A DNA stretch of 64,000 nucleotides from Nitrospirota bacterium (GCA_963740085.1 CAVUCU010000001.1:1056001-1120000), one strand, 5' to 3'. Counted from the stretch's first letter, positions 1 to 64,000 are shown. The notes: generated by a model from the letters alone, not told the origin. Made by a program: numbers and translations.

Positions 1-1623
1 TTAGCATTGTGTCTCTTGCTGGTTCCCATCGTCATAAACGGCTGCAGCTCCAGCAGTTATGACACCCCGGTAACCGCTCAGACATCTGCGACATTAATCT
101 CTCCGGAAACGCTCAAGACATGGACAGACAGCGGGATCGTGAACAGCACGGGTTTCGACCGGGTCGTGATCCTCGACGTCACCTCCTTGGCGACCTACAC
201 CGCAGGCCACATCCCGGGCGCGCAGTTCGTGAACAGCAATGACATCTATCAGGTCCGCCAGGAAGGCCCCGCCACCGATGTCAACATGGTCATTGACGGC
301 GCGCACATGGACGCCCTGGTCCAGAAATACGGGATCGACAAGGATACCACCGTCGTGTTCACCAGCGGAGCAGCGTCTCCCGGTGCAGGTTCCGTGCTCA
401 GCGCCACGCGGGGCTATTGGACATTCCGGTACTGGGGATTCCCGAAGGAAAAGCTCAAGCTGCTTGACGGTATCAATTTTGCCTGGAATGCAGCCTACGG
501 CCTGGCCACGGAGATCCCTCCCGCACCGACGCCTTCCACCTACAGCGTGAAGAACAATGCGCAGTTGCGCACGGACCTCAGGGCATCCCTGAGCGATATG
601 ATCAACGTGGCTGAGGGCAAGGTGGCGAATGCCGTACCGGTTGACATGAGAAGCGGACCGACGGACGGATCGTATGTGGGCAAGCGCGGCTCGACCACCG
701 GCGTCTTCAATCCGGGAAGCGATTATGTTGCTTTCGAAGGCCGCTTGAAGGGCGGCAAGGCCCTGCTGTATACGGACATGCTCGATCCTGCAAACAATTA
801 TCGTTTCAAGTCGGCCGACGTCCTTGCCGCCATGTTCATGGCCATCGGGGTCGACAGCACGAAATATGCCCATGTTTACTGAAGGACCGGAGTGATCGCC
901 AGTTCGGCGTTCTTTGTTCTTGATGCAATCCTTGGTTGGCCGGTCGCAGACTATGACGGTTCATGGAGCCAGTGGGGGCAGATGGCTGCTGCAAATAATG
1001 ACAACGGCGGAATGTTGACCGCAGATTCTCCGTGGAGGACGGACGTCCCCTCCCGCAGCGAGCTCTTCGTTTACAACTACGATACAACGGCAGGCCCGGT
1101 GTTCTATACGTCGGTTTCCACGACGGTAACCGGCCTGAACGACATGACCGCGGGAGGAGCCTTCAGCGGAACAGCGAGCAGGTATTTCAGGGTTCAGATC
1201 GACGGCTCAGGCACGCCTGATACGTTCAAGTGGTGGCTCTCGAGCAGTGCTACCAATACAGTGTGGAACGCTCAAAACGTTCCCGTCTCGGCCGGAACAT
1301 TCACTCTCGGTGAGGGCATGACCGTCTCCTTTGCCACAACGACGGGCCATACCGTTAGCGACCGGTGGGATTTCATCACCAAGAGGGCGGTGGAGAGGCT
1401 TGCGCTTGACGGCAGTATCTGTTCAAGCAGTACGAGCGTGGCCGGCGTGACGACCTATAGTCCCGCAGGATGCACTCCCCTGCTGCCCAATTCGTATGCT
1501 CCGTCGGGGAATGAGATCGAAGAGGAAGATGCCACCTATTTCGGGGTCGGCGGCAGCGGCGGCAGTAGCGGAGGCGGCGGTGGCCCCATAGCGCCGGGAT
1601 ACGCACCGGGATTGTTAAAATGA
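1..1623 (+). CDS. extH: Tandem-rhodanese sulfurtransferase lipoprotein, ExtH-like, predicted selenoprotein (Sec at UGA 880-882); 5' end outside window
   Basis: ORFs 7..882 and 892..1623 share a frame; read-through gives HVY-U-RTGVIASSAFF...YDGSWSQW (rhodanese active-site loop and C-terminal signature); GHIPGA motif; lipobox INGC; upstream of an ExtI-like porin. Confidence 0.85.
883..912 (+). promoter_or_regulatory. Putative bacterial SECIS element
   Basis: Hairpin GA(U)CGCC-AGUUC-GGCG(U)UC at 894-912; apical loop starts 18 nt after the UGA and has G at loop position 2. Confidence 0.7.
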
Positions 1624-1886
1624 AGTCGACTGTCACCAGCGTCATTGTGACAGCATGCATGCTCGCAGCGGGTGTACCGGTGGGAACCGTTCTTGCGGGA
1701 TCAAATGGCGAAGCGGTGCATCCGCAGCACAATACGACGACCGAGAGCCCTTTTGAAGGAGACCATGAAGGCAAAGGAGCCGAAGAAGGACTGTCTTCGA
1801 AGGAAACCGACACTCGGAAAAACATCATGTCTCCGCAGAAGAAACCTCGTCTGAAATATCGTGACGAGTCAAAGTGCTCGTGTTAG
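1620..1886 (+). CDS. Small exported protein with C-terminal CxC
   Basis: ATGA overlap with the upstream stop; signal peptide ending VLA; ends ...KCSC. Confidence 0.7.
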   Translation: MKSTVTSVIVTACMLAAGVPVGTVLAGSNGEAVHPQHNTTTESPFEGDHEGKGAEEGLSSKETDTRKNIMSPQKKPRLKYRDESKCSC

Positions 1887-1942
1887 TATGAGGTATGGCA
1901 ATAAAGTCATGCAACGTATCGGCGCATATTAAGGAGGCTTTC

Positions 1943-3202
1943 ATGAGAAAATCAGGAATTACATTATCCGCGTTGCCAGCGGGGGCATGTCTCGCGGTAC
2001 TGCTATTGATCGGCGTACCCGCTCTCGCCCAGCAAACAGAACCCGCGGTTCAGACAACTCCTGCGAACCAGCCGGATACTGCAAAAGATGCAGGAACGCA
2101 GCAAATAGTGGACGCGCTGTCTTCGATCAGGTTGAACTATGCGTTTCAACTTTACGGACAGTGGAGGGACACGGGCTCCGGGCCGAAGGGAACGGACAAT
2201 ACAAGCGACATCTACTTTAAGAGAGACCGGCTCATGATGTCGGGACAGTTGGATGATGTCTACAGCTTTTATTCCGCTGTTCAATTCCAGGGGGACGAGA
2301 GGATCTTTCCCACCGATGTAACCACGACACCGTCGAAAAACTTTGACATCATTGACACGTACCTGAGCGCCGACTACACGGATGCGTTCCGGCTTCGTGC
2401 AGGACTGACCAAGGACCCGATGATACGGGAGCAGAACGAGAGCTGCTTCGAGCCTCTCAGCGTTGACCGGTCCTATTTTGATTACACGAACCTGCCGCGC
2501 TTGAATCGCGATTTCGGCCTCGTTGTGTGGGGAAATGTCGCCGACGCGCTATTCCAATACAGGGTAGCGGCAATGAAGGGCAATGACGACAGCAACGACC
2601 CAAAGAGCTCTCTGCGGTACACGGCACGGGTCCATGTCTCGCTCCTGGACCCCGAGTATTCGATCAGCTACAAGGGAACCTATCTCGGCCAGAAAAAGGT
2701 CCTGACCATCGGCGCAGGCTACCAGCTGGAGCCGGATGCTGTGTATGGAAATGTCGCCGGAAAGGATGGCGCAAAGGATTATAAGGCGTACACATATGAC
2801 ATTTTTTTCGAATATCCGACACCTGCCGGAACGTTCACAGCTTCCGGTGCATATCTTAAATTGGATTTTCAGGGTGCATATCAAGGTGCAGATCCTGACC
2901 CGCGGAGTATCGGCCTGAATGGAGAGAAAAAAGGCTGGTACACTAAAGTCGGGTATCTTCTGCCTGTCAAGATCGGAACGGGCGCACTCCAGGTCTACGG
3001 CCGCTATGAACAATGGAGATTTGCAGATCTTGCTGCAATTGTAGATCAGGAAATAAAATGGTCAGCTGTCGGTGTCAACTATTTTCTCAAAGGGCAGGAC
3101 CTGAGGCTCACCCTTGAATATTCAATGAACGATTACGAAAAGGAAGACGCTAACATTAAGGACTTTAAGACCGTCTCCGCAATGCTCCAGCTTCGTATTT
3201 GA
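1943..3202 (+). CDS. extI: Outer-membrane porin, OprO/OprP-like (ExtI-like)
   Basis: AAGGAGG RBS at 1931-1937; signal peptide; amphipathic beta strands; context with ExtH-like rhodanese. Confidence 0.75.
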   Translation: MRKSGITLSALPAGACLAVLLLIGVPALAQQTEPAVQTTPANQPDTAKDAGTQQIVDALSSIRLNYAFQLYGQWRDTGSGPKGTDNTSDIYFKRDRLMMSGQLDDVYSFYSAVQFQGDERIFPTDVTTTPSKNFDIIDTYLSADYTDAFRLRAGLTKDPMIREQNESCFEPLSVDRSYFDYTNLPRLNRDFGLVVWGNVADALFQYRVAAMKGNDDSNDPKSSLRYTARVHVSLLDPEYSISYKGTYLGQKKVLTIGAGYQLEPDAVYGNVAGKDGAKDYKAYTYDIFFEYPTPAGTFTASGAYLKLDFQGAYQGADPDPRSIGLNGEKKGWYTKVGYLLPVKIGTGALQVYGRYEQWRFADLAAIVDQEIKWSAVGVNYFLKGQDLRLTLEYSMNDYEKEDANIKDFKTVSAMLQLRI

Positions 3203-3229
3203 CGCATGAATCCTGCCTGACGACATGAC

Positions 3230-3268
3230 ACTTCAGGGGGCGTGCAAGATGCCTCCTGAAGTTTTTTT
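3230..3268 (+). terminator. Rho-independent terminator of the ext-like operon
   Basis: ACTTCAGGGGGC...GCCTCCTGAAGT stem followed by a T run. Confidence 0.8.
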
Positions 3269-3839
3269 ATGGTAAACGAGGCGCGCGGAAGCATGCAGGG
3301 AGATGCGCTGATGCGGCGGGATGAAAAAGCCTTTCAACGTTTACCTTGAAGATATCCCGTTGCGAGAGCAGGATATCGTTTCGGATTGAAGGGGATCTTA
3401 GTCGTGACAGGGCACTCATGGGCGCACTGGCATCGATCGTCGCATATGGCATCAATTGTCGTTCCGGCCTTTTCAGTTCTCAACATCCCTGCCGGGTCAT
3501 CGTTCTGCGTTCTTATATTGCCGAGACCTTCTGTCGACATTTCTCACGGACCCACATAACCACTCTCTTCAAAAAGCTCGATTCAGCCTTCCCGTGCAGC
3601 GGGGTATGATCCGCGTTTATTCGTACGCTGACAGGCAGACCCAGCGGCGCTGCGAGATGTGCGGTTTCACATGTCAGATGCCATGATAAACCGTACTTTT
3701 CCGAGTGCGTTCGGGCAGCTGCAGTGGAGATGGATCTCGTGCCCCGCGCCCGGACAGAGAAGCATACCGCCAATCGCCACAGGGCATTGTCCGAATCTTG
3801 AGGATGAAACGGGACGAGCGGGCGCATGAGTTCATTCCG

Positions 3840-3905
3840 CCGTTTGTCCGCGGCTTGACAACCGTTTGTCCGCGGCTTGACAGCGAGGACACCTCGTGGT
3901 ACCTT
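3840..3905 (+). promoter_or_regulatory. Sigma70 promoter within a 21-bp direct repeat
   Basis: CCGTTTGTCCGCGGCTTGACA at 3840-3860 and 3862-3882; TTGACA-17 nt-TACCTT with TG extension. Confidence 0.65.
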
Positions 3906-3912
3906 GCATGCC

Positions 3913-4797
3913 ATGGCACCGGTCATCGAAGTAAAAGATCTCATCAAGACCTATCCGGGCGTGCGCGCGGTGGATAATGTCAGCCTGACGATCCATCAAG
4001 GCATCTGCTTCGGCCTGCTCGGACCGAACGGAGCGGGCAAGACCACGCTCATCGAGATCATCGAAGGTATCCAAAAATGCGATTCCGGCGCCACGCTGTA
4101 CAAAGGCGCGGCAATAGGCCCCGCGTTTCGGAAAGAAGCGGGCATCCAGTTCCAGGTCACGTCACTCCAGGAATTTCTGACCGTGCGCGAAACACTGCGG
4201 CTGTTCAAGAGCCTCTATCCGCAAACCATGGACATACCGGAGGTCATCCGCCTGTGCAGTCTTGATGAATTCCTCGACCGGGACACGCGCAAACTTTCCG
4301 GCGGCCAGCGTCAGCGGCTTCTGATGGCCCTCGCCATTATCAATGATCCTGAAGTGCTCTTCCTCGACGAGCCGACGACCGGCCTCGACCCTCAGTCGCG
4401 ACGGAATTTCTGGGACCTCATCAATCTCATCAAGTCCTGGAACAAGACGATCGTGCTGACCACGCACTATATGGACGAAGCCTACACGCTCTGCGATGAG
4501 ATCGCGATCATGGACCGAGGAAAGATCATCGCGCAGGGACCTCCCGAGGCTCTGCTCAAGGAGCACTTCGGCAATGTGGTGCTGCAGTTTCCGGAAGAGG
4601 ACGTGAACGACAAGCTCGAAGGGCTCGGGCTCTGCACGTCGAAACAAACGGGATGGTGCGAGATACAGACGCACGATATCGATGACACGATCAGAACGCT
4701 CCTGGGCCGCGGCGTCTCGTTGTCGCGGATGAACATGCGGTCCTGGAGCCTGGAAGACCTGTTCCTCTCGCTCACGGGGAAGGATCTGAGGGGCTGA
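3913..4797 (+). CDS. ABC-2 type exporter ATP-binding protein
   Basis: Walker A GPNGAGKTT, signature LSGGQ, Walker B LFLDEPT, TTHY. Confidence 0.92.
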   Translation: MAPVIEVKDLIKTYPGVRAVDNVSLTIHQGICFGLLGPNGAGKTTLIEIIEGIQKCDSGATLYKGAAIGPAFRKEAGIQFQVTSLQEFLTVRETLRLFKSLYPQTMDIPEVIRLCSLDEFLDRDTRKLSGGQRQRLLMALAIINDPEVLFLDEPTTGLDPQSRRNFWDLINLIKSWNKTIVLTTHYMDEAYTLCDEIAIMDRGKIIAQGPPEALLKEHFGNVVLQFPEEDVNDKLEGLGLCTSKQTGWCEIQTHDIDDTIRTLLGRGVSLSRMNMRSWSLEDLFLSLTGKDLRG

Positions 4798-4864
4798 AGC
4801 AGGATTGCCACGGAGACACGAAGGCACTGAGGAAGACACTGCTTTTACACTGATGACCATGACT

Positions 4865-4999
4865 GATGAAATCGTAAAAAAAGTTGAAAAACTCCCGACT
4901 TGTCATTTTGAACGAAGTGAGAAATCTTGGTTTTCCAGTCGGTTGAAAGATCCCTCTCTTCGTTCGGGATGACACATTCTGACTTTTTACGAGACCATC
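4865..4999. repeat. Nested palindromic (REP/MITE-like) element
   Basis: Outer arms GATGAAATCGTAAAAA / TTTTTACGAGACCATC; inner arms TGTCATTTTGAACGAAGTGAGAAATCT / AGATCCCTCTCTTCGTTCGGGATGACA; relative at 43298-43414. Confidence 0.7.
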
Positions 5000-5104
5000 G
5001 TAATTGGATCATGAAGTATCCTGCTTCTTCATAGCTTTCATCCGCCATTATCCGTGTCAAAGACTTTGACTTTTTTTATGGTTTTGTCCAAGAAGGATCT
5101 CATT

Positions 5105-6112
5105 ATGAAAAGATTTCTCGCCATTCTCCACGCGCGCAATATGGAGTTCGTCCGGGACAAGTCGTCCCTGGGATGGAACTTCCTGTTCCCCCTCCTCCTC
5201 GTGCTCGGTTTTGCCGTCGTATTTTCGGGAGAACCCCCTGCCATGTTCAAGGTCGGCGTCATCGGCGACACAGCGACCCTCGTTGGATCGGATGCGGAGT
5301 TTCTTAAAACAAAATATGTCCAGTTCATCACTGTTGACAATGGGGAAGCGGCCATCGACAAGGTCAGGCATTTTCAGCTCGATATGCTGATCGATCTGCG
5401 CGCGGGAAAGCAATACTGGATCAATGAAAACGCGCCGAACGGCTACGTTCTCGAACGTATGTTGGGGAGCGGAAAGCGATCGGGGTATCAGCGCCGGACG
5501 GTCCAGGGACGCAAGATACGCTATGTGGATTGGGTCGTGCCGGGGATCCTCGCCATGAATATGATGTTCAGCTGCCTCTTCGGCGTGGGCTACGTGATCG
5601 TGCGGTACCGGAAGAACGGGTTCCTCAAGCGGCTCAAGGCAACGCCGCTCAACCCCTTCGAGTTCCTGCTTGCGCAGATGACCTCGCGCCTGCTCTTGAT
5701 CCAGACGATCACGACCCTCGTCTATGCAGGATGTAATTACTTCATTCACTTTCAGATGCGCGGGTCATACGTGAACCTTTTTCTTGTCTCATTCGCCGGC
5801 GCGATCTGCCTGATCTCCCTGGGCCTGCTCGTGTCAGCCCGGCTTAAGAGTGAAGAGCTCGCCGGCGGCATCCTGAACCTGCTTACCTGGCCCATGATGC
5901 TGCTCTCCGGCGTCTGGTTCTCCCTCGAAGGCACGAACCCGATCGTCCAGAAGATCGCCCAGTTTCTGCCGCTCACCCACCTTGTTGACGGCGCCCGTGC
6001 GATCATGACGGAGGGTGCCGGTCTCGTGGACATCGCTCCGCACCTCGTGATCCTCGCGCTCATGACCGCGGTCTTTCTCGCGATCGGCTCGTTCATCTTC
6101 CGGTGGGAGTGA
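5105..6112 (+). CDS. ABC-2 type transporter permease
   Basis: Six TM segments, RYVDWVVPGIL, LKRLKATP, LPLTH, ends FRWE. Confidence 0.9.
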   Translation: MKRFLAILHARNMEFVRDKSSLGWNFLFPLLLVLGFAVVFSGEPPAMFKVGVIGDTATLVGSDAEFLKTKYVQFITVDNGEAAIDKVRHFQLDMLIDLRAGKQYWINENAPNGYVLERMLGSGKRSGYQRRTVQGRKIRYVDWVVPGILAMNMMFSCLFGVGYVIVRYRKNGFLKRLKATPLNPFEFLLAQMTSRLLLIQTITTLVYAGCNYFIHFQMRGSYVNLFLVSFAGAICLISLGLLVSARLKSEELAGGILNLLTWPMMLLSGVWFSLEGTNPIVQKIAQFLPLTHLVDGARAIMTEGAGLVDIAPHLVILALMTAVFLAIGSFIFRWE

Positions 6113-6220
6113 TCTTTCCCGTCCTCTGCCTGCATCGTCCTGGCTACATGCAAGTTCGTCTTTTTTCCCGCCCATCAACGATAATCGTCTCCCAGAAGCA
6201 CATGCGCTCCTCCGCACGGC

Positions 6221-6931
6221 TCAAAACAATCGTGCCAACAATGCAGGTACCGCTGTCTCCACACTCAGTATCCGCTCTCCCATCTGCACGGGAGTGAACC
6301 CGCAGACAACGAGTTTTTCCACCTCGTAGGGAATGAACCCCCCTTCAGGGCCGATCGCGAGCGTCACCGCCCCCTTGACATCGCGCGGACAGGGATCGGA
6401 TGCGGCAGGGTGGGCTGCAAGTGAAATCGTTCCTCTGATGACCTCGGGAAGTTCGTCCTCTACAAAGGGCTTGAACAACGGGCGAAGAAGGACCTCGGGT
6501 AATACAGTGTCCCTCGCCTGTTCCAGGCCGAGCATCAATTGATCGTTGACCGCCGCTTGGTTCAGAAACGGACTCTGCCAGAAGCTCTTCTCGACCCGAA
6601 AACAATTAAGCAGAATGATTTTTTTTACGCCCAGCCCGCTCGCGGACCGAAGCACCCGCCGGAGCACCTTGGGTCGCGGCAATGCGAGGATGAGCGTCAA
6701 CGGAGGCGCCGGAGGCGGCAAGCGTTCGAGCCGGACCTCCATCTCCAGGACCGATCGATTCAGGAGCGTTACCTTGCCGAAGCCGACCTGTCCGTTCAGG
6801 ACACCGACGCAGAGTTCGTCGCCGACCGAGGCACGGTGCACTTCCAGGACATGCGTTAGGCGTCGTCCCTGAAGACGAACGAGGCTGGTGTTGTCGACAA
6901 AATCGTCTAGAAAAAGAAGGATGAGATTCAT
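6221..6931 (-). CDS. rsmE: 16S rRNA m3U1498 methyltransferase
   Basis: SPOUT motifs AIGPEGGF, GERILSVETA. Confidence 0.92.
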   Translation of the reverse strand: MNLILLFLDDFVDNTSLVRLQGRRLTHVLEVHRASVGDELCVGVLNGQVGFGKVTLLNRSVLEMEVRLERLPPPAPPLTLILALPRPKVLRRVLRSASGLGVKKIILLNCFRVEKSFWQSPFLNQAAVNDQLMLGLEQARDTVLPEVLLRPLFKPFVEDELPEVIRGTISLAAHPAASDPCPRDVKGAVTLAIGPEGGFIPYEVEKLVVCGFTPVQMGERILSVETAVPALLARLF

Positions 6932-6973
6932 ATCAAGATCACGCTGTAATACAAATCAATCGAAGGAAAGATT

Positions 6974-7070
6974 ACCGCGAAGACGCAAAGGTCGCTAAGG
7001 ACAGCTAATAATTTATAGGTTTAATTCAAAATATGAAGGATTTCCTTGGCGGACTTCGCGCCTTCGCGGT
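6974..7070. repeat. Inverted-repeat intergenic element (ACCGCGAAG family)
   Basis: ACCGCGAAGACGCAAAG...CTTCGCGCCTTCGCGGT arms with AT-rich centre. Confidence 0.75.
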
Positions 7071-7106
7071 TCATGCTCTTCTGTTTTGGGTTTTATAAAC
7101 TTGATC

Positions 7107-7613
7107 TTATTCAAATGGCTTGTACTGCACACTGATGATCGTGAACACGGTATCGCCCTTCGGACGCTTGACCATAACTTCATCGCCCTCGGCCTTCTTC
7201 ATCAGCGCCCTGGCCATGGGCGCGTCCATGCTGATCAGGTTCTTCGCCGGATCGAACTCGTCGGGACCCACGATGCGGTATTCGGCGACATTCCCCTCGT
7301 TGTCCTCAAGCCGCACCCAGGCGCCGAAGAACACCTTTGACGGATCGGTCGGCGCGCTGTCTACCACTACGATATGCTCCAGCCGGTCCTTGAGATGGTG
7401 GATGCGGCCGTCGATCTCGCGCAGCTGCTTCTTGCGGTAGATATACTCCGCATTCTCCGACCGGTCTCCCTCGGCCGCCGCAGCGGCAAGCGCCGCGGTC
7501 ACTTCAGGGCGCTTTTCCCGCCAGAGGAATTCGAACTCGTCGCTCAGGCGCTTCTTGCCTTCAGGCGTTATATATTTGGAACCCGGTGTCTGTGGAGGTC
7601 GGTATCTGCTCAT
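7107..7613 (-). CDS. greB: Transcription elongation factor GreB
   Basis: YITPEG, GDRSENAEYIYRKKQLREID, VGPDE. Confidence 0.93.
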   Translation of the reverse strand: MSRYRPPQTPGSKYITPEGKKRLSDEFEFLWREKRPEVTAALAAAAAEGDRSENAEYIYRKKQLREIDGRIHHLKDRLEHIVVVDSAPTDPSKVFFGAWVRLEDNEGNVAEYRIVGPDEFDPAKNLISMDAPMARALMKKAEGDEVMVKRPKGDTVFTIISVQYKPFE

Positions 7614-7660
7614 AGGGACAGAATAATACGGCAAACGTGGGAGAGAAGCAAGAACCAACT

Positions 7661-7795
7661 ACCCTGACCCGGCAAGCCGGAATAATTTCAATTAACCGCG
7701 AAGGCGCGAAGACCGCAAAGGAAAGCAAAAGATTCACCCAGTTTAAAAAGTGAATTAAAGGTTGTCTTCGCGACCTTCGCGCCTTCGCGGTTAAT
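7661..7795. repeat. Inverted-repeat intergenic element (ACCGCGAAG family)
   Basis: Head CCCGGCAAGCCGGAA, then ATTAACCGCGAAGGCGCGAAG...CTTCGCGCCTTCGCGGTTAAT. Confidence 0.8.
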
Positions 7796-7850
7796 TATTT
7801 TGGTTACGAAAGCCACATCATCATGTTTTTGCGGCAACTCTTCCACTGGA

Positions 7851-8963
7851 CTAGCCTGCGTAAGACACGATAGTCTCTTTCCCAACCTTGAGCCGCTTTC
7901 CCTCATCGGTCAGCCGCTCAAACCGGACGCAGTCGCCCCGTTTCAATGTCTCATAGGGTTCGTTTCCCGTAGTTGCGTCCTTGTCCAGCCTGGCGATCAG
8001 CCGCCTGCCTGCTTCGCCGCAAACATAGAATTCCCGCTTGCCCTTCGAAACCAGGGGCTCGCTCACCACCCGGAAGCTGTTCAGGCCGCAGACATCCGAA
8101 AAAGAGAGTCCGTCCTTTCTGAATACGAGATAGGAGAACTTAAGGGAGTCCTTGCGGAGCCCTGTCAGCTTGTCTATCTCTTTCACCAGCGGGGGCGGAT
8201 CCCAGGGAATGTCCTCATGGCACCAGTCTTTGGGGTTCGCGAGGGCAGGACACTTTCCGCTGAAGTGACACGGAGAATAAACGTGAAATCCGTTCTCCAG
8301 CAGGCCGTCCCTGACCGCGAGCATATCGCGCGAAGTCTCCCGCAAGGCTGGCTCGATGATGATGCAGCTGCCGTCATCAGCAAGTGACCTTTTCAGGATT
8401 GTATCCAAGATGCTTACCCGCTTCTCGGTCCTTCGATCATTCCGGGCAAACAGCTCGTTCACGACATTCGACAGGATGATCACGTCAAAATGTCCATGCA
8501 AAAGAGTTCCCAGCCCCTCGATGTCCGAATGGATTGTTTTCAATGATGCCTCGAATTCACGCGTTGCTCCGGAGGATGAAAATAGCTCCTCGGCTATCTT
8601 CAGATTACCCGCCACCTGATCAATGGCCGTGAACTCAAGTTGTGGTTTCTTCTGTTCCCGTTGCGAGAAGAACGCCAGCGCGCCGAGTAAGGCTGTGCCG
8701 GGACCGGTGCCGATGTCAAGGATTCGGAGCTTTGCTTTTGAGAACAGCTCCCGGGGATGAGAGGATAATTCCTGAAGAGGTTTGTGGATCTTGGAGAGGT
8801 TTGACGGAAGAAAATAGGCCCAATATGCCTTCCGAAGTCCCTCGTCCCTGAGATAGGCCGCGGGAAGCTCATCACGCTCCCGGGTGAGCAGCATTGAAAG
8901 CCTTGCCACATCCGCTGCAAGGGAGCGCATCTCATCGTGCGATAGTTCCGGTGATATCTTCAT
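7851..8963 (-). CDS. Rsm22/METTL17-like class I SAM methyltransferase
   Basis: LDIGTGPGT SAM motif, IIEPA, PCx5CP...WCH, FSYLV, later VCG. Confidence 0.75.
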   Translation of the reverse strand: MKISPELSHDEMRSLAADVARLSMLLTRERDELPAAYLRDEGLRKAYWAYFLPSNLSKIHKPLQELSSHPRELFSKAKLRILDIGTGPGTALLGALAFFSQREQKKPQLEFTAIDQVAGNLKIAEELFSSSGATREFEASLKTIHSDIEGLGTLLHGHFDVIILSNVVNELFARNDRRTEKRVSILDTILKRSLADDGSCIIIEPALRETSRDMLAVRDGLLENGFHVYSPCHFSGKCPALANPKDWCHEDIPWDPPPLVKEIDKLTGLRKDSLKFSYLVFRKDGLSFSDVCGLNSFRVVSEPLVSKGKREFYVCGEAGRRLIARLDKDATTGNEPYETLKRGDCVRFERLTDEGKRLKVGKETIVSYAG

Positions 8964-9123
8964 GGATGGATCTGTTGCTCAGTAGCCAAGCGTATCGTGG
9001 AATTGACCGGCCAGAGAAAAAAAAGGGGTTGCTCAGTACGTGAAGGCATGGACCGGGGAAAGGACCATGCGCGACAGAGCGCCCTCTTGCTCATTGCTGA
9101 GCCGCGCATAGCTCCCGGGCCGC

Positions 9124-9603
9124 CTACTCAACAATGGTGATCGCCACGCCGCTCCCCTGGGACACGATCTTGCCCGTGATGCTTCCGATGAGCGGGTTTT
9201 TACCCGCGGCGATGCCGCGACGGCCCACCACGATCGTCTGATAGCCGCCATCCTTTGCTTCTTCAAGAATACTCTCGGCCACATCCGTGGAATCGGAGAG
9301 AGACTTTGTCGCTATCTGTCCGGCACTGATGCCTTTGCCGGTCAGCGCATCAACGGCCTTCTTGAACACCGGCTCCATCCTGGCCTTCCGGTCGGCGATC
9401 CACTTGTCAACCACCTTCTTCCGGTCCTGCTTCTCTTCCGTGGACAGGATGTGGCCTTCGTCCCAGAATATGGCCGGCAGGTTCGGCAGCACATGCACAA
9501 GCTCGATTTCGAGTTCGCCGGTCCCGGCGAACTGCTGTGCCACGTACTCCACGGCCCTGGATGCGTTCGGTGAATCGTCGATCGCGATAAGCATTTTCTT
9601 CAT
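9124..9603 (-). CDS. Universal stress protein
   Basis: KKMLIAIDDS start, IVVGRRG...GS motif. Confidence 0.9.
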   Translation of the reverse strand: MKKMLIAIDDSPNASRAVEYVAQQFAGTGELEIELVHVLPNLPAIFWDEGHILSTEEKQDRKKVVDKWIADRKARMEPVFKKAVDALTGKGISAGQIATKSLSDSTDVAESILEEAKDGGYQTIVVGRRGIAAGKNPLIGSITGKIVSQGSGVAITIVE

Positions 9604-9746
9604 GGTCTGTCCTCCCCAAAAAATATCCGCTTCAATTTATATATAGCACACTTTTCAACGATTTGGATTCTCTTTTTCATCCCCGAGAGAGAGCAAAGGA
9701 AAAGGGGATGATCAGCTCATCATCCCCTTTGATTCGCTGGAAACGC

Positions 9747-10862
9747 TTACCGTGTCTTCACCGGTTCGTAGGTGCAGAATGGCTCGGCAGCGAGGTAGTC
9801 GCCGGATATGGCGAAGGCACGGGCCCTGCAGCCCCCGCAGACCCTGCGATATTCGCAGATGCCGCACTTGCCGTGGTAGTGGTCGAGATCGCGCATCTCT
9901 TTAAAGAGCTGCGAGTTGTTCCAAATTTTCGAAAAGGGCTCTTTCCTGATGTCGCCGGCTTCCTCTTCGAGGAAGCCGCAGATCTGGACCTTGCCCATAT
10001 GCGATACGAAAGCAAAACTCTGGCCGCCCATGCAGCCCTTCGTCATGGCATCGAAGCCATGGGACTCGGGCGTGACGATCTTGCCCTTTTCCTTCTCACC
10101 CTGCCGGAAGATACGGTAATAGTGCGGTGCGCAGGTGGGCTTGAACTGGATCGGCACTTTGTCCCGCATCTCGTAGAACCATTTGAGTGTGCTCTCGTAT
10201 TCTGCAGGCGGGATCTCCTGGTCGACGAGTTCCTTGCCGCGACCCGTGGGGACGAGCAGGAACGGATGATAGGCAACAGCGCCCAGTCCGATCACCATCT
10301 CAAGGAGCTTCGGCAGATCCTTCACATTATGCTTCGTGATCGTCGTGTTCACCTGAAATTCCATGCCGACCTTCTTAAAGTTCTCAATGGCCTTCATCAC
10401 GCCTTCGAAGGCGCCTTCAACGCGCCGGAAGGCATTATGGCTCTTTGCGTCCAGGCCGTCGATCGAGAGCGACACGCGCATGATGCCCGAATCCTTCATC
10501 TTCTGCGCCAGTTCCTCGGTCACGAGCAGGCCGCAGGGCGCCATGACCATGCGCAGACCGAGCTTCGTACCGTGCCTGGCGATGTCATAGATGTCGGGAC
10601 GCATCATCGGCTCGCCGCCGGTCAGGATGATGATCGGGTCACTGAAGGACTTGACGTCGTCCAGGAACCGATAGCACTCCTCCGTGTTCAGCTCGCCCGG
10701 GTACGGGCCGTACCGCGCCGCGGCGCGGCAGTGGACGCAGTTCAGGACGCAACTGCGGGTCACCTCCCAGGCGATCAGCCGGGGGAGGTATATCTTTTCT
10801 TTTCCTTCGCCCCCGGGATGGCCGTGGCCATGGGGCGCTTTCTCTGTATGGGGATGAGACAT
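9747..10862 (-). CDS. ahbD: Radical SAM/SPASM heme b synthase (AhbD/NirJ family)
   Basis: CxxxCxxC (CVLNCVHC), TGGEP, FKPTCAPHYYRI, SPASM CGICEYRRVCGGCRARA; AAGGAG RBS. Confidence 0.8.
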   Translation of the reverse strand: MSHPHTEKAPHGHGHPGGEGKEKIYLPRLIAWEVTRSCVLNCVHCRAAARYGPYPGELNTEECYRFLDDVKSFSDPIIILTGGEPMMRPDIYDIARHGTKLGLRMVMAPCGLLVTEELAQKMKDSGIMRVSLSIDGLDAKSHNAFRRVEGAFEGVMKAIENFKKVGMEFQVNTTITKHNVKDLPKLLEMVIGLGAVAYHPFLLVPTGRGKELVDQEIPPAEYESTLKWFYEMRDKVPIQFKPTCAPHYYRIFRQGEKEKGKIVTPESHGFDAMTKGCMGGQSFAFVSHMGKVQICGFLEEEAGDIRKEPFSKIWNNSQLFKEMRDLDHYHGKCGICEYRRVCGGCRARAFAISGDYLAAEPFCTYEPVKTR

Positions 10863-11125
10863 GTAGACTCCTTGCAAAGTAAGCCAACGTTCAAGATCCA
10901 AATATATTTGAATTTTCTCTGAACGCTGAACTTTGCCCTTTTGAATTGTTATTGCACTGACACTGTGTATATTAGCCAATCAGGAGGGAATAGTCAACTG
11001 CGTTAGAGAAACAATATCTCCCGCCCTGCGCCCGGCCGCGACCCACACGTGCGATGTCTGTCGTGCCGAAGGCGCGGCGGCTTTCCTCAACGGTCTGAAG
11101 GCCCAATACAGGTGCAGGTGCAGAT

Positions 11126-11490
11126 TCAGACACAGACCCGGTTCCTCCCCTGTTCTTTCGCCCTGTAAAGCGCCGAATCGGCACAACGGATGAGCCCTTC
11201 GCTCCAGGCCGCTCCGTACCGGTGGCAAGCAGGCAGAACTCCTCGCCTCCATACCTCACTATCAGGTCCGTCTCCCGGAGTCTTTCATTGATGAGCGTCG
11301 CCACGCCGGCAAGGACCGTGCCGCCCGCCTGGTGGCCGTACGTATCGTTTACCTTCTTGAAAAAGTCGATATCGATCATGAGGAGCGAGACCGGCGGACC
11401 ATAGCGGCACACACGCTTCACCTCCTGCCTCAGGCGCTCCATGAAGTAGCGTCGATTGTATATCTTCGTGAGCGGGTCGGCGATCGCGCT
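11126..11490 (-). pseudogene. Degraded GGDEF diguanylate cyclase
   Basis: DPLT..NRR...DIDFFKKVNDTYGH...RYGGEEF, then an internal deletion/frameshift near 11200 into LIRCADSALYRAKEQGRNRVCV*. Confidence 0.8.
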
Positions 11491-11703
11491 CGGCAACCAG
11501 GCGCATTCCGACTTTAAGAAGGATGGAAAGGTGTTCGGGTTCGATGCTCTGGATAGCACAGGTCATATTGAACGCACTACCGGTGAAACGCTCAATCCTC
11601 GACAAATCTAAGATCTCGCGGACAATGGGCAAAACGTTCCGTCATTTGAATTGAGCACGTATTGCGTGATTGCGGATCTGGTATTTCGAGCCGGGCATCT
11701 GCA

Positions 11704-12561
11704 TCATAGTGAGTTTATCCCCAGATATCTCCTCGGGTTGTCCGCCGCGAACTGGATTGCACGCTCCAGAGGCACTCCGAGCGCGACGAGGTTCTTCACC
11801 GCTTCCGCAAGCGCAATACCGCTCCCCATGAGAACGCCGCCCACGCCCCTGACAGGGCCGCTTCCCCAGTTCGGCCCTTTGACCGAATCCGAGACGACGA
11901 TGATCTTGTCGGGCGATTTCATATCGAAAAGCATTTTGAGGCTCTGCGGGTGCAGGTGTGCCATGTCCGCGATGACCTCAACGTAGACGTCCTCATCCAT
12001 GAGCCCGAACCCGGCAAGCCCGGGCTCGCGGTGGTGAAATCCGCGCATGGAGTTGAATACATGGGTGATGCCGGTGGCGCCGGCGCGCTTGCCCTCCTCG
12101 GCCTGTTCGAACGATGCATCGCTGTGGCCCATGTGCACGAGAAAACCCTTTTCGCGGCAAAGCTCGATCACGCGGAGGGCGCCCGGCAGTTCCGGGGCAA
12201 TAGTAATGATCTTGATGAGATTCTCGAAATCCTCAACGAGCTGAGACAGCATTTCCACCGAGGGATCAACGAAGCTCTTCCCGTCGAGCGAACCCGCCCG
12301 CTCGGGATTGAGAAATGGCCCTTCGACGTGTACGCCGAGGATCCTCGCGCCATCGCGCTGCGCGTCCCTGGCGTGCTGCACTGCGGCCATGTTCTCACGC
12401 ATGGTCTCGATGGAACCGGGATAGATGGTGGGAAGGACCGCCGACGTTCCCCGATCACCGTGAATGCCGGCCATATGGAGAATATCGTCCTGCCGCCGCG
12501 TGCGGGTGTCGTAATCACCCGCGCCGTGTACATGGATGTCGATCAGGTATGGTTTGTTCAT
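11704..12561 (-). CDS. nagA: N-acetylglucosamine-6-phosphate deacetylase (short form)
   Basis: DIHVHG, HVEGPF, TIAPE, GHSDA, THVFN, VSDS. Confidence 0.8.
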   Translation of the reverse strand: MNKPYLIDIHVHGAGDYDTRTRRQDDILHMAGIHGDRGTSAVLPTIYPGSIETMRENMAAVQHARDAQRDGARILGVHVEGPFLNPERAGSLDGKSFVDPSVEMLSQLVEDFENLIKIITIAPELPGALRVIELCREKGFLVHMGHSDASFEQAEEGKRAGATGITHVFNSMRGFHHREPGLAGFGLMDEDVYVEVIADMAHLHPQSLKMLFDMKSPDKIIVVSDSVKGPNWGSGPVRGVGGVLMGSGIALAEAVKNLVALGVPLERAIQFAADNPRRYLGINSL

Positions 12562-12592
12562 GACTGAATAGGCCAAGTGTACCTCAAGTGAT

Positions 12593-12667
12593 AATGCAAA
12601 ATGCAAAAGGTAAAAGGCAAAAAGCAAAAACCGGCATCTTCATTTTGAACTTTGCACTTTGAATTTT
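12593..12667. repeat. Heptamer tandem repeats arranged as inverted arms
   Basis: AATGCAA AATGCAA AAGGTAA AAGGCAA ... TTTTGAA CTTTGCA CTTTGAA. Confidence 0.7.
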
Positions 12668-12676
12668 ACCCTGCTT

Positions 12677-12919
12677 CTACGTGATCTTCCCGCGCCGCGA
12701 GAAAAACTCGCTCAGGGCGAGCCGCACCACAGCCCCGCGGTCCCAGGGTTGTTTCAGCTCTTTCGTGAGCTCTGCGGCCACCTCATCCAGCGCCGGAATG
12801 TGTTCATCCTCAAGCTGGATCGTCACGTCGACCAGACCGTGTTCGTGCTCCTCGTGGTCGGCATGACCGTGTCCGCTCTGTGCATCGTGTTCGTGCGTAT
12901 GATCGTGTTTAGGGTCCAT
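12677..12919 (-). CDS. His-rich ribbon-helix-helix (CopG-like) protein
   Basis: N-terminal HDHTHEH...GHGHADHEEHEH, then VTIQL strand and two helices (RGAVVRLALSEF); GGAGAGG RBS. Confidence 0.65.
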   Translation of the reverse strand: MDPKHDHTHEHDAQSGHGHADHEEHEHGLVDVTIQLEDEHIPALDEVAAELTKELKQPWDRGAVVRLALSEFFSRRGKIT

Positions 12920-12940
12920 AATAAACCTCTCCAAACTGAC

Positions 12941-13867
12941 CTAATAAAGCAACTTCATCATCACCGGCATCGTGAAGAACAATGCAACCGTGGAAACCGT
13001 AATACACGCCGCTGAAAGCGGCACATCAAGGTCGAACTCGTCGGCGATCACGAGTGAAAGCACCATCACCGGCATCGCGCCCTCAATCGTGGTCGCTTTG
13101 AGTACGTCGGCACTTATCCCGAGCCGCGAGCCGATCCACCAGGCCAGGACCGGGGCAAGCATTAATTTGATCGCGAGCGCCGGCACCGCGATCGAAAGCC
13201 GTTTTACGTCGCGGAAATCGAGTGCCAGGCCCACGGTAAAGATCATGATCGGGACCACCGCCTTGCCCATGAGCCCGACGGCATCCAGCACCGGCAGCGG
13301 CACCGCAATCCCGAAAAGACGGACAGCAATGCCGGCAGCCACTCCCCAGAGCGGCGGAAGCAAGAACACGCGTTTGAGCGACGCGCCGACCGAAACGGAC
13401 TTTCCGCTCCCATACCGGGCGGCGATGAAGACCCCGATCGTCAGCAGGATCGGTGTTGACGCGAGCAGGTCGTAGAGGACCGCCACATATCCGTATTGCG
13501 CGCCGAGCATCTCGGTGATGACCGGGAGCCCCAGATACATCACGTTGCCGAAGGCGCTGGATATGATCATGGCCCCGAAAGCGGGCCGCGGTATGTCGCT
13601 GAACCACGGCAGAAGCCGATAGGCCGCAAATCCGGCCCCGATGGACGCAATGACGACGACAGCCGCCGTCAGCGGTATGGAAATCAGACTCCGATCGACA
13701 GGGGCGCTCGACATCAAGCCGAAGGCCAGCGGAGGTATAAAGAAATTGAACACCGCCACGCTCAGCGCGTGACGCACCCGGTTTCGGTCAAGCCCTCCGG
13801 GGTTGAAGAACCTCCATGCGTATCCCGCCGCGATGATAAGTCCGAATGAGTACAGGACCTTGTTGAT
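12941..13867 (-). CDS. AEC (auxin efflux carrier) family transporter; probable ATC start
   Basis: FGNVMYLGLP, IKLMLAP, EGAMP motifs; frame open upstream of 13777 to an ATC at 13867 behind AAGGAG. Confidence 0.85.
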   Translation of the reverse strand: MNKVLYSFGLIIAAGYAWRFFNPGGLDRNRVRHALSVAVFNFFIPPLAFGLMSSAPVDRSLISIPLTAAVVVIASIGAGFAAYRLLPWFSDIPRPAFGAMIISSAFGNVMYLGLPVITEMLGAQYGYVAVLYDLLASTPILLTIGVFIAARYGSGKSVSVGASLKRVFLLPPLWGVAAGIAVRLFGIAVPLPVLDAVGLMGKAVVPIMIFTVGLALDFRDVKRLSIAVPALAIKLMLAPVLAWWIGSRLGISADVLKATTIEGAMPVMVLSLVIADEFDLDVPLSAACITVSTVALFFTMPVMMKLLY

Positions 13868-14009
13868 ACCGGCTCCTTATTGTTCATTATAGCAAGTCTT
13901 TACCGTGTCCGGGGAAATCACCGGAAACAACAGGAATATTTTACCTGCTTTTAAAAAAAGATACCAGTAAATGTTTTGTCTTCGGACTCCCTGAACCGTA
14001 CAGATGCCT

Positions 14010-14039
14010 TTGACAATCGTTCTCCTCTTGGCCTATAAT
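14010..14039 (+). promoter_or_regulatory. Consensus sigma70 promoter
   Basis: TTGACA-18 nt-TATAAT. Confidence 0.75.
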
Positions 14040-14100
14040 GCCGGCATTGTGGAGGACCCATGGTCCCAGGGCATACAATTCAGGGTACGGAGGTCAACAA

Positions 14101-14346
14101 ATGTCTCAGATATGGATCGCAATAATCGCGGTGCTCATCATGGCAGGAGGATTGGGGGGCATCTATTATCTCATCATAAAACAGAACGCGGTGCTCGGGG
14201 CAAAGACCCTTCAGCTCGTTTCGATCGTGCTCGTGCTGCCCCTGATGCTTGCGCTCGGTGTAATGAACATTCTCCACAGTGAGACAATCGGCCCGCTAAT
14301 CGGCGTCATTATCGGATACGTGTTGTCCGGGTCGTATAAAGAGTAG
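14101..14346 (+). CDS. Small 3-TM membrane protein, unknown function
   Basis: GGAGG RBS, promoter upstream, three hydrophobic segments. Confidence 0.7.
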   Translation: MSQIWIAIIAVLIMAGGLGGIYYLIIKQNAVLGAKTLQLVSIVLVLPLMLALGVMNILHSETIGPLIGVIIGYVLSGSYKE

Positions 14347-14401
14347 GCGCTCACCAACGCATTTACAGCAAAAGCTTGTCGGCTTCCCGGTGAAGATTTC
14401 A

Positions 14402-15667
14402 TCACTGTTTCTCCATCCGGTCCTTCGGCAGGAACGGTATCGTCAGCATGCCGGGGACCGTCATCACGCACACGATAATGAAGAACGTCGTATATCCCAC
14501 GGACTGCTGCAGCCAGCCGCTCACGAACCCCGGCAGCATCATGCCGAGGGCCATGATGCCCGTGGATATGGCGTAGTGCGACGTCTTGTATCTTCCCTGC
14601 GCCGAGTACATGAGATAGACCGTGAACACCGTGAAACCCAGGCCATAGCCGAATTGCTCCAGCGCCACGAGCGGATAGACGAGACCGATGCCGGGCTGCG
14701 CATAGGCCATGTACACGAAGAACAGGTCCGGCAGATGCATGGTGATCACCATGGGCCAGACGCAGCGCTTGAACCCGAACCGTGAGATGAGCCAGCCTCC
14801 TAGTATCCCGCCGGTGACAAGGCACAGAACACCCACGGTGCCGTAGACAAGGCCGACCTCCTTGGTCGTGAGCCCGAGCCCGCCGACGTTTGACGTGTCC
14901 AGCAGGAATGGAGAAACCAGCTTCAGCAGCATGGCCTCGCCCAAACGGAAGAACAGGATGAACGCCAGCATGACGCCGATCTTCTCCTGCCGGAAATAAG
15001 CTCCAAATACCTCTCTGAATGACGCCTTCTGTTTCTTTTCTTTCCCCGAATGTCCGCCGTCAGCTACGGGGAACGGCAGCATAAATTTGTGATATACCGC
15101 CGCCCCTGCGAAGATCAACCCGGAAGCGACCATGACCGTTGACCAGCTGCGGGATATATCTCCGGTCGATGTTTCGAGCATGCCGGCGATATACACCAGA
15201 AATCCCGTGCCAAAGATCATCGCCAGCCGGTAAAATCCCGCGCGCAGTCCCACGAACAACGCCTGCTCCTTTTCCGTGAGCGCGAGCATGTAGAAACCGT
15301 CCGTGGCAATGTCATAGGTCGCAGAGATAAATGCGCCTGCGCCGAACGCGGCCAGGGACAGGAAAAAGAACGACTCGGTCCTGAGCGAGAAAGCGATGAC
15401 GAACAGGGAGATGCTCATTGCGGCCTGGGTGCCGAGGACCCACTTCCGCTTCGTTGAATACACATCAACGGCCGGTCCCCAGAACATCTTGATGACCCAG
15501 GGAAGATAGAGCCAGCTCGTCCAGAAGGCGATGGCCGCATTGTCAATGCCCATGCGCTTGTACAGGATGACCGAGACCGTATTGATCAGCACGTAGGGCA
15601 GACCTTCGGCAAAATAGAGCGTGGGAAGAAAGGACCAGGGGTTGCGGGCAACGGGTTGCTTTGTCAT
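14402..15667 (-). CDS. ampG: AmpG-like MFS muropeptide transporter
   Basis: LYFAEGLPY, LPWVIKMFWGP, SATYDIATDGFY, 12 TM. Confidence 0.75.
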   Translation of the reverse strand: MTKQPVARNPWSFLPTLYFAEGLPYVLINTVSVILYKRMGIDNAAIAFWTSWLYLPWVIKMFWGPAVDVYSTKRKWVLGTQAAMSISLFVIAFSLRTESFFFLSLAAFGAGAFISATYDIATDGFYMLALTEKEQALFVGLRAGFYRLAMIFGTGFLVYIAGMLETSTGDISRSWSTVMVASGLIFAGAAVYHKFMLPFPVADGGHSGKEKKQKASFREVFGAYFRQEKIGVMLAFILFFRLGEAMLLKLVSPFLLDTSNVGGLGLTTKEVGLVYGTVGVLCLVTGGILGGWLISRFGFKRCVWPMVITMHLPDLFFVYMAYAQPGIGLVYPLVALEQFGYGLGFTVFTVYLMYSAQGRYKTSHYAISTGIMALGMMLPGFVSGWLQQSVGYTTFFIIVCVMTVPGMLTIPFLPKDRMEKQ

Positions 15668-15706
15668 GGGCAAAAGGGTAGCAGATTGATGGAGAAACAT
15701 CCAGAG

Positions 15707-15739
15707 AAAAAAAGCCCTCTCCATAAAGAAGAGAGGGCT
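15707..15739 (-). terminator. Rho-independent terminator
   Basis: AGCCCTCTC/GAGAGGGCT stem with T7 on the minus strand. Confidence 0.7.
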
Positions 15740-15782
15740 CTGCGCACACAACCACCCTTCAATGGAAAACAAAGGGGGTGCT

Positions 15783-15899
15783 TTATTGCGGGTTATTTTT
15801 ATTGTTGAATCTGATAACGGCTTCCTTCGCCTCCGGCGAGTCCATTTTGTTCAACACTCGCGCAGCATCGAGACGGACCACCTCATCCTCATCCGTCTC
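15783..15899 (-). pseudogene. C-terminal remnant of a HEAT-repeat protein
   Basis: Translates ETDEDEVVRLDAARVLNKMDSPEAKEAVIRFNNKNNPQ*, with no N-terminus. Confidence 0.5.
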
Positions 15900-15921
15900 T
15901 CTTCCACCCGGTTTCGCGCGC

Positions 15922-16329
15922 TTACTTTTTCTCCGCCCTGACAAGATCAAGGGTCTTTTTCGCGTCGGGAATCAGAGCGCTGTCGGGATACTGCGTCAGG
16001 AACTTTTCCAGCCCCGTGATGGCGGCGGCCTGCTCACCCCTGGCAGCGAGGCCGAGGGAAGTCTTGAAATCCGTCATTTCTTCTTCCGATACCGGCTCGT
16101 CACTCTTCTCCCCTTTCCAGTAAAGCCTTACCGATGCTTCTTCCTTTGTCCCCCGTCTCTCCTCGCTGCGGCCGCTCAGGGGCACGATCTTCTTCGTCAC
16201 AATTTTGTCGATCTTCTTCCGGACCACCGTAAGCCAGTCCGTAAGAGATGAGCCCTTCTGTTCCTGGGCCGGAACCGCAGTGCAGCAGAGACCTGTTATG
16301 ACGATAAACGCAAACAGTTTATTGAACAT
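15922..16329 (-). CDS. Exported protein with C-terminal TPR-like hairpin
   Basis: Signal peptide; AAITGLEKFLTQYPDSALIPDA. Confidence 0.75.
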   Translation of the reverse strand: MFNKLFAFIVITGLCCTAVPAQEQKGSSLTDWLTVVRKKIDKIVTKKIVPLSGRSEERRGTKEEASVRLYWKGEKSDEPVSEEEMTDFKTSLGLAARGEQAAAITGLEKFLTQYPDSALIPDAKKTLDLVRAEKK

Positions 16330-16332
16330 AGA

Positions 16333-19300
16333 TCACTTCACTCCCAGCCTCTCAGCAAGATCCGCATACCGCCGAATCACCCGCGGGTCGATCCCGGCCG
16401 CATCCAGGAACAATTTCTTTGCTTCCTCTTTTTTGCCTGCCTGCAGCGAAACACGGGCCAGGTTCACCATGACACCCGGTTCTCCGGGCGATGACCTGAG
16501 TGCCGCCTCGTAGGCCAGGCGCGCATCGCCAAGCCTGCCCTGCAGGTAGTTGATATTCCCGATATTGTTGAGCGCCAGGGCATTGGTCTTGTCCAATGCC
16601 AGCATCTTCTGGAACTGCTCAAGCGCCTCGGAAAAGAGACCGTCCTCTCCATAGAGAATTCCGAGCTGCCCCAGCATCGTGAGATCAGCCGGTGCCCTCT
16701 TGAGCGCGTCACGATACGCGGCGGACAGGAAAGCGAGGCGCCGGCTCGCAAGCGTTTCGAGTTCGTCCTTGAAGGTCGCTTCGATCTCGTTTCGCTTGAC
16801 CTTCACTCTCATCCCGGACCTGGGAAGCGTGACGGGCTTGAACTCATCCCAGCTCTTCTGAACATTGATGACGTTCACCTTGTTCCTGGCAGCCCAGTCG
16901 CGGTACTCCTCAGCGCCCTTTTGCCAGGCGCGGGTAAAGGACGTTCCCACCATGGTCATCTCCACCGGTATCCAGACCGTGCCGTGATAGGGCACAATGA
17001 GATCGTTCGGAATGCCGAGAGTAATCCTGTCCGGCACTTCGATCCCCGTGTTGAACAGGACGAACATATGGCCCGGCACGTTCACCAGCGCCGAGTCTAT
17101 CCCGATGTTCTCCATGCAGGCGGCGAAGAGGATCGATAACTCGTCACTGTCCCCGCTCTTTTTCATGAGAGTATCTCGTGGATACTGGAGATAAGTAACT
17201 TCGGCGGTGTTTGTGGAAAAATCCTTAAACGGGCTCGCGGGATTCACGATATACTTGAGCCCAAGAACGCCGAAGGCGTCGTAGATGCCCCTGGCATACA
17301 CGAGGATCTGCGGCAGATTGGGATGGGCGTCGGCGTACTGCTGGACAATCTGTCTGCTGAGGTCCGACACAACCGCGTCCGTGTGCGTTACGAAAGCGCC
17401 GAGCTTTGCCTTGTTGTCCCACCTCATGGCATGCCGCTCATAGAGTGTGAGCGGGAAACTCCGTGTCACGGTCCTCGGTTCACCCGCTGCAAAGAACGTG
17501 ACCGCGATCTCGCACGTGAGCTGCATATTCTCGGTGACCCCGAGGATTTTGCTGTTGAACAGGGGTTTGAGCGGGACTTCGACCTGTTGCTTTGCTGCGA
17601 TCTCAGGGACCTCGGTCTCGATCGGATAATCCATGAAATCCCTGGTCGAGAACCTCACCTTGACCTTCCGGTACGGAATATCAGTGGTATTCGCAATGAC
17701 GACCTTGCCGAGGGGATGGGAGGCATAAGTCTTATACGCAGACACGAAGACCTCGCCGGTCTCCACCCTGGCGATCTCGATGGGTTGAGCCGTCAGAGAC
17801 GCCCTGGGCATTGAGGCGACGACGACTTCACCCGGTTCACTCTCTTCTCCCTCGCTGCCCACGGCCGTTATCTGATAGTAATAGAGGGTGTCGTTTGCAA
17901 CCGGGCCGTCATCAAAGATCGTTTTTTCCGTTTTTGCCAGGAGCACATAGCCCGTTGATGCCTTTCTGGAACGGTACACCCGATAGTGTGTAACAAAGGA
18001 CTCAAGATTCGGCAGCCACGAGATCGTGATCTGCTTCCCCCAGGCGTCGCCCCTCACCCGCTTCGGCATAGCGGGGACCAGCTTCGGCGTGACCGCGGAA
18101 ACAGCGCCCGACAGTGCGCTTTCATTCCCCTCCCGGGCCTGGCTGCTCACGCGGTAGAGGAAGGTCCTGTTGCTCGGCAGGTTTTTGTCCAGATAGGACG
18201 TGGTGGTAGACGTGCCGATGAGCCTGAAGGCGTCCGTTGGTGAATCAGCCCGATAGATCTTATACTGATCCAGGTAGGTTTCGGTATTTGCCTTCCAACT
18301 CACCTGAACTTCATTTATTGTGGCCTGTGCCGTGACGTCCTTCGGCAATGCAGGCGTGTGTTTGAGGAGAAAGACCTGCACCCTTTTGTTTCCGCGGTCG
18401 CCAACATATAATCGAAGACCCTCTTCCAGTGCAAACCCCTGGGGCCGTCGGAACTGGCCGGCGTCGGAGCCTTCGCTTCCGAACTTTCTCAGGAATTTTC
18501 CGTTGGAGTCAAAAACCTGAACCCGTGAGTTCCCGGCATCGAGCACATACACCTCATTGTCCGGTGATACGACGATATTCTCCGGTTCCCGGAATTCACC
18601 TTCTTCTTTTCCGGTCTTCCCCGTTTCCCAGATAAGCCCCCCGTTGCTGTCGTATTTCGCGATCCGGTCATTCCCCCGGTCAGCAACGTACAGGTTCTCG
18701 AACGCGTCCGCCGCGATGTCGACGACCTCTCCGAACTGCCCGGATAATTTTCCCGCCTTCCCAAAAGCGCCGAGGAACATCCCCTTGGAGCTGAAAACCT
18801 GCACCCGCCTGTTCCCCGTATCGGCAACAGAGATGTTGCCCTTGGGACCCACGGCAACTCCCGAAGGTGAGCGGAACTCGCCTTCTCCGCTGCCGGATTT
18901 CCCGAACACCTGCAGAAGATTTCCTTCCCTGCTGAATTTCTCGAGCCGGTCATTGCCGGTATCGGCGACCCAGAAGTTTCCAAGGCCGTCCACGGCCAGG
19001 CCCCTCGAGTTCTTGAAAAATCCAGGGCGGCTCCCGCGCGAGCCGATGACGCGGTGGCTGCCTGAATCGCCGAGGACCATGAGAGAATCTCCCGAGATGC
19101 CCCAGGCGTTCTTATTGATCGAGAGAGCGGCCACCTCGCCCCGCATCTCCTTATAAAACTCCACGCCCGGCAAGGGAGACAATTTCGTGAGCGGAGGCGC
19201 ATCCCCGACTTCCGTTGAAAATACCTGGATCGTGTTCCTGGCCGCGTCAAGGACCCAGATATTGTTCTCTGAATCAGAGATCAGGCCCGTTAACTCGCGG

Positions 19301-20130
19301 AACTGTCCCGGGCCTTTACCCTCTGAGCCGATGGAAGCAACAAGCCTGCCGCGGGGCTCAAATTTCTTGACCTTATAGTTTCCCGTGTCCGCGACGTAAA
19401 TGTTTCCGCGGCTGTCCACTGCGATGCCCTGCGGCCGATCGAAACCGTCGGCACCTTTCCCCCGTGAACCAAAGACACGGACCTGAGCTCCGGACGGATC
19501 AAAGATGCGCACCATATCAGCCCCCGCGTCGAGGACGTATATCCGGTGTTGCACATCGACGGCCACACCGACAGGGGTCTTCATCTCATCGGTCTTCGTT
19601 CTCACCGTGATCTGGCGGATCGCGATGCCGTCGTCGGTCAGCACCTGCACACGACTGTTTCCTGTATCGGCAATAGTGACAAGCCCTTCGGAAACAGCGA
19701 TCCCGGTCGGGCCGCTGAACTCACGGAGGCCGTCGCCCCTCGCGCCGAAACCCCGCACCCACTTCCCCTCACTGTCGTACACCTGAATGCGGTTGTTGCC
19801 GGTGTCCGCCACATAGACGAGGCCCTGCTCATCGATCGCGATCCCCGAAGGATATTTGAACTGGCCCGGCTTGCTCCCTTTCAAGCCCCAGGACAGCACG
19901 GTCCTGCCGCTCTGGTCCAGAACGACGATGCGATGAGCCTCGGTATCGGCAATGTACAGGCGATCCCCGTACGCGGCCAATGCGCGGGGAGCGTTGAATT
20001 GCCGCTGCTTCGCCTGTTTTCCCGTTTCGCCGATCTCGCGCACGAACTCCATCGGCTGGAATGCGGCCGCTCGCGATACCAACAGCAAAAAAACAAGAAC
20101 GGCAAAAACGGAATGTCGAACAAAGACCAT
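16333..20130 (-). CDS. Large exported NHL beta-propeller / FN3 / transglutaminase-like / TPR protein
   Basis: GGAGG RBS, signal peptide, about 12 NHL repeats (YVADTGNxRIQ), two FN3, GDSDE...GH...W.PVE, C-terminal TPRs. Confidence 0.85.
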   Translation of the reverse strand: MVFVRHSVFAVLVFLLLVSRAAAFQPMEFVREIGETGKQAKQRQFNAPRALAAYGDRLYIADTEAHRIVVLDQSGRTVLSWGLKGSKPGQFKYPSGIAIDEQGLVYVADTGNNRIQVYDSEGKWVRGFGARGDGLREFSGPTGIAVSEGLVTIADTGNSRVQVLTDDGIAIRQITVRTKTDEMKTPVGVAVDVQHRIYVLDAGADMVRIFDPSGAQVRVFGSRGKGADGFDRPQGIAVDSRGNIYVADTGNYKVKKFEPRGRLVASIGSEGKGPGQFRELTGLISDSENNIWVLDAARNTIQVFSTEVGDAPPLTKLSPLPGVEFYKEMRGEVAALSINKNAWGISGDSLMVLGDSGSHRVIGSRGSRPGFFKNSRGLAVDGLGNFWVADTGNDRLEKFSREGNLLQVFGKSGSGEGEFRSPSGVAVGPKGNISVADTGNRRVQVFSSKGMFLGAFGKAGKLSGQFGEVVDIAADAFENLYVADRGNDRIAKYDSNGGLIWETGKTGKEEGEFREPENIVVSPDNEVYVLDAGNSRVQVFDSNGKFLRKFGSEGSDAGQFRRPQGFALEEGLRLYVGDRGNKRVQVFLLKHTPALPKDVTAQATINEVQVSWKANTETYLDQYKIYRADSPTDAFRLIGTSTTTSYLDKNLPSNRTFLYRVSSQAREGNESALSGAVSAVTPKLVPAMPKRVRGDAWGKQITISWLPNLESFVTHYRVYRSRKASTGYVLLAKTEKTIFDDGPVANDTLYYYQITAVGSEGEESEPGEVVVASMPRASLTAQPIEIARVETGEVFVSAYKTYASHPLGKVVIANTTDIPYRKVKVRFSTRDFMDYPIETEVPEIAAKQQVEVPLKPLFNSKILGVTENMQLTCEIAVTFFAAGEPRTVTRSFPLTLYERHAMRWDNKAKLGAFVTHTDAVVSDLSRQIVQQYADAHPNLPQILVYARGIYDAFGVLGLKYIVNPASPFKDFSTNTAEVTYLQYPRDTLMKKSGDSDELSILFAACMENIGIDSALVNVPGHMFVLFNTGIEVPDRITLGIPNDLIVPYHGTVWIPVEMTMVGTSFTRAWQKGAEEYRDWAARNKVNVINVQKSWDEFKPVTLPRSGMRVKVKRNEIEATFKDELETLASRRLAFLSAAYRDALKRAPADLTMLGQLGILYGEDGLFSEALEQFQKMLALDKTNALALNNIGNINYLQGRLGDARLAYEAALRSSPGEPGVMVNLARVSLQAGKKEEAKKLFLDAAGIDPRVIRRYADLAERLGVK

Positions 20131-20349
20131 ACGTGCCTCCACGGATACGAACGCTAATCGACCGGCAGATGATCGATAAACGCGCATATTCTGGTAAATT
20201 ATGAACGGATTATAGCACACTGACCTTATCCTCGACACCAAAAATGTGTTTCAACAAATTTTGTCCTTCGACAGGCGCAGTGCATTTTCCTTTGACTTTC
20301 ACCCGATATTCAGGTATTTTTGAAAACGTACCGTGAGAGGAAAACTACC

Positions 20350-22182
20350 GTGATTATCAAAAGATCGGATATTCTCGTTGCCGCATTCCTCAGTATGGTT
20401 GCGCTCCTCACACCGGAGCCGGTCATGGCCAAGACGATTATTGTTGTGCAGAATTCCACTCAGTGCCCCACGGATATCGTTACCACTCCCTGTTATCTGA
20501 ACGTCAGCGATGCGATCACCAACGCCTTGGCCGGTGATTCGATCGAGATCAAACCCGGCACTTATCCCGGGCCTTTTACCATAAACCAGAATATTGCCTC
20601 GTTGTCCGGCGATGAGACCGCGCGCACGGTTCTTACCAGCAACGGGTCCGGAGCCGCGCTGACCGTAACCAACGTATCTGCGAGCATCGACATCAGAAGA
20701 CTTAACTTTACCAATGCTCAAACAGGGCTACTGGTGCAAAACTCACCATCGGTAACAATTACGAATAATATTTTTCAAGTGGGCTCGAGCAACACCGCAG
20801 TTCAATTGATCAACGCACCGAACACCAAAATAACGAACAATACTTTTTTCCAGGACGCGAACGGCATCAGTTCCGATCAAATTGCGGTGAATATCGTAAA
20901 TAATATTTTTTCGTCCCAATCGACTGCGATATCCCCGAACGTCGAGTTAACGGGCATTTTGTCAAATCTGTTCTTTAGCTGCACCAGCATCGGCCCAACA
21001 ATCTCTTTCGATTCCGCCGACACGGTCAACTATAAGCAAAATCTGCAAAACCAGGACCCGCTGTTCGTCGATACCTCCTCTTCGGACTTTCATCTGCAGG
21101 CAGGCTCTCCCTGCATTAACACGGGGAGTACGTCACCCGGTTTAAACACCATTGGAGATGCAACACATACCGACATGGGCGCTTATGGAAGTAATTCTAT
21201 GGACATCGTCCCATTCCCGGTCTCCGGCGTGACTTCCGCGACATCGGCCTCCGGGATCGACTTGGGATGGAAACCGAACAACAGCTACCAGGTGAGCGGC
21301 TACCGCGTCTATTATGGGAACGCGTCCGGAAGCCGGTCCGGCACTGGCGCGACGGAAGGCAATTCCGGATTCAATGTGACAACGGCCAGCGCCACGGTGA
21401 GCGGTCTTCCGACAACGGTTGCCACGCCCGCAACGCCGACGCTCGGCCCGACCCAGGCCCTGAATGAAAGCCTCTTGCTGAACTGGTCCGCTGTTCCCTC
21501 CGCCAAGAGATATAACGTTTACTACGGCACGACCTCCCCTCCTGGCACGCTTGCGGGCACAGCAGACACGACGACCTTTACCCTGACGGGTTTGACGAAC
21601 GGGCAAACATATTATGTGGCTGTTTCCGCAGTTGACGAGGCCATTTATTATTTTACGATAACCGCATTCGACAGCTTTGGAGTAACATCCGGTCCCACGG
21701 TCACCCCCGGTATCGCTCACGAGAGCGATTATTCGGTGGAAATTCCCGTAAGCATCGGCAATGCGGTGGAGGGACCTCTTTCCAACATTGTGTCGGATTT
21801 TCCCGAAACACTCAGCGCCTATCCGTCACTTCCCGAGGGACGTCAGGGATGCTTTATCGCGACGGCCGCTTATGGGCATTACTCCGATCCCGAAGTACAG
21901 GCATTGCGCGAGTTTCGCGATCGTTATCTTCTCACCAACAGCATTGGCCGCGCTTTCGTGGGATGGTATTACCAGTACAGTCCCGCTGCCGCCGCAGCCC
22001 TGAACGCACACCCGGCCTTGAAACCCCTGATCAGGGCGGCGTTGCTGCCCGCCGTTGGCGGGGCCTGCCTGTTGACCCGGACCTCGCTGCAGTTCAAGAT
22101 CAGCCTGCTGGTGGTCTTCGGATGCGCTGTTCTTTTCCTATTAAACAGAAAACGGTTTTCACGTTTCGGAGGCGACCGTTGA
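20350..22182 (+). CDS. Surface protein: beta-helix (NosD/pectin lyase-like) + FN3 + CFI-box-CTERM
   Basis: Signal peptide, ITNNIF/ITNNTF repeats, DFHLQAGSPCI, FN3, GCFIATAAYG...LREFRD...YYQYSP, TM with basic tail; start uncertain. Confidence 0.8.
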   Translation: MIIKRSDILVAAFLSMVALLTPEPVMAKTIIVVQNSTQCPTDIVTTPCYLNVSDAITNALAGDSIEIKPGTYPGPFTINQNIASLSGDETARTVLTSNGSGAALTVTNVSASIDIRRLNFTNAQTGLLVQNSPSVTITNNIFQVGSSNTAVQLINAPNTKITNNTFFQDANGISSDQIAVNIVNNIFSSQSTAISPNVELTGILSNLFFSCTSIGPTISFDSADTVNYKQNLQNQDPLFVDTSSSDFHLQAGSPCINTGSTSPGLNTIGDATHTDMGAYGSNSMDIVPFPVSGVTSATSASGIDLGWKPNNSYQVSGYRVYYGNASGSRSGTGATEGNSGFNVTTASATVSGLPTTVATPATPTLGPTQALNESLLLNWSAVPSAKRYNVYYGTTSPPGTLAGTADTTTFTLTGLTNGQTYYVAVSAVDEAIYYFTITAFDSFGVTSGPTVTPGIAHESDYSVEIPVSIGNAVEGPLSNIVSDFPETLSAYPSLPEGRQGCFIATAAYGHYSDPEVQALREFRDRYLLTNSIGRAFVGWYYQYSPAAAAALNAHPALKPLIRAALLPAVGGACLLTRTSLQFKISLLVVFGCAVLFLLNRKRFSRFGGDR

Positions 22183-22817
22183 AAAAGTTTATTATGCTCT
22201 TGATTGTTTTATTTGCTCCTGCAGTCGTCCATGCAGCCGATCCTCTTATTGACCATCCACATTGGTCGCTGGAGATCAAGGGGGGGACGTTCGCGCCGGC
22301 CTTGTCGAACTGGGCGCAGTATTACGACAAGAGGTCAATGCCGGCGTTTGAGGGATCCCTGGCCTACAAGCTGATCCGTCAGATCGACATCGGCATATCG
22401 GGCGGTTACGCCCAGGACAAGGGGCATGCCTATGCGCCGGTCCACGCAGCCTCGGCCGGAGAGGTAACCTACCGGATCGTTCCGGTCAATCTTTTTATCC
22501 TGTTGCGCGGGTTGGTGAGCGAGAATCAGTGGCTGGTCCCTTATGTGGGGGGGGGATTCACCAGACTGTATTATCAGGAAAAGATCGAGGGACAGGATTC
22601 AGTCAGAGGCTCGGTGGACGGTTATCATGTCAGGGGAGGCCTGCAGTTCCTGCTGAACGGTCTGGATGAGAACGCTGCGAACAGAATGTACATGGACTAC
22701 GGAGTTGACCACACGTATCTTGTCGTAGAGACGGAATACACTCATGCGGTTGTCCGCTCGGACTCAATCAATCTCGGCGGCACTGCGTATTTGATGGGTC
22801 TCTTGTTCGAGTTTTAA
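22179..22817 (+). CDS. Outer-membrane beta-barrel, MXAN_2562-like
   Basis: GGAGG + TTG overlapping the upstream stop; LVPYVGGG, LDENAA..M..DYGV, terminal LFEF. Confidence 0.7.
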   Translation: MKKFIMLLIVLFAPAVVHAADPLIDHPHWSLEIKGGTFAPALSNWAQYYDKRSMPAFEGSLAYKLIRQIDIGISGGYAQDKGHAYAPVHAASAGEVTYRIVPVNLFILLRGLVSENQWLVPYVGGGFTRLYYQEKIEGQDSVRGSVDGYHVRGGLQFLLNGLDENAANRMYMDYGVDHTYLVVETEYTHAVVRSDSINLGGTAYLMGLLFEF

Positions 22818-22966
22818 CCGGGATCTCGGAACACTACTCGCTCGTGAACCATACGTCGGGTTTGGGGACGGCGGACATCGGGTCCCTGAATCGTCGCCAT
22901 TTCCGATCAATTCCCCTCTTCACCTGACCTCACCGTCCCTGATCTGAAGGGGTCAGATAGCGACCC

Positions 22967-23137
22967 TTACCAGCAAAATACCTTGTCACTGGCGAACACG
23001 TCCGCAACCAGTTTGTCGTATGCAATATCACCCTTCGTGAGATCAATGACCTTCGATTGATTTCCCGACGCCTGCACCTCGATGATCTTCTTCGTGCTTG
23101 CGTCAGGGGCTTTTTTTACAATGTGCAGAATCTTCAT
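22967..23137 (-). CDS. Small DsrH/TusB-like protein
   Basis: MKILHIV start, YDKLVADVF..DKVFCW end; AGGAGG RBS; operon context. Confidence 0.55.
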   Translation of the reverse strand: MKILHIVKKAPDASTKKIIEVQASGNQSKVIDLTKGDIAYDKLVADVFASDKVFCW

Positions 23138-23156
23138 GGCGCGGTCCTCCTGATAC

Positions 23157-23435
23157 TTAGTACGGCACCACAAGGTCATACTCAAGGAGTTTCTTCGCCA
23201 TCTCCTCGAGCGTGATCGTTGTGTAGCCGTTTTCCGGATTATTGGAGTACATCTTCAACTCAAGGTCCGTGGCCAGTTCGAGTGGCTGCGCGATCACGGG
23301 GTCTTCCTTGTTAAGCTTGCGGTCGAGGACAAAGACCTCGATGGAATCGTCCGCAAGGGTGAGCCCGCCCGCTACACGGAGGGCCTCACCCGGGCGATCT
23401 CTCACGATAACCGCTATCCTTTTTACATCTCCCAT
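23157..23435 (-). CDS. DsrF/TusC-like protein (Cys-free)
   Basis: EALRVAGGL, EVFVLD, LLEYDLVVPY. Confidence 0.55.
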   Translation of the reverse strand: MGDVKRIAVIVRDRPGEALRVAGGLTLADDSIEVFVLDRKLNKEDPVIAQPLELATDLELKMYSNNPENGYTTITLEEMAKKLLEYDLVVPY

Positions 23436-23446
23436 AGTCTCTCTCC

Positions 23447-23752
23447 CTAAAATATCAGAACTCTCGTGCTGTCGTGCAGCATCCCGGCGTTATTGTACTG
23501 GCTGCCATAGGATATCCCTTCGGTCTTGGCGTGGACGCCGACCTGCTCGCAGCTGTGATCGCAGACCGATATCTCTATGCCGCCAACCTTGAGCAATTCG
23601 ATGAATTCGGGGTCACCGGTAAATTTCACGCCCTCGTCGGTCAAGAAGACCGTCACCGGATGCCCCGCCGCCCTCGCCGCCTTCGTGACACCGATAATGT
23701 GCTCCCGGTTCTCGTGCTTCGTGACCATGATTCCCAGCATTTCATCAGCCAT
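23447..23752 (-). CDS. DsrE-family sulfur carrier
   Basis: VTVFLTDEGV, VCDHSC, GSQY; GAGGTGG RBS. Confidence 0.75.
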   Translation of the reverse strand: MADEMLGIMVTKHENREHIIGVTKAARAAGHPVTVFLTDEGVKFTGDPEFIELLKVGGIEISVCDHSCEQVGVHAKTEGISYGSQYNNAGMLHDSTRVLIF

Positions 23753-23930
23753 GGTTCCACCTCGTCTTAAGTTGCATGTATTGAATAGAATAGAAAATAA
23801 ACATGATTCGTGGAAAAAACGTTGACTACTGCAATCATCACGGCTCAATTTTCTAACAATCGTTTTAACGGCGTCTGAAAACAAATGAGCCGGGCAGAAA
23901 TCTCCGCCCGGCAAAAGATACATCCGTATT

Positions 23931-24998
23931 TTACTCCAGGTCCCTCATCGGCCTGATGAGCACGAAGTACACCATGGTCCAGTTGCCCAGAATGATGAAC
24001 GCATTCGCCACCCAGCTCGAAACAGCAAGGGTGGACACGCCCGTGAGACTGTGTCCGATATTGCAACCGCCGCCGAGCTGAGCGCCGACTCCCATGATAA
24101 AACCGCCGAACATCACCTTCAGGAGCTCGTCCGCAGGCGGGACCTTGAGTTTCACTTCCTTCATGAACTTACCGCTGATATATGCGCCGATCGGCACCGT
24201 AAGCACATAGAAGGCGCTCCAGGACATCGTGATGCCGAGGATCGACGTGGACTCGGCCGCAGCGACCTTGGAGTCCCCGAAGAACACTCCGAGAAAAAAC
24301 TCGCGGACCGGACCGGTGAACGAGAGCCCGCGGGCCCTGCCCGTAAAATAGCCGGACGCCCAAAACGCCGCCACCGCAATGACTCCCACGAGAAGACCGA
24401 CAAGCGACCAGGAATATCCTTTTTTGGCCTTCTGGAACGGCTTGCCCCGGAAAACAAAATAGAAGATCGGGATCGTGACCACCGCGATGATGATCCACTT
24501 GTTGACTCCGATAATATTGTAGAGCGTCGGAACCTCCTCGTCACCTACGAACACCTGATAGTTTGTCAGTGAATCGAAGACCGGTTTCATGAATCCGAAC
24601 CTCGTCAAAACGATGCCGAAGAAGAAGCCGCAGACTGCCAGTACATAGGCCAGGTTTCCCTCGCCCACGCGGTACAGGATGCCGCTCCCGCAGCCGCCGG
24701 CGAGCACGATGCCCATGCCGAATATGAATCCGCCGATGATGTTCGCAAAGGGCGCAAAGCCCTGTCGATAGAGCAAGACAGTCTCACCAGCATGCTGGAT
24801 CCAGCCCATGTCCTCGATGATATTCGCGCCAATCATCGCGACAGCAACGGCAAGAAGATATGCCCGAAGCATCGTATAGTCCTGAAAAAGCACTTCGCGA
24901 AATGCGGAGTTCACGCAGAACCTGCCGCGCTGAAGTGCATAGCCGAACGCCGCACCGATCAGCAGGCCGGACAAAATGAACGCAATTGTAGAAACCAT
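23931..24998 (-). CDS. yeeE: YeeE/YedE (TsuA) thiosulfate/sulfur-compound transporter
   Basis: Three conserved Cys motifs GRFC, AGGCGSG, GGGCNIGH; multi-TM. Confidence 0.88.
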   Translation of the reverse strand: MVSTIAFILSGLLIGAAFGYALQRGRFCVNSAFREVLFQDYTMLRAYLLAVAVAMIGANIIEDMGWIQHAGETVLLYRQGFAPFANIIGGFIFGMGIVLAGGCGSGILYRVGEGNLAYVLAVCGFFFGIVLTRFGFMKPVFDSLTNYQVFVGDEEVPTLYNIIGVNKWIIIAVVTIPIFYFVFRGKPFQKAKKGYSWSLVGLLVGVIAVAAFWASGYFTGRARGLSFTGPVREFFLGVFFGDSKVAAAESTSILGITMSWSAFYVLTVPIGAYISGKFMKEVKLKVPPADELLKVMFGGFIMGVGAQLGGGCNIGHSLTGVSTLAVSSWVANAFIILGNWTMVYFVLIRPMRDLE

Positions 24999-25081
24999 TC
25001 GCACCCCTCCTGGAAATCATTTCCCCTGTGGTTTTCGAACATGGTTTTCGAACCTGTGGAATGCAGCTTCCAGGCACGTGG

Positions 25082-25330
25082 TTACGGCTTCTTGATGTAG
25101 ATCTCCCACATACCTTTATCTTCTATCTTCACGGCCTCGACGCTGAGATTGTTCTTCTCGCAGTAGCGCGGGATGCTGTCCTCGGCCGAGGCCGGCGCAT
25201 CGCACAGCACTTTGATCGTCTGGCCGCTGCCGAGCTTCTCGATCGCCTTCTTGGTCAGGAGCAGCGGGTAGGGACATACCCTGCCGAGGGTGTCCAGAGT
25301 CTGGTCCGGTGTTGCAGTCTTGATTGACAT
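25082..25330 (-). CDS. TusA/YeeD family sulfurtransferase
   Basis: LDTLGRVCPYP; AAGGAGG RBS. Confidence 0.9.
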   Translation of the reverse strand: MSIKTATPDQTLDTLGRVCPYPLLLTKKAIEKLGSGQTIKVLCDAPASAEDSIPRYCEKNNLSVEAVKIEDKGMWEIYIKKP

Positions 25331-25643
25331 GTGATTCCTCCTTAGTGATATTAGAAAATTCGGGCGTTCACGAAAACGACCCGTTGACAAAAAGCGGTGA
25401 CGTGCAACAGTACAACCATGGTGCGAAACGCAAGGAATCCGGGTACCACCTCCTCGTGCGCAAGTTCGTACAGCCGCCCTGGGATAAAAGACAATGATCG
25501 TTCTCAGAGAAAGCCTGGGCGGGTCGGGCAGGTGTAGTAACTTATCAAAAACCGCGTTTCCTGTCAATACACGTTTTATGATTTCTTACATTAACAAAAC
25601 GGGAATCCACTATTTGACATTATTATAGCCCCGTGCGATTTGC

Positions 25644-26030
25644 TTATAGCAGTGACAGAAGGGTCAGTGCGATGACCACCGCGAGCAGGCAACAGCCGAG
25701 GATCGCGGGGATTATCCTCTGCCGGAGCCCGGTCGATTTTGATTTATCGAGGAACGGAGTAAGCAGAAGCGCGCCGAGTGCAATACCCGGCAGCAGCACG
25801 GCGCCGACGAATGTCCAGCCGCCGTAGAAGTATTTGGTGAGCTGATACAGGAACAGAAAATACCATTCCGGACGCGGGCTGAACTGGGCGGAGAAATCTA
25901 TTTCCCTGCCGATCCGCGGAGGGAACAGGACCGCGAGGACCAGCACCGCCTCGATCGTGAACATCACCACGAGCATGATCTCGAAGAAATAGTAGGGAAA
26001 GAACTTATTATCGTTTTTACTGTCTAGCAT
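25644..26030 (-). CDS. Cytochrome b subunit IV (PetD/ExtQ-like)
   Basis: FFP start, PEWY motif, PFLD, 3 TM. Confidence 0.85.
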   Translation of the reverse strand: MLDSKNDNKFFPYYFFEIMLVVMFTIEAVLVLAVLFPPRIGREIDFSAQFSPRPEWYFLFLYQLTKYFYGGWTFVGAVLLPGIALGALLLTPFLDKSKSTGLRQRIIPAILGCCLLAVVIALTLLSLL

Positions 26031-26060
26031 AGGGCGGCGTATAGCCAAAACCAAAGAACA

Positions 26061-26171
26061 AAAACCTTTGACACTGAAAAATCTGATAAAGGCTATGATA
26101 ACAGCTGATAAATCAAGGCATTATCATGGTTCTTCATACTTCAATCCGCCTTTATCCGTGTCCAAGGTTTT
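26061..26171. repeat. Inverted-repeat intergenic element
   Basis: AAAACCTTTGACAC...GATAAAGGC / GCCTTTATCCGTGTCCAAGGTTTT; related half-site near 5041-5070. Confidence 0.6.
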
Positions 26172-26210
26172 CCTTTCTTGCCTTCTATCTTCTGACCCTG
26201 ACTCCTGACT

Positions 26211-26855
26211 CTACATTCTCCCCGATATCCCCAGTCTCCGAATAATATGGAAATGCACCCAGAGGAAGAGCGCTGTCACGACCGGGAACCAGAGCATGTG
26301 CATGCTGTAAAAACGGAGGAGCGTCTCGCCTGTCACTTCCGTCCCGCCGCGCACAAAGGCGGTGAGATGCGGCCCGAAGAACGGCACCGAGCCAAGCATG
26401 TTGGTCCCCACCACCGTCGCCCAGTACGCCTTCTGGTCCCAGGGCAGGAGGTAGCCGGTGAAACCGAACGCCAGCGTCATCACGAACAGCAGGGTGCCGG
26501 CGACCCAGGTCAGCTCCCTGGGATTTTTGTAAGAACCGGTGACGAAGACCCTGATCATATGGAGCAGCACCATCACGACCATGAGGTTCGCGGCCCATTT
26601 ATGTACTGAACGGAGCAGGCCTCCCAGCGGTACGGTCTGGTCCAGGCGCTGGATGCTCGCATACGCCTCCGCGTCCGAAGGGTTGTAGTGTATCGACAGG
26701 AGCAATCCGGTCAGGAACTGCACGATGAACAGCGTGAACGTTATCCCCCCGAAGCAATAAAAATAGTTGATCCACCCGGGCACCGGCCTGTCCATCACCC
26801 TCCGGTGTCTGCTCGTGAGTCCCATGCGACTGTTGAGGTAGTCTAGAAGTTTCAT
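26211..26855 (-). CDS. Cytochrome b6-like N-terminal subunit (PetB/ExtP-like)
   Basis: YCFGG, RSVHKW...HMIR, GYLLPWDQ, RFYSMH...VHF heme ligands. Confidence 0.92.
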   Translation of the reverse strand: MKLLDYLNSRMGLTSRHRRVMDRPVPGWINYFYCFGGITFTLFIVQFLTGLLLSIHYNPSDAEAYASIQRLDQTVPLGGLLRSVHKWAANLMVVMVLLHMIRVFVTGSYKNPRELTWVAGTLLFVMTLAFGFTGYLLPWDQKAYWATVVGTNMLGSVPFFGPHLTAFVRGGTEVTGETLLRFYSMHMLWFPVVTALFLWVHFHIIRRLGISGRM

Positions 26856-26887
26856 ATAAGGTGCTCTCTACACCTGGCATTCGGCAT

Positions 26888-27340
26888 TTACACTTTGACG
26901 CCGACGAACAGCGTTCCGTCCTGAATCTTCAGGGGAAAGCGCGTAAGCGGCGCCGGAGGCGGGCCGGAAATGTTCCTGCCGGTCAGATCATACCTCCCGC
27001 CGTGGCAAGGGCAGACAAATTCCTGTTTTTCTTTATGGTAACTGACCAGGCATCCAAGATGCGAACAGACAGCGGAAAAAACCACCGGTCCCTCTGAAGA
27101 AGAGACGATAAAGACCCTGGCTTTCCTTTCTTTGCCCAGCACGGTGAACAGCAGCTCCGCCTTTTTCACGCCGATCCGCGGGATCTCCTCTTCGGCCATG
27201 AGCGGGAAAAAGACCAGCTTCTTATCACGGCTGCCGGTGGGAGCGAAGATCTTGACGGCGGGGAACAGAAATCCGAGGCCGAGCAGAGCGAGCGCCCCAT
27301 AGAGCGCCTTTTTGATAAATTCCCGCCTGCCGGTTTCCAT
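26888..27340 (-). CDS. Rieske 2Fe-2S subunit (PetC/ExtO-like)
   Basis: Tat-like GRREF, CSHLGC, CPCHG, GPPPAPL. Confidence 0.92.
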   Translation of the reverse strand: METGRREFIKKALYGALALLGLGFLFPAVKIFAPTGSRDKKLVFFPLMAEEEIPRIGVKKAELLFTVLGKERKARVFIVSSSEGPVVFSAVCSHLGCLVSYHKEKQEFVCPCHGGRYDLTGRNISGPPPAPLTRFPLKIQDGTLFVGVKV

Positions 27341-27345
27341 GGATT

Positions 27346-27374
27346 TTTATACTACGATAGGAAGATGGTGTCAA
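27346..27374 (-). promoter_or_regulatory. Sigma70 promoter of the Rieske/cyt b operon (leaderless)
   Basis: TTGACA-17-TATAAA, 5 nt before ATG, no SD. Confidence 0.7.
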
Positions 27375-27515
27375 CCACGAAAGAGTGTCAGGGTCACCGG
27401 GAAAATACCGCCGAGGGTCGGGGCGGACGTTTGCTGTTTCCGGGGACAACCGGGATGAGTCTCATAATGAGGAGACAGTGGGTACTATAGACCGGAGGAA
27501 AAGCTTTTCATTCAT

Positions 27516-28868
27516 TTAGTCTGACACGATCGTCGGTGTAATAAAGATCATAAGCTCCGACTGGTTGTCGATCGTGCTCTTCTTTTTGAAGAGCCAGCCG
27601 ATGACCGGTATCTGCGACAGGAACGGAACCCCGGACTCGACCTCGCTCTCGTTCTTGGTGAGGATGCCGCCGAGTACGATCGTCTCGCCGTTGTTCATGA
27701 CCACCTCGGAGGTCGCATTCCGTTTCGTGATCGTGGGAATGCCGTCCACCTGGTGAGAAAAATCGGGCTCCGACTTTTCCACATTGATCGTCATCGCGAT
27801 CTTGTTGTCGTTCGTAATGGTCGGAGTGGCCGACAACCCGAGGCTTGCGGATATCATCTGTACTGAGGCGGTATTGATGCTTCCCCCGGTGGTTTGGGCG
27901 GTGGCGCTTACCGTCCTGACCGGTATATCGGTGCCGCTCGATATCTTCGCCTCCTTATTGTTCATGGTCATTACCTTGGGACTGGACAGGATCTTGCCGT
28001 TGCCCGTGGACTGCATGGCGGACAGCTGGAGATCGAGCGTCAGGTTCCCTCCCAGCTTGCCGAAACTTATACCGAGCGCGCCGCCCGAACCAACCCCCAC
28101 ACTGGCCGGCAGGTTCACCACGAAGGCGTTGCCGCTCGCGCCGATATCGCCGGTCTGGGGATAGAGAACGGTGCCGCCGACAACGGCTGTCTGGCCGCCG
28201 GTCGTGCCGCCGCTCATCACCGTGGTCCCCTTGGAGCTGGTACTTGAATACTGCCCTCCCCACTGCACCCCGAACTCTCGCACGTAATTACTCGACACCT
28301 CCACGATCTTTGCCTCGATCAGGACCTGCGGCATTTTGACATCAAGTTCCTTGAGCAGCCGCGCCATGCGGTCAAGGTTCAACGAAAGGTCCCTGACCAC
28401 AAGCGCGTTCATTCTGCTGTCCTCGGAGATCCTCGCTGACGGATTGTCGCTTTTAAGGATGGGCAGGATGTCCTTGCTCTTTGCGTGCTGCAGTGGAAAG
28501 ACCCTTGTTTCCATGTCATTATCTCTCGCCTCGGCCACGGAGAGGACGCGGACCATGTTGCCGTCGCGGACATAGGTGAGCCCCTTGGTCTTGAGAATGG
28601 ATTCGAGCGCAGCCCAGATATCGACGTTTTTGATGCTCAGGGAGACCTTTCCACTCACCGCATCGCTCACGATCATGTTCAGGTTCGCCGCCTGTCCCAC
28701 GGCCCTCAGTACGTCCTTGATCTCGGCATCCCTGAACTCCATGGAAAACTCCGCATGCGTTTTCTTAATGTCGACGGTCTGGGCGGGAGCCGGCGCCGCG
28801 ATCAACCATAGGGCGACGCTCGCAAGCGTTACCAGACGAATCACAGATCTGGCTGTACAGGGAACCAT
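27516..28868 (-). CDS. pilQ: Type IV pilus secretin
   Basis: STN/N domains, QVLIEAKIVEV, LSSPKV, VPFLSQIPVIGWLF, ELMIFITP. Confidence 0.88.
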   Translation of the reverse strand: MVPCTARSVIRLVTLASVALWLIAAPAPAQTVDIKKTHAEFSMEFRDAEIKDVLRAVGQAANLNMIVSDAVSGKVSLSIKNVDIWAALESILKTKGLTYVRDGNMVRVLSVAEARDNDMETRVFPLQHAKSKDILPILKSDNPSARISEDSRMNALVVRDLSLNLDRMARLLKELDVKMPQVLIEAKIVEVSSNYVREFGVQWGGQYSSTSSKGTTVMSGGTTGGQTAVVGGTVLYPQTGDIGASGNAFVVNLPASVGVGSGGALGISFGKLGGNLTLDLQLSAMQSTGNGKILSSPKVMTMNNKEAKISSGTDIPVRTVSATAQTTGGSINTASVQMISASLGLSATPTITNDNKIAMTINVEKSEPDFSHQVDGIPTITKRNATSEVVMNNGETIVLGGILTKNESEVESGVPFLSQIPVIGWLFKKKSTIDNQSELMIFITPTIVSD

Positions 28869-28977
28869 AGTCACCTCCGGGCGAGCTGACGGAATCACGG
28901 GGTCCGGGGGGTGAGACGACATCGCCTTCAGACCCTTCAGACTCCATAAACTCAACAGACTCGATAAACTCTCTTCC

Positions 28978-29400
28978 TCACTTATTCACGGTAAAATCTT
29001 CGAGGAACACTTCTTCCTTTTCGCCGGCGGCGCTCTGGAACACCACGCTCCGCCTGCGGATTTCCACCAGTTTCCTGTCGCCGACCTTGCTGCCTTCCTG
29101 ATACGTCTCGCCGCCGAAGATGGCCAACCGGACGTCCTGGCTGTAAATAATGCCGGTCAGCGCGCGCTCGCCGGGAGCAGGCGCTCCATTCTGTGCCGGC
29201 CCCTTGCCGGCCAGGGGATTGTTGAACGGGTCCCTCCCCCACGGGCTCTCAGCAGTCCCGCCCGGGCGGATCGTTGTCACGGCAGGCCGGTCCGCGGAGG
29301 GATAGAAGGGGTCTCTCTCCACTGCCCGTTCCTGCGCCCCTGCAGCGGTCATGGAGAAAGCCGACACCACCGTTGCGATGATTACTAGTTTTTTCCACAT
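28978..29400 (-). CDS. PilP/MshK-like assembly protein
   Basis: Signal peptide, two RDPF motifs, LTGIIYS...AIF; position between pilO and pilQ. Confidence 0.65.
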   Translation of the reverse strand: MWKKLVIIATVVSAFSMTAAGAQERAVERDPFYPSADRPAVTTIRPGGTAESPWGRDPFNNPLAGKGPAQNGAPAPGERALTGIIYSQDVRLAIFGGETYQEGSKVGDRKLVEIRRRSVVFQSAAGEKEEVFLEDFTVNK

Positions 29401-29505
29401 AGAGAACTGTTCTTTCGCTCTCGCTCGATGAACGACGGATGACCGCTCGCTTGGAAGAAAGTCGATTGATCAGCAATCGCCCATCCTCCCTTGCTCCTCC
29501 TCACG

Positions 29506-30063
29506 TCACTTCGCCATATACGTGACCGCCTCGATCTGTGCCGCGCACACGGAAGACGAATCCGGACAGGATTCGATGCGGATCTTGCGGACGTTCACGA
29601 CCTTGGACAGATGCTCAAGGCGTTTGAAATATTCCCCAAGCTCGCGGTAACGGCCTTTCAGGTCCAGGTTCATCGATATCTCTTTGTACTTATCCTTACT
29701 GATTTCCTGGGTGGGATGGACCGCCACCAGACTTACCCCCATGCGCCGCGCAGTGCCGGACACATCTTCGAGGAACAGGACCGCGCTCTTCTGGTCGGCC
29801 AAATCCCATCCTGCGGAAGCCGACATATCAATGGACGCACGCCGCTTGAGCTCAATGATCTGAGCCGACTCGTCGAGGATGTCCTTTTCCATGGCGCTGA
29901 TGCGCATCTGGTCGGAACTCAGCGACCGCGCCAGCATGGAATAGGGAAATTGATAGAGGAACCCCGAGAGAACGCAGAACAGGGTGATTGCCACGATGAT
30001 ACGCTCCCGCTTCGTGAGCTTTCGCCACAAGACGGCAATGCGTGAGGATATATCCGCCATCAT
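29506..30063 (-). CDS. pilO: Type IV pilus assembly protein PilO
   Basis: LTKRER, single TM, LKGRYRELGEYF. Confidence 0.8.
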   Translation of the reverse strand: MMADISSRIAVLWRKLTKRERIIVAITLFCVLSGFLYQFPYSMLARSLSSDQMRISAMEKDILDESAQIIELKRRASIDMSASAGWDLADQKSAVLFLEDVSGTARRMGVSLVAVHPTQEISKDKYKEISMNLDLKGRYRELGEYFKRLEHLSKVVNVRKIRIESCPDSSSVCAAQIEAVTYMAK

Positions 30064-30632
30064 CGAGCCCCCTCCGCTTTCTTTATGCCGCAGATGATCT
30101 CAAACCCGACTATATCCCGCCCCTGGACAACGGCCTTCTGGGCATAGGAAAGCTGCGGATGTACGAAATATCCCGATTTTTCCATGGAAACCATAAAATC
30201 GGCTATTGAGATATAATTGAATGCTCCGCCCTTGATCTTGATCTCCGCCTTGCCCTCGGCACTGCCTTCAAGGTAATCGAACCAAAGCCCTGTGGGGACA
30301 ATGAGCGAGAGCTGCTTGAATACCTCTGACCACTTCACCCGCTCGTGCAAAATATCCTGGATCAGCGCGGCCTTGTCCCGCGTCATTCCCGACGGAGAGA
30401 CGACGGCAAGCTCTTTGCGCAAGGCGTCTGCCTGCAACTGGATGGTCTGTTGCTGTGAGCTCAGCGTCCTGATCCGGTTTTGCAACAACCGGTACTGCCG
30501 CACCTGCAGACCGAACAATCCCAGCCACACCAGAATGAACACCAGTGCCAGGAGAGCGCCCCACGTGGCAAAGGGAGAGGGCTTCTTTACCTCCTGCGGC
30601 AGCAGATTGATGTAGTCTTTTATCGGTTTCAT
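30060..30632 (-). CDS. pilN: Type IV pilus assembly protein PilN
   Basis: INLLP motif, TM, coiled coil, IVPTGLWF. Confidence 0.85.
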   Translation of the reverse strand: MKPIKDYINLLPQEVKKPSPFATWGALLALVFILVWLGLFGLQVRQYRLLQNRIRTLSSQQQTIQLQADALRKELAVVSPSGMTRDKAALIQDILHERVKWSEVFKQLSLIVPTGLWFDYLEGSAEGKAEIKIKGGAFNYISIADFMVSMEKSGYFVHPQLSYAQKAVVQGRDIVGFEIICGIKKAEGAR

Positions 30633-30669
30633 GATCTTGTTATAGTTCACTCCTGGAGCTGATCTTTCT

Positions 30670-30814
30670 AATCCCAACCCGGACAAACCGGAACCAAAAG
30701 CGCCTCTCGCAGAGCACGCGGAGATTGCAGCGTTAAATTAAAACCTTCAGTTCTTTGTCTTTACCCGGAATATTTTTTGCTACTTTTCTCTCCGAGTTCT
30801 GCGCCCCCGCGAGA
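30670..30814. repeat. Inverted-repeat element related to 7661-7795
   Basis: Head CCCGGACAAACCGGAA, arms TCTCGCAGAGCACGCGGAG / CTCCGAGTTCTGCGCCCCCGCGAGA. Confidence 0.6.
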
Positions 30815-30825
30815 AAAATTGATTG

Positions 30826-31851
30826 TTACCCTTTTCTCAACGCCAGCCCGATAGCTGCCGAAAAACGCGGCGCAACCGGTCCGAACTCTTCAAGCATGTT
30901 CTTCCCGCAGGTCAGGCCGTCAAAAGGCCGGTCGATCTGTACCGTACCCTCCAGTGACTGGGCGATATAGTCCTTGAGCCCGCGCATGAGTGATACGCCG
31001 CCGCTCATGATCATGCCCTCTACGGTTTTTTCCCGGAACGTGGTTTTATAATATTCAACAGACCGCCGGATCTCCATCATCAGGCCGTCGACCCGCGGCT
31101 GAAGCGCCGCGATCGCCGGGTCCTGATCTGCCGGCGTCAGAATGTTCAGGGTGCGTTTCTTGTCCTCCGCCTCCTCAAAACCGATGTTCAACGTTTCGGC
31201 GATCGCGCGGGTCATGTCCAGACCCCCGCTCTCGACGCAGCGGCTGAAGCGGAGCATTCCGCCCTTGTAAACATTGACCTCGGTTTTGCCCGCGCCGAGG
31301 TCCACGACAAGGATGTTTTCGTCGACGGGCATCTCGCGGGTCCGGATAACATTGCGGAGGGCCAGGGCGTTTGCGTCAACGGCGGACACTTTGATCTTTG
31401 CATCATTGAACGGCGCCAACTGCTCAAGCACCTTCGCCCGTTCAGCGGCCACCATGATGAGGTCGTACTTCTCCACCGAGCCCTCGAGTTTTTCACCGAC
31501 AATGAGGTATTCGATCTGGGCGGAATCGACAGGATAGGAAATATGCCGCTTCGCCTCCCAGCGGACCGCCTCGCGCAGCTCGTTGAGCGGCATCTTGGGC
31601 AGGGTGAGCGAGCGGATCGTCAGATGCCTGCCGGGCATCAGCGTGACGACGTTGGCACCGCCGATCTTCTTGTCGGTCTGGAGATGGTGAAGGTCGCTGC
31701 CGACGTTCGCCACTACGGCCGGATCGGGAGACAATTCCACAAGCATGGCCGACACAAGTTTCGGACGACTCCCGCCCCCTGACAGGCGCACGACCTTGAT
31801 GCTTCCCGCGCCGATGTCAACCCCTGTTATGTCTTTTGAAAAAAGTCCCAT
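30826..31851 (-). CDS. pilM: Type IV pilus assembly protein PilM
   Basis: GVDIGAGSIK, VDLGAGKT, SGG, AIGLALR (actin-like fold). Confidence 0.9.
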   Translation of the reverse strand: MGLFSKDITGVDIGAGSIKVVRLSGGGSRPKLVSAMLVELSPDPAVVANVGSDLHHLQTDKKIGGANVVTLMPGRHLTIRSLTLPKMPLNELREAVRWEAKRHISYPVDSAQIEYLIVGEKLEGSVEKYDLIMVAAERAKVLEQLAPFNDAKIKVSAVDANALALRNVIRTREMPVDENILVVDLGAGKTEVNVYKGGMLRFSRCVESGGLDMTRAIAETLNIGFEEAEDKKRTLNILTPADQDPAIAALQPRVDGLMMEIRRSVEYYKTTFREKTVEGMIMSGGVSLMRGLKDYIAQSLEGTVQIDRPFDGLTCGKNMLEEFGPVAPRFSAAIGLALRKG

Positions 31852-31949
31852 AAAATAAAAAGTTCAGCGTTCAAAGTTCAGAGTTGCAAAATTTGGTCCT
31901 ATCTTCTTCTCCTTCTGCAATCCGTCAATCCACAATCAGCAATCTCTTT

Positions 31950-32192
31950 TCAACTACCCGCCTTCTCCGTCTTGAGTTCTTCAGAAGCCATCTGGAACGC
32001 TATCTTGTGTTTGTACCCGCGCCGCAGGTATTTCCAGATCACCCGGACCCGTTCGTAGTCCTGCTTGCTGTATTCCCGCGCCTCCAGGTCGCCCATGGGG
32101 ATGCGTTTCGGGTTTATATACCCCTTCTGCTCGAGGTAATAAAGTTTGTGCCTCGGGATATCGAGCTTGCTGATGATTTCGGACGTTTTCAT
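31950..32192 (-). CDS. Small MerR-like HTH DNA-binding protein
   Basis: LYYLEQKGYINP...REYS..D, no effector domain. Confidence 0.75.
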   Translation of the reverse strand: MKTSEIISKLDIPRHKLYYLEQKGYINPKRIPMGDLEAREYSKQDYERVRVIWKYLRRGYKHKIAFQMASEELKTEKAGS

Positions 32193-32554
32193 GTGCCTTC
32201 TCCCCAACAGGGACTGGATCCCAAAATAAGGTTAAATCTAAGTTTGAGTTTGAGTTTGGGTTTAATTTTATATAGATTGCATAAAAAATAGCTTATATCA
32301 CGGCGTTTGTCAAGGAAGAAAATGTTTATTTTCAATTTAATTTATAACCGAAAAAACCGACCTTAGTATGGCAACTAATGAGCAGGCGATCTTCGCAGCC
32401 GATGAGCCCAGCCCTTCTCCGCTTGACAAGAGATAACAGCCCGGGCCGCGCTCTGACAGCTTCGCTTTCTGTTTTGTTGGTTGTGTTCTTCGGATAACCC
32501 TATTGTTGAATGGTCTCCCGCCAGACTACCCGCGGCCGCTCATAGAATGTGTGA

Positions 32555-34612
32555 TCACGGATACATCTCTTTCCAGTCAAGCAAAATGAGCGGGTTATTG
32601 CGTCGTTCGGCAGCGAGACACACCCGTTCCATGACAGGAGCCGCAACGGTCGGTCCGCCCCAGGCGGTGAATTTCGCCGACCATACCACGCCGCCTGATG
32701 TCAGATGGCTCTCCCAGATATCTTTCGTTGCAGAGGTTGAGCTTTCATATATGCCGGACAACACCGCACCGGACACCGGGTGCGCCGCCATCTGGACCAG
32801 ACTCGTATCGTCTCCTGTCGTCGCGATGCCGCCCCATGCAGCCCCGGTCCATTGTCTTCGACTGAGCTTGGAGCCGTTCCCCCACAAGATCCAAGCCCCG
32901 CCCGCATTCGCAGCGGCGGTTTCATATACAAGATCGAAATTTCTGCTGGCATCCTCAAGACTGTTATCATGCTGAAGCCCCGTGGCATCCCAAGCCGCAC
33001 CGTTCCATAGAGAGGTGTTCAGATCGCTGCCGCTGTCCTGTACGCCGAGCATGATCTGGTTAGAATAGGGATCAGGTGCAAGTCGCACCCACCTCGCGGT
33101 GTGATTTCCTATGCTATTTATCCTCTGATCCGGAAAAGTGAGTAAGCTTGCGCTTGCGCCATCCCAGATTTTATAGCCGATATATCGAGTTGCGTTCGTA
33201 CCCCAGGCAAACAGTGCCCTTCCTGACTGCTGCTCATAGGCCACATGGATCGATTTGGTTGCGGACGTGGAGCCCCCTGTATCCCAGACTGCAGCAGCCC
33301 CCATATTATCCCAGGCAACGCCGGTCCAGCGTAGCCCATAAACATACACATTGGTCGATCCGAGCACTATCATGGCGATTTCGTTGCTTGCGCTTAATGG
33401 ATTGCGGGCAATCTCGATCCAGCGCGGGACACCGATACTGGCCGAAGCGAGATTCTGGCTTGCTTGAGCTGTCCACGAAAATCCGTCCCAAATGCGGTAG
33501 GAAATCTGGTTGGCGACATTTCTGCTATAGACGACCATTGCGCGATCGCCGCTTGTTTCGTACTCGACATCAAACCCCCGATATGCCGAGTTGGCCGCCG
33601 AAGCGTTGCCCATAAGGGTTGTCGCACCCCAGCCCACACCATTCCATACCTGCACCCTGATATCGCCGGTCGAGTCAAGCGTTCCGAGAATTGCCTCGTC
33701 CCGGGTCCGTGCAAATCTCAAGATCATATACTGAATGGTCCTCCCGGCGCCAACAGAATTAGCCTGAAACTCCGCGCCCCAGGCAGTCCCGTCCCAACGC
33801 CGGCAATACGGGATCGGATCACCGTTCGCTTTCGCATAGACCATCATGGCTCCTGAACTGATATTTTGCATACCACTGCGTGTCACAACGCGCTGTGCGC
33901 TGCCGACAAAACCAGTGGACATGATTGTATATTGAAAAACATTGCTCCCAAGCAGATGTGCGGCAGCCGGAGATCCCTTGTAACCTCGCGCGCAGCTTGT
34001 GAACTGCGTTGTTCCATTGACGCTTGCGCAAAAGATATACTCCGAATCTATGGCGATCACGCCGGGGATGTTGAACCCGACGTTCGACGTGACGTTGATC
34101 GTTGTGCTCCCGATAGGGAGCGGGTTATCGGTGACCGTCGTCACAGGGTAAACCGCGTTGCCGGCTGTATGGGCGCTGGCAGCCGTGCCTCCCGCGCCGC
34201 GAACAACGCCGGCATTAAATTGCGTGGCATTCTTGCCGGTGTACGTGATCAACTCAGAATCAATACTGATGCGACCCGCGTTCGGGAAGGTTGCGGTAGA
34301 CTGAACAGTTATCGTCGTCCCTGCCGCTCCCGGATCAACCGTCAGATACGTGGGAGTGGAAACCGTAAAGCTTCCCGTGCCAAGGCCCATGGGACCGGCC
34401 ATTGAGTAATTAGGGAACGCCCGGTTCGCCAGTATATACTCCATTCCCCCCTCGGCAACGGAAAGCGCCTGGGCGGATCGAAGGTCGTTTACCGATGTAA
34501 AAGTGCTCGTGCTGGTCATCGTCAGAAACATCACGCCCATGAACGCGAGCACAACGATGATGAATATCGCCGCGATGAGAGAGACGCCCTTTGCATTATC
34601 CTTCAATGTCAT
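32555..34612 (-). CDS. PilX/MshP-like minor pilin fused to an adhesin-like C-terminus
   Basis: G|VSLIAAIF leader, QALSVAEGGME, two internal repeats, WDG/WNG-rich beta region. Confidence 0.75.
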   Translation of the reverse strand: MTLKDNAKGVSLIAAIFIIVVLAFMGVMFLTMTSTSTFTSVNDLRSAQALSVAEGGMEYILANRAFPNYSMAGPMGLGTGSFTVSTPTYLTVDPGAAGTTITVQSTATFPNAGRISIDSELITYTGKNATQFNAGVVRGAGGTAASAHTAGNAVYPVTTVTDNPLPIGSTTINVTSNVGFNIPGVIAIDSEYIFCASVNGTTQFTSCARGYKGSPAAAHLLGSNVFQYTIMSTGFVGSAQRVVTRSGMQNISSGAMMVYAKANGDPIPYCRRWDGTAWGAEFQANSVGAGRTIQYMILRFARTRDEAILGTLDSTGDIRVQVWNGVGWGATTLMGNASAANSAYRGFDVEYETSGDRAMVVYSRNVANQISYRIWDGFSWTAQASQNLASASIGVPRWIEIARNPLSASNEIAMIVLGSTNVYVYGLRWTGVAWDNMGAAAVWDTGGSTSATKSIHVAYEQQSGRALFAWGTNATRYIGYKIWDGASASLLTFPDQRINSIGNHTARWVRLAPDPYSNQIMLGVQDSGSDLNTSLWNGAAWDATGLQHDNSLEDASRNFDLVYETAAANAGGAWILWGNGSKLSRRQWTGAAWGGIATTGDDTSLVQMAAHPVSGAVLSGIYESSTSATKDIWESHLTSGGVVWSAKFTAWGGPTVAAPVMERVCLAAERRNNPLILLDWKEMYP

Positions 34613-34663
34613 CTCCGCCCCAGCATATCCTGACCCGTGACCCTTGCCCCTTGACTCTGTTAT

Positions 34664-35254
34664 TTAGAAATTCCTCGGATGCACCCTGGTTCGCATCTGC
34701 AGAGATTCCGAACCCTGTGTATCGGTTAGATTGATCTCAACAAACCAGAGGTTTACTGCTGTTGCTCCTCCGGTTCCGGTCGAATCGAGATACGTGAATG
34801 TCAGCGGGTTAACTCCGCTCGAAGCTAGGGCGTTCCACCCACCCCATGCCACCGGGCTGCACGTCGGGCTCTCACGCCGGTTCAAGGCCGCGCCCGCAAG
34901 CTGAAATTCTACCGCTTTTCCGGTCACATCACAAAAAATCAAGTCTGTGGCGGCCATCGTTGGGATATCGCCAGCTGTCTGGGTCCGGATCATCCGGATT
35001 TCCCTGGCCATTCGCTCCATGGCAAGCCCGGCCTGGTAGTGGACGTCGCTGAGGTCCTGCTCAGCGGTATACGCCTTCATACCCTGCAGGATGATTATTG
35101 CAGCAATGCTGGAAATGATTCCGACTATCACAATGGTTATGACGATTTCGATAAGGGTGAAGCCGTTTGATTTCGGAGTGCGGAGGGTGGGATGCGAAAT
35201 GACGGCCGCCCCGCAACGCGCAACTCGCAGCCCGTTTTTATTCTTTTTCAGCAT
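34664..35254 (-). CDS. Minor pilin (MshO/PilW-like)
   Basis: G|FTLIE, AMERMAREIR, ends PRNF. Confidence 0.85.
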   Translation of the reverse strand: MLKKNKNGLRVARCGAAVISHPTLRTPKSNGFTLIEIVITIVIVGIISSIAAIIILQGMKAYTAEQDLSDVHYQAGLAMERMAREIRMIRTQTAGDIPTMAATDLIFCDVTGKAVEFQLAGAALNRRESPTCSPVAWGGWNALASSGVNPLTFTYLDSTGTGGATAVNLWFVEINLTDTQGSESLQMRTRVHPRNF

Positions 35255-35263
35255 ATGCACCCT

Positions 35264-35707
35264 TTAATAATTCGTCACAAGCGTATCCAAGGCTATTCCC
35301 CCGATGAGCGCATTGGTCACGGTCACCGTTGCGCGCGCATAACCTGAAGCGCATGGCGGAGCGCCGGTACCGGTGTTCACATCCAGCGCAGTCACGCACA
35401 CAACCGCCCTTGCCCACGAGAATGCGGCATACGGCGCGGGAAACGCCCCCCCGGCATTCGGCACAACAGCATTGAACCCGCCTGACTTCCGAAGCGCGAT
35501 CACATCGTCCATCTTCTCCTGCGCCAGAGAGACCGCCTGGCTAAGGATCAGCGGATTTGCGCTTCCCTTCATGCCGGTGGTAAAGACGGAAAGCACTCCG
35601 ATAGCCGCAATCGAGAGAATCACGAGGGTAATGATTGTCTCGATCAGCGTGAAGCCGCTCTCTCCTGACTTCTGGCTCCTGACTCTTGACCTATTGTTCC
35701 ATATCAT
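35264..35707 (-). CDS. Minor pilin (MshD/PilV-like)
   Basis: G|FTLIE, QAVSLAQEKMD, ends TNY. Confidence 0.85.
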   Translation of the reverse strand: MIWNNRSRVRSQKSGESGFTLIETIITLVILSIAAIGVLSVFTTGMKGSANPLILSQAVSLAQEKMDDVIALRKSGGFNAVVPNAGGAFPAPYAAFSWARAVVCVTALDVNTGTGAPPCASGYARATVTVTNALIGGIALDTLVTNY

Positions 35708-36240
35708 CAATTCACCGCTCCGGTCTGCATGGTAACCGACACCCTCATGGTCGTATCACCATTCACATCTGCTGTCATGGTTGCAGCCAGTGGAACCTTT
35801 GAGCACGCACCGGCGCCGCACGTATAGGGCCGTCCGATGGAATCATATTCAAGGCAGGTAATTGATGGGGCAGGAATAGTAATACCCGCAAAATTTCCGG
35901 CATTCAACGTAACGAGCATATTCCCCCCGCCAGCTGGGTCAGAAGCTAACACGAATGCGCTGCAATTACCAGTGCCGCTGTTGTCAATTCCTATGGTGTA
36001 ACCCTGCGCCGGGGCCATAACCGGGGCCGGACCTGTTCCATTGAAATACACCCTTGTCCGCTTCCCTCGCGTCATTGCCAGGTTCTGCGCGTAGCGGATA
36101 TCGGCGCGCAATTTTTCAGCAAACGCCGCGGCGTTCGTCGCCGTCACGTTACCCAGTCTCGGTGCAGCAAAGACCGCTATAATCCCGATGAGCACGAGAA
36201 CCATGACAAGTTCTATGAGGGTGAAACCTTTTCGGTTCAT
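35707..36240 (-). CDS. Minor pilin (MshC/FimT/GspH-like)
   Basis: G|FTLIE, DIRYAQNLAM, YDSIGRP. Confidence 0.85.
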   Translation of the reverse strand: MNRKGFTLIELVMVLVLIGIIAVFAAPRLGNVTATNAAAFAEKLRADIRYAQNLAMTRGKRTRVYFNGTGPAPVMAPAQGYTIGIDNSGTGNCSAFVLASDPAGGGNMLVTLNAGNFAGITIPAPSITCLEYDSIGRPYTCGAGACSKVPLAATMTADVNGDTTMRVSVTMQTGAVN

Positions 36241-36312
36241 GGTGTTCACAGTATAACAACATCCTTTGGATAATTCAAGATTTTGAGCCTTTCAGAATGC
36301 CTCTCCAGGCTG

Positions 36313-38292
36313 CTATCCCCCTGTCTTGTCCAGCAATCGCAAAATATCGTTCCGGTCCCGGGCGTCCTTCGGCAGCAGGTTTAACGCCCGGATGAGCTGT
36401 TTCCTCGCTTCCTTGAGATCTCCTTTTGCGAGCATTGACTTGCCCATGCCTGTATAGGCAATGGCAAGATTGGGCGCTATCTTTGCCATAATAGCGAAGT
36501 GTCTATAGGCTTCGTCGTACATCTTTTTATCAAAATAGGTATTGGCAATAGTTCTGCGAATGTGAAGGTTCAATGGTTCGGCTCTTAATGCATTGCGAAG
36601 ATTCTCGGTCCCTTTCTCATTATCGCCTAACGAAAAATAACTCTCCGCAAGCATCAGGTAATCTTCCCCGTTTTGCGGAATTCCGCGGGTGGCCAGATAA
36701 AAATACTCCTGTGATTTGGCTTTATTGTCAAGAAGCCGGTAACATTCGCCGATAGAGGACAAAGCCGCCGGCGAATTCGGCTGCGTTTTTAAAATTGTCC
36801 GGTATTCATGAATTGCTTTGATATATTCTCTCTTTTCAGCATATATAATGCCGAGATTGTAATGATAGATATATGCGGCTCCTTCTGATTTCATGGACAG
36901 GAGAATTTTTTTTGCTTTTTCCAGGTCACCCTTGGAAAAATATGCAGAGGCCAGATTAATATATGTTTCCTCATAGTCGCTCCCTTTTTTTACGGCCGAG
37001 TTACACCTCTCGATGGCCTTATCTATGTCCATCATTTCCAGATATGATGCGCAGAGGTTGGAATCCGGCCTGATTTTTCCCGGCGATTTTTCGGCAGCGT
37101 CGGTCCATAGCCTGATAGGATCCTTATAGACGCTGTTGCGCACAAGGGTGAGCGTCCCGAATAGCATGATTACGCAAAGAATAACAGACACGCCGGCTCT
37201 TCTATAGCGGGCCATGAGGTCGGTTAATGCCTCGCTCAGGGCGAGAGAATATCCGAGCGATGCCGCGTAGACCCATCGCTCCGCCATGTAATCACTCAGC
37301 CGTACGACTAGGAATGGCGACAGGTTTATGAAAAACCAGACTATGGAAAAAGACACCACCTTGTTTTTGTTTCTGATAAGGAATGCGACGATAATAAGAC
37401 CGGCAATAATAACAAGTGAAATCATCGTCGCGGGATCAAGAGACAGCGATTCCCTTACATCAGGATCAATATTCTGTCCGTAGGGGAGTATCAACAGCCG
37501 GAGATAGGCAACAAAGACCTTTATTTCCGTAAAAATATGGACTGTCCAGCCCCGTCCCTGCTGAGTGGGATTCATGATGTACGTTGCAAAATAGTAGGAG
37601 AATCCCGCACCGATGATACCCAGAAACGGGAGGTAGTATTTGAACCTTGAGATGATCTTTCCCCTTGTATCGGAAACGAAGTAGAGATCAAATACAAGCA
37701 TAAGAACGGGTGCCACAATGGCCGCTTCCTTGCTGGCAAGCCCGAGGACGAAACAAACGATGCTCAACAAGTACGGGATGAGACGGAAGCCGTTCCAGGT
37801 TGCCTTGAAAAACAACAACATTGATGCAAGGATAAAAAATGCGGAAAGTTCGGAAGACCGGCTTGATATATAGGTGACGCTCTCCGTGGCTATGGGATGC
37901 AATAAGAATAACGTTGAAGCAAGTATGGATTTTAAATGGCAGGAGTCGTCTTTATCGTTGTCGACATAGCTTGAAAGAAGAAGATAGAAAAAAAAAGCCG
38001 TTGATATATGGATGAGCAGGTTGACAATATGGTACCCGAAGGTATCGAGACCGCTGATAAAATAATTTACATAGAAAGTAAAAAGAAGAAATGCCCTGCC
38101 GCCGATGATCGCCGTCAAATTATGCGTAATCCAGTCCAGAAATAAGGGAAACGATTTTATCAGTATCTGTTCCCTGAGAAAATGGATGTCATCGTAATGG
38201 AACGGGACTCCGAATGAATTGGAATAGGCGAGGAGGCCTATCATCGAGAGGAAGAGAAAAACGGATCGTGGTGTGATTTTTATGGTTTGCAA
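36313..38292 (-). CDS. TMTC-like GT-C membrane glycosyltransferase with C-terminal TPRs
   Basis: YSNSF..PFHYDD, YHIVNLLIH, HPIATESVTYISSR, SKE, AERWVY, RNSVY, TPRs. Confidence 0.8.
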   Translation of the reverse strand: MQTIKITPRSVFLFLSMIGLLAYSNSFGVPFHYDDIHFLREQILIKSFPLFLDWITHNLTAIIGGRAFLLFTFYVNYFISGLDTFGYHIVNLLIHISTAFFFYLLLSSYVDNDKDDSCHLKSILASTLFLLHPIATESVTYISSRSSELSAFFILASMLLFFKATWNGFRLIPYLLSIVCFVLGLASKEAAIVAPVLMLVFDLYFVSDTRGKIISRFKYYLPFLGIIGAGFSYYFATYIMNPTQQGRGWTVHIFTEIKVFVAYLRLLILPYGQNIDPDVRESLSLDPATMISLVIIAGLIIVAFLIRNKNKVVSFSIVWFFINLSPFLVVRLSDYMAERWVYAASLGYSLALSEALTDLMARYRRAGVSVILCVIMLFGTLTLVRNSVYKDPIRLWTDAAEKSPGKIRPDSNLCASYLEMMDIDKAIERCNSAVKKGSDYEETYINLASAYFSKGDLEKAKKILLSMKSEGAAYIYHYNLGIIYAEKREYIKAIHEYRTILKTQPNSPAALSSIGECYRLLDNKAKSQEYFYLATRGIPQNGEDYLMLAESYFSLGDNEKGTENLRNALRAEPLNLHIRRTIANTYFDKKMYDEAYRHFAIMAKIAPNLAIAYTGMGKSMLAKGDLKEARKQLIRALNLLPKDARDRNDILRLLDKTGG

Positions 38293-38306
38293 TGGGGAAA
38301 TGATTG

Positions 38307-38343
38307 CTCACGAATGGGGGTATGATGCACCCCCATTCGTGAG
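38307..38343 (-). terminator. Perfect 15-bp hairpin after the pilin pair (no U tract; stabiliser or weak terminator)
   Basis: CTCACGAATGGGGGT-7 nt-ACCCCCATTCGTGAG. Confidence 0.6.
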
Positions 38344-38360
38344 ATGACCACCGAATATCG

Positions 38361-38711
38361 TTAATCCGAGGTAAGGCCGCCCATATTAATAGTTTTCGTT
38401 GATCCACTGACGCCAATAAGGATATTGCCCGTGCCGGCGGCTGTTGCTGCAGTAGCACCGCCGCCAAGATTTGTATTCGCAATAACAATTGCCCTGGTCT
38501 TCACCAGCCCAAATCCTATACCCCCTGCCGAGGTAGCGATCAGCACTCCCGCGCTACTTTTTAATGAACCCTCCACACCGTTGAGGGCCGCGGTCGTGGC
38601 CGTTGTCGTCAGATCAATATACCTTGGGATGGCAACAGCCGCCAGGATGCCGAGGATCACAATGACCATGACCAGCTCGATGAGCGTGAAACCTTTCTCT
38701 GTTCTTAACAT
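38361..38711 (-). CDS. MshA-like major pilin, copy 2
   Basis: G|FTLIELVMVIVILGILAAVAIPRY. Confidence 0.88.
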   Translation of the reverse strand: MLRTEKGFTLIELVMVIVILGILAAVAIPRYIDLTTTATTAALNGVEGSLKSSAGVLIATSAGGIGFGLVKTRAIVIANTNLGGGATAATAAGTGNILIGVSGSTKTINMGGLTSD

Positions 38712-38755
38712 GCCTGTTTCCTCACACCCATTCGTAAAATAACCGCCGACTACCG

Positions 38756-39106
38756 TTAATCCGAGGTAAGGCCGCCCATATTAATAGTTTTCGTTGACCC
38801 AGAGACGCCAATAAGGATATTGCCCACGCCGGCTGCTGTTGTTGCAGTAGCGCCTCCACCAAGATCCGTATTCGCAATAACAATTGCCCTGGTTTTCACG
38901 AGCCCGAATCCTACACCTCCTGCAGAAGTAGCAATCAGCACCCCGGCGCTTCCTTTTAATGAACCCTCCACTCCGTTCAGGGCCGCAGTTGTGGCCGTCG
39001 TTGTCAGATCGATATACCTTGGGATAGCTACAGCCGCCAGGATGCCGAGAATCACAATGACCATTACCAGCTCGATGAGTGTAAAGCCTTTCTGTGTCTT
39101 TACCAT
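38756..39106 (-). CDS. MshA-like major pilin, copy 1
   Basis: Same N-terminus; AGGAGG RBS. Confidence 0.88.
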   Translation of the reverse strand: MVKTQKGFTLIELVMVIVILGILAAVAIPRYIDLTTTATTAALNGVEGSLKGSAGVLIATSAGGVGFGLVKTRAIVIANTDLGGGATATTAAGVGNILIGVSGSTKTINMGGLTSD

Positions 39107-39242
39107 TTTTGTATCCTCCTGTGCATAATATTATTGAACTCCGTTTTGTATTTCACTTAGCAGGTTTATAACCCGCGGAAGTATCGTTCAGGCAACCCGG
39201 ACCACCCGGAAAAAACGCCGCACCGGCTGTTCCTCAGTGCCA

Positions 39243-39707
39243 CTATAGTCCGCAGTCCGTTACATTTATCGTAATGACTGCCGGCGTAGCGCTGGTTGTA
39301 GGGCCGCTGTAGACCACACAGCACGTCGCAGCTCCGCCATTGGTGGGCCAAAATGTAACTGTAGGGCTTGTTATAGGCTGCACATCATACCCTGTTGTCT
39401 CGGTAAGAGCCGTGACTATGCCGGCTTGCGTGCCGAGGGGGACCCCGCTGCCTGGCTGCACTTCCACAAGAGTGCCATCCATATCAACAGTTGAGGCCGC
39501 GTTGTTTCCCACCACCATGTACTTTGCCCTTGCAAGAGTCACGGCACCTCTCAGTCCTCCGGCCAAGCCGTTTACCGCGGCCTTCCGGGCATCAGCTACG
39601 ATCCGAATATAACGCGGAATGGCCACTGCTGCAAGAATCCCCAGGATCACGATAACGATCACCAGTTCGATGAGTGTAAAGCCCTTGCTTTTTCTACCTG
39701 TCCTCAT
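39243..39707 (-). CDS. MshA/MshB-like pilin
   Basis: G|FTLIELVIVIVILGILAAVAIPRY; C-terminal Cys residues; start uncertain. Confidence 0.85.
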   Translation of the reverse strand: MRTGRKSKGFTLIELVIVIVILGILAAVAIPRYIRIVADARKAAVNGLAGGLRGAVTLARAKYMVVGNNAASTVDMDGTLVEVQPGSGVPLGTQAGIVTALTETTGYDVQPITSPTVTFWPTNGGAATCCVVYSGPTTSATPAVITINVTDCGL

Positions 39708-39763
39708 CTCTTTCCCCATCCCTCCTTTCGACACGATTTTTTACAATGCGGTTCTGTTGAATA

Positions 39764-40183
39764 CTACCAGCTCTCGTACCCTTTTGTGGAAGCCTTGACT
39801 TCTCCGCGGACAGGGTCGTATGCATAACGATTTCCGAACGCGTCCACCAGATGTCCATCCGCATCCTGCGCCTGCTTTACGAGATATTTCTCGTCCAAAA
39901 AAATCGGACCGGAGGCGGTGGCCGCCCCGCTTCTTGCAGGAAACAGAACGTCATTCTCAATAAGTTCCCTGAGACTCCGGGGATTCCGTTCGTTCAGCAT
40001 ACGGAAAAGTCCGATACTGGTACGAATATTCGACAATCCCATTCTCAGAGCGGCTTCCCGAGCTTCGCGTGCCACTCGATTATATTTCGGAATCACAACG
40101 CCGATCAGAATGCCGATAAGGCAGAGCGTGATGACGGCATCAACGATCGTGAGTCCTTTTGCATCCTTAAAACCGGTCCCCAC
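39764..40183 (-). CDS. Atypical pilin/pseudopilin (GspG-like)
   Basis: GGAGG + GTG; G|LTIVD, IPKY, P.SLREL, DAFGNRYAY. Confidence 0.7.
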   Translation of the reverse strand: MGTGFKDAKGLTIVDAVITLCLIGILIGVVIPKYNRVAREAREAALRMGLSNIRTSIGLFRMLNERNPRSLRELIENDVLFPARSGAATASGPIFLDEKYLVKQAQDADGHLVDAFGNRYAYDPVRGEVKASTKGYESW

Positions 40184-40210
40184 GCTGCCTCCCAGACGGC
40201 ATTGGATTGG

Positions 40211-40239
40211 AGTATATCCTTTTTGATTTGCAGAGTCAA
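40211..40239 (-). promoter_or_regulatory. Sigma70 promoter of the pilin genes
   Basis: TTGACT-17-TATACT. Confidence 0.7.
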
Positions 40240-40334
40240 CGTATCTTTTTGTTAAACCCATTAAACATGGCCATGCGTAAACAGCTGAAAAAACTTTCAC
40301 AAAATGCAATCGGAGATGTGCATCGGCTACTCAT

Positions 40335-41552
40335 TCAGTGCTTGAACAGACTCATCACGTTCCACATCGGAAGGAAGACCCCCAGGGCAAGGAACAGCAC
40401 CATGCCACCGACAAAGAGAAGCAGTATCGGCTCGATCATGGTTGCAAGGTTGCGAAGGGTATACTCCACATCCATGTCATAGTAATCGGAGACCTTGTTC
40501 AACATGGTATCGAGTTGCCCGGTTTCCTCGCCCACCGACATCATCTGGATCACCATCGGCGGGAAAAGCCCCGAGGCCTCCATCGGCGCGGTCAGCCCCT
40601 TGCCGTCCCGGAGGCTGTCGCTCATGGCCCCTACCGACCGGGCGATCACCACATTGCCTAATGTTTCGCCCGCGATCTCGAGCGTCAGCATCATTGAAAT
40701 GCCGCTCTTCTGCATGGCGCTGAATATGCGCGCGAACCGCGAGAGCGCTACTTTTTGGAAAAGAAGGCCGAACACCGGCAGCTTGAGTTTCAGCCGGTCC
40801 CACTGCCATCTGCCCCCCGGCGTTCCCAGATACCATATCACCCCCCCCACAAGCAGGACGATGCCGATAATGATAAGATACCAGAAGTGCTGGACCACGT
40901 AGTTGATATTGATCAGTATGCGCGTGGGCAGCGGCAACTCTGTTTTGAACTGCGCAAAGATCGCCGCGAACTTCGGGATCACGAAGGAGACAAGGAATGC
41001 AAATGCGGCGGAGATGGCGATCACGACGATCAGCGGATACCGTACCGCTGCTTTCACCCGCGCACGGGTTTCAGCCTCGTGCTCGGCAAGAAGCGCCAGC
41101 CGGTTCAGGATCTCATCGAGGATACCGGCCGTCTCCCCGGCCCTGATCAGGCTTACGTAAAGCTTGCTGAATATTTTTGGCTGCCGGGAAAGTGCATCGG
41201 AGAACGAACTGCCGCCCTCGATATCACGCCTGATCTGGGAGATCGCGGCTTTCAACCGGGGATTTTCCGACTGCTTTTCAAGTGTTGCGAGGCCCTGGAT
41301 AAAGGGGATGCCCGCGCTCATGAGCGTGGCAAGCTGCCTGCTGAAGATGATGAGGTCCTGCGGCTTGATCTTGCTGAACAATGCGCCAAAGTCGATGCTC
41401 GAGATCCGCTCCTGTCCCTGCTCCTCGATCATCACGGGGATGTATCCCATGCCCGAGAGCTGGTCCGCCACCCCGTCCTTGCGCGCAGCCTCCATCGTGC
41501 CGGTGCGAAGAGCACCGTCTTTATCCCTGGCTCTATACTGGTACAGCGGCAT
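40335..41552 (-). CDS. pilC: Inner-membrane platform protein (PilC/MshG/GspF)
   Basis: FSRQLATLMSAGIP, AGETAG, VGEETG, IEP. Confidence 0.9.
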   Translation of the reverse strand: MPLYQYRARDKDGALRTGTMEAARKDGVADQLSGMGYIPVMIEEQGQERISSIDFGALFSKIKPQDLIIFSRQLATLMSAGIPFIQGLATLEKQSENPRLKAAISQIRRDIEGGSSFSDALSRQPKIFSKLYVSLIRAGETAGILDEILNRLALLAEHEAETRARVKAAVRYPLIVVIAISAAFAFLVSFVIPKFAAIFAQFKTELPLPTRILININYVVQHFWYLIIIGIVLLVGGVIWYLGTPGGRWQWDRLKLKLPVFGLLFQKVALSRFARIFSAMQKSGISMMLTLEIAGETLGNVVIARSVGAMSDSLRDGKGLTAPMEASGLFPPMVIQMMSVGEETGQLDTMLNKVSDYYDMDVEYTLRNLATMIEPILLLFVGGMVLFLALGVFLPMWNVMSLFKH

Positions 41553-41703
41553 GTTCAAATCTCCCCGTCGGAACAAACTGAGAATTCAGAGGTCAGGCTA
41601 TCAGGGCCTAGACGTGATCAACAACGGTAGCCTGTATGCCGTATTTTGTTTTGTGTAACGTTATCATAAAAAGACGAATTCCGCAACAATACAAATAAAA
41701 ACA

Positions 41704-41732
41704 TTGACAAATCCGGCTTTCTGGAGTATCTT
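41704..41732 (+). promoter_or_regulatory. Sigma70 promoter of rho, followed by a ~280-nt C/A-rich leader
   Basis: TTGACA-17-TATCTT. Confidence 0.7.
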
Positions 41733-42021
41733 TTCTTCAGTCTCGAGTAAACCTGACCAAAAACCCCGTGTTATTACAAAACCCAGCACAATAATAACCA
41801 GGTAAAAACACTGCACACTGTTTACACATACACAGAAAGGTCTTTTTATCACGTAAGCAAACCGCTGACAGCTAGTCTGACTGAACCAGCCTCCATGCAA
41901 AAACCAACATAACGCTAATCACAACGCTTATAGAAAACAACCGCAGGAGCAGTATAACCCGCCTCTCACCAGGTAAGAACCGCACACGCCCCGGCAAACC
42001 GCGGGCCAAGGAGTAAAAACC

Positions 42022-43272
42022 ATGAATTTAGTAGAGCTCAAGGGAAAGAACATCGCCGAATTGACCGAGATGGCGAACGACCTCAAGGTCGAAGGCGTCA
42101 GCGGTCTGCGAAAACAGGAGTTGATCTTCGCCATCCTGCAGGCGCAGACGGAAAAGAACGGCATGATCTTCGGGGAGGGCGTGCTCGAGATCCTGCCCGA
42201 TGGCTTCGGCTTCCTTCGAGCGCCCGATTACAACTATCTCCCCGGCCCCGACGATATCTACGTCTCCCCCTCCCAGATAAGAAGGTTCAACATCCGCACC
42301 GGGGACACGGTCTCCGGCCAGATCCGGCCGCCGAAAGAGGGCGAACGCTACTTCGCCCTCCTCAAGGTCGATGCCATCAACTACGAGGACCCCGAAATAT
42401 CCCGGAGCAAGATCCTGTTCGACAACCTCACTCCTTACTATCCTGAAAAGAAGATAAAGCTTGAAATGACCCCGACGGAATATACCACGCGCGCCATAGA
42501 CCTCGTCACACCCATCGGCATGGGCCAGCGCGGCATGATCGTGGCACCTCCCCGGACCGGCAAGACCATGCTGCTCCAGGCCATTGCCAAGGCCATTCTG
42601 AAGAACCATCCGGACATCAAGCTCATCGTGCTGCTCATCGACGAACGGCCTGAGGAAGTCACCGACTGGCAGCGCCAGGTCAAGGCCGAGATCATCAGTT
42701 CCACCTTTGATGAACCGCCCCAGAGGCATGTGCAGGTAGCGGATATGGTCATCGAGCGGGCCAAACGGCTTGTCGAGCACAAGAAGGACGTTGTCATCCT
42801 GCTTGACAGCGTCACCCGTCTCGCGCGGGCGCACAACGCGATCATCCCGGCATCGGGCAAGGTGCTCTCCGGCGGTCTGGACGCCAATGCGCTCCAGCGG
42901 CCCAAGCGGTTCTTCGGCGCTGCCCGGAGCATCGAAGGGGGCGGCGGCAGCCTCACCATCCTGGCAACGGCGCTCGTGGACACGGGAAGCCGCATGGACG
43001 ATGTGATCTTCGAGGAGTTCAAGGGCACCGGCAACATGGAGCTCCACCTCGACCGGAAGCTGGTAGAAAAACGCGTTTTCCCGGCAATCGACATCAACGC
43101 ATCCGGCACGCGCAAGGAAGAACTGCTCGTTGACAAGGACGATCTGAACCGCATGTGGATCCTCAGAAAGGTCCTGAACCCGCTCTCCACCGTGGAGAGC
43201 ATGGAGTTCCTGCTCGAAAAGCTCAAACAGAACAAGACGAACCGGGACTTCCTTGACTCTATGAACAAGTGA
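42022..43272 (+). CDS. rho: Transcription termination factor Rho
   Basis: [35 protein letters not shown]. Confidence 0.98.
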
Positions 43273-43297
43273 TTTTTTCACCAAACAGGTGAAAAAA

Positions 43298-43414
43298 TCA
43301 TCCTGAGCATCGCGAAGGATCTTTCCTAACGAGGAAATCATCACCCTGAACGAAGTGAAGGGTCTCTCAACATATTTGAAAAAAACCGGATTCCTCGCTG
43401 CGCCCGGAATGACA
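43298..43414. repeat. REP-like palindromic element related to 4865-4999
   Basis: TCATCCTGAGC..GCGAAGGATCT, CACCCTGAACGAAGTGAAGGGTCT, GATTCCTCGCTGCGCCCGGAATGACA. Confidence 0.65.
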
Positions 43415-43553
43415 AGTGTCTTTTTTTACTTGTATTTTTACGTATTTTGGTTTATTATTCCGACCTTACCGCAGCCATGGATGACGCGGTAATGCTTGAG
43501 AACGAAATCTGGATGGTTGTGGCTACATTAAAATAATCAGGAGGAGTAGAACC

Positions 43554-43763
43554 ATGAAACAGGGAATTCACCCGGACTACAAGCTGTCGCAGGTCCACTG
43601 TGCCTGCGGTGAGGCATACGAGACCCGGTCCACCAAAGAGAATATCAGGCTCGATATCTGCTCGGTCTGCCACCCCTTCTTCACCGGCAAACAGAAGCTC
43701 ATCGATACGGAAGGCCGCATAGACAAGTTCCGGAAAAAATACACGAAGACGGAATCCAAATAG
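43554..43763 (+). CDS. rpmE: 50S ribosomal protein L31 (Zn-binding type)
   Basis: MKQGIHP, CACG, CSVCHPFFTG. Confidence 0.96.
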   Translation: MKQGIHPDYKLSQVHCACGEAYETRSTKENIRLDICSVCHPFFTGKQKLIDTEGRIDKFRKKYTKTESK

Positions 43764-43866
43764 CAGACGACGGAGCGAGGTCGCGGACTCGGGCGATTGC
43801 TTAAGTATGTCTCCTGACCTCTGTCTCCTGATTACTGCCCACTGCTTTAACACGAGGTCCCTGAAC

Positions 43867-44772
43867 TTGTCGCAGACAATAAACATAGGCGGCCAGGCGG
43901 TGCTCGAGGGCGTGATGATGCGCTCACCGCGCGCCTTTACCGTGGCCGTTCGCAAAGGCGGAAAACCCGACGCCGGGATCGTGGTCTTCAAGCAGGAACT
44001 CATGCCGCTCGGCGAACGGTTCCCGTTCTTAAAGACGAAGATCATCCGGGGTTCGGCGGCGCTGTTTGAAGCGCTGTGGCTCGGCATCCGGGCGCTCAAT
44101 TTCTCGGCGAATGAGGCGATCGAAAGCAAAGACGGCAAAAAAGAGGAGATAGGCCCCCTTGCCATGGCCGGGACCATGATCGCGGCGCTTGCGTTTTCCC
44201 TCGCGATATTCCTGGCCCTCCCCCTCCTGCTGACCAGCCTGCTCGGCTCGTACTACGATACGGTCAACAAGAACAGCATCTTGTTCAACCTCACGGACGG
44301 TGTTCTCCGGGTAGGGTTGTTTCTGGGATATGTCTCCGGCATCTCGTTCATGAAGGACATCCGACGGGTCTTCGAGTACCACGGCGCTGAGCATAAGTCC
44401 ATCGCCGCCTACGAGTCCGGGGAAGAGATCACGGTCGAGAATGCACGGCAGTATTCCCGCATCCACCCGCGCTGCGGCACGAGCTTCCTGATCGCGGTCA
44501 TGGCTTTTTCCATTCTCCTGTTCTCGCTCATTCCGGGCAATTGGCCCCTCTGGGCAAAAGCTCTTTCGCGGATCGTCCTGTTGCCGTTGATCGCGGGGCT
44601 GGGATATGAATTCATCAAGTACAGCGCAAAGCAGTGCGGGAACCCCCTCATCAAGATCCTGATGCTGCCCGGACTCTGGCTTCAGCGGCTCACCACGCGT
44701 GAACCGTCGGACGACCAGATAGAGGTCGCCATCAGGGCGCTGAACGATGCCCTCGCGATGGAACCCCGCTGA
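43867..44772 (+). CDS. DUF1385 membrane protein
   Basis: GGQAVLEGVMMR, YHGAEHK, HPRCGTSF, LTTREP. Confidence 0.9.
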   Translation: MSQTINIGGQAVLEGVMMRSPRAFTVAVRKGGKPDAGIVVFKQELMPLGERFPFLKTKIIRGSAALFEALWLGIRALNFSANEAIESKDGKKEEIGPLAMAGTMIAALAFSLAIFLALPLLLTSLLGSYYDTVNKNSILFNLTDGVLRVGLFLGYVSGISFMKDIRRVFEYHGAEHKSIAAYESGEEITVENARQYSRIHPRCGTSFLIAVMAFSILLFSLIPGNWPLWAKALSRIVLLPLIAGLGYEFIKYSAKQCGNPLIKILMLPGLWLQRLTTREPSDDQIEVAIRALNDALAMEPR

Positions 44773-44787
44773 TGCGGGGTTTTTTTA
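44762..44787 (+). terminator. Rho-independent terminator overlapping the DUF1385 stop
   Basis: AACCCCGC-TGAT-GCGGGGTT + T run. Confidence 0.75.
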
Positions 44788-44804
44788 TTTAAGATCGAAA
44801 CCCG

Positions 44805-44886
44805 GAACGCGAATTTGACGAATTTCACAAATAACCCTGTTGTGTTGTCATTCGTGGTATTCGTACTATTCGTGCAATTCGTGTTC
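44805..44886. repeat. Nonamer tandem repeats in inverted arms
   Basis: CGCGAATTT GACGAATTT CACAAAT ... ATTCGTGGT ATTCGTACT ATTCGTGCA ATTCGTGTT. Confidence 0.75.
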
Positions 44887-44906
44887 GTCATGATGTATTT
44901 ACCCTT

Positions 44907-45974
44907 ATGTTCAAAAAATTAGAGGCCGTAGCCGAAAAATATGACGAGCTGACAAGGCTCTTGTCCGATCCTGCCGTCGCAGCCGACCATCAGCAATACC
45001 AGAAGTATTCCAAGGAGCGGTCGGACATCGAGGATGTGGTGAACCACTTTCGCGCCTACCGGGACCTGGTGAAGCAGGTCCACGAGGCCGGGGAGATCAC
45101 CAACGACAAGCAGTCGGACCCCGAGCTGCGCGCAATGGCCGAGGCCGAGATCAAGGAACTTACGCCGAAACGCGCGCAGATGGAGCAGGAGCTTCAGCTC
45201 ATGCTCGTGCCCAAGGACCCGCGGGACGAACGGAACGTGTTCCTCGAGATCCGCGCCGGGGCGGGCGGAGACGAGGCAGGGCTCTTCGCGGCCGAGCTCT
45301 TCCGCATGTATTCACGCTACTCCGAGAAAAAACGCTGGCAGGTCACCCTCCTGGACATGAGCACCACGGGGGTGGGCGGCGCAAAGGAGATCATCGCCCA
45401 GATCCAGGGCAAGGGCGTGTTCAGCAGGCTTAAATATGAGAGCGGCGTGCATCGCGTCCAGCGAGTTCCGGCCACGGAGGCAAGCGGCAGGATACACACT
45501 TCCACGGTGACCGTGGCCGTACTGCCCGAAGTAGACGACGTTGAGATTAATATAGAGCAGAAGGACCTTCGCATTGATACCTACTGTTCATCGGGTCCCG
45601 GCGGCCAGAGCGTGAATACCACTTACTCCGCCGTCAGGATCACCCATATCCCCACGGGCGAGGTGGTCGCGTGCCAGGACGAGCGCTCACAGCTCAAGAA
45701 TCGCATAAAGGCGATGAAGATCCTGAAGTCCCGCCTCCTGGAGAAAGAGAAGGCGAAGCAGGATGCCGAAACAGCCCAGGACCGCAGGTCACAGGTCGGC
45801 TCCGGAGAACGCAGTGAAAAGATCCGCACCTATAACTTTCCGCAAACCCGCGTAACGGACCACCGCATCGGGTTGTCGCTGTACCGTCTTGATTCGATCA
45901 TGGACGGCGACCTCGATGAGTTCATCGATGGCCTGACCGCAGCGGCGAACGCGGAACGGCTGAAAAATCTATAG
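44907..45974 (+). CDS. prfA: Peptide chain release factor 1
   Basis: ESGVHRVQRVPAT (PxT), GGQ. Confidence 0.97.
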   Translation: MFKKLEAVAEKYDELTRLLSDPAVAADHQQYQKYSKERSDIEDVVNHFRAYRDLVKQVHEAGEITNDKQSDPELRAMAEAEIKELTPKRAQMEQELQLMLVPKDPRDERNVFLEIRAGAGGDEAGLFAAELFRMYSRYSEKKRWQVTLLDMSTTGVGGAKEIIAQIQGKGVFSRLKYESGVHRVQRVPATEASGRIHTSTVTVAVLPEVDDVEINIEQKDLRIDTYCSSGPGGQSVNTTYSAVRITHIPTGEVVACQDERSQLKNRIKAMKILKSRLLEKEKAKQDAETAQDRRSQVGSGERSEKIRTYNFPQTRVTDHRIGLSLYRLDSIMDGDLDEFIDGLTAAANAERLKNL

Positions 45975-45979
45975 AAGGT

Positions 45980-46885
45980 ATGACGGCAGGAAGACATGCC
46001 TTCCCGCCCTCGGTCTTTACCGTGACCCTCGCTGAAGCTCTCAAGGATGCAGCCGCAGCACTATCAACAGCGGGAATATCCAACGCCCGGCTCGATGCAG
46101 AAGTGCTTCTTTCTCATAGTATACGGAAGGACCGCGTCTGGCTCATCACCCATCGAGATGATGTGCTCGAGGATAAAGAGCAACGGGATTTTGACGAAGC
46201 GATCCGGCGCAGGACAAAACGCGAGCCGCTTCAGCACCTCATCGGCAACCAGGAGTTCTGGGGCCTGGAGTTCAAAGTCACACCGGACGTGCTCATTCCC
46301 AGACCCGAAACCGAGTTCCTCATCGAAGCGGCTCTCGCGATCGCGCAGGACCGGAACCGTCAGGTCAGGATCATCGATCTTTGCACCGGCTCGGGGTGCA
46401 TTGCCGTAAGTCTGGCGAAAGAGCTGACCTCTGCTCACGTTCTCGCGACCGATGCGTCGATGAGGGCCCTTGCGGTGGCAAGAGAGAATGCCCGCGATCA
46501 CGGCGTTGCGGACCGAATCCGTTTTCTCGAAGGCGATCTGTTCGAACCGCTGGAAGAGCTGGACATACGCGCCGGGATTGATATTATTGTATCGAATCCG
46601 CCCTATGTGAAGTCAGGCGACCTGCCCGCCCTCCAGCCCGAGGTGAGAGATTACGAGCCCGAAATGGCGCTCATCTCCGGACCAGAAGGGACGGAGATCG
46701 CGGCGACAATCATCAAGATCGCGTCTGGGTATCTGAAGAAGAACGGCGCGCTCATTATGGAAATGGGACTGGGTCAGGCAGAGGCGCTTGTACGGATGGT
46801 CGACGCAACCGGCGAATATGGCAAACCCTGGATCCTGAAAGACCTGGCAGGAATTGAAAGGGTGATGGTTGCAAGAAAGGCGTAG
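45980..46885 (+). CDS. prmC: Release factor glutamine methyltransferase
   Basis: LIPRPETE, DLCTGSG, SNPPY. Confidence 0.95.
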   Translation: MTAGRHAFPPSVFTVTLAEALKDAAAALSTAGISNARLDAEVLLSHSIRKDRVWLITHRDDVLEDKEQRDFDEAIRRRTKREPLQHLIGNQEFWGLEFKVTPDVLIPRPETEFLIEAALAIAQDRNRQVRIIDLCTGSGCIAVSLAKELTSAHVLATDASMRALAVARENARDHGVADRIRFLEGDLFEPLEELDIRAGIDIIVSNPPYVKSGDLPALQPEVRDYEPEMALISGPEGTEIAATIIKIASGYLKKNGALIMEMGLGQAEALVRMVDATGEYGKPWILKDLAGIERVMVARKA

Positions 46886-46964
46886 TATTCAGGAGCCTGT
46901 ACCCGGAAGACAGAAGATGGGTCAGCAGCCTGTTTTCTCCTGACTCCTGACGACTGGACTCATC

Positions 46965-48212
46965 ATGAAATCAATCTACATCAGCGGTGGAAAAAAACTG
47001 AACGGCGAGGTCTTCGTCAGCGGTGCCAAGAACGCCGCTCTGCCGATCCTTGCGGCAGCGCTTCTGTGCGAAGGAAAACATCGGATTGCAAATGTCCCTC
47101 GCCTGGCCGATGTAACGACCTTCGGGAGGATCCTCCAGAACATGGGGGTATCTTTCGAGCGTCAGGACAATGATGTCCTGATAGACTCTGCCGTACTCAC
47201 GAAACCGGAAGCGCCCTACGATCTCGTGCGGACCATGCGGGCCTCGGTGCTCGTCCTCGGCCCGCTCGTGGCGCGAAGAGGCAAGGCGCGCGTGTCGCTG
47301 CCCGGAGGCTGCGCCATCGGGGCTCGGCCGATCAACCTGCACCTTATGGGTCTGAGAAAGCTCGGTGCGATTGTCGAGATCGAGCATGGTTATGTTGTGG
47401 CCCGCGCACAAAGGCTCCGCGGCGCGCACATCTATTTCGATACCGTGACCGTGACCGGTACCGAGAACATCATGATGGCCGCCTCGCTCGCACAAGGCGA
47501 AACCATCCTCGAAAATGCCGCGCGGGAGCCCGAGATCGTGGACCTGGCGAACGCCCTCATCCAAATGGGCGCAAAGATCGAGGGAGCGGGCTCGGACATC
47601 ATCAGGATCCAGGGCGTCGAGAAACTCAGGCCCCTGGACTACTCCGTAATGCCTGACAGGATCGAGACCGGGACCTTCGTTATCGCCGCCGCCATAACCA
47701 ACGGGTCGGTCACGATCAAAAACTGTTTTCCCGGCCATCTCGAGGCCGTGCTCGCCAAGGTGACCGAGGCGGGAGCTCGGGTATCGACCGATGAAAGGAC
47801 GATTCATATAACCGGTCAGCGCGCGATCAAGCCCGTGAACGTCACTACACTGGAGTATCCCGGCTTTCCCACGGACATGCAGGCACAGATCATGAGCCTG
47901 ATGTCCCTGGCGGACGGCACGAGCGTCATCAACGAGACCATCTTCGAGAACCGCTTCACGCATGTAGCGGAGCTCCGAAGAATGGGTGCCGACATCCGGA
48001 CCGACGGACGCACGGCGATCATCAAGGGCGTGCGGAAGCTTTCAGCGGCGCCTGTGATGGCAACGGACCTCCGCGCGAGCGCCTCGCTCATCCTTGCCGG
48101 GCTTGCGGCGGAAGGACAGACCGTGATCTCGCGCATTTACCATTTGGACCGGGGTTATGATAATATTGAGCAGAAGCTCTCGGCGCTGGGAGCGGACATA
48201 AAAAGAGCGTGA
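46965..48212 (+). CDS. murA: UDP-GlcNAc 1-carboxyvinyltransferase
   Basis: [29 protein letters not shown]. Confidence 0.97.
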
Positions 48213-48215
48213 ACC

Positions 48216-48282
48216 GATTGCGGATTGCAGATTGCGGAATGCGGATTTTAAATCCGAAATCGCCAATCCGAAATCCGAAATT
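48216..48282. repeat. Heptamer tandem repeats in inverted arms
   Basis: GATTGCG x4 (variant), then AATCCGA x4 (variant). Confidence 0.8.
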
Positions 48283-48296
48283 GAACGAGGGTTTTC

Positions 48297-49589
48297 ATGA
48301 AGATCATCGACTCACAGCAAAAAGACATCGTCGCCGAACTCAAGCGCATCATCAACCGCGGCGAGACCGCGACCGAGGAGGTCGCCATCGTCGTGAAAGA
48401 GGTCGTCGAGCGCGTTCGCAAGCATGGCGACCCCGCAGTGCTCGAATACACCGAGAAGTTCGACCGGGTGACCCTCGCGCTCAAGGACCTCAAGATTACT
48501 TCCGAGGAGATCAGGAACGCCTATACCAAGGTCGAGGCACGGAAGGTGGACGCGCTCAAACGCGCAGCACAGAACATCCGCGCCTTCCATGAAAAACAGA
48601 AGATGAGCTCCTGGGTCAGCCAGGAGGCGGACGGCGTCATCCTCGGCCAGCTCGCGCGGCCGATACAGAGCGCCGGGGTCTACGTACCCGGCGGAAAGGC
48701 GTGCTACCCCTCGTCGGTGCTCATGAATGTGATCCCGGCAAGGGTTGCCGGTGTGGAACATCTGGTAATGTGCTCGCCCGTACCGGGCGGGACCATGAAC
48801 CCGTACATCCTTGTTGCCGCTGATATCGCAGGGGTCTCCGAGATCTACAAGATCGGCGGCGCGCAGGCGATCGCGGCCATGGCATACGGCACTGCTACGA
48901 TCCCCAAGGTCGACAAGATCGTGGGGCCGGGCAATATCTATGTGGCCACAGCCAAACGGTACGTCTTCGGCCAGGTGGACATCGATATGATCGCGGGGCC
49001 GAGCGAGATACTGGTCATTGCCGACCACTCGGCGAATCCGGTCTTTGTGGCCTCGGATCTGCTTTCTCAGGCCGAACACGATGAGCTGGCGTCCGCGATA
49101 CTCGTCACCACCTCCCGTGAGCTTGCGGAAAAAGTGGATGCCGAGGTCGAGCGTCAACTTGCGAACTTGAGCAGGAAAGAGATCGCCCGCAAGGCCATCG
49201 ACCGCTTCGGCGTGATCGTGATCGTGGGAGATCTGCAGGGGGCTGCCGAGATCTCAAACTCTATCGCGCCGGAGCATCTGGAGCTTGCTGTCGAGAAGCC
49301 GTTTGAGCTCCTTGCGCTGATCAAGAACGCAGGCGCCATCTTCCTCGGCCACTACACTCCCGAGTCGGTTGGCGACTATATCGCCGGACCGAACCACGTG
49401 CTCCCCACGGGCGGTACGGCCCGGTTCTTTTCCCCCCTGTCCACGGACAGCTTCATGAAAAAATCCAGCCTCATCTTCTATACAAAAGAGGGCCTGGACA
49501 AGGTGGGGGAAGCCGTGATGCAGATCGCGGACGTGGAAGGGCTTGAAGCTCACGGGAATACGATCAAGGTACGGATGACGAAAAAATAA
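48297..49589 (+). CDS. hisD: Histidinol dehydrogenase
   Basis: YVPGG, DMIAGPSE, SQAEH, APEHL, GPNHVLPT. Confidence 0.97.
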   Translation: MKIIDSQQKDIVAELKRIINRGETATEEVAIVVKEVVERVRKHGDPAVLEYTEKFDRVTLALKDLKITSEEIRNAYTKVEARKVDALKRAAQNIRAFHEKQKMSSWVSQEADGVILGQLARPIQSAGVYVPGGKACYPSSVLMNVIPARVAGVEHLVMCSPVPGGTMNPYILVAADIAGVSEIYKIGGAQAIAAMAYGTATIPKVDKIVGPGNIYVATAKRYVFGQVDIDMIAGPSEILVIADHSANPVFVASDLLSQAEHDELASAILVTTSRELAEKVDAEVERQLANLSRKEIARKAIDRFGVIVIVGDLQGAAEISNSIAPEHLELAVEKPFELLALIKNAGAIFLGHYTPESVGDYIAGPNHVLPTGGTARFFSPLSTDSFMKKSSLIFYTKEGLDKVGEAVMQIADVEGLEAHGNTIKVRMTKK

Positions 49590-49727
49590 AACCTTGGAGG
49601 GGAAATGGAGAAAAAGAAAAATCGGGAAATGGGGAATAAACGCCTTAAGCTGTTGCCCCCTTTCGCCGTTTTATTCTCCCTTTCTCCTGAATGATTTTCC
49701 CTTGAAATATTATTAAGGAGATAAGAG

Positions 49728-50648
49728 ATGTCTGCAAAATTAAAAAAGGCTGCATCAAAAGCAACTGCTCCCGCCGACCAAAAGCTCAAGCTCGGCCTGC
49801 CCAAGGGGAGCCTGCAGGAAGCAACGTTCAAGCTCTTCAGCAAGGCCGGTTACCGCATACAGGTCGGTTCGCGCAGCTACTATCCGACCATCGATGATCG
49901 GAACATCGACTGCACCCTGGTCCGGGCCCAGGAGATGGCGCGCTACGTCGATATCGGCATCTTCGATGTCGGACTCACGGGCAAGGACTGGATCCTCGAG
50001 CAAAACGCCGATGTGGTCGAGGTGGCCGAGCTTCGCTATGCCAAGGGAGGCCTTAACCCCGTGCGCTGGGTTGTGGCCGTGCCCGAGGACTCGAAGATCA
50101 AAACGCTCAAGGACCTGAAAGGCAAGCGCATCGCCACCGAGCTCGTGGGATATACAAAACGTTATCTTAAGTCCAGGGGAGTAACCGCCGACATCGAGTT
50201 CTCCTGGGGCGCCACGGAAGTGAAGCCGCCGAAGCTTGCCGATGCGATCGTGGAGCTCACCGAGACCGGCAGCTCGCTCCGCGCGAACAAGCTTCGTATC
50301 GTTGAAGTGATGCTGGAGTCCACTACCCGGCTTGTCGCGAACAAAAAAGCGTGGAGCGACCCATGGAAGCGGAAGAAAATAGAGAACATGGCCATGCTGC
50401 TCCAGGGTGCGCTTTCCGCCGAGGAAAAGGTCGGGCTCAAGATGAACGCCCCCAAGGCCGGCCTGAAGGAGATATGCGGCCTTCTGCCCTCCATGCACGC
50501 GCCGACGATCTCGCATCAGACCGACCCCGCGTGGGTAAGCCTGGAAGTGATCCTGGACGAAAAGCAGGCACGTGACCTGATCCCCCGGCTCAAACGCCGC
50601 GGCGCATCGGGGATCGTGGAGTATCCGCTGAACAAGGTCATTGCATAA
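49728..50648 (+). CDS. hisG: ATP phosphoribosyltransferase, long form
   Basis: LPKGSL, GLTGKDW, GATE, ETGSSL..N, C-terminal regulatory domain. Confidence 0.95.
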
Positions 50649-50665
50649 CTTCGATTGGAACACAC

Positions 50666-50696
50666 AAGGCGGCCCATAAGGCCGCCTTTTTCTTTT
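50666..50696 (+). terminator. Rho-independent terminator after hisG
   Basis: AAGGCGGCC-CATAA-GGCCGCCTT + T run. Confidence 0.8.
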
Positions 50697-50718
50697 CTGC
50701 CGAAAGTTCCTTCGCGTC

Positions 50719-52503
50719 TTAGGTAATCGAATACTTCTGTTTGACTTTTTTTTGTTCGTACATCGACGTATCAGCCCGGAGCAGCAGTTCATCGAGGGAG
50801 CATGGACGGGACGGGTCGTAATAGCCGACTCCCGCACTCAGTGACAGCTTATATCGCCTGCTCGTTGAATTATTATACGTACCCACGTTTTTTTGCAACC
50901 GGGCAACGATCAGATCGGCACTGTCTCTGGTTGTCCCTACGGGGACGACCGCAAACTCATCCCCACCGAGCCGGGATATGATATCGATATCTCGACACGT
51001 TTCTTTCAGTATTCCGGCAATCTCCACTAGCGCCCGATCTCCTTCCTGATGGCCCAGGGTATCGTTAATCACCTTTAAACCGTCCATGTCGGCCGAAATC
51101 ACATACACCTCTCTCTTCAAGCGACTGGCCATTTTCAACTCGCGTTCCGCAAGCGCATAAAATCCTCGCCGATTATACAGGCCGGTCAGCTCATCCGTAA
51201 TTGAAAGCTCACGAAGTCGCCCTTCCATGCGTTTACGCTCGGTTACATCCCTGAGTATCCCCTTGATGCCGAGAAAATTGCCATCCTTGTCCTCTACGAC
51301 CATGCTCGACGATTCAAGTTCAATTGGTACTCCATCTTTGCTCTTCGCTCTCATGTGGTAGGCGCTCAACGCTTTTTTCAAATGCAACTGCTTCCTGAAA
51401 GCATCTCTGTCCTTCGGATCTCTCCAGTATTCCAACGCCTTCCTGCCGATCATATCGCGGGGACTCTCATATCCGAAAATCTTTGCGCCCGCGAGGTTCA
51501 TGAGAACGAATACGCCTTCGACGTTTACTTCATATATGCCGTCGAGAGAGGAGTCAACAAGGTTTTTGTACTTCGCTTCGGTCTTCCGATGGTCAGCTTC
51601 CGCAATAGCGCGCTCGGAATGTGCGCGGTCTATTTCATCTCCAATCGATTTTGATATTTTAGATATTAACACTCCAGCCAAGATTATCGATAGGAACGCA
51701 ATTGCAGATGCAATCAGCGCAGGAGAGCGCGCTCTGCTGAACGTAGCCTCATACATTAAACCATCGATCAGGATAAAAATAACGATAGCCGGAAGAAACG
51801 CCCGCATCAACCGGCTCCGAACTGTCGGCCCTATAAAGCCCCTGACCGGAAAACCCGATGGTCCTGTCGCAGCTATCAGTCCAAGGGCCAGAAGCACAAA
51901 AGCAATAGCAGTTGGGAGAGCGACAGGTATTATGCTCCCGCCGTACAAAAGAGGCGTGCCGTGCAAATAACCGAGAATGACGATGAATCCTATAGAACCC
52001 GCCGCCATCGCCGGAAAAGCCGCGGCTTGTTTTAACCATTGCCTGCCTTCAGCAGAGACCAGGAACAGGACTCCCATTCCTGTTAAGAAAAAAGCCACGG
52101 CCGTGATTGGAGACATATGGCCGGATGGAATATTGGTCATGGATGGGGCTACTTCAATTCCGAGGAGTTCGACTGGACTGATTATCCCGAAAAGAAAGAG
52201 TACTAGTATTGTCAAACAAATTAAGACAGTCAGGCATGCGCATACGAGCGCCAGCAATCGTCGCGCAGAACTTCGGGGGTCGAGCGCATGTGCAAGCAAT
52301 GACGCGCTCAGCAAGATGAAGCACAATGCAGTGCTCGGGGCTATCGGCACATAATCCGTGCCGATCATGGTGACGATGAACAACCCGGAGACCCAACCCA
52401 GCAGGGAAACAGTGCTGATGACCAAAACGGAAAGAAAGCTCCATCGGGCTATTCGTTTTAATACAAGCTCTTGCACGTCGGGCGACTTTGTCTTCGTTTC
52501 CAT
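50719..52503 (-). CDS. Membrane-bound PAS-GGDEF diguanylate cyclase
   Basis: Multi-TM N-terminus, PAS, DELTGLYNRR, RxxD (RDID), GGDEF. Confidence 0.9.
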   Translation of the reverse strand: METKTKSPDVQELVLKRIARWSFLSVLVISTVSLLGWVSGLFIVTMIGTDYVPIAPSTALCFILLSASLLAHALDPRSSARRLLALVCACLTVLICLTILVLFLFGIISPVELLGIEVAPSMTNIPSGHMSPITAVAFFLTGMGVLFLVSAEGRQWLKQAAAFPAMAAGSIGFIVILGYLHGTPLLYGGSIIPVALPTAIAFVLLALGLIAATGPSGFPVRGFIGPTVRSRLMRAFLPAIVIFILIDGLMYEATFSRARSPALIASAIAFLSIILAGVLISKISKSIGDEIDRAHSERAIAEADHRKTEAKYKNLVDSSLDGIYEVNVEGVFVLMNLAGAKIFGYESPRDMIGRKALEYWRDPKDRDAFRKQLHLKKALSAYHMRAKSKDGVPIELESSSMVVEDKDGNFLGIKGILRDVTERKRMEGRLRELSITDELTGLYNRRGFYALAERELKMASRLKREVYVISADMDGLKVINDTLGHQEGDRALVEIAGILKETCRDIDIISRLGGDEFAVVPVGTTRDSADLIVARLQKNVGTYNNSTSRRYKLSLSAGVGYYDPSRPCSLDELLLRADTSMYEQKKVKQKYSIT

Positions 52504-52732
52504 TTAATCAGTTCGCTTTTCGTAAGATCGACGGTCTAATGAGACCGCTTCTCGATACCCGAACTTGTCGCGATGACCCTTCTCTGCAGAAAAAGTGCTT
52601 TAAGTATAGCAAAAGCACGCCGGAATTGTAACCGAAGTCTCGATCATACGGTCTTTATAACCGTATCGTCGTCGAAGAAGGTTACTTTTTTCGACTCGCG
52701 GTGGATAAAATATGACTCAGAAGTCACTAGAT

Positions 52733-52764
52733 AAAAAAGGCGGCCATCTGTCCGCCTTTTTTTT
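52733..52764. terminator. Bidirectional terminator
   Basis: A6-GGCGG...CCGCC-T8. Confidence 0.75.
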
Positions 52765-52790
52765 GTGCCGACCGCACGGCAGCTTCTTTT

Positions 52791-54662
52791 TTAATCCCTG
52801 CCGACCGCCCTTGCGAGAAAGTCTTTTAGACCTGCCTTCAGGTCTTCTGTAGATGTGATCGGCGCTGAACACCGCTTCCCGACACAGAGGTAGACCGCTT
52901 CCTGCAAGGGGTACTTGAGCTTCTTGATCTCCTTCACGTCCGCTGAAAGCGAAAGCACACGCACGGCCTTCTCCGGGACAAAGAGGCGGTCGATCGTTGA
53001 TAGATAGTTGCGGATCCCTTCCCCATCCCCGAGAATGGTGATCTGAACAGGCTCCCCCGCCATCCAGAGCAGCACCGTACCGTATGTCCCTGCAAGCGGA
53101 GCGAATTTCTCGTACTCGCCGGCGAGGCTCTCGGCAACAGCATCACGGACTTCCTTCAGCTTCCCATACTCTCCGGTAAAGGCGAGCCTGCTCAAAAAAC
53201 GGACTGCCCGGTAGTTGGCAAGATCTTCATTCATTTCCGACAACACACCGGCGGTGACCGGTTTATTGATCGGCGCGTCGATCGAGGATCGGAACTTCTT
53301 CGTGGCCCTGTCATAGAAGCGGCCGGTCACAAGCCTGCCGATCTCTTGTGCTGTCTGCAGGTAACGCCTGTCTCCCGTTATATTGTACAGATCAAGCATG
53401 GCTGATCCGAAGAGCGCGTTGTCTGAAAGAAGACCCTTGAGAGACGGCGCACCGTTATGAAAGGCATGGAAGACCCCTTCGCTCCCGGCTGTCATCTTCC
53501 GGAGCAGAAACTCCGCGCTCTTGACGGCCATGTCAAGATATAGTGACTCTCCGGTCGCGTTGTAAGCGGCAACGAGAGCGCTGATCATGAGAGAGGAGGA
53601 ATCGGCATAGGTCGTCGTATCTACAAAAGGCGGCCTCAGGCCTTTCCGGTCCTCCTTTTTGTAGTAATTCTCATCTGCGTCCTGACTGCCGTACAATGCG
53701 CCGCTTGCGGGATCATACAGCCTGGCCCGCACGAACCCTATGCCCTCGCGGACAAGGGTGAGATACTCTTTGCGGTTAAACACCAGCGAAGCATCCGCAT
53801 AGTTCCTGACCATGCCTGCGCTCACCTCGAGCATCTTTTCGTAATGCGGCCCGGACCAGTCTGATTTAGTGGAATAGCGGAAAAAGCCGCCCTCGACCTT
53901 GTCGTGCAGCCCGCCTTTTGCCATCCCCTCAAGCGTTTTCGTGATAATATTTTTTATGCCCTCATCCCTGTTTCGCGCGTACCGGGAAAGAAGGAAATCG
54001 ATCGCATCGGGATTCGGGAATTTCTGATTGTGTCCGAATCCTCCATGGATAGTGTCAAAGGAATTTTTCAGGACTCCCACGACCTTGTCGAGATCTCCCT
54101 TGTCCGGCAGATCCGCAAATCCGGTCTCCCGAATATGGCTTAACTCCTTCATCGCCTTGATCTCCGTGAGTCGATCAACGATAGTGTTTCGATCGGTGCT
54201 GAACAGCGCCGCAGCACGCTTCAACCGCGCGAGCAGTTCCTCCGCCGGAATATAGTTCCCGCCGCTGATCACCTCTCCCTGAGGCGTAAGGATGGCAGTG
54301 CTTGGCCAACCGCCCTGGTTATACAGCGCGTCTATATCAGGACGCATATCGGAATCGACCCTGATGGGGATGAAATGCTCGTTGATATAGGAAATGATCT
54401 CTTCGTTGGAGTAGGTGGTCTCGTCCATCACGTGACACCAGTGGCACCACACCGCGCTGAGAGAGAGCAGGACCAGCCTGTTCTTTTTTCGCGCCTCCTC
54501 CAGCGCGTCAGGCCCCCAGCTTCGCCACTGGACCAGGTGCGCCTTGTTCGGCCGGGGCGAAAAGCGAAAGTCGGACGCCATCGCAAGATGAGAAATGAGA
54601 AAGACGCCGCAAGCAACGATTGTGAAGAACCTTTTCACCGGAACACGCCTTTCTTTTTGCAC
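52791..54662 (-). CDS. DUF255 thioredoxin-domain protein (YyaL/SSP411-like), exported
   Basis: WCHWCHVMD, GGWP, GGFFRYS..DW..PHYEKML; signal peptide; start may be GTG 54638. Confidence 0.88.
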   Translation of the reverse strand: MQKERRVPVKRFFTIVACGVFLISHLAMASDFRFSPRPNKAHLVQWRSWGPDALEEARKKNRLVLLSLSAVWCHWCHVMDETTYSNEEIISYINEHFIPIRVDSDMRPDIDALYNQGGWPSTAILTPQGEVISGGNYIPAEELLARLKRAAALFSTDRNTIVDRLTEIKAMKELSHIRETGFADLPDKGDLDKVVGVLKNSFDTIHGGFGHNQKFPNPDAIDFLLSRYARNRDEGIKNIITKTLEGMAKGGLHDKVEGGFFRYSTKSDWSGPHYEKMLEVSAGMVRNYADASLVFNRKEYLTLVREGIGFVRARLYDPASGALYGSQDADENYYKKEDRKGLRPPFVDTTTYADSSSLMISALVAAYNATGESLYLDMAVKSAEFLLRKMTAGSEGVFHAFHNGAPSLKGLLSDNALFGSAMLDLYNITGDRRYLQTAQEIGRLVTGRFYDRATKKFRSSIDAPINKPVTAGVLSEMNEDLANYRAVRFLSRLAFTGEYGKLKEVRDAVAESLAGEYEKFAPLAGTYGTVLLWMAGEPVQITILGDGEGIRNYLSTIDRLFVPEKAVRVLSLSADVKEIKKLKYPLQEAVYLCVGKRCSAPITSTEDLKAGLKDFLARAVGRD

Positions 54663-54919
54663 ACTCCTCTTGAAAGAGGAACATACAGGGACGGGGGTAT
54701 TGGTCGTTTTTCAATGATACCTCATTGCCTGCGGGAAATGAAGCGTCATCTATGCATCTCTATTATTGATCGAAGCGTGATAATACCAAATCTTCTTTCC
54801 GGTCAGATTGATTGAAAATTACTCTTTGAAAGAATGTTTTTATGATATAGTTGGTTTACAAATGGTTCTTCCTGAAGTGCGGAGCATGAACGATTCTAAA
54901 ACTACGAGGAGTATATTCA

Positions 54920-57900
54920 TTGAAGTTGCGTACCAAAACCATTCTCGATAGCGTTCCCAAGATGCTGGCGCACTTCCAGGGAAAAGACCTTGAAACAAAG
55001 TTCGCCGTGTACGAACCGCCGCTGCGATCGGAATTGTTCAGCGCAGACCAGATGGAGCAGCACGGCAAGACCCTGGCGCGACTGCACACGGTGAGCCCGG
55101 AACACGCTCCTGACCGGCTTCTGGCGAGATTGGCTGAGAACGAATCCATCCTGACGGGGACCCGCAATCTGCTGATAGACGCGGTCAAGTCAGACCGCAG
55201 GATCACGCCGGCGGCTGAATGGCTGCTTGACAACTTCTATCTGATCGAAGAACAGATCCGCATGGCAAGGAGACACTTGCCAAAGGTCTACAGCCGGCAG
55301 CTGCCCCGCTTGCTGGGTGGGCCGTCTGACGGGCTTCCGCGCGTGTATGACATCGCCCTGGAGACAGTCTCGCATGGTGACGGCAGGGTGGACCCCGAAA
55401 GTCTCAGCCGCTTCCTTGCGGCCTACCAGACAGTCGCCGTCCTGAACCTGGGAGAAATGTGGGCAATACCCATTATGCTGCGCCTGGCGTTGATCGAGAA
55501 CCTCCGGCGAGTGGGGGCCCGGATCGCCGCGGACAGGATGGACCGAAACTTCGCCGGCACCTGGGCGGACCGGATGACCGAGGTTGCCGCGAAAGACCCG
55601 AAGAGCCTGATCCTGGTCATTGCCGACATGGCACGCTCAAACCCGCCCCTCAAGAGTGCTTTTGTCGCGGAATTTGCCCGCCGGCTTCAGGGACAGGGCC
55701 CCGCCCTGGCAATGCCTCTCACCTGGATCGAGCAGCACCTCTCCGAGAGCAGCATGACGATCGATCAGATGGTGCAGGCGGAGAACCAGCAACTGGCGGC
55801 TGATCAGGTGTCGATGAGCAACAGCATCGGCAGCCTCCGCTTCCTGGGCGCGATGGACTGGCGCGAGTTCGTCGAGACGATGAGCGTTGTCGAACAGACC
55901 CTGCGTCAGGACCCCGGCGGTAGATACGAAAAAATGGATTTTTCTACTCGTGACCAATACCGTCACGCGGTGGAGAAGATCGCGAAGAACAGCCGGCTGT
56001 CCGAAGGTGAGGTGGCGGCCAACGCGGTCCGGATCGCGCGCGAGAGCGCTGCTCATGAAGACGCAAACGAAGTCGGAAGCGATCGCTCGGCTCATGTAGG
56101 CTACTACCTGATCGACAAGGGACTGGCGCAGCTTGAACAGGCGGCAGGGGTCCGGTTGTCTGTCACGGAGTTCTTTCGAAAGGCAGGCCGCCGGTTTCCC
56201 TTGTTCCTTTATCTTGGCACGATCACTCTGATGACGGCGATTTTCACCGGGGGCCTGGTGGTAAAGGCGCATGCCGGCGGGTACCCGGACTGGCTGCTCG
56301 CGCTCATGGGGCTCCTTTCGCTGTTGACCGGAAGTCAACTGGCGGTGGCGTTGGTGAACTGGCTGGCTACGCTGCTGGTGACGCCGCAGCCGCTGCCGAG
56401 GATGGACTTTTCCGAAGGAATTCCGGAGGGATCGCGCGCCCTGGTGGTGATCCCCACGTTCCTCACGAGCGCTCCCGAGATCGAGGGCCTGGTGGAGGCG
56501 TTGGAAGTCAGGTTTCTGGCAAATCGCGATGAAAACCTGCACTTCGGACTGCTGACTGATTTTCCGGACGCACCGGAGGAAATTCTTCCTGGGGACGAAG
56601 CGCTCTTGCTGCTCGCCCGGCAGAGAATCGAAGAGCTGAATGAGAAATATCGGAATGCAAAGAGCGATACCTTCTTCCTCTTTCACCGCCCCCGTCTCTG
56701 GAATCCCGCGGAAAAAGTCTGGATGGGTTACGAGCGCAAACGGGGAAAGCTTGCAGCGCTGAATTTCCTTCTGCGGTGCGGTGCTGCCCCCTCACCCTCG
56801 TCCTCTCCCTCCGGGGGAAAGGGTTGCAATAACTCCTTCTCACTCGTCGTCGGCGATACTGCAGTGCTGTCACCGGTTAAGTACGTGATCACGCTTGACA
56901 CGGATACCCAGCTGCCGCGCGATGCAGCCCGGCAGCTTGTGGGAGCCATGGCTCATCCGCTGAACCGCCCGCACTACGATGAAGGCAAACAGCGGGTTGT
57001 TGCCGGGTACGGCATCCTTCAGCCGCGGGTTGCCGCGAGCCTGCCGGGTACAAACCGGTCGCAGTATGCGCGCATGGAGGGAAGCGATCCGGGCATCGAC
57101 CCCTATACGCGTGCTGTCTCGGATGTGTACCAGGACCTCTTCCGTGAAGGCTCCTTTATCGGTAAGGGGATCTACGATGTCGACGCCTTCGACCGGGCGC
57201 TGAACGGGCTTTTTCCCGATAACCGGATCCTGAGCCACGATCTTATCGAAGGGTGTTTCGCGCGCGCGGGGCTGTTGAGCGACGTAATGGTCTACGAGGA
57301 ATATCCTGCCCGATACGGCGAGGACGTGAGCCGCCGCCACCGGTGGATCCGCGGGGATTGGCAGCTGCTGTCCTGGCTGCGGGCGGCGATCCCCGGTCCG
57401 GGGCCCGCGCGCGACCGGCAACGCCGGAAGAATCCCCTCTCGCTGCTGTCCCAATGGAAGCTCTTCGATAACCTTCGTCGCAGTCTCGTACCTTCGGCAT
57501 TGACGCTCTTCTTCGTGCTCGGGTGGACGATCTTGTCTTCGCCCTGGTTCTGGACCGTGTCGATGATCGGAATCATTCTGATCCCTTCATTTGCCACCTC
57601 TCTCCTTGACCTGTTTCAAAAACCGCGCGATGTGCTTCCCGGGCAGCACCTCACTGCTGTGGGGCACTCCGCCGGCAGGCGCTTTGCCCATGATCTGTTC
57701 GTGCTTGCGTGCCTCCCCTACGAAGCGTTTTACAGTCTGGATGCGGTCGTTCGGACGCTCGGGAGAATGCTCGTGACGCGCAGGCGGCTCCTCGAATGGA
57801 GTCCGTCAGGCGACCCGGACCGAAAGAACAGAATGGACCTCGCTGCTGTTTGTCGGACGATGTGGTTCGCCCCCTTTCTTGCGGTCGCGACAATGGTGAC

Positions 57901-60900
57901 TCTGGCCCTTTCTCGTCCCGCGGCGTTGGCTGCCGCCGGGCCGCTCCTGGTCCTCTGGTTTGGTTCGCCGGTCATCGCGTGGTGGCTCAGCCGGCCGCTT
58001 ACGCGCCGTGAAGCGCGATTGACCGCCGGCCAGACCCTTTTTCTCCGGAAGCTTTCCCGAAAGACCTGGGCCTTCTTTGAGACCTTCGTCGGCACGGAGG
58101 GCAACTGGCTGCCGCCTGATAACTACCAGGAGTATCGCGCTGCAGTGGTCGCGTATCGCACGTCTCCGACCAACATGGGGCTTGCGCTGCTGGCCAACCT
58201 GTCCGCGTACGACTTCGGCTACATTCCTTCCGGACAACTCATCGAGCGCACAGAAAAGGCCCTCTCCACAATGGAAGCCCTGGACCGTCACCGTGGCCAC
58301 TTCTACAACTGGTATGATACGCAGTCTCTGAAACCGCTGCACCCTGCTTACATTTCAACGGTGGACAGCGGGAACCTCGCCGCTCACCTGCTCACCTTGC
58401 GTCAGGGTCTGCTCGCGCTTCCCGATCACAAGGTCCTCCATGAGAGATGGTTCGACGGGGTCTCCGACACCCTGCAGATCCTCGTGGACGCTGCGGGAGG
58501 AGCGGTCCCCGCCAGGCTCGCTCAACTTCAGAAGGACCTGAAGTCCGCGTATGCTTCCCCACCGGCTACTCTCGCGGATGCGCGGCTGTGCTTCGATCAA
58601 CTGACAACGTCTGCCGCGGAAGCGGCCTCGGACTTCGATTCACTTGATCTTGGTCCCGAAAACCAGGCCGCGTGGTGGGCACATACCCTTGTCCGGCAAT
58701 GCCAGTCAGTCCTCGATGAGCTGACCTTCCTCTCGTCGTCGCTTATTCGTGACCGTGATGAGATCCCGACCCTGCGCGAACTGGCAGGCCTTGGAAACGA
58801 GCGCGCCGGGGCAAGGATCACTGCCATCGAATCCCTTGCATTGAGATGCGGAGAACTCTGCCGCATGGAGTATGATTTCCTGTACAACAAGTCGATCCAT
58901 CTCCTTGCCATTGGGTACAACGTTGATGAGCGCCGGCGGGATGCCAGTTATTACGATCTCCTTGCTTCGGAAGCGCGACTGAGCTGTTTTGTGGCGATCG
59001 CGCAGGGCCAACTGCCGCAGGACAGCTGGTTTGCCCTGGGGCGGCTGCTCACCATTGCCGGCGGAGGGCCGGTCCTTGTTTCATGGAGCGGTTCGATGTT
59101 CGAGTACCTCATGCCGCTTCTGGTAATGCCGACCTACGAGGACACGCTGCTCGACCAAACCTGTCGGGCGGCAGTGGAGAGACAGATCGAATACGGGAGG
59201 CTGCGCGGCGTACCGTGGGGCATTTCGGAATCCTGCTACAACGCGGTCGATGCACATCTCAATTACCAATACCGCGCTTTTGGCGTGCCCGGCCTGGGGC
59301 TCAAACGCGGACTCGCCGAGGATATGGTCATTGCCCCCTATGCCTCGGCCCTGGCGCTGATGGTGGCGCCCGAGAAGGCGTGCCTGAACCTGCAGAGACT
59401 CGCTGCGCAGGGGTATGAAGGAAAATTCGGTTTTTTTGAGGCGATCGACTATACGCCTTCACGTCAACGACGCGGGCAATCAAGCGTCGTGGTCAGGACG
59501 TTCATGGCGCATCACCAGGGTATGAGCTTTCTCTCGCTGGGCTCCGTGCTCCTGGACCGTCCGATGCAGAAGCGGTTCGAGTCCGACCTGGAGTTGCAGG
59601 CAACCATGCTTCTGCTCCAGGAGCGTGTGCCAAAGGTTGCGGGGTTCTATTCGCACACCACCGAGCTCTCCGAGATCCGGCCGGCCTCCAACGGTACGGA
59701 GATGCCGATGCGCATACACGACAGCCCCGACACAGCCGTTCCGGAGGTGCAGTTATTGTCAAACGGCAGGTACCACGTGATGGTCACGAATGCGGGGGGC
59801 GGTTACAGCCGATGGAAGGATATCGCCGTTACGCGCTGGCGCGAAGACGGTACCCGGGACGACTGGGGCACGTTCTGTTACCTTCGCGACGCGGCGAGCG
59901 GAGAGTTCTGGTCGACCGCGTATCAGCCGACGCTCAAACGGCCGAACAAATACGAAGCGATCTTTTCGGAAGGCCGGGCGGAGTTTCGCCGCCGGGACCA
60001 TAACATCGACACCCATACCGAGATTGCCGTCTCTCCCGAGGATGATATCGAGCTGCGCAGGATCACGATCACCAACCGCAGCCGGACACGCAGGACGATC
60101 GACATCACGAGTTACGCGGAAGTCGTCCTCACATCACCTGCCGCCGACGCGCTGCACCCGGCATTCGGCAAACTTTTTGTTCAGACAGAGATCATCGAAC
60201 ACAGGCAGGCGATCCTGTGCACCCGCCGGCCCCGCTCCCGGGACGAGCACGCGCCCTGGATGTTCCATCTGATGGTCGTTCACGGTGCGGAAATCGGCGA
60301 AGTTACCTATGAGACCGACCGCAGCCGGTTCATCGGCCGGGGGAGGACCGTTGCCGATCCACAGGCCATGGAAAAGTCAGGGGCGCTCTCGGGCAGCCAG
60401 GGCCCCGTGCTCGATCCGATCGTCGCTATCCGATATCGGATAACCCTCGATCCGGAGGGATCGGCAACGGTCAATATCGTCAGCGGCATCGGCGAAACCC
60501 GGAACAGCTGTCTGGGCCTTGTCGATAAATACCAGGACCGGCGCCTTGCGGACCGCGTCTTTGATCTCGCGTGGACCCACAGCCAGGTGGTCCTGCGACA
60601 GATCAACGCCACGGAGACCGATGCGCAACTTTATGGACGCCTTGCCGGATCCGTTCTCTATGCCAATTCTTCTCTGCGTGCCGATCCGGGTATAATCCAG
60701 AAGAACCGCCGAGGGCAGTCGGGTCTCTGGGGCTACTCCATTTCCGGAGATATCCCGATCGTACTGCTGCGGATCGAAGATCCGGCACATATCGACCTGG
60801 TGCGTCAGTTCGTACAGGCACACGAATACTGGCGTCTCAAGGGGCTCGCGGTGGACCTCGTGATCTGGAATGAGGATCACGCCGGTTACCGGCAGCTTCT

Positions 60901-63574
60901 TCAGGAACAGATCATGGGACTCATTGCGGCAGGCGTTGAAGCGAACGTGGCCGAACGGCCGGGAGGCATTTTCGTAAGACCTGTGGACCAGATACCGAAC
61001 GAGGACCGGATCCTGCTTCAAACAGTCGCCCGCGTCGTCATCAGTGACAGCCTCGGCCCGCTTGCTGATCAGGTAAAGCGTCGCGCTCGTGCAACGGCAC
61101 CGGCCCCGCTCCTTACCTTGACCCGAAACCATCTCTCCGAACCCTTAACAATCGCCGCGTTGCCTCGCCTTGATCTGACGTTCTTCAACGGGTTGGGCGG
61201 ATTCACCACCGATGGGCGGGAGTACGTCATTACAACCACGCCCGAACAGGTGACGCCGGCGCCCTGGGTTAATGTGCTTGCAAACCCGCTTTTCGGGACG
61301 GTCATTTCAGAGAGCGGAGCTGCTTACACCTGGAGCGAGAATGCCCATGAGTTCCGCCTCTCTCCCTGGGAGAATGATCCTGTTTGCGATTCGAGCGGAG
61401 AGGCGTTTTACATCCGTGATGAAGAGCGTGGCCACTTCTGGTCTCCCGCGCCGCTGCCAAGCCGCGGGGCGACGCCTTACGTCACTCGTCATGGCTTCGG
61501 CTACAGCGTCTTCGAGCATACGGAACTCGGTATCCGCTCAGAAATGTGGGTTTATGTGGCCGAAGATACAGCGATCAAGTTCATTGTGCTGAAAGTGAGA
61601 AATGAGTCCGGCAGACCGCGCAAGCTCTCGGCCACCGGTTACGTGGAATGGGTGCTGGGAGATCTGCGTTCAAAAACGGCAATGCAGGTGATCACCGAAA
61701 TCGACCCCAAAACCGGCGCCGTCTTCGCGCGGAACCCGTATAACACGGAGTTCGCTGAACGTACGGCCTTCTTCGACTCAGGCGAGGCGAACCGGACCGT
61801 GACCGGCGACCGGACCGAGTTCCTTGGCCGCAACGGCACGCTTCAGAAGCCGGCTGCGATGACCCGTACCCGGCTTTCCGGCAGGATAGGGGCCGGTCTG
61901 GATCCATGCGCCGCTGTCCAGGTCCCCTTCGATCTGGCCAACGGGCAGGAGCGGGAGATCATCTTCATGCTCGGTGCTGGGAGAAACTCCGAAGACGCGG
62001 TCAACCTGGTGCAACGCTTCCGGGGGTCCGCTGCCGCGCGCGGCGCGCTCGAAAAGGTCTGGGAGTATTGGAACCACACCCTCGGCGCTGTGCAGGTGAA
62101 GACGCCGGACCAGGCCGTCAACATGCTGGCCAACGGCTGGCTACTCTACCAGACCCTGGCTTGTCGTCTCTGGGCGCGAAGCGGATACTACCAGTCCGGA
62201 GGCGCATTCGGTTTCCGAGACCAGTTGCAGGACGCGATGGCGCTCATCCATACCCGGCCGCAGCTCCTGCGCGGGCACCTCCTCCTCTGCGCGGCCCATC
62301 AGTTCAAGGAGGGAGATGTCCAGCATTGGTGGCATCCCCCGACAGGGCGCGGCGTGCGTACACGCTGTTCCGACGATTTTCTCTGGCTTCCCCTTGCCAC
62401 ATGCCGCTATGTTCTGACGAGCGGCGACACCGGGGTGCTTGATGAAACCGTCCGCTTCATCGAGGGTCGACCGCTCAACCCTGACGAAGACTCCTATTAC
62501 GATCTCCCCCGTGCTTCTGAGGAAACGGCCACCCTGTATGATCACTGTGTGCAGGCCATCCTGCGCGGCATCACCAGCGGCGCGCATGGCCTGCCGCTCA
62601 TGGGTTCAGGTGACTGGAACGACGGCATGAACCTGGTGGGCAGTCACGGCAAGGGTGAAAGCGTCTGGCTCGGATTTTTCCTGTATGAGGTGCTGGTGCG
62701 GTTTTCGGAGATCGCGCGCTTTCACGACGATCCTTCATTCGCGGAACGCTGCCAGGCGGAATCCGCGCTTGTGAGCAAGAATATCGAGCAGCATGGCTGG
62801 GATGGTGAATGGTACCTCCGGGCTTTTTTTGACGACGGTTCGCCGCTGGGTTCAGCGGGCAATGCTGAATGCCGGATCGATTCCATTGCCCAAAGCTGGT
62901 CTGTTCTTTCCGGTGCCGGTGATGTTAAGCGATCCCGCACGGCAATGGAAGCGGTTGACAAGTTTCTTGTTCGACGGCAGCATGGCCTGATCCAGCTCCT
63001 GGACCCGCCGTTCGACAAGTCGGATCTGGATCCCGGATATATAAAGGGGTACGTTCCCGGTGTGAGGGAGAACGGCGGGCAGTATACCCACGCGGCAGTC
63101 TGGACTGCGATGGCCTTTGCCGCACTGGGCGACAGCAGCCGCGCATGGGACCTGATGGCAATGATCAATCCCATAAACCATGGGAGATCGCCTGAAGAGA
63201 TCGCGATCTACAAAGGAGAACCCTATGTTGCGGCCGCCGACGTCTATGCGGTCCCTCCGCACATCGGGCAAGGCGGATGGACCTGGTACACGGGGTCGGC
63301 CGGGTGGATATACCGGCTTATCCTGGAATCGCTTCTGGGGCTGCGGCTCGAGACAGACAAACTACGCTTTGAGCCGTGCCTGCCCAGGGAGTGGGATATG
63401 TTTACGGTGCACTACCGGTACCGGGAAACCATCTACCATATCGCGGTCCGGCAAACGCTTGACAGCGGCGGAGGGAGTGTGATGGTCGATGGCGTCCCGC
63501 AGATCGAAAAGACTATTCCCCTTGTTGACGACCGTCTAGAACATGAGGTCGAGGTGAAAATTCCAGCGAGGTGA
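54920..63574 (+). CDS. ndvB: Cyclic beta-1,2-glucan synthase (Cgs/NdvB; GT84 + GH94)
   Basis: 2884 aa; [61 protein letters not shown]. Confidence 0.93.
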
Positions 63575-63772
63575 GTGAAGGTATCAGTGTCACTCCGAAT
63601 ATTAGCGTCGTGTGTAAGTTTCGATCCGTATTTGTTAATCCTTGGTATTATCTATGAATGCGCACTTGTAGTAAACAATCTCACTTTCTCCATGAATGCA
63701 CGATTTCAACACACCCGTCACAACAATTTTCCGCTTGTACATCGCAGGTGATTCTTGTATATTCCCCCTATC

Positions 63773-64000
63773 ATGAGTATAAAATCACCAAAAAGAAAAG
63801 ACATCTCAACGCTTATCCGACCCCAGGTGCGCAAGCTTGCTGCTTACCATGTCGACGAAACGCCTGTCCGCATCAAGCTGGACGCCATGGAAAACCCCTT
63901 CCCCCTGCCCGAAGCGATACGTCGCGAGATCGCCGCAGTCGTCAGGAATACGAAGATCAACCTCTATCCTGACCCGTCGGCCAAAAAGCTCAAGAAGGCC
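63773..64000 (+). CDS. hisC: Histidinol-phosphate aminotransferase, 3' truncated
   Basis: IRPQVRKLAAYHV...IKLDAMENP...NLYPDP; promoter TTGTAC-17-TATATT at 63735-63763. Confidence 0.88.
   Translation, partial: MSIKSPKRKDISTLIRPQVRKLAAYHVDETPVRIKLDAMENPFPLPEAIRREIAAVVRNTKINLYPDPSAKKLKKA

Follow-up and report, generated by a model that had tools for sequence, protein, structure and literature searches.

A predicted selenocysteine form of the rhodanese-like lipoprotein ExtH in Nitrospirota, divided at its UGA codon in database entries

Here, we describe a gene from a Nitrospirota genome that, judged by its sequence and by those of its homologues, in all likelihood encodes a genuine selenoprotein. 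Within the window (the whole stretch of DNA analyzed, 64,000 nucleotides), positions 1 to 1623, together with the 51 nucleotides (nt) upstream, very probably represent one gene for a selenocysteine (Sec)-type ExtH lipoprotein. In the literature, ExtH figures as a rhodanese-like lipoprotein encoded in the extHIJKL cluster (PMC5877670, PMC6148476). A preliminary description of the same DNA had proposed that Sec replaces the catalytic Cys of an exported rhodanese lipoprotein, a prediction now supported by the pairing of the UGA codon with that Cys, by the constraint acting on a hairpin downstream of it, and by the Sec genes of the genome. Taken together, the data support the Sec form of ExtH as a real but systematically misannotated selenoprotein of a previously recognized kind, the Sec-containing rhodaneses.

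Gene structure and protein anatomy

An ORF scan of the window recovered the arrangement that had been noticed beforehand, namely, two ORFs of frame 1 (1 to 882 and 892 to 1623) parted by a single TGA at positions 880 to 882. Behind this codon, the frame reopens at 883, offers its earliest start codon, a GTG, at 892, and closes with the TGA at 1621 to 1623. Reading through the UGA gives ...KYAHVY-U-RTGVIASSAFFVLD... (in a longer stretch, ...STKYAHVY-U-RTGVIASSAFFVLDAILGWPVADYDGSWSQWGQ...), and the translation contains both the Y-U-R-T-G sequence and the ensuing YDGSW motif (encoded at 952 to 966) that the preliminary description had pointed out. The start codon of extH is an ATG located 51 nt upstream of the first base of the window (L021:9950 in its own genome) and preceded by AAAGGAGG. 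Translated in full, the read-through product comprises 557 residues (Sec being residue 311) and begins with a lipoprotein-type signal peptide, MDFPNKHRKRFSWQLVVLALCLLLVPIVING-C, the lipobox context of which (...LLLVPIVING-C) was judged from sequence and alignment. The two ORFs are parts of a single gene, the coding sequence being conserved in frame for ca. 240 codons past the UGA in the alignments of homologues. The coordinates of all features are collected in Table 1.

Table 1. Features of the extH-extI region (window positions unless stated otherwise)
Feature	Position	Strand	Basis
extH coding sequence	1..1623; first 17 codons upstream, at L021:9950-10000	+	NF040901 score, read-through, full-length homologue alignment
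Lipobox Cys (Cys32 of the full protein)	43..45	+	Follows K/R-rich n-region and hydrophobic h-region; invariant in 16/16 and 30/30 rows
N-terminal noncatalytic rhodanese domain	160..492	+	Pfam PF00581, residues 54-164 of P0001, E value 2.8e-10
C-terminal catalytic rhodanese domain core, with active-site loop and YDGSW	739..990	+	phmmer against solved rhodaneses
UGA, predicted Sec311, catalytic-Cys position	880..882	+	TGA/TGC/TGT column; C311 invariant in 30/30 rows
SECIS-like hairpin GAUCGCC-AGUUC-GGCGUUC (apical loop, 901-905)	894..912	+	Fold and synonymous constraint
All-beta insert domain, residues ca. 385-505	1102..1464	+	Alignment gaps and AlphaFold2
Gly-rich disordered C-terminal tail ending ...PIAPGYAPGLLK	1546..1620	+	pLDDT <50 for residues 535-558
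Small ORF, 88 aa, signal peptide-like start, overlapping the extH stop (ATGA)	1620..1886	+	ORF scan
extI, outer-membrane porin	1943..3202; open from 1895, ATG 1943 behind AAGGAGG	+	NF040900, PF07396

The read-through protein matched the NCBIfam profile NF040901 ([quoted passage not shown]) with 309.6 bits, against a cutoff of 200, over profile positions 12 to 393 of 430, and the profile search of the genome scored extH at 306 to 307 bits with NF040901. When compared by phmmer with rhodaneses of solved structure (1uar, 3aax, 3hwi, 3p3a, and 3hzu), the segment "vYCRtG" aligned to "vYCRiGERSS," which places Sec on the loop Cys. In thiosulfate sulfurtransferases, this loop Cys is the catalytic residue on which the persulfide forms. 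An AlphaFold2 model of ExtH (mean pLDDT, 74.9; pTM, 0.68) was confident in both rhodanese domains.

Two regions distinguish the members of the family. The first is an insert for which the AlphaFold2 model contains only strands across residues 385 to 504 (block pLDDT of 72 to 93 over residues 400 to 480) and which, according to the gap pattern of the alignment, is found in homologues of ca. 530 to 560 amino acids (aa) and missing from those of ca. 430 aa. Searches of Pfam and NCBIfam gave zero family matches for the insert, the tail, and the 88-aa ORF that follows extH, and recognition of the insert (window positions 1066 to 1503) in the Protein Atlas was low, with only unnamed viral clusters at 0.90 to 0.91. 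The second region is the C-terminal tail, which ends in ...GC-stop in 37 of the 50 Cys-type rows that have a complete 3' end, while the Sec-type tails finish in ...PGY in 9 of 14 rows and in Cys in 2 of 14. The tail of the window ExtH extends six residues beyond PIAPGY and lacks the C-terminal Cys typical of most family members; therefore, a relay via that residue is inapplicable to it. Since the compared rows are related, the association between the type of tail and the Sec or Cys form may be one of clades only.

The UGA codon, the downstream hairpin, and the Sec machinery

The UGA codon occupies the catalytic-Cys column of the family. Among 70 distinct homologous active sites, drawn from the genomes of relatives, GTDB species genomes, and a phylum sample, we found 44 TGC, 12 TGT, and 14 TGA codons and no other. 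The alignment proposed earlier as a check thus pairs the UGA with the Cys of ExtH homologues (56 Cys codons among the 70 sites) and of the solved rhodaneses. Metagenome contigs gave a complementary sample, in which 23 of 25 loci cover the site, with 19 TGA, 3 TGC, and 1 TGT, bringing the TGA-bearing Sec-type sequences at this column to a total of 33 distinct loci (14 plus 19) from several lineages. The phylum sample comprised 401 genomes, 24 of which had ExtH above the cutoff, and 11 of these 24 have one in-frame TGA, always at the catalytic-Cys column. At the protein level, the column is Cys in 13 of 13 and in 29 of 29 full-length database homologues besides the query (two alignments). We rejected sequencing error as the origin of the codon, mostly on the weight of the 33 independent TGA sequences. 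As for the TGC or TGT that other assemblies might have carried, Logan contigs from three runs (X1 to X3; depth, 3 to 6) that cover positions 880 to 882 had TGA only, although the runs come from one study and possibly from the source sample.

The genome encodes the machinery for Sec incorporation. selA (607.8 bits) lies next to selB (376.5 bits) on contig 3, with a tRNA-Sec (66.7 bits; anticodon TCA) ca. 5 kb further along, and selD (351.1 bits) is interrupted by one in-frame TGA of its own. All four genes for which the preliminary description had suggested a search (selA, selB, selC, and selD) were therefore found above their cutoffs. A genome-wide recoding of TGA was rejected, since this codon closes 874 of the 1,899 stop-to-stop frames of at least 300 codons. 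It is the commonest ordinary stop of the genome and also terminates extH itself, extI, and the adjoining genes.

A 19-nt hairpin begins 11 nt past the UGA. Its stem (894 to 900 paired with 906 to 912) has one U.U mismatch, the 4-bp core starts at 897, and the loop, A901-G-U-U-C905, corresponds to nucleotides 19 to 23 past the UGA. The hairpin with a G-containing loop that had been placed 18 nt downstream is thus real, and this distance is about right for its core, but the hairpin as a whole begins at 11 nt. Work on the fdhF element of Escherichia coli established an 11-nt spacing and the GU bases of the loop as determinants for SelB, and the hairpin described here, which has a GU loop, is as far from the UGA as bacterial SECIS elements typically are, subject to the caveats on energy and Rfam matches given below.

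The hairpin is under constraint at synonymous sites. Eight Sec-type genes of the lineage of the window share 136 degenerate columns with an invariant residue, only 12 of which use a single codon, and 8 of these 12 are the AGG at 883 plus the seven consecutive codons from 892 to 912. Over 24 Sec-type rows (21 of them distinct), metagenome contigs included, positions 893 to 913 are invariant, while the third positions flanking them on both sides show two to four variants. In 11 Cys-type genes, the same CRTGVIAS peptide is written with four different codons for Val, three for Ala, and five for Ser. Another stem, GGG(C)AGC / GCU(A)CCU, characterizes a second lineage of the Sec type (L064, L112, L127, and L159 to L163), in which the hairpin keeps its geometry but is displaced by 2 nt and the loop reads AGUUA, AGUUG, or CGUGA; substitutions within this lineage are confined to loop nucleotides and to the internal mismatch. 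Two single lineages, L126 and L128, have different hairpins with a G early in the loop. In all 14 Sec-type sequences compared, the first loop nucleotide falls between +19 and +26, and a G occurs within the first two loop nucleotides. Because the stems are simply invariant within a lineage, where no compensatory double changes were seen, the argument for the structure rests on the synonymous constraint and on the restriction of variation to the loop.

Folding energy behaved differently. The 66 nt past the UGA folded no more stably than shuffled sequences (z, -0.23), and the energy of the best hairpin failed to separate the two types (mean of -7.8 in Sec-type sequences [n = 14] versus -7.7 in Cys-type sequences [n = 54]). 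We rejected thermodynamics as evidence for the hairpin on these grounds, Cys-type genes folding equally well. Similarly, an Rfam scan of positions 700 to 1100 with E values of up to 10 gave no SECIS family and two matches at chance level. The earlier statement that the geometry fits a bacterial SECIS element was nevertheless borne out by the suitable distance and by the synonymous-site constraint on the hairpin.

In the public databases, this codon is treated as a stop. Among the best 120 protein database matches, 73 have 309 to 335 aa, all of them ending in ..H[V/A/T]Y or ..YVY just before Sec, and the remaining 47 are longer and of the Cys type. At least one of the half-length entries (P0025) carries the NCBI name ExtH. 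Since these 73 entries stop right before this codon, we consider them truncated, and the prediction that standard gene calling splits the gene in two is confirmed by their ending at the preceding Tyr. The same gene calls would fit a TGA that is a true stop, in which case the locus would be a split or decaying gene producing a 310-residue lipoprotein devoid of its active site and perhaps a 243-residue product from the GTG at 892. This reading also agrees with the prevalence of TGA as a stop in the genome and with the unremarkable stability of the hairpin. However, the TGA column is shared by the 33 Sec-type sequences of several lineages, with the ca. 240 codons downstream conserved in frame, the downstream piece would lack a signal peptide and begin within the catalytic domain, the synonymous constraint coincides exactly with the hairpin, and the genome has the full Sec machinery, all of which make a true stop hardly credible. 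Read-through with insertion of Trp, Cys, or Gly by a near-cognate or suppressor tRNA instead of Sec, with which the lack of a SECIS match in the Rfam scan would agree, is equally hard to accept, given that the column holds only Cys or UGA (the usual Sec/Cys pattern), that SelA, SelB, SelD, and tRNA-Sec are present, that a conserved GU-loop hairpin lies at the spacing typical of SECIS elements, and that TGA otherwise serves this genome as a normal stop.

Genomic context, distribution, and known relatives

The gene extI follows 320 nt downstream of extH, with one small ORF between them, and related loci show the same order. Its product matched NF040900 with 447.3 bits (cutoff, 150) as well as the Pfam family PF07396 (Porin_O_P). 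Across 46 distinct genome-contig loci, extI comes after extH in 29, the misses being short contigs or distant rhodaneses other than ExtH; extH followed by extI is a conserved unit. The 88-aa ORF recurs between the two genes at 30 to 40% identity (tblastn), with relatives in L023 to L025, L043 to L045, L047, L087, L112, L124, and L125. Farther downstream, extI is followed by ABC transporter genes and rsmE, and a radical-SAM gene and an amine oxidase-like gene lie upstream of extH. A family search of the neighboring genes found none of the ext cytochrome genes extKLMNOPQS beside extH. The preliminary description had referred ExtH/ExtI-type genes to the Geobacter ext operon; here, extH, the small ORF, and extI lie side by side, and the cytochrome genes of that operon are not next to them. 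An MccSep/ExtKL orthologue with Sec is encoded at C1:787688-789004, ca. 268 kb from extH (E value of 7e-175 to PDB 9wt8/9wt9; 591 bits with NF040886). This separation of extH from the ext cytochrome genes weakens any functional link between ExtH and MccSep.

The TGA forms of extH were found in genomes labeled Nitrospirota or in unlabeled metagenome contigs, with the exception of one contig labeled Betaproteobacteria, and among the Geobacter, Desulfuromonas, Acidobacteriota, and Eisenbacteria rows examined, none had TGA. A quick maximum likelihood tree requires six changes of the Sec label, and well-supported branches force at least four of these.

The closest characterized counterpart is ExtH of Geobacter sulfurreducens (GSU2940), which is also a tandem-rhodanese lipoprotein followed by the gene for the ExtI porin (GSU2939; NF040900) and which shares the conserved active-site loop and YDGSW region with the window ExtH. 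The Geobacter-type ExtH is a Cys-type protein of ca. 430 aa, and TGA was present in no Thermodesulfobacteriota row examined. The window ExtH differs from this type in the predicted Sec, in the additional all-beta domain of ca. 120 residues, and in a tail with PIAPGY... instead of ...GC, and its gene, unlike that of the Geobacter ext operon, does not lie beside extKLMNOPQS. The NCBIfam name of ExtH does not include "(seleno)," in contrast to that of ExtKL.

Two-domain rhodaneses containing Sec have been catalogued since 2005 to 2007, appearing as "rhodanese-related sulfurtransferase (COG2897)" in the selenoproteome of the Sargasso Sea (PMC1088965) and as "Sulfurtransferase COG2897" among the selenoproteins of Olavius symbionts (PMC1976440, Table 1); therefore, the Sec form of ExtH adds to an existing kind. 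In the accessible portion of a 2026 review (PMC13188914), rhodanese-like forms 1 to 5 are listed, two of them with a UxxG motif, and ExtKL is included, while ExtH and NF040901 are not. As described there, Sec likewise replaces the Cys of the rhodanese domain, and forms 2 and 4 have UxxG, where the window ExtH has U-R-T-G. This comparison is one of descriptions, as that portion of the text defines the forms only by Pfam or COG domain and mentions neither ExtH, NF040901, a lipoprotein, nor a link to ExtI. A full-text literature search (main texts, supplements apart) returned no paper in which ExtH is called a selenoprotein. The same ext gene set includes another selenoprotein, MccSep/ExtKL (PDB 9wt8; PMC13510729), which gene callers likewise split at its UGA. 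Unlike ExtH, MccSep is a Sec-dependent pentaheme reductase with an unrelated multiheme-cytochrome fold and is not a transferase.

Proposed function of Sec-type ExtH

By analogy with rhodaneses, we propose the following transfer cycle. Directed by the 19-nt hairpin, SelB and tRNA-Sec would most likely decode the UGA as Sec, so that selenium would occupy the place of the persulfide-forming catalytic Cys of the other family members. The selenolate would then attack a donor of sulfane sulfur (such as thiosulfate or polysulfide) or of selenium, and the atom would be carried as a selenenyl sulfide, Sec-Se-S(-), before being handed to an acceptor. The working model is the mode of action of Sud from Wolinella succinogenes, a periplasmic polysulfide-sulfur transferase of the rhodanese fold whose catalytic Cys passes sulfur to polysulfide reductase. 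Unlike ExtH, Sud is soluble, consists of a single domain of the Cys type, and serves the molybdoenzyme Psr.

In our reading, Sec-type ExtH may transfer sulfane sulfur (or selenium) at the outer membrane in concert with ExtI. Because extI nearly always follows extH and the genome encodes MccSep/ExtKL, we suggest that, at the outer membrane, ExtH(Sec) and ExtI would capture sulfur or selenium species and pass them on for reduction in the periplasm. In the available text of PMC6148476, ExtH is treated as an outer-surface component of the extHIJKL unit. For MccSep, PMC13510729 describes a periplasmic polysulfide reductase with homologues common in Thermodesulfovibrionia, its authors stating that the route of polysulfide through the outer membrane is unknown. 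A sulfur-relay role of Sec-type ExtH would be a tentative assignment, drawn from these analogies and held with some reserve.

The main competitor accepts the selenoprotein but has it bind or reduce selenite-derived selenium (or tellurium oxyanions) entering via ExtI, with no respiratory sulfur relay. Loss of ExtI in G. sulfurreducens impairs the reduction of both selenite and tellurite (PMC5877670), carriage of selenium by a rhodanese is cited in the same paper, and MccSep reduces selenite too, although less well than polysulfide (PMC13510729). Against it, MccSep favors polysulfide, with a fivefold-lower K0.5, and the relatives that have ExtH and MccSep are described as sulfur-reducing or sulfur-disproportionating groups (PMC13510729), which leads us to regard the oxyanion role as unlikely, though by no means far-fetched. 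The sequence features of ExtH do not tell sulfur from selenium or tellurium substrates.

Turning back to the sulfur-relay reading, its most far-reaching form would have these Nitrospirota draw on selenium at two consecutive steps of sulfur (or selenium) respiration outside the cytoplasm, with an ExtI-docked Sec-ExtH capturing the sulfane sulfur of S0 or polysulfide through selenenyl sulfide chemistry and MccSep reducing it, a scheme that we put forward as a doubtful conjecture.

The immediate consequence is the correction of a systematic annotation error, in that the majority of the entries deposited for this clade comprise only half of the protein, up to the Sec codon. With its predicted Sec, ExtH would be a further selenoprotein of the ext system for sulfur/selenium, next to ExtKL/MccSep. 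Sec and Cys forms of an extracytoplasmic rhodanese occur here as natural pairs, which could be used to test the contribution of selenium to sulfur transfer and also whether ExtH and ExtI pass polysulfide or selenite across the outer membrane. If the two-step scheme were true, ExtH and ExtI would be the missing outer-membrane entry route for polysulfide left open by the MccSep study, and the repeated Sec/Cys switches in ExtH would track the availability of selenium.

Domains and C-terminal tail of ExtH

Within the tandem-rhodanese lipoprotein ExtH, the all-beta insert gave no family match and was restricted to homologues of ~530 to 560 amino acids. In the majority of ExtH-family proteins, the tail is Gly/Ser-rich and disordered and has Cys as its last residue (...GC-stop). 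This terminal Cys was found in 37 of the 50 Cys-type rows (TGC or TGT at the catalytic column) that had a complete 3' end. Most Sec-type proteins (TGA at the same column) terminate at ...PIAPGY, a point beyond which the window tail extends by 6 residues. The association between the type of tail end and Sec/Cys status may be clade bound. SoxY carries sulfur on an arm, of which the terminal Cys of most family members, on its flexible arm, is reminiscent.

Features in the window and elsewhere in the same genome
Feature	Position	Remarks
All-beta insert domain of ExtH	1102-1464	~120 residues; after catalytic rhodanese domain
C-terminal tail of ExtH	1546-1620	
88-codon ORF	1620-1886	overlaps extH stop
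selD	C1:750805-751725 (L010)	single in-frame TGA
Sec-type MccSep/ExtKL pentaheme cytochrome	C1:787688-789004 (= L121:6688-8004)	
Second TGA-split frame	contig C7, ~46.9 kb on reverse complement	minus strand; CXXCH motifs

Small ORF and duplicated genes

The 88-codon ORF, with a start resembling a signal peptide and a C-terminus ending in ...KCSC, is kept at 30 to 40% identity in the extH-extI gap of related loci. Its position between extH and the porin gene extI differs from that of Geobacter extJ, which lies 3' of extI. One related genome (G013) encodes three ExtH-like paralogues (L028, L128, and C12:238693-239625), with TGA at the catalytic column in two and Cys in one. At another locus (L112:7770-9759), two ExtI-like stretches follow a Sec-type extH; the first is split into multiple fragments, suggesting a duplicate that has been broken up.

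Other in-frame TGA genes in the genome

The Sec-dependent polysulfide reductase MccSep/ExtKL of this genome scored 591 bits to NF040886 and matched PDB 9wt8/9wt9 with an E value of 7e-175, its UGA aligning with U325 of the solved enzyme. The gene is isolated, with no ext genes beside it. The split frame on C7 (219 codons, U, and 436 codons) contains eight haem motifs, with the TGA in the context ...HGPNN-U-GPSF..., and may represent an additional Sec multihaem cytochrome. Given the in-frame TGA of selD, the selenophosphate synthetase is probably a selenoprotein too.
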